From the NCBI GenBank assembly GCA_016933055.1, contig JAFGBS010000004.1, forward strand, positions 1 through 32,000: a stretch of 32,000 bases of DNA, read 5' to 3'. The DNA comes from Promethearchaeota archaeon. Lineage in GTDB: Archaea; Asgardarchaeota; Lokiarchaeia; Sigyniarchaeales; Promethearchaeaceae. This document shows, piece by piece, positions 1 to 32,000 of the stretch. A program made the translations under genes and the position numbers. The notes below the pieces were generated by a model. It was given only the letters and a program-made list of their open reading frames with translations. It did no database searches and was not told the DNA's origin. How positions within the stretch are numbered: position 1 is the stretch's first letter; each line of letters starts with the position of its first letter.

Positions 1-2710
<2,710 letters not shown>

Positions 2711-2729
2711 TTGAGGCTAGGGGACGAGT

Positions 2730-2774
2730 TCAGATTGCTCGCGACGGCATGGAAACCATGCGTTTACGGTCTGA
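2730..2774 (-). other. Structured 5' leader of the 23S precursor
   Basis: Perfect 6-bp hairpin gcatgg-aaa-ccatgc (2747-2761), enclosed by complementary tcaga (2730-2734) and tctga (2770-2774), directly upstream of the 23S 5' end. Confidence 0.35.
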
Positions 2775-3422
2775 TGTCTGTCCGCTGTTCACATCTAGTA
2801 CTTATAGGTACCGAGATTGTCTTCAATATTACGAAAAAATCAAGCACATAAGCAAAAAGTATCTTGAACACTTACACACAAACTCAATCAACACAAAAAG
2901 TGTAGGATGCTATATCCACCAGGACCAATTAGTCAGGGGGCACGTGTATCATGTAAACCTGACCCAGTTTTTTGAGGTCGTAAAAACGTTACAAGGTTTT
3001 GTTTCGTTTTTGGTTTTCTGATATTACATATTACAATGGGTTACACAAAGTACCATTACCTACAACCGACATTGGATGTTCCATTTGGAAGTATCCTATT
3101 ACGATGTAAGATGTTTGATGACATTCATCCACCAGTTGTGCACACAGTGATGGTACTATGTAACCGGCAAATCGCAAGATAGCAAGCAACATAGTTTGCA
3201 CATATGTACACAAATAATGGCTGATGTCGTTTAGATAACTTTACTTTTCTTTAAACGTTCAGCCCTACCCTATGAGGTAATCCATTCCGTGTTTCGGATG
3301 ATTGCCCGTTATTCAGTACCACATTCCTGCGGATCCGGATCCAGTAGAATCATGGTCATTTCCAGGCGCTTCTTGTGGGTGAATAATCACTATCATTCCG
3401 CTCCAAACGGGCTTGAGATGAT

Positions 3423-3635
3423 TCAATGTTTGGCAGGCAGGAATAACAGCCATGTTCCCGTGTCGGTGTCGTGATGATCGCTGCTGATCGCCAATCCGAT
3501 GATGGGGATCAGTGGCACAAAAGTCGACCGACAAATAGGCAATAAGGATCCCCACATTATAAATTTTATGCTGATAGAAGAGAAAACTACGGAAGGAGGG
3601 AATATCACCGGGAGATACGTCCAAAATTCAGCGTG
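3423..3635 (-). pseudogene. Possible decayed membrane-protein fragment (ABC-2-type permease-like)
   Basis: Stop-bounded hydrophobic frame HAEFWTYLPVIFPPSVVFSSISIKFIMWGSLLPICRSTFVPLIPIIGLAISSDHHDTDTGTWLLFLP. The end loosely resembles the 's.isgE...GT..lll..P' permease motif. No intact long ORF. Confidence 0.25.
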
Positions 3636-3851
3636 CCTATCTTATAAGGTTTGTGCATGTTGGGAAAAATGCGGAAGGCAATCTCGATTAGACACCCCTT
3701 AAGCACAACCATGCGGAGGAATACCATCTCATATCCCCGAATCGATCCAGAAGTCCATAACAAGAGCATGGAAGAAAAGAGGAATGCAATCAAATCGATT
3801 TATTGATAAATTAATAATTCTGTCGGGAAGAAAAGTGCTTTATGGTGCAAC

Positions 3852-4115
3852 CTATAACCTACTAAGTACCTTCTTCACATTTAACTGAAGATTCGGGATA
3901 TCCTCGATTATTTTTCCCAGACAATCTCAAGTTCAAGCGAGAAATACCCCAAGAACCATTCACCTTTGAAATGTCACAAGAATATTAATATCACTGTCTT
4001 TATTGAATTGATTAGTCAAAATCGAACTAAGTAATTCTGGTTTCTTTATGTAATATTTTTAGCAGATTTCTCTAAATTTCTCTTCATCCCCATGCTTAAT
4101 CAAAGCATTGAGTTT
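3852..4115 (-). pseudogene. Decayed MNT (minimal nucleotidyltransferase)-HEPN (DUF86-type) toxin-antitoxin relic
   Basis: Manual translation gives EKFREIC*KYYIKKPELLSSILTNQFNKDSDINILVTFQ (MNT GS..DSDID region, degenerate). It continues into GYFSLELEIVWEK / IIEDIPNLQLNVKKVL* (HEPN C-terminal HGY...IVWE...DIP motif), with a one-base loss in an A-run near 3911-3915. Confidence 0.65.
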
Positions 4116-4336
4116 TTTCGAGGGTGGGATGATTTGGGTAGTGTTATTCCAAATGGAGCGGTATTGATCTCATAATTGGTCCCTCAATTGTCACATTGTT
4201 CATCATTTTCCTTTAAACTAGGTCGTTGGCAATAATTTTTTTTTATGGTTCATGGTTAAGAAGCAAAATACTGGATCCGATAGAGATACCGATTTCTACT
4301 CAGACTTAAAAGCAAATGTGTTCATTTGTTATATAG

Positions 4337-4954
4337 ATGCTAGTAGCCGAAAAGAAAAACATATATCCAGTTCTGGGCATTCTCTTGGGATTCTTTCTAA
4401 TAATCTTTGGTACATTTGGAATATTCCTTTTATTTTGGGAAGTGCTCAGCGAAGAGATGTTATTATTCACAGTGTTTGCAATTGGTATTACGGGAGCATT
4501 CATTCTTTCAATTAACTTAACTATTGTTAGAATCAGAGAAATGGCAAAACGATTAGATAAGGCTGCACAACTGATGAATCCGAAAACAAAAATTGTTGGA
4601 ATGGGAGTAATTGTCCAAATAAAACCGTATTATATAGTCAGATTTGAGGGATACTACTTAAATGTTTTACGAATGCAGGAAACAACCGATTATTCTCCTT
4701 CAGTTTACCGAAAAATGGTGGGTCCAAAATTACCGTCGATTCTACCCCTTAAATGTCCCGTTATTACCGAATTTCAAAGATACAAACTGCGAAAATGCGA
4801 GGGAATCGCGCATATTTATGATATTGAGGAAGATCGTTGGGTCTCGGGGCATACGATCATGTATTCCATCTTTTGCTTTACCAAACCTATGTCCGATCTA
4901 TTGCAACCCGATGTGTTCCAAAATCTCCTTTACACCCTAACGCAATTTGAATAG
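4337..4954 (+). CDS. Hypothetical membrane protein (two N-terminal TM helices)
   Basis: 205-aa ORF with two hydrophobic segments followed by a soluble domain; no recognisable family motif. Confidence 0.7.
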   Translation: MLVAEKKNIYPVLGILLGFFLIIFGTFGIFLLFWEVLSEEMLLFTVFAIGITGAFILSINLTIVRIREMAKRLDKAAQLMNPKTKIVGMGVIVQIKPYYIVRFEGYYLNVLRMQETTDYSPSVYRKMVGPKLPSILPLKCPVITEFQRYKLRKCEGIAHIYDIEEDRWVSGHTIMYSIFCFTKPMSDLLQPDVFQNLLYTLTQFE

Positions 4955-5369
4955 TAGTCGTTTAATGATTTTATTTTTGAGCATTACGTGTATTCAAGGA
5001 ATTCCGGAGCACATTGATGATACACCTGAATTTTTTCTCCCAGTATTTTAATCCTAAAATAATCATTTTCACTATCTGCGCCCATCAGGCACCAATTAGA
5101 TAAGTCCTAGCTGATCTGATCTCCATTGATAAAACAAATGGGTCTTGGTTACGTCAAGCTATCGATTGGAGCATTAATATGAAAAATCTACTTGATTGGT
5201 TGATTTCTTAACCCAAATGAGCCTTTTCCGTGATATATCGAGGTATTTTTGATATATTCGACCATTATATGCATTTTTAAGAACTTTTATATAATAAAGA
5301 ATACCTAAGAGAATTATAGGAAATGATTGGTAGATCACATTTTGAAATACTAAGGAATGATGATAAGAT

Positions 5370-5924
5370 ATGGTATCACGGGTCAAAATTATTAAAAACA
5401 TTGCAGAAACCTATGTCTCCGAAATCATATCCATTGCACTTGGTATAATCGCCGGTACCATACTTACAATCCTAATATTACCTTTTAATTCGTTTATTGT
5501 TTTAATCTTGATTATTCCTGGTTTATTATCGGTGAGAGGAAATACGGGAGGAAGTTTTGCTACAAGATCATCGCGAGATCTCATCATTGGTAATTTTAAT
5601 AAAAGAACATGGTTCGAAAATGTATCTGCCACGATAATTCTCTCATCAATTTCGGGGTTGTTACTGGGAATCTTGTCAGTTCTTCTAAATATAATTTTCT
5701 TGAAAATCGCGTTGATAGATTCAATTTCTCTATTTTTTCTCCCCCTCATCACATTAACAATTGAACAAATAGTTTCACTTCCTATATCAACACTTTTTAG
5801 TTATCTGGTTTTTAAATACGGGCTCGATCCAAACAATATTGTTAGTCCGATAATGACGGGTATTGACGATGTATTGATCATTCTTTGCTTCTATCTTTCA
5901 TTAAAACTTCTGGGGGTTCCATGA
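5370..5924 (+). CDS. mgtE: MgtE/SLC41-family divalent cation transporter, membrane domain only
   Basis: GNTGGSFATR and GLDPNNIVSPIMTGIDD motifs; about five TM helices. Confidence 0.85.
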   Translation: MVSRVKIIKNIAETYVSEIISIALGIIAGTILTILILPFNSFIVLILIIPGLLSVRGNTGGSFATRSSRDLIIGNFNKRTWFENVSATIILSSISGLLLGILSVLLNIIFLKIALIDSISLFFLPLITLTIEQIVSLPISTLFSYLVFKYGLDPNNIVSPIMTGIDDVLIILCFYLSLKLLGVP

Positions 5925-6478
5925 TTATGGATTATTTTAAAAAAATCATGAAAGAATCGATAATAGTTGTGATCTTAACGACGATAATAGGATTCATTAC
6001 GGGTTCATTTCTATCCAGCTATGAGGGTGTTTTAATATATATTCCCGTTATCTTGATTATTCTCCCCGCATTAGGAGACACAATTGGAGATTTAGCAACT
6101 GTCATAGTCTCAAGATTAACCACTAATCTCTATTTAGGTGAAATAGAGCCTAAAATACAAAACTCAAAAGTTTTGAAAACGGATTTTTTTAATTTATCGA
6201 TAACGATGGCATTATGCTGCATAACAATTCTTCTTATGGGGTATGGAATAGCATTTTTCACAAGTGTTCCTATTGTATATCCTTTCTTAATCATAGTTAT
6301 AGTTATGATAAGTGGATTGTTACTCTTTGCACTATTGTTTATTGTTTTAGTCGTTTCTTCGATATATCTTTTTAAAAGAGGACGTGATCCAAATAATTAT
6401 TTAGTTCCTATAGCAACCACCTTAGCGGATCTATTAACTCCAATTTCAGTTATTCTTTTGATCCAAATATTTATATGA
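5921..6478 (+). CDS. mgtE: Second MgtE/SLC41-family membrane-domain protein
   Basis: GDLATVIVSRLTT and GRDPNNYLVPIATTLAD motifs. The ATG at 5921 overlaps the upstream TGA (ATGA coupling), so it is preferred over the TTG at 5885. Confidence 0.85.
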   Translation: MIMDYFKKIMKESIIVVILTTIIGFITGSFLSSYEGVLIYIPVILIILPALGDTIGDLATVIVSRLTTNLYLGEIEPKIQNSKVLKTDFFNLSITMALCCITILLMGYGIAFFTSVPIVYPFLIIVIVMISGLLLFALLFIVLVVSSIYLFKRGRDPNNYLVPIATTLADLLTPISVILLIQIFI

Positions 6479-6517
6479 AATTCGAAAATTCAAATCTATG
6501 AGTGAATATTTGACAAA

Positions 6518-7762
6518 ATGAACGAAATCAGAAAGAAATTTGAATATATTCCAATATCCTTAAAAGACATTTTAAGGAGTATGAAACGAAATATTGACTT
6601 AATGATTGATCTTGCCTATAGTGCAGTAAAATTTGGAAGCGAAGAGATAGCAGATGAGACTTCTAGGATTGAACATCGAATCCATGACTTGACTTTCTTA
6701 TTATATTTACAAATCATTCAAACCCAAGTTGGTGGGATAAAAGAAGCGAAAAAATTAGAGCCAATTGTAGTTATGGGGTATTCAATAGATAAAATTTCTG
6801 ATGCGCTCGCAGATATTGCTAAAGTAGTTTATATTAACAGATATATCGGTGATTTCACTCAATTATTTTGGGATAAGGTACCAGAACCGATTGTAAAAGT
6901 AACTGTAAATGAAAATTGCAATTTTATTGGGCTCCCCCGACTTGAGGTCCATTTTCGTTCTAAATATGGAGTCGATTTAATAGCAATTAAGAGAGGAGAT
7001 CAATGGCTATTTGGATTTGATGAAACAATACATAAGGATGATATTTTAATCATTAAAGGAGAACTTGAGTTAATCTATGAATTAAAAACGCTTGTTTACG
7101 ATTTAGAACCAATTTCTTTCCGCCTTGATGAAGATAAGCGCGAAAATATTTTTGATTTATCCGATCCTGAAATATTTAAAGAACTTGAGGATTTGAAGAA
7201 TGATTATGTCAAAATCACTGACATCTCTGAGACAATGATTGAATTAGCATTAGCATCCCTTTTTTTCAATAGCTATGAGCTTGCTGAGGATATGTTAGAA
7301 ATGGAAGAGCTGATGGATGCCTTAAATGCAAAATTTGAAAAGGATCTTTTAGCTTTTGCAAATTTATCTAAAAATCCTCGAATTTTGACAGGTATAATGA
7401 AAATTATTTTCTCATGCGAACAAATCTCAGATGCTGCCTCGAGTATCGCTGAAAATATCGTAAAGGGCTTTGAACCTCATGAAATAGTCCAAAAAGCAAT
7501 TGAAGAAACTCCTGAAATTGTTGTACGGGAAACTGTCTCAAAAAAATCATTTTTTAATGGAAAAACGTATGCAGAATTACAAAATAACCGTTATAAAAAG
7601 GGATTTCATATAGTGGCAATGAAAAGAGAAAATAATTGGATATATGGATTTAAAAGAGAGTTTAAGTTTCAAGAAGGGGACCTATTAATTGGGTTAGGAC
7701 CAAAAGAAACCGTAGAACAATGGAGATATGGCGTACGTCCAGAAAACTCCAATGGAGATTAA
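6518..7762 (+). CDS. Tandem (PhoU-like + TrkA_C/RCK_C) x2 regulatory protein
   Basis: Two PhoU-like helical segments (MIDLAYSAV... / MIELALASLF...; EQISDAA), each followed by a TrkA_C motif (GVDLIAIKRGDQW...DDILI; GFHIVAMKRENNW...GDLLIGLG). Confidence 0.85.
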   Translation: MNEIRKKFEYIPISLKDILRSMKRNIDLMIDLAYSAVKFGSEEIADETSRIEHRIHDLTFLLYLQIIQTQVGGIKEAKKLEPIVVMGYSIDKISDALADIAKVVYINRYIGDFTQLFWDKVPEPIVKVTVNENCNFIGLPRLEVHFRSKYGVDLIAIKRGDQWLFGFDETIHKDDILIIKGELELIYELKTLVYDLEPISFRLDEDKRENIFDLSDPEIFKELEDLKNDYVKITDISETMIELALASLFFNSYELAEDMLEMEELMDALNAKFEKDLLAFANLSKNPRILTGIMKIIFSCEQISDAASSIAENIVKGFEPHEIVQKAIEETPEIVVRETVSKKSFFNGKTYAELQNNRYKKGFHIVAMKRENNWIYGFKREFKFQEGDLLIGLGPKETVEQWRYGVRPENSNGD

Positions 7763-8017
7763 AGCGTTTTAGTAGCAAGTGTTGCCTAGGTTGTTCGAAA
7801 TTGTTTTCTCTCCGCTTTATGTTCCTCTGTGTTTTAGGAAAATAATTGATTGAGTAATTAGAATCGATGAAGATGATGTTTTCGACTTTTATATGCCTAT
7901 AATCAAGTCAATTGCTGTACTATAGTATTATTCATTATAGTAATTTATTATGAGACAATGGATGAGATTCTGAAAAACAATCCATCAATTTTGTACTCAC
8001 ACCCCTTATTCTACGAA

Positions 8018-8068
8018 CTATGCTAAAAACCTATTTGGGATTAGGTCAAATAAGTTCTTTTAGCATAG
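8018..8068. repeat. Imperfect inverted repeat / hairpin (CTATGCT...AGCATAG)
   Basis: ctatgctaaaa (8018-8028) is perfectly complementary to ttttagcatag (8058-8068); inner tatttg/caaata pairing; 9-nt loop. Confidence 0.6.
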
Positions 8069-8536
8069 CTATTCCTAGTACTCATGAAATTTTATCTAAG
8101 GGTTATTATAAGTATTTCCAGTGGTATCCCATTTTGGAAACCTTAGTAGGTAGGATTGGACCGATAAAAAAAAAATATTATAGAACGAGCCTTAATGGGC
8201 GTGTATAATGCAGAATAGATATTATTTAATAAAGCAGAGTTACCCAATACACAGAGTAATCACTATTTCTCAATATATACTCATCAAAAAAATAACAGTT
8301 ACGTCCATTAGGCTTTCGTATGAAACACTTAAATGCATGTATAATTCGCTTTTCAATCCCCTGATCACTCATAATGAGGTATCGATCCAAACTACCTCTG
8401 GTGGGAAACCGAACGGAAACCCAAAAAACCCGACTCCTATAAGTTCAGATCAATTTCGTTCACTATGTAAAAGGAAGACCGCAACCGCAATTTTTAAATG
8501 GACTTCCGATCCAGTTAAGTGAAGAAGGTTATCAAT

Positions 8537-11215
8537 ATGAAGAAATTCCATCGAAAACTGACGATTATTGTATGTATTACCTATCTGGTCGGTATGGGAC
8601 TTTATCTGCCTTTTTATCCCGTAGCGGCCTATCCAACGTACCCCACCACGGGGATTATTGCAATGTGGACGGGGTCTGAATTACCCGAAGGATGGGAAAT
8701 AGTGACAGAAACAAATAGTCGATTTGTCATGGCTACTACTACGGGAGAGATTCCGGGAGCAACGGGCGGTGTTAGCAGCCATAGGCATGGATATACTCAG
8801 ATTCCGACTCATACGCATGGATACACTAATACGATTGGTGTGACTCATTCCCATTCGTATACCGGAGGAGGTTCGACCGCTAATAAAGGAACTGCGGGTT
8901 CTGATATTCGAACATTTTACACTGGTTCCCAATCCTCGATTGGGGGTTCGATTTCTGCCCATGTCCATACCGTGTATCCCACCGGTTATTCAACTTGCTA
9001 CACAGAGAGTAGTAGTCTATTACCACCATATCAAACGGTGACGTATATTAAGAAAGTGTCTGCTACAGCATTATATCCCGCAGGATTGATTGTAATCTCA
9101 ACCGGAGATTCAATACCATCTGGATGGGTTCGGTGTGATGGAAGTTCAGGTACGCCAGATTTACGGGGGGACTTTTTGATGGGTTCGCTTACTCCCGGAT
9201 CAATGGGGGGAACGACTTCACATAACCATGTGTACAGAGAAGTACCCTATCATTCACATACCATGCAAAGTGATGGTGGGAGTCATACCCATGGAGCCTA
9301 TCATAGCACAACTTATGTTAAGGCAGACGATTGGAGTACTTTTGCGTATGATGTGGTTGTAGCCACTTTAAGCCAATCTTCCACTTATCATCTCAGCCAC
9401 AGCCATTCGGTGCCATACATAGGAAGCTCTACTTGCTATACACAAACTGTATCTCATTTACCTCCATATATAGCGGTGGATTTTTTAATGAGTACTCAAG
9501 ACACATCAGCCTTGCCAGTTGGGGTAGTTGCATTATGGGACAGCGTAGATTCGTCAATTCCGTATGGATGGAATATGTGTGATGGTTCGTACGGAACCGC
9601 AGATTTTCGAAATAGATTTATTCGTGGAAGGAACACCGAACCCATCGGGAGTTTAGGAGGAAGTTCTGCGCATTCCCATTCCTATAGCACAGTACCCAGT
9701 CATACTCATTCCGTTAGTTCGGGAGATGCGTATCATGCTCATCAAATGTACGTATATGGGGGATTGACAGCGGGGGCAGAAACATTGCTCGGATTAGGTT
9801 CTAACGTGTATATTGAAGGGGGGTCAAGAACTACCACATCCTCAACCTATTCTCATCGACATTATATTAACTCAGCAGGAGTTTCAAATCCCAGTACGCA
9901 AACTGCTTCCAATTATCCTCCCTATGTGAAATTCACGTATATCCAGTGTATCGATTATGATGGGATTAGTCCTGTATTCAGCAGCACTCCCGCGGATAAA
10001 TCTTTGGAATATGGATATGCAAGTGAAAGCATTTCTTGGACGGCGATCGATGGGAATCCCAATACCTATAGTATTGATCTGCTTGGAACGGGTACGATAG
10101 TCTCACCAACACCATGGAATTCTGGTAATCCAATTACCTTTACTATTCCCGATGGATTTGGAGTGGGGTCGTATACTTATGTTATTGAACTCCTCGACAT
10201 GTATGGAAATCCAAGTACCGATAGTGTAACATTAACCGTAGAAGATACGACCAAACCGATTATTACGGAATACCCAATCCCGCTTACGGTTCAATTTGGT
10301 TATGATGGTCAATCTTATTCATGGACAGCCACCGATCTCAATGCCGATACTTATTCCATCGAACTCATCGGGACGGGTATTGTGGAAGAGCCCACAGCAT
10401 GGACATCTGACGCGCCGATAGTATACAATATACCCGAAGGCTTTGGAGTGGGGACTTATACCTATACCATTACTTTTCTCGATTTATATGGCAACTCTGA
10501 ATCTGATACGATCACGTTCAATGTGGAAGATACCACACACCCCATTATTCACACTATTCCGAGCGATCTCGTACTGGAATTTGGAGATACAGCACCAGTA
10601 TTACTGTGGAATGCAACGGATCCGTATCCGGGGGTATATAATATTACAATCGACGATGTCCTGTATGCAATTAATTATCCATGGATCTCTGGGTCTCCAA
10701 TAGAATTTGATATAGATCCCTTTTATCTCGACGTAAATACCTACACTCTCACAATCACTGTATCAGATCTTTATGGTAACTACGCTTCAGATAGTGTTTC
10801 TATCACTATACAGGACACTACCACCCCGGTAATCACTGATACACCTTTTGATATTGCTGCAGATCTTGGGTACACTAACCGAAAAGTGACTTGGACGGCA
10901 ACGGATTATTTACCAGATACCTACACCATTGAGTTAGGGGGAACAGGAATAGTAGTAGATCATATTAAATGGACTTCTGGAGAACCCGTGACCTATACTT
11001 TTCCAGATGGGTTCGCATCGGGAACATATACTTATACTATCACGTTTTATGATGAACAAGGGAATTCAGTCACAGATAGAGTCCTCTTTATTGTCAGAGA
11101 ACTTCCGCCAAGGACGATTCCCGGATTCAATTTCCCCTTCTTAATAATAATCTCCATTAGTTCAGTGATTATGCTGGTTTTAGTTCAAAAACACAAAAAG
11201 AATAGGGCGAAATAA
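8537..11215 (+). CDS. Cell-surface protein: signal peptide + 3 phage tail-collar/HxH fibre repeats + 4 Ig-like repeats + Loki-CTERM-type anchor
   Basis: Signal peptide ending VAA. Three ~146-aa repeats with collar motifs (P.Gii.w....P.GW..CDG..GTPDLRG.F) and PPY end motifs. Four repeats at a 95-aa period (DTT.P.I...WTATD...Y.I...D.YGN). C-terminal IPGF + TM helix + KHKKNRAK. ATG 8537 preferred over GTG 8519. Confidence 0.9.
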   Translation: MKKFHRKLTIIVCITYLVGMGLYLPFYPVAAYPTYPTTGIIAMWTGSELPEGWEIVTETNSRFVMATTTGEIPGATGGVSSHRHGYTQIPTHTHGYTNTIGVTHSHSYTGGGSTANKGTAGSDIRTFYTGSQSSIGGSISAHVHTVYPTGYSTCYTESSSLLPPYQTVTYIKKVSATALYPAGLIVISTGDSIPSGWVRCDGSSGTPDLRGDFLMGSLTPGSMGGTTSHNHVYREVPYHSHTMQSDGGSHTHGAYHSTTYVKADDWSTFAYDVVVATLSQSSTYHLSHSHSVPYIGSSTCYTQTVSHLPPYIAVDFLMSTQDTSALPVGVVALWDSVDSSIPYGWNMCDGSYGTADFRNRFIRGRNTEPIGSLGGSSAHSHSYSTVPSHTHSVSSGDAYHAHQMYVYGGLTAGAETLLGLGSNVYIEGGSRTTTSSTYSHRHYINSAGVSNPSTQTASNYPPYVKFTYIQCIDYDGISPVFSSTPADKSLEYGYASESISWTAIDGNPNTYSIDLLGTGTIVSPTPWNSGNPITFTIPDGFGVGSYTYVIELLDMYGNPSTDSVTLTVEDTTKPIITEYPIPLTVQFGYDGQSYSWTATDLNADTYSIELIGTGIVEEPTAWTSDAPIVYNIPEGFGVGTYTYTITFLDLYGNSESDTITFNVEDTTHPIIHTIPSDLVLEFGDTAPVLLWNATDPYPGVYNITIDDVLYAINYPWISGSPIEFDIDPFYLDVNTYTLTITVSDLYGNYASDSVSITIQDTTTPVITDTPFDIAADLGYTNRKVTWTATDYLPDTYTIELGGTGIVVDHIKWTSGEPVTYTFPDGFASGTYTYTITFYDEQGNSVTDRVLFIVRELPPRTIPGFNFPFLIIISISSVIMLVLVQKHKKNRAK

Positions 11216-11238
11216 ATCAAAATAACTCAATTTACTCC

Positions 11239-11252
11239 TTTTTCTATTTTTT
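11239..11252 (+). terminator. Oligo-T tract, probable archaeal intrinsic terminator
   Basis: tttttctatttttt begins about 24 nt after the stop codon of the surface-protein gene. Confidence 0.4.
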
Positions 11253-11352
11253 GACAATGATGCGATTTTTTCTATCTCTATGTGAAGACAATCATTTTTT
11301 AATCAAGCATTTCGCGTATTGGGATCCTAATAATTATAAAGAAACCACAAAA

Positions 11353-11910
11353 ATGCATCCTATGAAGGATGAATTTCACTTGCGATCCGCTCTCCCATCT
11401 GATGTATCCAGAATCACGGTTTTGTGGAGTAATCTTATGGAATTTCATGAACCTATCGATAATATATTCGAGAGAAGTCCAGATGCTCAAAATCACTTTC
11501 AATCGTATCTCAACTCTCGTTTAGAACCCCCAGAGTTAGATGCCACAATTCATCAAAATATTCAACAAGGTGTTCCAGAGAGTCGAGATTTTTTTGCGTT
11601 TGTAGCTATAGACCAAAACACCGAAGAGATTGTCGGATATATTATGGGGGGCACAAGTAAAGTTTCTCCCGTGTTTAAAATTCAGGAATATGGCAATATT
11701 TCTGATATCTGTGTAAGTAATACCCACAGACGTCTTAAAATTGGATATAAATTAGTTGAAAAAGCAAAAAGATGGTTTAAAAACAAGGGAATTAAACATG
11801 TAAAAATCATGGTAGCGTCTGGGAACCAAATTTCGATTGCATTTTGGAGAAAGATGGGATTCGAACCAATAATGTACCAAATGCATTATAAATTTGGACT
11901 AGATCCATGA
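11353..11910 (+). CDS. GNAT family N-acetyltransferase
   Basis: EIVGYIMG, ISDICVSNTHRRLKIGYKLV (acetyl-CoA motif A) and N..SIAFWRKMGF. Start chosen at ATG 11353 (11362 also possible) rather than 11251. Confidence 0.9.
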   Translation: MHPMKDEFHLRSALPSDVSRITVLWSNLMEFHEPIDNIFERSPDAQNHFQSYLNSRLEPPELDATIHQNIQQGVPESRDFFAFVAIDQNTEEIVGYIMGGTSKVSPVFKIQEYGNISDICVSNTHRRLKIGYKLVEKAKRWFKNKGIKHVKIMVASGNQISIAFWRKMGFEPIMYQMHYKFGLDP

Positions 11911-11981
11911 TTTTCGATCGATATTCTTAGGATCAAAAACTAGTGTTTAATAACAGGTCGTTTAAGATTGATGGTAGACTC

Positions 11982-13229
11982 TTATTGAATTTTACCAAAT
12001 CTTTTTCTCTTTTTTTCTCTTTTGTCCACAATTAATACTACAAGGATACAGAAAAACATCATGGTACATAACACAAGAAGAGGAATTGAATTCCAATACA
12101 CCAAAATCAAACCTCCAAGCATTGGTGCAAAGATCTGGGTAAGGCTGGTAAGTGAGTTGTTGATCCCGAGAAGAGTTGCATATTCCTTCTCACCAACACT
12201 GTTAGTTAGCCTGCTTGTAAGCACCGGACGTGCTGTTCCCGTTCCATATGCCAGAAAGGTCAGCGGAATAAAAGCGATCCAATAAATGGTGCTAATAGTG
12301 CTAAGTCCATATCCAATCATTGCTAGAATTAACGCAATTGTCCCACTAAACAAAATATTATCTTCCCCAAATGCACGAATCAAGCGTTCCACAACAAGGA
12401 ATTGTAGGATTACCCGAACAATCCCGATCCAAGTATGATATAATCCACCGAGTTCTGCAGTCAACCCAAATTCCTCAATTGCGATTAAGAGAAAAGTGCG
12501 AATGAACATAAAAAAACCTGTACTATAGAGAAAAAACAGCAACAGATTACGTCGGATGGGTTTCACTTTTGAAAACCGATTGATTTCTTTCACAGGAATA
12601 ATATCATTAAAACTTAGGGCTATAGTGGCTGGTCTATGAATATAAGTTTCCGGTAATACAGTGAACACTAGTGCTATGGATAGAAGTGAGATCCCCGCCG
12701 CCAAAAACATAGGTAATGCATATTTTAGGGTAGTTAAAGTTGATAGGAATCCACCTAGAACAGGACCAAGGATTAAAGCGGCCCCAAACACACCTGAAGA
12801 GATAGTAAATGCCTGTGTTCGAGTTTTTGGAGTAGTGATATCGGCCAAAGATGCCTGGATCACCGTCATATTACTTCCTAGGAGACCGTCTACAATTCTG
12901 GCAAGTACTAATAACCAAACTCCATTAACAAACCCTGAAAATCCCAATAGAATGAAACCCGTTAGTGTAGTAAATTGACTAAATATCAATAGGGGCTTGC
13001 GCCCATATTTATCACTAAGTTTACCGATGATTGGGCTGGAAAATAACTGGCATAAGCTAAAAATGCTGGAGAGGAGTCCGATCTCGAATTCATTCAATCC
13101 CAAATCCGTTGCAAGAAACGGGATAACGGGAATCATGATAGAAAACCCCAAAATTTCGGTGAACTGAATCAACATGAGAGTAAAAAGGATTTTTCGAGGA
13201 ATGGGGGTTGACTCAGCTTCCATATCCAT
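11982..13229 (-). CDS. MFS transporter, DHA1/TetA-like
   Basis: Motif A GKLSDKYGRKP, ARIVDG and motif C GPVLGGFL; about 12 TM helices. Confidence 0.93.
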   Translation of the reverse strand: MDMEAESTPIPRKILFTLMLIQFTEILGFSIMIPVIPFLATDLGLNEFEIGLLSSIFSLCQLFSSPIIGKLSDKYGRKPLLIFSQFTTLTGFILLGFSGFVNGVWLLVLARIVDGLLGSNMTVIQASLADITTPKTRTQAFTISSGVFGAALILGPVLGGFLSTLTTLKYALPMFLAAGISLLSIALVFTVLPETYIHRPATIALSFNDIIPVKEINRFSKVKPIRRNLLLFFLYSTGFFMFIRTFLLIAIEEFGLTAELGGLYHTWIGIVRVILQFLVVERLIRAFGEDNILFSGTIALILAMIGYGLSTISTIYWIAFIPLTFLAYGTGTARPVLTSRLTNSVGEKEYATLLGINNSLTSLTQIFAPMLGGLILVYWNSIPLLVLCTMMFFCILVVLIVDKREKKRKRFGKIQ

Positions 13230-13294
13230 CTAAATGGGAGCTATTGTAAAAACGTAGTGTAAATGAAAAATAATATAAGGGGAATTTATCGGGG

Positions 13295-13990
13295 TTATTG
13301 GGTGCAACCATCCGCATCGGGACATGTGCAGCAAATTGTTTTATTGTAGGTAGTGGACAAATATTCGTAGATCGCCTTTGCAGCGGGAGATGAATACAAG
13401 TACGGACACACGACAGTATTTTTCATCTCTAGCATGAAATGAAGGTGAGAGTATTCTTCTCCCGTGCATAGCAAGCGTGCAATCCGATCACCCTTAGTTA
13501 TTTCCTGTCCTTTTATGACATAAATATTATCCCGCTGCAATTGGTTTTCGTGTTCGGTAGTCGCCATTGGTTCAATTACATATTTCACTGTCCAACCACG
13601 TGCGATGGTTACATATACATTGAACATGATTTTTCCTCCAGCATACGTATTTCCAGATTCCTCTATTTTTGTGACTGTTCCATCCGCTACAGCGAGAATT
13701 CCCGTCCAATTATTTGGATTTATTGGAAAGTCAATTCCATTGTGGTAAACTCCGGGTTCTCCCCAATTACTTATATTGAATCCGTTAAAATCTGTTAGAT
13801 TGAGTGCGTCCCCCTCCATAGGAAATTCGATTGGGGGACATTCTTCTGTCAATAGATAGAGGGGACTTTTTGGATAAAGAAAAATAAAACCCGCAATCCC
13901 TATGATAATGATACTTATGAATGTGATGAAAATTTTTGGTCCTTGTTTCATAGGAGTTAATCGGTACTTGGTCAATTTAGATTTATTCAT
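13295..13990 (-). CDS. Membrane-anchored M23-family zinc metallopeptidase
   Basis: N-terminal TM helix, HNGID (HxxxD), AVADGTV, V.KGQ.I.KGD.IA and HLHF (HxH). Confidence 0.85.
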   Translation of the reverse strand: MNKSKLTKYRLTPMKQGPKIFITFISIIIIGIAGFIFLYPKSPLYLLTEECPPIEFPMEGDALNLTDFNGFNISNWGEPGVYHNGIDFPINPNNWTGILAVADGTVTKIEESGNTYAGGKIMFNVYVTIARGWTVKYVIEPMATTEHENQLQRDNIYVIKGQEITKGDRIARLLCTGEEYSHLHFMLEMKNTVVCPYLYSSPAAKAIYEYLSTTYNKTICCTCPDADGCTQ

Positions 13991-14091
13991 TTCCCAATCT
14001 CCTCAAGATTTTATTTCTTCGGAACAAAATAAATAAGTAGAATTTCAAAGCACTGTATAATAAGTAAAAAACAAGTTTTAAGGCTCATATC

Positions 14092-15639
14092 ATGGTGAAA
14101 AAAGAGAAGAAAAAAGTAGCGATCATTGGAGCTGGTATTGCAGGACTGCTGGCAGGTGCCTATGCTGCTCAAAAAGGGTATGATGTTAAAGTATTTGAGC
14201 AATGGTACCAGATTGGAGGAGTGATGGCTCCTTATGAAGATGAGAACGGGTATAAGTGGGACCTTGGTCAATTGCTGATCGAAGGGTTAGGACCAGATGA
14301 GCCCTTTGGAATGATTTTAAGGGAAATTGGTGTAGCAGACAAGGTAGGTGTTAAAAGAGACGACCGAGAATATTTTTTCCCCGATTTTAAGTTGGAAAAA
14401 CCCAAGGAATATCAGGGAGTAAAATGGCGATTAGAAAAACTAAACGAACTCTTCCCAGAAGATGCAAAAGGATTGGAGGAATACTGGCGATATTATAAAA
14501 AATTTATGAAAATTATGACCTTTGTACATAGTTTGGAATTCTCAAAAGGTTTGAAAGCCTTTTTCACAAAAATCCGTTTATATTTTAATTTAACACCCTT
14601 CGCATCGAAACAGAACTGGAATGCATCTCAGCTTATGGAATCCTTCTTTAAAAGTGAAAAACTTCGGATGGTGTTTATCTCAATTCTGGCTGACTTTTTT
14701 GTGCGTCCAAGTCAATTTATGGGATTGGGAGTGTTTGCTTTAAATCCCGAACCGTCTTTTGATAAACGAATTCCCGCAAAATTGAGTTGGAATATCAAAC
14801 AACTATACTATTACAGTATATTGGGGGGATGTAGCAACATAACAAGTGCAATCGGAGAACGAATTCAAGAGTTGGGAGGTGAAATCCATCTCAATACTCC
14901 TGTTACTAAAATAAATGTAGAACATGGTAGAGTAAAAGGATTAACCACTAAAGACGGACTAATATATGAAGCAGATATAGTGATTGGTAGTGGGGGGGCT
15001 CGTGAGATTTTCTTCAAATTGTTTGAGGAGGGAGTATTGCCCGAAGATTTCAAAAAGAAGATTGAGGATGTGCCGCTAATGGATTCGATCTTTATGGTGC
15101 ATCTTGGATTAGATCCGGCGTATAAAATCAATACCTATCTCAATGGAGTCTGCACATATTGCTATGGTACTTATGATTTGGAAAGCGGGATCGACAAAGC
15201 ACTTTCGGGAAATTACCATGAAGGTAAAGATGGATTTGTTATACATATTCCTTCGTTGCATAGTCCCGATATGGCTCCACAAGGACACACTGCGATGACT
15301 ATTTACACGGTTGCACCAGACACCTTAACGGAAGGAAAGTGGCAAGATAAAAGGGACTACTATGGTGATAAATTATTGGAATACGCGGAGAAATATCTAC
15401 CTGATTTGCGAAACTATATAATAGTAAAAGCAATTATTACTCCGGATGATTGGAAGAAGCGGACCTATTTGGATCACCATGCATTCGGTGGGATTGCACC
15501 TATTATGGGGAAAAAAGGTGCTCCTCATGAAACTCCTATAGAGGATTTCTGGTTTATAGGTCATCAATCCGAAAGCGGTGGGGGAGTTCAAGCGGTTGCT
15601 ATAGATGTACGGCGAGTAATGAAGAAAATCCTCAAGTGA
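14092..15639 (+). CDS. FAD-dependent oxidoreductase, phytoene desaturase/retinol saturase-like family
   Basis: GAGIAGL Rossmann motif, IGG, GGEIHLNTPVTKI, TP.DW and the C-terminal G......GGGV motif. Confidence 0.9.
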   Translation: MVKKEKKKVAIIGAGIAGLLAGAYAAQKGYDVKVFEQWYQIGGVMAPYEDENGYKWDLGQLLIEGLGPDEPFGMILREIGVADKVGVKRDDREYFFPDFKLEKPKEYQGVKWRLEKLNELFPEDAKGLEEYWRYYKKFMKIMTFVHSLEFSKGLKAFFTKIRLYFNLTPFASKQNWNASQLMESFFKSEKLRMVFISILADFFVRPSQFMGLGVFALNPEPSFDKRIPAKLSWNIKQLYYYSILGGCSNITSAIGERIQELGGEIHLNTPVTKINVEHGRVKGLTTKDGLIYEADIVIGSGGAREIFFKLFEEGVLPEDFKKKIEDVPLMDSIFMVHLGLDPAYKINTYLNGVCTYCYGTYDLESGIDKALSGNYHEGKDGFVIHIPSLHSPDMAPQGHTAMTIYTVAPDTLTEGKWQDKRDYYGDKLLEYAEKYLPDLRNYIIVKAIITPDDWKKRTYLDHHAFGGIAPIMGKKGAPHETPIEDFWFIGHQSESGGGVQAVAIDVRRVMKKILK

Positions 15640-15721
15640 TTTTCTAGTACATTTTCTTCTCACAAGTTTGTCTCGGATTAGAGACATAACCTTTTTATTT
15701 TTAATTCAAGAAAGAGAGGAC

Positions 15722-17296
15722 ATGTCAAAGGATTATGTCATTTCAGTGGATATTGGTACCTCAGAGATGAAATCAAGCCTTATCTCCACTTCGGGTTTGA
15801 TTAATGATGTACGTCGAACCTATCCCGTAGAATTCCCTAAACCAGGATGGGCAGAACAAGATCCCAATCTGATTTCTGATGCACTATATAGTTCGGTTAA
15901 GGAATTAGTGCAGAAAAATTCGGATGAGATCCAATATGTGCGCGGTATCACATTCACTTCTCAAATGATGGGATTACTCCCTTTAGATAAGACAGGTAAA
16001 CCATTAAGTAAAATGCTAACATGGTTAGATACCCGTTCAGCAGAATTGATTAAATTAGTATTTTCTAAGGGTCTTATTAAAATCGAAGGATACAAAGCTC
16101 GGACTATCTTAAAATTCCTTAACATTACAGGGGGTGCTCCTGGTTTTTCAGGAAAAGATAACATTAGTAAAATGGCTTGGCTTAAAGAATATCAACCGGA
16201 AATATATGCCAAAACTCATAAATTCGTAGATACAAAAGACTATGCCGTTTATCTCGCAACGGGTAAATATATTACCTCAGTAGATTTTGCATATATCAAT
16301 TGGATGATGGATTCTCGGAAAAAGCCATTTAAATGGTCAGAAGATATCTGTTTGTTGTTTGACATTGATAGTTCAAAATTATGTGATATTAAATTATCAA
16401 CGGCAAATCTTGGATCGATAAATAAGGACTTTGCGCAAAAAACGGGATTGCCAGAGCATATTCCCGTCATAAATGGTAGCGGGGATCTTCTCACTGCTGC
16501 AATAGGTTCAGGAGCAATAGGTAAAGCAAAATTACATGCTAATATTGGAACTGCAGGATGGGTGGGATGTCATTATCCTAAAGCCAAAAAAGACCTCTCG
16601 CATTATGTGGGCGCAATCGCTTCAGGAATTCCTGATACCTACTTGATCGTTTCCAAACAAGAAACTCTGGGAGGTGGTCTTGAATGGGTAAAAAATGTGA
16701 TGTTTCCTGAAGAATTTCATCAAAAATATTCCTCTAAGGAAATTTATCAACAAATTGATGAAATGGTGGAAAAATCTCCTGCTGGAGCGAATCATATTAT
16801 TTTTACCCCTTGGTTATTTGGAGAGCGTTCTCCTATAAATAACCCATATCTACGTGGACAATTTTTTAATTTTAGCATGGATCACAATCGTAAGGATCTC
16901 TTTAGAGCAGTATTCGAGGGAGTAGCATATAATCTTAAATGGGGATTAGATATCGTTGAAAAATTATCTAAAAAGAAAGAAAATGAAATAAGAGTAATAG
17001 GAGGTGCATCCAATTCTGAAGTATGGTGCCAAATCTTCGCAGACGTGTTTCAGAAAAAGGTCTTGCAGATGAAAGATCCCCAAATGGCAAGTGCCATAGG
17101 TGCCGCATGTATTGCATTTGTGGGTTTGGGCATTTTTACTGATTTTAAGCAGATCAATCAATTAATCGAAGTAAAGCAAACTTTTATTCCCGATTCTTCG
17201 AAAATGATAACCTATAATACACTATTCATGCAATATAAGGAGTTATATAAGAGGAACAAGAAAATATTCGAGCGTTTGAATAGGAATTTTATGTAA
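15722..17296 (+). CDS. FGGY-family carbohydrate kinase (xylulokinase-like)
   Basis: SVDIGTSEMKS, GWAEQDP, WLDTRS, GERSP, RAVFEGVAY and IGGASNS motifs. SD-like agagga precedes ATG 15722. Confidence 0.92.
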   Translation: MSKDYVISVDIGTSEMKSSLISTSGLINDVRRTYPVEFPKPGWAEQDPNLISDALYSSVKELVQKNSDEIQYVRGITFTSQMMGLLPLDKTGKPLSKMLTWLDTRSAELIKLVFSKGLIKIEGYKARTILKFLNITGGAPGFSGKDNISKMAWLKEYQPEIYAKTHKFVDTKDYAVYLATGKYITSVDFAYINWMMDSRKKPFKWSEDICLLFDIDSSKLCDIKLSTANLGSINKDFAQKTGLPEHIPVINGSGDLLTAAIGSGAIGKAKLHANIGTAGWVGCHYPKAKKDLSHYVGAIASGIPDTYLIVSKQETLGGGLEWVKNVMFPEEFHQKYSSKEIYQQIDEMVEKSPAGANHIIFTPWLFGERSPINNPYLRGQFFNFSMDHNRKDLFRAVFEGVAYNLKWGLDIVEKLSKKKENEIRVIGGASNSEVWCQIFADVFQKKVLQMKDPQMASAIGAACIAFVGLGIFTDFKQINQLIEVKQTFIPDSSKMITYNTLFMQYKELYKRNKKIFERLNRNFM

Positions 17297-17339
17297 GAAG
17301 AATAAAAAGAATGAGTATTCAGATGAACTAATTAAGAGC

Positions 17340-17813
17340 CTACAACCGTGCGATTAGGACGAATAATAGATAAGGAACGAATACGCACAGACTTATCCAA
17401 AATAGAACCGCAGCCATCCAAGCAATCGCACCTCCACCGAGATAGATTAAAAGTCCTGTTAAACTAGCAACCCATAAGAAGAGGAAATAAAATGCAAACA
17501 CCATGTAGATTCGACCAATTTTCTGCTCTCTTTTACTATTCTTGCTGAATTGGTAGGATCGCAATGTGATTAAAAAGAGAGGTAAAATCCATAAGTAAAT
17601 GCAGTAAAAAGAAAAAATCAATGAAAAGAGTGCGAGGTTATTATAAAAAACACTACCTAATATTATAAGAGATAATATAGTGGCTCCACCAAGACCTATA
17701 CTTATATAGTTTCGGCGCTGGTACTTTTTTTGGTCGGCGGCATCCCCATAGGAAAACATGGGTTCTTCTTTTTCTTTGGTATTATCGGGCATAAGTTTCC
17801 TTTTCAAATTCAC
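17340..17813 (-). CDS. Hypothetical membrane protein (~4 TM)
   Basis: 157-aa ORF dominated by hydrophobic segments. Confidence 0.7.
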   Translation of the reverse strand: MNLKRKLMPDNTKEKEEPMFSYGDAADQKKYQRRNYISIGLGGATILSLIILGSVFYNNLALFSLIFSFYCIYLWILPLFLITLRSYQFSKNSKREQKIGRIYMVFAFYFLFLWVASLTGLLIYLGGGAIAWMAAVLFWISLCVFVPYLLFVLIARL

Positions 17814-18070
17814 ATTAATTAAAATTTGGGTTATGTTTTTTGGGCTTTACATGAATTCCTTCAATTATGTAAAGTATGTACTTTTTTTAAACTTTGAATT
17901 AGCAGGGATTTTTAAAAATGTGACGGATTCACTTGGTCACTGTTTATACGGTAGAGAAAATGTTAAACGAGAAGGGATGCATGTATATGATGTAAGTACT
18001 TGAAAATACTTTCATATATACGTAATTTTTTAATGACAATAAATGTAATAGCTGTACTCGAATAGGTAGT

Positions 18071-19447
18071 GTGCTTATGGTCCAATCATCACAAACACAT
18101 ACAGTTATTACTGCTGTTAAACCTGTTATGAGAGATTTACCTCCATTACAGATTGCGTTAGACCTAATGAACATTGATAGAGCCATTGAGATCGCCAAAG
18201 AAGCGGTTGCAGGCGGAGCAACTTGGATAGAAGCGGGTACACCGCTGATAAAGTCTGAGGGAATGAATGCTGTTAGAAAGTTGCGAAAGACTTTTCCAGA
18301 TCTTACTATTGTTGCTGACATGAAAACATGCGATGCAGGCAGTGTAGAGGTTGAGATGGCTGCCCGAGCTGGTGCAAATGTTGTATTTATGCTTGGTATA
18401 AGCGATGACTCCAGTGTAAGGGAAGCTGTACTAGCAGGTAAAAAGTATGGCGTAAAAGTCGGTGCTGATTTAATTGATGTTAAAGATCCAATCAATCGAG
18501 CAATTGAACTAGAAAAAATGGGTATCGATATTATTTGTAGTCATGTTGGATTAGATCAACAAGTTTTAGGTGTAAATCCCATTGATGTTGTAGCTAAAAT
18601 TTCGGAAGCATGTAGTCCTAATGTTATAATTGCTGCTGCAGGTGGATTAAATTCAGAAACAGCTGTGAAAGCATTTGAGGCAGGAGCACAACTTATTATT
18701 GTAGGCGGAGCCCTCTATAAGTCCCCAAGTCCTGAAAATACGGCACGGACAATTCTAAAAGCCTTGAAAACCGGTAAACCCATTAAGACTCGTGATTTCA
18801 TCAAATATGATGAAGCACACTTAATAGATGCGTTTATGAAGGTTTCAACTTGTAATATTTCAGATGCTATGCACAAGAAAGGGGAAATGCGAGGATTAAA
18901 GCCCGTTTGGGGAGGAAATCCGAAAAAACCTTTAAAGTTTGCTGGGAGAGCGGTTACTGTCCGTACGTATTCCGGAGATTGGTCAAAACCAGTAGAAGCA
19001 ATTGATCATGCAAAACCTGGAGAAGTTATTGTAATCGATTCATGTGAGTCGGAAATTGCGTGTTGGGGCGAGCTTGCTACGAATTCGTGTATTTCCCAAG
19101 GAGTGGCAGCAGTGATAATAGATGGTGCTGCTAGAGACATTGATGATATTCGAAAGTTAGAATTCCCCGTCTTTGCACGGCATTTCACTCCAACCGCTGG
19201 AGAAAATCGTGGATTAGGAGAAATTAATGTTGCTATCGAATGTGCAACTCAACATGTTGAACCCGGAGACTGGATTATCGGAGATGAAAGTGGTATTGTA
19301 GTTGTTCCGAAGAAGATCGCGATGGAGATGGCAAACCGAGCTATTGATGTCAAGGAGAAAGAGGATCGAGTAAGAGAAGAGATCCGACGTGGTAGCACGC
19401 TTTCCCGGGTTCTCAAATTGAAAAAATGGGATAAAGTCATTGGGTAA
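18071..19447 (+). CDS. hps: 3-hexulose-6-phosphate synthase fused to an RraA/HMG-aldolase-like domain
   Basis: LQIALD, WIEAGTPLIKSEG and VADMKT.DAG (HPS barrel), then STCNISDAM, FAGRAVTVRT, WGEL and PGDWIIGDESGIVVVP (RraA-like). The real start may be ATG 18128. Confidence 0.93.
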   Translation: MLMVQSSQTHTVITAVKPVMRDLPPLQIALDLMNIDRAIEIAKEAVAGGATWIEAGTPLIKSEGMNAVRKLRKTFPDLTIVADMKTCDAGSVEVEMAARAGANVVFMLGISDDSSVREAVLAGKKYGVKVGADLIDVKDPINRAIELEKMGIDIICSHVGLDQQVLGVNPIDVVAKISEACSPNVIIAAAGGLNSETAVKAFEAGAQLIIVGGALYKSPSPENTARTILKALKTGKPIKTRDFIKYDEAHLIDAFMKVSTCNISDAMHKKGEMRGLKPVWGGNPKKPLKFAGRAVTVRTYSGDWSKPVEAIDHAKPGEVIVIDSCESEIACWGELATNSCISQGVAAVIIDGAARDIDDIRKLEFPVFARHFTPTAGENRGLGEINVAIECATQHVEPGDWIIGDESGIVVVPKKIAMEMANRAIDVKEKEDRVREEIRRGSTLSRVLKLKKWDKVIG

Positions 19448-19479
19448 TAACACAATTCAAACTTTCTAATTCTTTTCGC

Positions 19480-19606
19480 ATCAATGAGTTAGAACGTGTA
19501 TGTGACTGGTTTTTCAAGCATTTTTTGTATCACCCTACGCTTTCAAGCCACCTCCATGAGTTGAAAGAATCCATTTTATGGGTTCGAAGGCATAGAAGCC
19601 ACTATT
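19480..19606 (+). repeat. Dispersed intergenic repeat, copy 1 (contains hairpin 19535-19595)
   Basis: About 70% identical by manual alignment to 20312-20437; identical 20-nt core actggtttttcaagcatttt (19505-19524). Confidence 0.85.
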
Positions 19607-19752
19607 TCTCTATTCAATTATCCCTATCATTCCAAGAGGTTGACAATATAAAGTATGAATAAAATATTTTAAAACCGTAATCCAATCTAACTTTAGGTTA
19701 AAGGATGATTTATTCAATGGCATTATAAGAAGATAAAAGATGTTCTTGCTAT

Positions 19753-20118
19753 CTAACTTTCTAGGATTTCTTTTACTCGATACCTTACTATTTCGGTAAT
19801 CAAATCATACGGGATCTCGTTGTTTAATGGAAACTTAATAGATCCTTTGGATGTATCATAGTTTCCTAATTTATCTCTAAATGCTTCTATTGCTGAGGGA
19901 GTAGGATAAAATCCAATATGATTTTTAAACGCGGCAAAATGTACCAAATTTTTTTTAGCAAGTTTGAAAGTAGGAATTTGATAACTAATTGTTTCGGTCG
20001 CATTAGGAGCTAGTTCTCGTACAACATTACGTATTTGTAAAAGTATATTTTGAGATGTTTCAGGGAGGTTCATGATATATTCATTGACAGATGTAATTTT
20101 TTTTTTTATTTTTTTCAT
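19753..20118 (-). CDS. DUF1801 (YdhG-like) domain protein
   Basis: SVNEYI, ETISYQIPTF, LVHFAAFKNHIGFYP and KGSIKFPL..EIPYDLI motifs. Confidence 0.9.
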   Translation of the reverse strand: MKKIKKKITSVNEYIMNLPETSQNILLQIRNVVRELAPNATETISYQIPTFKLAKKNLVHFAAFKNHIGFYPTPSAIEAFRDKLGNYDTSKGSIKFPLNNEIPYDLITEIVRYRVKEILES

Positions 20119-20311
20119 ATACTAGCTGTTTTTTATTAATCTCCATAAAAATATCGGTTTTACGCTATAAGGACAATTGTAAGAGAATACGATTTAATCA
20201 CAACACGAAATTAATCACATAGATGAACTTATCGAAGTAGAACTGATTTATATGAAGAAAAAAGGACGTAAGAAACAAAATTATGTGTCTTCAAAATCAG
20301 ATTAGATTTAT

Positions 20312-20437
20312 ATCAAAGAGTTACAATGTGTATGAAACTGGTTTTTCAAGCATTTTCTCTAGCGAACTACGCTTTTAAGTCTATTTCATGAATTTAATAG
20401 CCTATTTCGTGGATTTGAAAGTATAGGTGTCGCTATT
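20312..20437 (+). repeat. Dispersed intergenic repeat, copy 2 (contains hairpin 20367-20426)
   Basis: Same orientation as copy 1, 832 bp downstream; identical core at 20337-20356. Confidence 0.85.
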
Positions 20438-20477
20438 AGTTAATCCGAGCGTCATTGTTCGTTCTATAATGTCGACA

Positions 20478-20804
20478 TTATACCTTGCTTTTTTTAATTA
20501 GTAAATTTCCACATGTAGGGCAGAAATAATTTTTATAGGTTTTAACGGAATACCAGGTCTTACAAGTAGTACAAAATAAAGCAAACAGCATATGAGTATT
20601 GCATTGAGGGCAAACTTTCTCTGAAATATCGTCAGATACCATAAAATAGTTACATTTCGGACAACGTCGTATATGATACTTCTGCATCTCTTTTTGAGTA
20701 TATTCCTTTAGGAATTTCTGCTCGTACTCATCCACACTAAATTCTTCATTATCGGATTCTTCATTCTCGTTAGGAGGGAGATTATTGCCATCGCTGTCTG
20801 TCAT
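20478..20804 (-). CDS. Acidic N-terminus + double zinc-ribbon protein
   Basis: Four CxxC pairs (CPKC, CPQC, CTTC, CPTC) after an E/D-rich segment. Confidence 0.8.
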   Translation of the reverse strand: MTDSDGNNLPPNENEESDNEEFSVDEYEQKFLKEYTQKEMQKYHIRRCPKCNYFMVSDDISEKVCPQCNTHMLFALFCTTCKTWYSVKTYKNYFCPTCGNLLIKKSKV

Positions 20805-20818
20805 ACCAATTCACTTGA

Positions 20819-21790
20819 CTAGAAATAATCGTCGAGACTTTTTTGGAGTTTCGCTTTCGATTCATCTTGAAAGGAACAAGATGTATCATGTAAAGTGTAC
20901 AATGGTTTCTGTAGACAACTTAAATCGTGTTTATGAGGAAGGTGCATCTGTTGGGCTAAATAAAGCGCATTTTTCACTGCGTATCCCGAAAAATGATTGT
21001 TGAAGTAAATTGCAACTTTCCGTTTTTTGGGCTGGTTTATGGTAGCTTGAGCCGATTGTACGATGGGATTTAATTTTTCCGCCCACTCATTTAGCTGTTC
21101 TTCAGAAAAATTATAATTAAACCAAGGTTTCTGTCCGTATCCATGAAACCTTATGTAAAACAAATCCTCATTGGTTATATCTAATCTGGGAGGGAGTAAT
21201 GGTTCCACAACAGCGCAATATACTAATCCGTACGCGCGTAACAATGCAAAAGATTCTTCTTTCAGCCAATTTTTATGCCGAAATTCTACCACAATGTACG
21301 GAGGTTTTATGTGTTTCGAAATAAAGTGCTGTTGGACGTAGTCCTGCCAGTATTGGGCAAATTTCTCCATACGATCATAATGTAGTTCCTCTTCCTTCCC
21401 AAATGAGGGAGGTAACTGTAAAAGTAGTGAAAGCAATTTTTCTTGTTCATATAGAGGTCGAATTTGATGCATGAATAGGATAAAAGGGTCCACTGCTTTT
21501 GACAAATCCAGCTTCGCATCATGAGTTATTAGTTTAGGAATTTTTGCACTATAGATTAGTGGCCTCCTTGCCCATGCTTCTGTGGATTGTAGGTTTGGAA
21601 TATTATAAAATGTCGAATTGATTTCGGTAGAATAAAAAAATCGCGTGTAATATTCTAACATATCAGAATCTTTCAAATTCTTCGGATATACCACTCCTTT
21701 CCAATCATTAGGATAATAATAGCCTGAAGTCCCTAGAAATACCACTTCTGGGGACATTTGATCCGCCATAGGATTCATAATGTCGTACAC
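20819..21790 (-). CDS. DUF72 (YecE-like) TIM-barrel protein
   Basis: LGTSGYYY..W.G.VYP, STEINSTFYNIP, LLQLPPSF, VEFRHKNW, YIRFHG and YFNNH motifs. Confidence 0.92.
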   Translation of the reverse strand: MYDIMNPMADQMSPEVVFLGTSGYYYPNDWKGVVYPKNLKDSDMLEYYTRFFYSTEINSTFYNIPNLQSTEAWARRPLIYSAKIPKLITHDAKLDLSKAVDPFILFMHQIRPLYEQEKLLSLLLQLPPSFGKEEELHYDRMEKFAQYWQDYVQQHFISKHIKPPYIVVEFRHKNWLKEESFALLRAYGLVYCAVVEPLLPPRLDITNEDLFYIRFHGYGQKPWFNYNFSEEQLNEWAEKLNPIVQSAQATINQPKKRKVAIYFNNHFSGYAVKNALYLAQQMHLPHKHDLSCLQKPLYTLHDTSCSFQDESKAKLQKSLDDYF

Positions 21791-21865
21791 TTTATAATTC
21801 TGAATAGTATGAAATCTAAAAATTGTTTTAATGGATCTTCTTTTATATTACTTATTTCAAGCTAA

Positions 21866-22849
21866 ATGTGTATGGATGATAACGTGACGATCTTTATTCT
21901 GGGAATGGGTGCCATAGGAAGCTTATTTGCTGCTGTGTTACATTCAAATGGACAAAAAATAGTGGGATTATGTCGTGGATTGCAGTATAAAGAAATTGTC
22001 GAAAGAGGATTAACATATATTGACTTAGAAAAAAAATTAACGGTTATTCCCACGAGTCCTTCTTTTCAAGCAACACAAAATCTATCCATTGAGGAAGTAC
22101 GATTCCAAGATTGGATATTCGTTACCTCAAAAATATACAATTTAGAGGAAATTCTAAGAAATTATGTGGTTCCGATTAAACATTTAGATTCTATTGTGTT
22201 GGCACAAAACGGTATAGGAAATGAAGAAATTGTGCAGAGGATCCTTCCCAATTTACGAATATACAGGATTTTAACAACAAATGGTGCGTTGTTGGAAAAA
22301 CCCGGACTGGTTCGTCACACGGGTAGAGGGTACACAAAAATTGGGTACCCACAGATCAACACAAAGCCATTATTAAAGCAACAATGCAGTTCTCTTATCA
22401 ATATACTTAATCATAAACCGTTTTATGGGGAAATGGCCGATAAAATTGATGTATTGTTGTGGGAGAAGATATTTATCAATATTGGTATAAATGCTCTTGC
22501 GTCCATCCATAACATTCCCAATGGAGGTTTGATAAAAAGTCGTACTTTTAAGGAAATCATGAAGCAAGCGATTATAGAGGCGTGGAGAGTCGCACGAGCA
22601 ATGAAAATACAAGTAAATGGCTCTCCTGATAGATACATCGAATTTACTTATCAAGTGTGTGCAAATACAAAACTTAATCGTAATTCTATGCTTCAGGATT
22701 TAGATAAAGGACATAAAACGGAAATTGATTTTATTAATGGGAAAATTGTGGAATACGGAAAGACTCTGGGGATCACTACGCCGATAAATGAAGATTTAAC
22801 CCAACAAATAAAAGAGATGGAAAGAAAGAGTTATTCTAACGTCGATTAA
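21866..22849 (+). CDS. panE: 2-dehydropantoate (ketopantoate) reductase
   Basis: GMGAIGS, QNGIGNEE, WEKIFINIGINAL and SMLQDL..G.KTEIDFING motifs. Confidence 0.92.
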   Translation: MCMDDNVTIFILGMGAIGSLFAAVLHSNGQKIVGLCRGLQYKEIVERGLTYIDLEKKLTVIPTSPSFQATQNLSIEEVRFQDWIFVTSKIYNLEEILRNYVVPIKHLDSIVLAQNGIGNEEIVQRILPNLRIYRILTTNGALLEKPGLVRHTGRGYTKIGYPQINTKPLLKQQCSSLINILNHKPFYGEMADKIDVLLWEKIFINIGINALASIHNIPNGGLIKSRTFKEIMKQAIIEAWRVARAMKIQVNGSPDRYIEFTYQVCANTKLNRNSMLQDLDKGHKTEIDFINGKIVEYGKTLGITTPINEDLTQQIKEMERKSYSNVD

Positions 22850-23391
22850 CCTGCACCGGGATAGTATTGAGGATTTTTCACAAAATAAATGAGCCATTTC
22901 GCTATTGCCGAAAAGATCGGTTCAATATTTACATCCAGTTTTGAGCTACACCAGACATTCATAATGAGTTTTGCATCATCCGCGTATTTATCTGCAGTGG
23001 GCAAATCCACTTCATGCCCCGGTAGATCGAATTTTGTTCCCACTAAGACGATTGGAATCATACCTGCTGAAGTTCGAATAATGCGTAACCATTCGGGTAT
23101 TTGTTGAAAAGTTGCATAATCTGTTATATCGTAACACACTATAGCCCCAGAAGATCCTTTACAATAATCTCCCAAAACAAATCGAAATCGTTCTTCTCCT
23201 GCAAAATCCCATAATTGCATTTTTACATTTTCTCCCGAGTCCAGAATCACTTGTTTCATGGAAAACGCAGCTCCGATCGTCATTTTGTGATCTTCTGAGA
23301 ATGTGCCAGTACAATATCTTTGAACAAGTGCAGTTTTACCGACACCACCAGCACCCGCAACAACAACTTTGAATATGTAAGTATCAGCCAA
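22846..23391 (-). CDS. Rab/Ras-like small GTPase (Asgard eukaryotic-signature type)
   Basis: G1 GAGGVGKT, switch I TIGAAF, G3 WDFAGEERF, G4 TKFD, G5 SSK. TTG 23391 follows SD-like gaggt (ORF-track start 23460). No C-terminal Cys prenylation motif. Confidence 0.93.
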   Translation of the reverse strand: MADTYIFKVVVAGAGGVGKTALVQRYCTGTFSEDHKMTIGAAFSMKQVILDSGENVKMQLWDFAGEERFRFVLGDYCKGSSGAIVCYDITDYATFQQIPEWLRIIRTSAGMIPIVLVGTKFDLPGHEVDLPTADKYADDAKLIMNVWCSSKLDVNIEPIFSAIAKWLIYFVKNPQYYPGAG

Positions 23392-23609
23392 TGCAATTAC
23401 CTCGATTTTGTATGATCTGTAATCTTCAATAAGTTTAGGATTAGTTGAGCAATCTACCATGGTATAGAAAATTATCTAGCTATAATGAACCCAATGCTTA
23501 ATGTGTTGTCTCATGTAATTGATCTGGCTTAGAGGACCGTACTACACACCGACACATTTAATCCATGAAAAAATATATCAAGAAAATAAAAAAGTTGATT
23601 ATTCTGTGA

Positions 23610-24623
23610 TTAAATCGCCCGTCGCAATGCAGCGAGGCAGATTTCTTCACAATAATCTAGAATTTTGGAAGCAATATCTAAAAGTATTTGAAATGTAAGC
23701 AATTTTGGATTACTATCACTTTCGGTTGCATCAACTAAGTTTTCTATATCTCGTTTTTTTGGATTTAATTCATTTATTGCTTTAATATTGTCTACCGCTT
23801 TTTGGGTGTTTTTAAAAAGAAACGCGTCTATAGAATCTCGCACGTGTTTATCAAGAACCTTTTTCATAAATGGGGTGATTCCAAAGGTATCATCTGGTAA
23901 ACCAAATCTCTCAATGGTGCTTAAAAGATATTGTGCGGACTCCCCAATTTTGTACACACTGGATATGTAAGAAAAGAAATCCACTATGTCTTGGAGGGTC
24001 AGATTCATTTTAACTAAAGAAATAGGATGAAGTAGAGTCTTTCTGTGTTCTCGAATGATTCGAAAATGATACTTCTGAATATTTTTCCATTCGATATCTC
24101 CATTGTATTTGGAATCGGAATCCTTTACTTCTAGACGTTTCATTAAGATTCCATTCAAATCAATTACTAATTCACTTATCATTTTTACTAAATTGTATAC
24201 ATTCGAGCTTTCTACAGACATGACGTTTTTGATAAGAATTTCCGTTGGAGTGAGACCCATAATCTCAAGTCCCATCATAGGTTCCAAGATTTTCTCAAGT
24301 TCACGTCGAACACTAGAGGGGAAATCTTGTTTGCATTTGATTCGGATTATATCCCATCCATCAAGAAATTTTGTCAGTAACCGTAACCGGATATTTTCTA
24401 AGTCATCTCCATCTTTTATTTTTATTTCAGTCTCGGTTTCCTCCAAATCAGAGTGCATTTCAGATGGAATGATGGTGAGTGTGCCATCTTGATTTACTTG
24501 TAAGTTTACTACTTGATCTGCTGTCAGGTTATTTTGTTTTACCCATTTACGAGGTAAAGAAAGTATGAGAGTTTCACTACTACCCCATTTGATTAATTTA
24601 CGTTGCTGAAAAATATTTAACAC
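23610..24623 (-). CDS. phoU: AbrB/MazE-like DNA-binding domain + PhoU phosphate uptake regulator
   Basis: RKLIKWGSSETLILSLPRKWV (AbrB), G.D.I.I and GLEI, followed by PhoU helical repeats. GTG start. Confidence 0.85.
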   Translation of the reverse strand: MLNIFQQRKLIKWGSSETLILSLPRKWVKQNNLTADQVVNLQVNQDGTLTIIPSEMHSDLEETETEIKIKDGDDLENIRLRLLTKFLDGWDIIRIKCKQDFPSSVRRELEKILEPMMGLEIMGLTPTEILIKNVMSVESSNVYNLVKMISELVIDLNGILMKRLEVKDSDSKYNGDIEWKNIQKYHFRIIREHRKTLLHPISLVKMNLTLQDIVDFFSYISSVYKIGESAQYLLSTIERFGLPDDTFGITPFMKKVLDKHVRDSIDAFLFKNTQKAVDNIKAINELNPKKRDIENLVDATESDSNPKLLTFQILLDIASKILDYCEEICLAALRRAI

Positions 24624-24678
24624 CTTTAGAGTACACTGTCAGAACAAGGAATAAATTACATTATTGCCCTAAAAAATC

Positions 24679-26718
24679 TTATTGATTCAATTCTATTCCC
24701 TTTGTTTTCTGATATAGTGGACAATGAGTGATGCACTTTAAACAATGGATGCAAGGAGAATTTTTGGTCGTATTGATGGTGGGAATGTATTTAGTTCCTT
24801 TTTTTTTAACGCATATGATATTTTGGGGACATATATCTTCGCAAACTCCACAATTTGCACAATTTTGAGACTTTAAAATTAGACCAGCGAGATGGTGCAA
24901 GAACTTTTCAATATCTTTCTTTTTCCTTGTAGATTTAATCGAGAAGTTCCCTTCTTGGGTCAATTGGAATTCAAATTGATGGTTATGTATTTGAAGAATG
25001 TCATTTTTAAGGTGTTTTGTCCCCGTTAAAACAGATAAGAGAGGTTTAAGAGATCTGAAATCAATAGGGAGGAAAATTTCTCCCAAAATTGTGGTTTGGT
25101 CTGAATACTTTGAATTTTCTTTGTTAATACGTAATACAGAGGGGGAATCGAATCCAAAAGAGCTGTAATCGATCTTATGCTTTTCAAAATATTTTTTCCA
25201 TTGTGTGTCTAAGTGGTGAAATCTCCATAATCCATATTTTATCCATTCATTGGGAAGATTATATTTTTTTGCATAAGTTTTCAACCAAGAATCCCATTTG
25301 TCCATCAATTGAGGGTGAATATCTCTAAGTATCCGTAAGGTAGCTAAGTCGGAAGCGGGACAAAGATAGCACCCAATTCGTTCGAATTCTTGAAAATATA
25401 ACTGATTCACTGGAATATCAATTCGCATGCCATCAACTAGATGAGGATAGTATAAGATGTAAAGCCAAACCTCTAGTGCATTCCAGTTCTTAATCGGGGT
25501 GGCTGCAATCTGTTGAGGAATGAATGAATTCACGTAGACACGTTTTTCAGCCGCACGTGAGAATGATTCATATCGACGTTGTCCCAAGAATGATAGCACT
25601 TTTTCCCCCGAAGAAACTGAATCAATTATTTCATTGATTCGCTGCGCTTTTAATCCATGGCAGCAAAACCGATAATCTCTTGCAGGAGGACCTAAATGTT
25701 CAATCAAGTCCCAGATTTTATCGTTCGCACAATTAATATGAACATTTTCTTGCATCCCCAGAGCCTTCGCAACTTGCAGCGTGTTTTCGATCGTTTCAGG
25801 TAATTCTATTCCTGTATCAGCGAAAAAGATTTCAAATTTTGGACCCATAGTATCATACACAAGCAATAAAGTGCATAAGGAATCTTTTCCTCCTGAATAT
25901 GCGACTGCGGTCATATTGATGTTTGAGTGATGAGAAATTGTGTTTCTAATGAATCTCTGTGCTTCTTTAACCACGAATTGCATATGGTCCTCATTTGCCT
26001 CGTAAACTTGTTCCCATGATCTTGGTTTGAGGGAATCTATAATTTCATCTAATGGAATGGTCGATCTCTGATTACGAAGGTTTTTAGCTACTTTTCCATA
26101 GCCCTTTTCCACCATTTCCGTAATAGTAGTTCCATTCGAATAGGCGATTCCAAGACTGATATATTCATTTTCATAACAGATGATACAGAAGTCTCCTTCC
26201 TCTATACCCAAATCAAATCTTTTTATGCCTGGGGCTAATATACTCTTTCCTTCCTTGATAAAGGGTACACTGTCTTCATACAAATACACAGTGTGTTTTA
26301 AAGGGATATTGTTTTGATCAGCGAAATACACAAGTAATTTAGCTCCTACTTGACGCGGATGGAATTCAAATCGCTCTCTAAGGACATTATAGAGAAATCG
26401 ACCATAAACATAACCATTAGCAATTATCTCTTGAGAAAGGTCAATCCCAGAAGTACGATTAATTAAGTAGATATTATTTTTTGGTATTAACAAGAGCCCC
26501 AATCCTTCTCCAAAGGTAGTATCAATGGTAGTACGAATTCTCACTAAATCATTTTCAAACGCAGGGCGAATATCACCCGGAGGAGTGAGTTGTATCTTAT
26601 CGGTTTCATATTTGCATTTGGGACAAATGGGGTGATCCAGAATCGGGATATTATCGTTTTTACACCAATAGAGCTTTAATCTTCCTAAATATGGTGCCTT
26701 TGCCATTTTAGGGGGCAT
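24679..26718 (-). CDS. PAPS/APS-reductase family protein with N-terminal Zn ribbon + PUA domain and C-terminal 4Fe-4S ferredoxin
   Basis: YWC...N.PI...C.KC, GKSILAPGI (PUA), AYSGGKDS (PP-loop), FCC..LK, RIGCYLCP, CANCGVCEDICP and CIHCLKCITHCP. Confidence 0.92.
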   Translation of the reverse strand: MPPKMAKAPYLGRLKLYWCKNDNIPILDHPICPKCKYETDKIQLTPPGDIRPAFENDLVRIRTTIDTTFGEGLGLLLIPKNNIYLINRTSGIDLSQEIIANGYVYGRFLYNVLRERFEFHPRQVGAKLLVYFADQNNIPLKHTVYLYEDSVPFIKEGKSILAPGIKRFDLGIEEGDFCIICYENEYISLGIAYSNGTTITEMVEKGYGKVAKNLRNQRSTIPLDEIIDSLKPRSWEQVYEANEDHMQFVVKEAQRFIRNTISHHSNINMTAVAYSGGKDSLCTLLLVYDTMGPKFEIFFADTGIELPETIENTLQVAKALGMQENVHINCANDKIWDLIEHLGPPARDYRFCCHGLKAQRINEIIDSVSSGEKVLSFLGQRRYESFSRAAEKRVYVNSFIPQQIAATPIKNWNALEVWLYILYYPHLVDGMRIDIPVNQLYFQEFERIGCYLCPASDLATLRILRDIHPQLMDKWDSWLKTYAKKYNLPNEWIKYGLWRFHHLDTQWKKYFEKHKIDYSSFGFDSPSVLRINKENSKYSDQTTILGEIFLPIDFRSLKPLLSVLTGTKHLKNDILQIHNHQFEFQLTQEGNFSIKSTRKKKDIEKFLHHLAGLILKSQNCANCGVCEDICPQNIICVKKKGTKYIPTINTTKNSPCIHCLKCITHCPLYQKTKGIELNQ

Positions 26719-26795
26719 GCCATATTGAAGTGGTCAAGGAATATAGGATTTCTTGAAATGAAGATTTAATAGGGGAAATTGTTTGGTAGGTAATT

Positions 26796-28064
26796 ATGCA
26801 ATTCTTTCATATCAATGACCCTGTCAGTGGATTTATTTCCGTACCTCGAAAATTTCGGGAAGTGATTGATTCTGAAGAAATTCAAAGACTTCGCAGAATA
26901 AAACAATTGTCCGGTGCTCCTTATGTTTATCCAGGAGCAAATCATACAAGGTTTGAACATTCGATAGGAGTTATGTACGAAGTGCAAAAACAATTAGATT
27001 TTCTAATGGAAACTAAAGATATTGAAATTGATCAAGATGTGTACGATTCCGCACTTCTTGCAGGATTGTGTCATGATATCGGTCATGGACCTTTTTCTCA
27101 TAATTTTGAAGAAGTGCTGATTTCGAAATCCGGACAAGCCCATGAAGATTTTACCCGCTTTTTGCTATTACATTCAGAGATTGGAAATATTATAGAAAAT
27201 TTAGGCTTAACAAAAGAACGAATTGCAGATTTGGCCCAAGGGAAATTGAATTTGGAAGATTATTTCTTTCTTGACCAGATTATTGCAGGTCCATTAGATT
27301 GTGATTCTCGGGACTATTTAGTGAGGGATTCCTACCATTGTGGAACCAGATTTGCGAATCATTCCCAGAGGTTAATCACTTTGTCGAATATCACGGAAGG
27401 AGGAAATCTAGCTTATAATATTAAAGGAATCAGTGATATTGAATCCTTTCTTCTGACGAGACTTAATGCTTTTCGCACCATATATTTTCATAAAACTAGT
27501 CGGGCTGTTCAAATAATGTTTGGGGAGGCCATTCGCAACCTTAGTGCAGATGTAAATCTCGTGAATTTCAAATCACCAGAAGACTATTTAATATGGGACG
27601 ATTTCACTTTATATTATCACCTTTTACATAATGAAAAATCCAAAGTAATTATGCAGCGTATTAAAAAGCGGGACCTTCTAAAAACTTGTTATGAGCGTCC
27701 TTCTATTATCTTGAAAGATGATCCTAAACCTTTTTTTACTAAAGAGACCGATCGGTTACGAGAGAAAATCGCAGAACGTGCTAATGCACCGATTGATCAA
27801 GTATTTATCGACCTCCCTTATATGCCCAGTGTTCCCTACCAGCATACATCTAGCTTAAAACCTAATGAGATTCCGGTGATTTCTATAAATGCCCAAGGAG
27901 AGAAAATACCGGTGAATTTGTACGATTATTCTCTCTTTTTTCCTCTTATCCAAGGATATTTTAATATTATCCGTGTTTATACGACCCGAAACTATAAAAA
28001 CACTGTTGGAGAAGCTGCAGAAAAAATTATAGATGATTCACTACGTAATCTAGATCTGGAATAA
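26796..28064 (+). CDS. HD-domain dNTP triphosphohydrolase (SAMHD1-like)
   Basis: QRLRRIKQL, HTRFEHSIG, HDIGHGPFSH, D.D..DYLVRD and IYFHKTSR motifs. Confidence 0.92.
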   Translation: MQFFHINDPVSGFISVPRKFREVIDSEEIQRLRRIKQLSGAPYVYPGANHTRFEHSIGVMYEVQKQLDFLMETKDIEIDQDVYDSALLAGLCHDIGHGPFSHNFEEVLISKSGQAHEDFTRFLLLHSEIGNIIENLGLTKERIADLAQGKLNLEDYFFLDQIIAGPLDCDSRDYLVRDSYHCGTRFANHSQRLITLSNITEGGNLAYNIKGISDIESFLLTRLNAFRTIYFHKTSRAVQIMFGEAIRNLSADVNLVNFKSPEDYLIWDDFTLYYHLLHNEKSKVIMQRIKKRDLLKTCYERPSIILKDDPKPFFTKETDRLREKIAERANAPIDQVFIDLPYMPSVPYQHTSSLKPNEIPVISINAQGEKIPVNLYDYSLFFPLIQGYFNIIRVYTTRNYKNTVGEAAEKIIDDSLRNLDLE

Positions 28065-28096
28065 AGTCATTTGCATAAAATTTTAAAGTTACAACT

Positions 28097-28117
28097 GAAA
28101 CTTTATAGTGTATATAA
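28097..28117 (+). promoter_or_regulatory. Candidate BRE/TATA promoter for aIF1
   Basis: gaaa-ctttatag (28097-28108), with an alternative TATA gtatataa (28110-28117), in the 80-bp gap before the gene. Confidence 0.5.
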
Positions 28118-28143
28118 TTGAATTAATTGTGAGATGAAAAAAC

Positions 28144-28455
28144 ATACCAAAAGACTCGATTTGTCCAAAATGCTCCTTGCCAATAGATCTTTGTGTCTGT
28201 GAAAGTTTGAGTCAAGAAAATCAACGCATTACTATTTCTAATGATAAACGAAAATGGGGAAGAATCGTTACTGTAGTTACTTTCAACGGTGAGATCCCCG
28301 ATCTAAAGAAAATGTTGAAAAAAGCAAAGACTTTTTGTGCATCAGGTGGAACCATACGAGAAAATCAAATTGAAATCCAAGGAGAACATCGTCATAAAAT
28401 TAGAAAACTCCTTATTAAAGAAGGTTTTCCCATAGAAAACATCGAAATATTGTAA
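28144..28455 (+). CDS. sui1: Translation initiation factor aIF1 (SUI1/eIF1 family), probable ATA start
   Basis: ICPKCSLP.DLCVCE, KRKWGRIVTVV, CASGGT and IEIQGEH motifs. The conserved ICPKC lies upstream of the first canonical start (TTG 28177). The in-frame TGA at 28135 leaves only ATA 28144 or ATT 28159. Confidence 0.9.
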   Translation: MPKDSICPKCSLPIDLCVCESLSQENQRITISNDKRKWGRIVTVVTFNGEIPDLKKMLKKAKTFCASGGTIRENQIEIQGEHRHKIRKLLIKEGFPIENIEIL

Positions 28456-28480
28456 ACAATTCCAACTGTGGAGAGATATC

Positions 28481-28951
28481 ATGCAAGAAATGAAAAGTAC
28501 AGACAGTTATCAAGTATTTTTTACATCTAATCCTTCTTCTACAGAAAAAGACTTATTTCTTACATTTTTCTTTCAAGGCAATCCCATAGCTATTCGAAAT
28601 GACAAAGATCTTTTACCGTTACTGAAGAAATCCACTCAGATTGCTGAGAATTCCTTTACTATCCCCAGCATTGTGGATGTTATCTCAAATACAGCAAAAA
28701 ATTTGGAAGGGGTTTTTTCTTCCTACGTCGTGGTTATGTGGACAGAACGGGGGAGAAAGAGGAAAGAGGGAAAAGAAAGGGGTTTTCTTATTGGTAAGTC
28801 CAAAGAAGCGGGATATTATCTATTTGGGATTTGGCCATATTCCTATTTTTTAGAGATGGAAGCAAACATTGAAATCGCTGTGGATGGCATCAAAGATTTA
28901 ATAAACAATGGGAAATCTTACTCGGAAATTTTACTATTGACTGAAAAATAA
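28481..28951 (+). CDS. Hypothetical protein
   Basis: 156-aa ORF, ATG preceded by ggagag, co-oriented between aIF1 and rpoP. Confidence 0.75.
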   Translation: MQEMKSTDSYQVFFTSNPSSTEKDLFLTFFFQGNPIAIRNDKDLLPLLKKSTQIAENSFTIPSIVDVISNTAKNLEGVFSSYVVVMWTERGRKRKEGKERGFLIGKSKEAGYYLFGIWPYSYFLEMEANIEIAVDGIKDLINNGKSYSEILLLTEK

Positions 28952-29001
28952 AACGAAAAACTTTTTTGTTTGAATAGCTTGGGTGACAAGAGGAATATAC
29001 T

Positions 29002-29154
29002 ATGACTTCATATGTATGTGCGCGCAAAGAATGCCGTAAAGAAATTGATGAAAAAAAGCTTGCTACATTACCAGGAATAAAATGTCCGTATTGTGGGTAT
29101 CGGATACTGTATAAAAAACGTCCTGTGATTATTAAACGCATAAAAGCAATTTAG
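29002..29154 (+). CDS. rpoP: RNA polymerase subunit P (Rpo12); missed by the ORF track (50 aa)
   Basis: Manual translation MTSYVCARKECRKEIDEKKLATLPGIKCPYCGYRILYKKRPVIIKRIKAI contains the diagnostic CPYCGYRIL.K.RP motif; SD-like gagga upstream. Confidence 0.93.
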   Translation: MTSYVCARKECRKEIDEKKLATLPGIKCPYCGYRILYKKRPVIIKRIKAI

Positions 29155-30128
29155 ATATCGATTTTTAACCCTCGCGGGGTCAGTAACGCAACGAGATCTT
29201 TATATCGATTTCGAACTGTAACTTCTGTAATTTTCGCAACATTTGCGACATCGTGTTGCGTTCGTTTTTCGTCATTTTTTATTGCAGCAATATATAGGGC
29301 TGCTGCTGCAAGTCCTGATGGATCTTTTCCGCCAAGGATACGTAACTTAGAAGCAAAATCTAAAATCTGGCGAGCATATATCTCGGTTTGAGCCGATAAT
29401 CCAAGTTCTGTGCAAAAACGAGATAGGAAATTTTTCGGAGAATTTTGGGGAATGGATTTTTCTCTCAAAAATGGATTGCATTCCTCGTTATCAGCATTTT
29501 CGAAATAATCTTTTTGTAACTGCTCGTAGATAAGACAATAACAGCGATGGAGGTCTTTTTTCTTTACGGGACTCACAGCAATGATGTCTTCATACAAAAT
29601 AGGGACGGAACGAAAACGACATGCAGTATAAATACACGCTGCAATCATCGATTCAATGGATCTACCGCGTATTAGGTTGTTCTTTATCGCATTTCTGTAA
29701 ATAAAAGCAGCTCGATCTTTTACTGACCGGCATAGATTCAGTTGGGAACAGATTCGTTCCAATTCGTATAACGCACGAGTTAGATTACGATCCATACTAG
29801 AATTTGCTCGCATATGACTATGCCATTTACGGTTTTTTTTTGCTCGTTCCCGCGCAGAAGGGGAAAGCACCTTTCCGTGAGCATCTATATCCCGATAATC
29901 TATATTAGTGGAAAGCCCTTTATCATGCATAGTTAAAGTCAACGGGGCACCTACCCTGCTCTTTTTTTCTCTTTCCGTACTATCGAAAGCTCTCCATTCT
30001 GCTCCATGATCAATCATGTGCTGATAAAACACGGTTCCGCAATTGGAACATAATAGATCTCCCGTTGCAGTATCATTGATAGCCTTGTCTGAACCGCAAC
30101 AAGGACATTTCTCATATCCAGTGCCCAT
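29151..30128 (-). CDS. tfb: Transcription initiation factor IIB (TFB)
   Basis: Zn ribbon CPCC...CSNC, B-reader GAEWRAF..R.GAP, two cyclin repeats (GRSIESM, GKDPSGLAAA) and the HTH TEVTVRNRY. Confidence 0.97.
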   Translation of the reverse strand: MGTGYEKCPCCGSDKAINDTATGDLLCSNCGTVFYQHMIDHGAEWRAFDSTEREKKSRVGAPLTLTMHDKGLSTNIDYRDIDAHGKVLSPSARERAKKNRKWHSHMRANSSMDRNLTRALYELERICSQLNLCRSVKDRAAFIYRNAIKNNLIRGRSIESMIAACIYTACRFRSVPILYEDIIAVSPVKKKDLHRCYCLIYEQLQKDYFENADNEECNPFLREKSIPQNSPKNFLSRFCTELGLSAQTEIYARQILDFASKLRILGGKDPSGLAAAALYIAAIKNDEKRTQHDVANVAKITEVTVRNRYKDLVALLTPRGLKIDI

Positions 30129-30345
30129 TATTCATTTCACTTTAATACTGCGATTTCTATATCTCGTTAGATGGTCCTCGCCCTAATCTATGGATCTTAC
30201 TTTAGAAAAAATATAGATAGCTTCTATGGATCTCTATAAATACTAAGCATAGAATAGACTCGCGACTTCATATTTAAATTTATCTTTAAGTAATTGGGCT
30301 GTGGGATCTCAACATCGATCTATCCCAAAAATGAGAGTAATTTGT

Positions 30346-30837
30346 ATGAGTAAATTATTTCGGCATAAACATCGTGCTATTCGGTCATTTCCGACAAAAT
30401 GTAGAGATTGTGGTAAACCCATTCTGTATTGGGAGTGCGAATGTGGTGCAAAAACATTTTTTAATCTACCGATTTATGGTAAACCCATTCGTCACCTATG
30501 TGAAAAACCTCTCCTTCGTGGAAAAAGAAGAAGACCTTGGACGATCACTAAAGAAATCCCAGAAAAGGACTGGCAAGAGATAGGGCGTGAAGAAATTTTC
30601 CGATGTCCCATTTGCAATAAGATATTTAAGGATGAAACAAGGTTTTATTCCCATATAACTCAAATGAAAAAAACAGATCCGGACCACAAGAGTTATTTTG
30701 ATGAGATTTTGGAACTAATAGATTTTGATGAAAGAGATCTGGAAGAAGAAATGGAAATCTTTCGGGTGAATACCAAAATTTCGGAAAATCCAGGGTTTGG
30801 TTCCATTTCCATTCGAGACCAGAAAAAGAAAAAATAA
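30346..30837 (+). CDS. Zinc-finger protein (CxxC/CxC cluster + C2H2-like finger)
   Basis: CRDC...CEC...H.C and CPIC..IF......HI......DH, with an acidic tail. ATG 30346 or 30331 preferred over GTG 30301. Confidence 0.75.
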   Translation: MSKLFRHKHRAIRSFPTKCRDCGKPILYWECECGAKTFFNLPIYGKPIRHLCEKPLLRGKRRRPWTITKEIPEKDWQEIGREEIFRCPICNKIFKDETRFYSHITQMKKTDPDHKSYFDEILELIDFDERDLEEEMEIFRVNTKISENPGFGSISIRDQKKKK

Positions 30838-30910
30838 GACAAACAAAGAATTAAGGTTCTTTTGTATTGAATACTTTAAGTATAACATAAGATAAGGTTG
30901 AACGTATCAA

Positions 30911-31534
30911 ATGGTGGATTATGCTTCCGTAATAAATATTTTAGTGCAAGATTATCCTGATGCCCTTGCAGTCGTAATTATAGACTCCTCCGGTAATGTG
31001 TTACACTCTACAGATAATTGGGATGTATCCCGCGATATTGGTCGTGTATTAACCAGTTGGCGGATGGGAAATGCACAATTTGTCATTTTACAGGACGTGA
31101 AATATTCAATTATTCAAATGGAACCAGAACGATTAATTGCGACAAATTTCAAAAGGCAGGGGCATTTGGTGGGGGCAGCTGCGCCTGATGGAGGGAAATT
31201 TCTTATTGCCTATATTAGTCCTGATGCCGAAGCATGGAATCATACAGCCTATCCTTCTGTGGCACGTGCGGCCGCTATGTTATCGGGAGCCTCCCATTCA
31301 ACTGGAGTTTCAGTAACAGGAGTTACACAAAGTGCTTCCCTTGGAGCGGCCCAACCAGGACAAAGTTCTGTAGACCCCACATTGAAAACTGAAATTGAGA
31401 ATTTTCTTTCATGGATTAAAGATCCTCAAGGATTAGCCGGATATGTATCCTATTATCTTCAGATTAATGACAGTTATACAATTTCTCAACTCGCTGAGAT
31501 TTATAATGATTTCCGTCGTATATTTAATTTCTAA
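30911..31534 (+). CDS. Asgard profilin with C-terminal helical extension
   Basis: The N-terminal ~125 aa follow the Asgard profilin pattern (AVVIID..G.VLHSTDNWD, KYSIIQ...ERLIATN...GHLV, LIAYI.P). A G/S/T/A-rich linker and a ~50-aa helical domain follow. Confidence 0.8.
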   Translation: MVDYASVINILVQDYPDALAVVIIDSSGNVLHSTDNWDVSRDIGRVLTSWRMGNAQFVILQDVKYSIIQMEPERLIATNFKRQGHLVGAAAPDGGKFLIAYISPDAEAWNHTAYPSVARAAAMLSGASHSTGVSVTGVTQSASLGAAQPGQSSVDPTLKTEIENFLSWIKDPQGLAGYVSYYLQINDSYTISQLAEIYNDFRRIFNF

Positions 31535-31543
31535 TTGATTTCG

Positions 31544-31771
31544 ATGACCAAAAAGATCATATTTGTCATGTGTAAGAAGTGTGGAACAAGAATTCAGATT
31601 AAACTGGATCGAAATATCAAGTTCCCCGATGGTTCCGATCTCTATTGGATCGTTCATGCTCATGGAGATTTAGAGAAAGACGCCCATGCATTGATTATTG
31701 AAATAGATCGTAACCTGAATGTTAGAAATACACGTGTTTCAGATGAATTTTTTTTTACCTATGATATTTGA
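31544..31771 (+). CDS. Small CxxC...HxH...H domain protein
   Basis: CKKC, VHAHG, HALIIEID.N..VR; starts 10 nt after the profilin stop codon. Confidence 0.8.
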   Translation: MTKKIIFVMCKKCGTRIQIKLDRNIKFPDGSDLYWIVHAHGDLEKDAHALIIEIDRNLNVRNTRVSDEFFFTYDI

Positions 31772-31782
31772 GGAGTTGAAAG

Positions 31783-32000
31783 TTGAAAAATACTAATCCA
31801 AGTGATAAAGACTTAGGAATTCCTGAAATTCCGATGAAAAAAGCAATTATAGTAAAACAAGGACAGATACGCAAAGATACAGAAACAACGAAATTTGTTC
31901 TTGTTGAGTGCCAAATTTGCAATAAAACAATCAATATGCCAATACCCCGAAAGATTATCGAAGAATCACCTTTACCCGTGACGGATGTAACATATATTCA
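31783..32000 (+). CDS. Partial CDS (runs off the window), paralogue of the upstream CxxC-H domain
   Basis: TTG after SD gaggag; open to the window end: ...KFVLVECQICNKTINMPIPRKIIEESPLPVTDVTYI(H). Confidence 0.75.
   Translation, partial: MKNTNPSDKDLGIPEIPMKKAIIVKQGQIRKDTETTKFVLVECQICNKTINMPIPRKIIEESPLPVTDVTYI

Follow-up and report, generated by a model that had tools for sequence, protein, structure and literature searches.

A probable single-chain, pseudo-trimeric fibre tip of phage type on an anchored surface protein of a Promethearchaeota archaeon

What are three tandem copies of a phage tail-fibre module doing in one chain of a cellular archaeal protein: do they fold together into a single three-bladed tip, or does each form a unit of its own? 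The question is raised by a gene in a window (the whole stretch of DNA that was analysed) of 32,000 nucleotides from a Promethearchaeota archaeon (GenBank assembly GCA_016933055.1, contig JAFGBS010000004.1, positions 1 to 32,000). The gene lies on the forward strand at 8519..11215 and, read from a GTG start at 8519, encodes an 898-aa surface protein; its database twin (P0002) is 100% identical, begins at an ATG at 8537 and has 892 aa. In our view the protein is probably an anchored Asgard surface adhesin carrying a metal-stapled fibre tip of phage type, folded as a pseudo-trimer from a single chain, and we put the probability of this reading at about 0.72.

The features of the protein, all on the forward strand, follow each other in a clear order. 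A presumed signal peptide, seen by eye in the translation as a basic stretch and then a hydrophobic segment (8537..8641, about aa 7-41), is followed directly by the fibre-tip module. Downstream of the module lies a stalk of four Ig-like repeats (Big_13, PKD-like; 9959..11098), in which PF19077 (cut-off 27) matched three stretches and scored 46.7 bits in the whole protein and 52.3 bits when aa 480-870 were scanned by themselves. The protein ends in a sorting or anchor signal of the Loki-CTERM type, consisting of IPGF, a TM helix and a basic tail (11117..11215); its match to NF033507 is borderline, with 21.4 bits on aa 850-898 and 15.5 bits in the whole-protein scan at a cut-off of 19.9. A genome scan at the same cut-off gave 20.6 bits at 11117-11197 and reported the signal also on 10 other ORFs of the same genome, which is 91% complete and has no match to the exosortase/archaeosortase family PF09721.

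The sequence-only reading of this DNA had described three tandem repeats starting at 8642, 9077 and 9515 and ending at 9955, each with a tail-collar-type head, four HxH motifs in a shared register and a PPY motif at its end. The coordinates and the motifs were recovered exactly as described. Repeat 1 (8642..9076, aa 42-186) has HRH/HTH/HSH/HVH at aa 88, 98, 110 and 148 (spacing 10/12/38), repeat 2 (9077..9514, aa 187-332) has HNH/HSH/HTH/HSH at aa 235, 245, 256 and 294 (10/11/38), and repeat 3 (9515..9955, aa 333-479) has HSH/HTH/HAH/HRH at aa 385, 395, 406 and 446 (10/11/40); all three end in PPY. The repeats are 145-147 aa long and share 32-34% identity and 26 invariant columns in their alignment. 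Twelve HxH motifs in the 438-aa module compare with 1.6 expected and a maximum of 9 in 20,000 shuffles, and they hold 24 of its 27 histidines. Across 30 homologues of 26-74% identity all twelve are invariant or at least 90% conserved, while the least conserved parts of the module are the loops between HxH-3 and HxH-4, a pattern of variability that is consistent with an asymmetric binding apex.

The collar head is real, although weak in Pfam. PF07484 (tail collar) scored 24.0 bits in the whole protein, at its cut-off of 24, through one stretch in repeat 2 (profile positions 1-22 of 57); among the isolated repeats, repeat 2 scored 19.2 bits and repeats 1 and 3 gave no match. The head motif P.G.I..W.G..IP.GW..CDG..GTPDLR..F is present in repeats 2 and 3 and is canonical in repeat 2. 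Repeat 1, whose head is degenerate, keeps P.G.I..W and P.GW and has lost CDG..GTPDLR, in line with the earlier description. A precomputed PF07484 match is carried by many of the homologues; no NCBIfam family covers the repeats, and the only name found for the 10 proteins looked up among cluster members was 'microcystin-dependent protein' (2 of 10).

A profile of the module matched only trimeric fibre chains in the PDB, namely 9qgo (3.2e-14), 9nxk (7.5e-12), 6ov6 (1.2e-9) and, weakly, gp12. These profile matches bear out the proposed homology to HxH metal-stapled homotrimeric tips, here those of the JUB59 receptor-binding protein (RBP; 6ov6), Pa223 gp60 (9nxk), the PVC fibre (9qgo) and T4 gp12. 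In a structural comparison with 48,161 PDB representatives, Z reached at least 2 in eight, all of them phage or PVC fibre chains that mostly aligned to one repeat, with Z values of at most 4.7 that are weak when taken singly; structural aligners likewise matched repeat 3 to single chains of trimeric fibre tips. The best structural match to one repeat was the RBP of the JUB59 prophage of Bizionia argentinensis ('C24 protein'; Z 4.7 over 127 residues, 22% identity), and its profile match spans the entire repeat. It resembles the Asgard module in its collar-like central domain and needle tip, but it is a homotrimer of one-repeat chains with the tip at the C-terminus of a phage protein, whereas the Asgard protein is cellular and membrane-anchored and carries three diverged repeats in a single chain, at its N-terminal end. 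The T4 gp37 needle (2xgf) and gp12 tip (1ocy, 5iv5), both among the eight chains (Z 3.7) and of marginal sequence similarity, also combine a collar domain with HxH pairs that sit on extended strands, and metal staples their trimer axis; unlike the Asgard protein they are homotrimers and parts of a virion. There are seven iron sites in gp37 and one zinc site in gp12, and in the Asgard module there would be four metal levels. The strongest sequence relatives with solved structures, Pa223 gp60 of a Pseudomonas phage and the Photorhabdus PVC tail fibre (9qgo, 8on5), differ from it too, being homotrimers with one repeat per chain. The His pairs of T4 and JUB59 were reported to bind Fe2+ and so to stabilise the fibre (PMC9509320), and the Pa223 tip was described as similar to that of gp37 and as composed of three identical subunits (bioRxiv 10.1101/2025.06.11.659172). 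A Foldseek search of the module model against the PDB gave nothing at E ≤0.001, with 6ov6 at E 0.2. We do not take this as a sign of a new fold, as a single chain taken out of an intertwined trimer would be expected to find no match.

All solved relatives of a single repeat are homotrimeric phage or PVC fibre tips, and phage fibres often stack repeated domains along the trimer axis. Both points would fit a stacked homotrimer, in which each repeat would associate with its counterparts in two further chains to give three trimeric knobs along one axis. We regard this arrangement as rather unlikely, and the number of repeats in related loci speaks against it. Our census covered the 150 best-scoring representatives and 56 word-indexed hits, and 200 homologues were fetched; 569 representatives reach an E-value of 1e-30 or better. 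A full repeat was defined as a match covering at least 75% of the model, with pieces merged by model position, by which we reject the three stretches per protein being an artefact of HMM splitting. Three full repeats were found in 152 proteins, six in 3, nine in 1 and five plus a partial sixth in one. None of the 200 has 4, 7 or 8, though proteins with more repeats would rank higher. The nine-repeat protein is made of three contiguous triplets with spacers of about 140 aa between them, and the single-chain triplet occurs in at least 150 representative clusters.

Homologues with two, four or five repeats had been named as evidence that would count against a pseudo-trimer. As described, none had four and the sole five has a partial sixth, and two-repeat genes turned out to be complemented by a neighbour: each of the four genuine ones checked (L009, L010, L012 and L013) adjoins a single-repeat gene whose HxH motifs agree with its own in number and position. 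The paired genes lie at 3440-3994 and 4001-4840 in L010 and at 3001-3840 and 3851-4276 in L013. The outcome of this check thus favours the pseudo-trimer. A further locus (L011) holds a gene of three repeats that is interrupted within the first, three single-repeat paralogues lie side by side in a Methanosarcinales virus, and the downstream neighbour of one two-repeat protein (P0177) is a 193-aa gene that carries no annotation. Since related loci always come in threes (1+1+1, 1+2, 3, 6, 9), we infer that the three repeats fold into one pseudo-trimer. A stacked homotrimer offers no reason for repeat numbers of 3, 6 and 9 and never 4, 7 or 8, and it leaves unexplained why two-repeat genes have a one-repeat neighbour with a matching register.

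The registers point in the same direction. The number and spacing of the HxH motifs are alike within a protein and unlike between subfamilies (10/11-12/35-41, 10/9, 7/7/28, 12/42, or seven HxH), and a stacked homotrimer does not account for this match between the repeats of one protein. In a paralogue from the same genome the counts are 3,3,3, at 54/64/73, 54/64/73 and 53/63/72. All three counts agree in 80 of 145 clean triplets, whereas 5,000 shuffles that ignore relatedness gave 24 on average and 41 at most, and part of this match is explained by common ancestry at triplication. Recent duplication does not suffice as an explanation: identity between the repeats of the Asgard protein is no higher than 32-34%, and across two Asgard subfamilies the repeats group according to position, so that the triplication is old. 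In the repeat trees (quick searches on about 150 columns) repeats from the same position grouped together within a subfamily, and every register class had a clade of its own. These topologies would mean either several independent triplications or concerted evolution.

Structure predictions bear on the stacked homotrimer and also on a second alternative, in which the repeats are independent globular binding domains arranged as in tandem-repeat lectins, with the HxH motifs acting within each domain. Tandem-repeat lectins are common, and repeats as diverged as these would suit such a string of domains, yet we consider it very improbable, as repeat 2 folds poorly alone and well in the three-repeat chain. 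The AF2 monomer of aa 40-484 reached a pLDDT of 82.2 and a pTM of 0.72, whereas repeat 2 by itself reached 59.8 and 0.36 from an alignment of equal depth; in its HxH region the pLDDT was mostly 81-94 (68 around HxH-3) in the three-repeat chain versus 45-51 alone. The homologous chains of solved structures are extended protomers, found only intertwined in trimers, and neither the rule of three nor the occurrence of split genes suits independent domains. Against the stacked homotrimer stand the monomer model, which is already a confident unit, and the makeup of the 898-aa protein, where no trimerisation element was detected and the stalk is Ig-like with a single C-terminal anchor. The low-confidence parts of the model are the needle hairpins, with a pLDDT of 52-68. 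Among predicted structures, the models of Pas29 and Pas28 of the Actinoplanes phage phiAsp2 match the entire module (E 9e-18 and 8e-17, TM by query 0.54), and a 309-aa viral cluster of the ESM Atlas matches residues 7-428 (TM 0.55 by query and 0.76 by hit).

When the three repeats were given as separate chains together with 4 Fe, the complex test returned an ipSAE of 0.52 versus 0.19 for the best control, with at least 86% contact agreement and a partner pLDDT of at least 73 in the runs. The test rates this as 'weak support': of 80 solved complexes 58 passed its mark, as did 2 of 110 mismatched pairs, values up to 0.60 included only 7 of the 80 solved complexes and both of the passing mismatches, and these reference counts hold only roughly for runs with custom alignments and a riding ligand. 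The pass may also reflect likeness to solved homotrimers. What stands of the pseudo-trimer proposed from the sequence is that the three repeats behave as one structural unit, as indicated by the census, the split 1+2 and 2+1 pairs, the matched registers and the context-dependent fold confidence; the packing of the three within one chain is a conclusion that has strong comparative support.

Under the single-chain reading, the gene product would be secreted to the cell surface of the Promethearchaeota archaeon and anchored there at its C-terminus by the Loki-CTERM signal. Its distal, N-terminal end would be a receptor-binding tip with the collar head and HxH needle that phages build from three chains, here formed by the three diverged repeats folding around a pseudo-threefold axis. 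At each of the four HxH levels six histidines would hold one metal ion (Fe2+ or Zn2+, as in gp37, gp12 and the JUB59 RBP) and staple the needle. The apex that contacts the ligand would consist of the hairpins between HxH-3 and HxH-4, where conservation is poor, and it could be asymmetric, because the three blades differ in sequence. The four Ig-like domains would space the tip from the membrane. Since every solved relative is a homotrimer, the whole protein may trimerise further. Metal stoichiometry is not discriminating here, as a stacked homotrimer would also have 4 metals per chain.

The neighbourhood of the gene is cellular, with genes of housekeeping type, in agreement with the sequence-only reading, which had noted no phage genes nearby. 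The neighbours encode MgtE, PhoU/TrkA-C, GNAT, MFS, an M23 peptidase, an amine oxidase and an FGGY kinase, and a 64%-identical orthologue in another Promethearchaeota MAG has the same downstream GNAT, MFS, M23, amine oxidase, FGGY and OMPdecase/RraA genes. The module was matched in 3 of 201 sampled genomes of the phylum. That the gene encodes the tail fibre of an Asgard virus, integrated or degraded, is the least probable of the alternatives, despite the phage-type module, which occurs in real phage tail clusters, its patchy presence in the phylum and a GC of 0.42 at 8-10 kb versus 0.32-0.38 in the flanks, since no virion, integrase or terminase genes were found in the ten flanking ORFs scanned (about 4.3-19.4 kb), the downstream neighbours are shared with the orthologue's locus, and the protein combines a presumed signal peptide and an Ig stalk with the Loki-CTERM signal of the host itself.

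The further proposal that the triplicated module is a domesticated one was upheld with respect to its cellular, non-phage context, but the single-chain triplet is special neither to this archaeon nor to domesticated copies. It is also present in real phage tail genes, those of phiAsp2 Pas28 and Pas29 and of metagenomic phage contigs, and the architecture is therefore not an Asgard invention. Pas28 and Pas29 resemble the Asgard module in having exactly three repeats in a single chain with 4,4,4 HxH; they differ in register (7/7/30 versus 10/11/38) and in being genuine phage tail proteins of 936-1291 aa, in which the module is internal and accompanied by neither an Ig stalk nor a membrane anchor. 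Their sole annotation is as possible receptor-recognising proteins with HXHY motifs, and our literature search found no published description of a single-chain or pseudo-trimeric tail fibre or collar tip, or of an Asgard tail collar.

Beyond this locus, we lean towards the view that metal-stapled fibre tips have repeatedly turned from homotrimers into hetero- or pseudo-trimers, forming a widespread, undescribed class of asymmetric receptor-binding tips in phages that Asgard archaea and other prokaryotes took over as the tip of anchored adhesins. Loci with 1+1+1, 1+2, 2+1, 3, 6 and 9 repeats look like stages between an oligomer and a fused pseudo-oligomer. Beta-trefoil lectins, beta-prisms and double-jelly-roll capsid proteins are pseudo-symmetric folds derived from oligomers and follow the same logic: subunits are fused, the copies diverge and symmetry can break. 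Their folds are unrelated, however, and none is a metal-stapled fibre tip. Phage fibre tips are treated as homotrimers, and hence as binding surfaces with threefold symmetry, a constraint that a single-chain, 1+2 or 1+1+1 version would lift. If true, phages and cells would have a binding tip that is asymmetric and independent of trimer assembly, and it would offer a compact scaffold for engineering specificity.

For Asgard biology, the protein would present a virus-derived module on an Ig stalk, displayed by means of the lineage's own sorting signal. Its rarity, at the 3 genomes in 201, argues for an accessory and probably horizontally acquired trait and against a core one. The attachment of the tip to partner cells is speculation. 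How Asgard archaea interact with their partners at the cell surface is widely of interest, and the module is a concrete candidate for contact between cells or between cell and substrate.

The 898-aa adhesin ORF (8519..11215, + strand; in the database, the identical protein begins with the ATG at 8537) carries three tandem collar/HxH repeats on the same strand, exactly where the sequence-only reading had placed them: repeat 1 (R1; aa 42-186, from nt 8642, HxH spacing 10/12/38), repeat 2 (R2; aa 187-332, from nt 9077, 10/11/38) and repeat 3 (R3; aa 333-479, from nt 9515 and ending at 9955, 10/11/40). They share 32-34% mutual identity, and each contains four HxH motifs and a closing PPY. Shuffling the module 20,000 times gave an expectation of 1.6 HxH motifs and never more than 9, against the 12 observed; these account for 24 of the module's 27 His residues. 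Across 30 aligned homologous modules (26-74% identity) all 12 were invariant or at least 90% conserved. Conservation was lowest in the hairpins from HxH-3 to HxH-4 (aa 120-140, 260-290 and 410-440), which fits a variable binding apex. GC content over the module (8001-10000) is 0.42, versus 0.32 just upstream and 0.38-0.40 downstream, which could reflect either its Gly/Ser/Thr/His-rich composition or foreign origin. A 104-aa ORF of odd composition (8208-8522) runs 4 nt into the adhesin gene, across its GTG start; this small ORF is probably not a gene and spans the likely promoter and 5′ region of the adhesin.

The homology to phage fibre tips that had been proposed was borne out by a profile search of the PDB with the module, in which fibre proteins only were matched: the Photorhabdus PVC tail fibre (9qgo, 3e-14), Pseudomonas phage Pa223 gp60 (9nxk, 7.5e-12), the JUB59 prophage receptor-binding protein (6ov6, 1.2e-9) and, weakly, T4 gp12. 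Each of these assembles as a homotrimer whose chains have a single repeat, whereas the adhesin has three repeats in one chain. Pa223 gp60 is described as consisting of three identical subunits and having a tip like that of gp37 (bioRxiv 10.1101/2025.06.11.659172), and in the T4 and JUB59 fibres Fe2+ is bound by His pairs, stabilising the fibre (PMC9509320). Exhaustive structural alignment of the module model gave Z ≥2 for just eight of 48,161 PDB representatives (6ov6, 9nxk, 8on5, gp12 twice, the gp37 needle, a cyanophage fibre and gp10), most of which align to one repeat. Since Z to solved fibres was low (≤4.7) and Foldseek with the module model returned no significant match, we count the structural matches only jointly with the sequence matches.

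A one-repeat profile searched against 1.84 billion representatives gave 23,173 matches at E ≤0.001 (569 at ≤1e-30), and full repeats were counted in 200 fetched homologues. Three were present in 152 of these, six in three and nine in one. Homologues with two, four or five repeats had been named as evidence against a shared tip; none of the 200 had four, seven or eight full repeats, and the lone protein with five had a partial sixth. This absence of four, seven and eight is meaningful, as proteins with more repeats would score higher and be listed. Two full repeats were found in 25 proteins, about half of them with a partial third, and we inspected the genomic context of five without one. At four of these loci (L009, L010, L012 and L013; L010 lies within a siphophage tail cluster) the adjoining gene encodes exactly one further repeat, in 1+2 or 2+1 order, that matches in HxH number and positions; at the fifth, L011, a gene for three repeats is broken within repeat 1. 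At every locus examined the repeat total was a multiple of three.

HxH number and spacing vary between subfamilies, and the pattern is common to the three repeats within one protein. The Asgard group has the register 10/11-12/35-41; other classes include 10/9, 7/7/28, 12/42 and 15/36, a five-HxH class (12/12/40/12) and a seven-HxH class (approximately 10/11/10/26/10/11). Of 145 clean triplets, 80 had the same HxH count in all three repeats; across 5,000 shuffles, which ignore relatedness, the mean was 24 and no trial exceeded 41. In repeat trees, clustering is by position inside a subfamily, and R1, R2 and R3 of each register class fall together in a clade of their own, reflecting either several independent triplications or concerted evolution of the copies; either reading implies that selection has favoured three matched blades. 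In some triplets of bacteria and phages the HxH count has decayed to 4,3,3, an asymmetry possible only with blades of different sequence. The genome that the window comes from also encodes a 547-aa paralogue (G000:C6:417624-418607; locus L002 1342..2985, - strand) that lacks an Ig stalk: its three repeats lie between a signal peptide and a TM anchor, which has a basic tail. Its HxH are 3,3,3 (positions 54/64/73, 54/64/73 and 53/63/72), and all three repeats pair with those of the representative P0098 at branch lengths ≤0.16.

The triplet is not an Asgard invention, as phage tail genes carry it too. Pas28 and Pas29 of the Actinoplanes phage phiAsp2, encoded by adjacent tail genes (L003 3802-10520; NC_005885.1), have exactly three repeats each, with HxH 4,4,4 and spacing 7/7/30; the record annotation mentions HXHY motifs alone. 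Three- and nine-repeat proteins are encoded on phage contigs, the latter of 2022 aa (L005 10001-16069, a JGI metagenome contig with SU10_MCP capsid and holin genes) and composed of three contiguous triplets with spacers of about 140 aa between them. In the Methanosarcinales virus vir515 (BK063672.1, Caudoviricetes sp.; L004 3117-5220), three neighbouring paralogous 'tail protein' genes come directly behind the tape-measure region. Their products of 234, 235 and 230 aa contain a single collar/HxH repeat apiece, with 2 HxH, and make a candidate 1+1+1 heterotrimeric fibre tip of an archaeal virus. Bacterial homologues carry T9SS sorting domains, and one Thermoplasmata homologue a beta-helix.

AlphaFold2 modelled aa 40-484 (30 sequences) with pLDDT 82.2 and pTM 0.72, the collar parts exceeding 90 and the HxH-3 to HxH-4 hairpins reaching 52-68. 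Independent predicted models agree on the global shape: those of Pas29 and Pas28 cover the whole module (TM by query 0.54), and a 309-aa viral ESM-Atlas cluster aligns over residues 7-428 (TM 0.55 by query, 0.76 by hit). Predicted as separate chains with four Fe, the three repeats gave ipSAE 0.52 (best control 0.19), graded as weak support, with at least 86% of contacts in common between runs and partner pLDDT of at least 73. The mark is passed by 58 of 80 solved complexes and two of 110 mismatches, and only seven of those 80, plus both passing mismatches, pass at ≤0.60; with custom alignments and a riding ligand this calibration is only rough, and the pass may reflect likeness to solved homotrimers. 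Convergence of the His residues on one axis, and metal binding, we infer. We favour, with a probability of roughly 0.7, a cell-surface adhesin tipped by a pseudo-trimeric, single-chain form of the phage fibre tip stapled through HxH. Of the original pseudo-trimer idea, the three repeats as one unit stood up in the census, registers and folding; the phage copies correct any reading of the triplet as an Asgard invention. The main rival, a stacked homotrimer of whole chains, resembles the solved fibres in oligomeric state and seems improbable beside the census and registers; it too predicts four metals per chain, so ICP-MS alone cannot separate the models. The repeats are not independent domains, judging from the model of repeat 2 alone (28 sequences; pLDDT 59.8, pTM 0.36), whose HxH region falls to 45-51 versus 81-94 (68 around HxH-3) in the full chain.

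The module starts directly after a basic-hydrophobic N-terminus and is followed by Ig-like repeats (Big_13, 46.7 bits vs cut-off 27) and a Loki-CTERM-type signal at the C-terminal end (21.4 bits on aa 850-898, and 20.6 bits when the genome was scanned, which turned up ten further such ORF ends). The flanking genes are cellular, in keeping with the earlier remark that no phage genes lie nearby (MgtE, PhoU/TrkA-C, GNAT, MFS, M23 peptidase, amine oxidase, FGGY kinase, OMPdecase/RraA), a 64%-identical orthologue in another MAG has the same downstream genes, and a Hodarchaeota homologue is surrounded by metabolic genes. A provirus gene was rejected on the ten flanking ORFs scanned (about 4.3 to 19.4 kb), the syntenic orthologue and the Loki-CTERM-type signal; the adhesin gene is resident in the host and encodes a protein displayed on the surface. 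Elsewhere in the window lie an archaeal LSU rRNA (1-2717, - strand, 2261 bits; cut by the window start), two adjacent, slightly overlapping ORFs (5370-6478; 184 and 197 aa) with one MgtE transporter domain each, followed by the PhoU/TrkA-C protein (6518-7762), and an M23 peptidase homologue (13295-13990, - strand, 38.2 bits) that is conserved at the orthologous locus L007, again next to the neighbours of the adhesin.

The nearest named homologues are from Promethearchaeota and Hodarchaeota MAGs, and together with the archaeal LSU rRNA they place the window in an Asgard archaeon. A search of Asgard genomes for the same architecture recovered it in three of 201 genomes of the phylum, the source included, so that it is rare there. 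We found no description of a single-chain triplicated fibre-tip architecture in the searchable literature, and the single-chain triplet appears widespread in phages also. What is peculiar to the Asgard copy is its packaging, with an N-terminal tip, an Ig stalk and a Loki-CTERM anchor, and we speculate that the adhesin may bind to partner cells.

Follow-up and report, generated by a model that had tools for sequence, protein, structure and literature searches.

The window, a stretch of 32,000 nucleotides of Asgard archaeal DNA, contains at 28138-28452 (+) an open frame of 105 codons that encodes the translation initiation factor aIF1. This frame matches Pfam SUI1 (PF01253) with 58.5 bits for a cut-off of 25.5 (58.8 bits in the genome scan), and according to the genome scan it is the sole SUI1 gene of the 3.76-Mb source genome. 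The encoded protein presents the CxxC-x6-CxC N-terminal knuckle by which archaeal aIF1 is recognized. It aligns with the aIF1 of M. jannaschii (4MO0, E = 2.6e-28) from chain residue 3 of the latter, so that the knuckle is covered by the alignment. The four cysteines of this knuckle are invariant in 20 of 20 diverse Asgard aIF1 sequences, and the gene is otherwise well conserved among relatives. On the strength of this homology and of studies published for P. abyssi and S. solfataricus, the protein is predicted to act in start-codon discrimination on the 30S subunit. Upstream, TATA-like elements sit in a gap of 79 nt downstream of an HD-domain gene. Directly 3' of aIF1, an ORF of 156 aa (window 28481-28951, +) is preceded by a GGAG Shine-Dalgarno (SD) motif and has no Pfam match. 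Three related loci (L266, L267, L268) share the succession of HD-domain gene, aIF1 and 156-aa ORF, and aIF1 is followed by this ORF also in L265, L269 and three more records. The features of the aIF1 locus are collected in Table 1.

Table 1. Features of the aIF1 locus, in coordinates of the window.
Feature	Position	Strand	Remarks
TATA-like elements, putative aIF1 promoter	28102..28118	+	TTTATA 28102-28107; TATATAAT 28111-28118
Imperfect Shine-Dalgarno motif GAGATGA	28131..28137	+	6/7 match to GAGGUGA; 6 nt before ATA
22-codon out-of-frame ORF from ATG 28134	28134..28202	+	Incidental; stop at 28200-28202
TGA in the aIF1 frame, closing it upstream	28135..28137	+	Coincides with the 3' end of the SD-like motif
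A-rich spacer AAAAAC between motif and start	28138..28143	+	Contains most of the six-A run 28137-28142
ATA, inferred near-cognate aIF1 start	28144..28146	+	Aligns with ATG, TTG and GTG of sister genera
aIF1/SUI1 CDS, re-called	28144..28455	+	103 codons plus TAA 28453-28455
Zinc-knuckle region CPKC-x6-CVC	28162..28200	+	Four Cys invariant; present in M. jannaschii aIF1
TTG, first canonical in-frame start	28177..28179	+	Site of the automatic call (92-aa product, P0005); rejected as real start
SUI1 domain	28219..28431	+	From the genome domain scan

The 5' end of the gene is unusual in that its frame is closed by a stop codon before any canonical start is reached. After the TGA, which the preliminary description had correctly read at 28135, the in-frame codons are AAA AAC ATA(28144) CCA AAA GAC TCG ATT(28159) TGT CCA AAA TGC TCC TTG(28177), with AAA and AAC alone between the stop and the ATA. 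The first in-frame ATG, GTG or TTG is the TTG at 28177, inside the knuckle, and the claimed lack of a usable canonical start therefore stands. The same description had placed the whole knuckle upstream of this TTG; this is true of the CPKC half, but the CVC half lies downstream. A run of 13 codons without ATG, GTG or TTG is not improbable by chance. What goes beyond chance is the conservation, among relatives, of the N-terminal peptide encoded in this run and of the ATA itself.

Families and genera are designated below by the anonymous codes of our search (f1, g1 and so on). In an alignment of 13 sequences, the column of ATA 28144 holds ATA in eight, TTG in two, ATG in two and GTG in one, and is followed by an invariant CC. 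The ATA is borne by the window, by the second genome of its genus (G001), by g2 and by five more database relatives, and within the same family the aligned codon is ATG in g5, TTG in g4 and GTG in g7. The sequence ATA-CCN-AAA is kept in all eight genus-level sequences, with a proline codon that varies synonymously between CCA, CCC and CCT. Across the alignment a proline codon (CCA, CCC, CCT or CCG) always follows the start, and lysine comes directly after it in all but g7. As these codons change synonymously while the residues are kept, the Pro-Lys codons must be translated, and the start lies at or before the proline. Since only AAA and AAC separate the stop from the ATA, this comparison makes ATA 28144 very probably the translation start of aIF1. 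The resulting product would be a protein of 103 residues with the N-terminus (M)PKDSICPKC. An AUA start had been proposed from the window sequence, together with a comparison of Asgard 5' regions as a check. The conserved ATA column, the constraint on Pro-Lys and the variable length of the preceding spacer bear the proposal out, and the orthologues do not all carry an in-frame ATG, the ATA being kept in eight of them. ATT 28159 had been named as an alternative to the ATA and was rejected: 21 nt separate it from the SD-like motif, and coding constraint already acts on the Pro-Lys codons that precede it.

We examined 140 aIF1 loci of the phylum, about 131 of which have the knuckle and an upstream stop. 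No in-frame canonical start precedes the knuckle in 74 of these ~131 Asgard loci, which belong to 9 of 26 families and have ATT, ATC, ATA or CTG in its place. In 58 of the 64 f3 loci, one to three stops precede an ATT (replaced by ATC in three genomes) that stands six codons ahead of the first cysteine. A AGGTTGTGA motif is found at a fixed 9 nt before the start in 51 of these 58 loci, and single-base variants of it in two more. In the other six f3 loci, the corresponding position is occupied by ATA or ATT, and the 'canonical' GTG falls within a AGGTTGTGA-type motif. ATA or CTG starts of aIF1 were seen in seven families beyond f3 and the relatives of the window. In f7, f14 (a record titled Candidatus Baldrarchaeum) and f20, ATA stands behind AGGAG(G). 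An apparent CTG start stands behind AGGAG or GGAAGGTG in f12 (L121, L124, L126, L128, L129) and f9 (L088, L125), at a position that is GTG in sister genera. The code f23 corresponds to Jordarchaeia. A near-cognate aIF1 start was found in none of 76 non-Asgard loci (ATG in 73 and TTG in 3, placed four to six codons ahead of the knuckle). Most of this set is from Bathyarchaeia; it also includes some Methanomethylicia, Methanofastidiosa and others, and the search patterns bias its composition.

The f3 motif has features of its own. In loci such as L014:1762-1851 (-) and L015:1462-1551 (+), the TTG-TGA 'start-stop' that it holds is in frame. At two central positions it differs from the SD sequence, and these mismatches never revert, a constancy that RNA structure does not explain.

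As a whole, these data seem best explained by an intact aIF1 made from AUA 28144, with a plausible negative feedback on its own synthesis, a reading to which we give a probability of about 0.55. The AUA would be read by the normal CAU initiator tRNA with a mismatch at the third position, and the imperfect SD motif GAGAUGA, 6 nt upstream, probably aids this initiation. Because a near-cognate start should be inefficient, and because aIF1 is expected to destabilise initiation complexes on such codons, negative feedback would be the most likely consequence: when aIF1 rises, initiation at its own AUA would fall. Judged separately from the start codon, feedback exerted by aIF1 on its own AUA appears plausible, at odds slightly short of even. 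This mechanism draws on the reports that aIF1 destabilises initiation complexes on non-AUG codons in vitro and that, in S. solfataricus, it rejects AUU complexes (PMC4705826, PMC6237735). Also, AUA, AUU, AUC and CUG are exactly the four near-cognate codons that initiate at 1-2% of the AUG level in E. coli (10.1101/063800).

The closest functional parallel is found in bacteria. Initiation factor IF3 is encoded by infC, which starts at AUU and is autoregulated at the level of translation. As in infC, a factor that rejects non-cognate starts itself begins at a near-cognate codon behind an SD motif, no usable canonical start is present, and the unusual codon is conserved in relatives. Likewise, the set of aIF1 start codons (AUU, AUA, AUC, CUG) is the near-cognate class of E. 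coli, and the codon has persisted across large evolutionary distances. The two genes differ in several respects. As a protein of the SUI1 fold, aIF1 is not related to IF3, and the likeness is functional only; the SD motif of aIF1 is imperfect in a genome where SD use is rare, and other genes of this genome seem to have near-cognate starts as well. Furthermore, repression by its own product is known for infC, whereas for aIF1 the likeness lies in the start codon.

According to Ivanov et al. (2010), as cited in PMC6237735 and PMC3326321, eukaryotic eIF1 starts at an AUG in poor context and is autoregulated. aIF1 is a SUI1-family homologue of this factor, with the same role in start-site stringency and a suboptimal start site of its own. 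Unlike eIF1, it has a start codon that is itself non-AUG, without any in-frame ATG before the knuckle, and a context device of the SD type instead of Kozak context and scanning. The preliminary description had suggested a bridge between the bacterial and eukaryotic systems. This suggestion is weak, as ATG, GTG or TTG is found in those sampled aIF1 loci that most resemble Heimdall- and Hodarchaeota-titled records. Given these canonical starts, the resemblance to eIF1 control is better read as convergence, and direct ancestry of the eukaryotic loop is not supported. In cultured relatives with complete genomes, aIF1 starts with TTG or ATG, so the feedback, if real, would not be universal.

In the literature searched, we found no description of non-AUG starts for archaeal aIF1. 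If AUA makes the synthesis of aIF1 sensitive to aIF1, feedback on the fidelity factor would tune start-codon stringency in archaea as it does in bacteria (IF3) and eukaryotes (eIF1, eIF5), which would point to a general principle of design at which unrelated or differently wired systems have arrived. We propose tentatively, as the broadest form of this idea, that Asgard archaea set the level of aIF1 through a near-cognate start (AUA, AUU, AUC or CUG), that the feedback logic exists in all three domains, and that the set-point of aIF1 is perhaps linked to an unusually frequent use of near-cognate starts at rps12 and other genes in these lineages. The feedback idea is directly testable in existing archaeal reconstituted initiation systems.

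The main competitor of this feedback reading accepts the AUA start and dispenses with any feedback specific to aIF1. In that case, these Lokiarchaeia would tolerate AUA, AUU, AUC or CUG at a minority of genes, aIF1 among them, with a low constitutive output or with nearly neutral effect. A model is provided by E. coli pcnB, where a weak AUU start limits expression without any factor feedback of its own and, unlike for aIF1, the product is not a fidelity factor. The gene of uS12 (G000 contig C22:43178-43618, +) would fit such a model. In this gene, no canonical start precedes the conserved PGSKSPRG N-terminus, and the apparent ATT start lies 6 nt after AGGTG. The same site is ATT, ATA or ATC in G001, G002, G015, G023, G039 and G020, and ATG in other relatives (loci L233-L262). 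Where aIF1 is near-cognate, uS12 appears to be so as well in six of about 20 genomes, versus none of seven where aIF1 is canonical, in a small sample of genomes that are not independent. The source genome contains about 36 further near-cognate candidates that are backed by an SD and precede the first canonical start of their genes. Candidates behind strong SDs are CTG after AGAGGTGA (C17:640337, +), ATA after AGGTGA (C15:150610, -) and CTG after GGAGGT (C26:1180, +), each with a family-like N-terminal motif upstream of the first canonical start.

These observations make near-cognate starts look like a habit of the lineage, of which aIF1 is the most consistent case. They also weaken the feedback reading, since uS12 and other genes appear to start in the same way, and the weak start may be such a general habit and not a dedicated feedback device. 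Nevertheless, a start without specific feedback remains rather unlikely in our judgement. The near-cognate start is far more consistent in aIF1 (17/30 strict, and throughout family f3) than in the control gene uS12 (3/30 strict, ~7/30 probable), and three codon types recur across nine families. Also, the genome-wide enrichment of SD motifs before near-cognate codons is weak (ATT 1.9% and ATA 1.3% vs 1.1% overall), in a genome where few genes have an SD.

In the source genome, the anticodon of the initiator tRNA is the normal CAU; this tRNA is the sole Met-CAU tRNA found, and has the A1-U72 pair and the three G-C pairs in the anticodon stem that are features of an initiator. No special initiator tRNA was found among the 26 tRNAs detected by aragorn without intron search. 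The initiator tRNA gene (C6:113980-114058) encodes its CCA end. The genome also has a tRNA-Sec (anticodon TCA), by which some UGA codons would be decoded as selenocysteine. The gene of aIF1A in this genome starts with ATG, which, like the ordinary initiator tRNA, speaks for the proposed reading of aIF1.

The contribution of the SD-like motif deserves separate attention. The 3' end of the 16S rRNA of the source genome is GGAUCACCUCC, on account of which GAGATGA matches the SD core GAGGUGA at six of seven positions. In SD motifs genome-wide, the A of GGAGGTGA peaks 4-8 nt before the start, a range that includes the 6 nt seen at aIF1; the SD-like element reported earlier is thus confirmed in both match and spacing. 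At the position of GAGATGA, relatives have GAGTTGA, AGGTGA or GTGTGA, and G001, L268 and L269 each carry a GAG[A/T]TGA or GTGTGA variant that ends 6 nt ahead of an ATA. An SD motif precedes only about one tenth of the genes of the source genome. As SD motifs are this rare, and as the TATA-like boxes permit a very short or absent leader, the role of the motif in aIF1 initiation is uncertain. The usual archaeal spacing of ~26 nt would put the transcript start near 28131 or near 28141-28144.

With the second of these positions, the mRNA could be leaderless or nearly so, beginning at A28144 or 1-3 nt earlier, with AUA used without the help of an SD and the xTGA sequence having a promoter-proximal role. 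The TATATAAT box is located 26-33 nt before the ATA, and C28143/A28144 fits a pyrimidine/purine start. Also, the g5 orthologues, which start with ATG, lack an SD and carry a TATAAAA box at 31 nt upstream, and the rarity of SD use in the source genome is reportedly shared by Prometheoarchaeum (PMC7531240). However, the TATA-like box of G001 lies ~47 nt from the ATA, and yet the geometry of xTGA and 6 nt is conserved there. A near-cognate codon at the very 5' end should serve very poorly as a leaderless start, as is established for bacteria. We consider this explanation improbable.

Searches for RNA structure gave negative results. The 5' region of the window folds no better than shuffled sequences (z = 0.09), the f3 aIF1 5' regions have no conserved RNA structure, and the Rfam scan returned no family above threshold. 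A sub-threshold match to PutA_thermometer (34.9 bits vs 51, E = 3e-4) at window 28391-28460 (+), which covers the 3' end of aIF1 and the gap to the next gene, is probably due to chance.

The distance between xTGA and ATA varies among close relatives. It is 6 nt in the window, G001, L268 and L269, which leaves the NTG of the motif out of frame and the TGA in frame, 5 nt in L267, L263 and G002, where the NTG falls in frame, and 7 nt in L265 and L266. Because of these indels of one and two bases, the stretch behaves as an untranslated spacer, a pattern that a coding sequence would not be expected to tolerate. The in-frame TGA and the out-of-frame ATG then appear as by-products of the SD-like motif. 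The preliminary description had also noted the ATG at 28134 and its 22-codon ORF. Both are present in the window, but they do not form a conserved element: a conserved uORF was rejected, as the ATG becomes TTG or GTG in relatives and its frame changes with the spacer (in frame at 5 nt, out of frame at 6 or 7 nt). In relatives with the 5-nt spacer, the in-frame NTG may also be used as a start.

This variation bears on the idea that translation begins at ATG 28134 and is followed by a +1 shift, through ribosomal or transcriptional slippage on the six-A run, to give MKNIPKDS... The run comes immediately after the ATG, and in two database relatives, P0003 and P0011, an in-frame NTG gives MKNIPKD. 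However, the NTG is ATG, TTG or GTG at an offset of 0, +1 or +2 among close relatives, which leaves no conserved 0-frame, and it lies inside the SD-like motif without an SD of its own. In genus g9 of f3, no A run exists and two or three consecutive in-frame stops precede the ATT. Six A are short for transcriptional slippage. The conserved 0-frame start and slippery run that mark programmed +1 frameshifting were not found in relatives, and such a shift has very little probability here.

Initiation at TTG 28177 would yield an aIF1 of 92 residues without the first two cysteines of the knuckle. This codon is the first canonical start in the frame and was chosen by the automatic call. Against it, the leucine codon is CTT in G001 and CTG in L268, no SD precedes it, and the CPKC sequence upstream is invariant in 20 diverse Asgard proteins and present in M. 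jannaschii aIF1, where the alignment begins at residue 3. A start at this TTG is hardly tenable.

A sequencing or assembly indel, with a true run of five A that would put the ATG in frame, would make the anomaly an artefact. Homopolymers are error-prone, and there is a precedent for an archaeal aIF1 gene that seemed broken close to its 5' end in the deposited genome: the 'interrupted gene' or 'frameshift' of S. solfataricus turned out to be a sequencing error, as settled by re-sequencing (PMC8211752). Unlike that case, the Asgard feature recurs in many independent assemblies. The succession of TGA, six A, C or T, and ATA is found also in G001, in L268 (GCA_016839865) and in L269 (a JGI metagenome); the spacer is 7 nt in L265/L266, and dozens of more distant genomes likewise have no canonical start. 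The in-frame TGA and the 6-nt spacer recur in four other assemblies, and the six-A run in three of the four, which makes an indel artefact very unlikely. Read-through of TGA 28135, or its decoding as selenocysteine, from the in-frame GTG 28129 is suggested by the in-frame GTG AGA TGA and the tRNA-Sec of the genome and can be set aside almost entirely, as the stop of relatives is TAA or TAG, doubled or tripled, or is absent (L265/L266), and neither the UGA nor the upstream peptide is conserved among them.

Automatic calls shorten aIF1, to 92 aa in the window, or give varying N-termini for identical DNA, and annotation of Asgard genomes needs ATA, ATT, ATC and CTG starts to be allowed. The NCBI pipeline itself called ATC or ATA starts of aIF1 at two loci of close relatives. 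These two loci, L265:28-348 and L266:401-697, come from two NCBI assemblies of one relative and have identical DNA across the aIF1 5' region and different calls, an ATC start (MIPKA...) versus an ATA one codon before the first cysteine (MCPKC...). In both records, aIF1 is named 'stress response translation initiation inhibitor YciH'.
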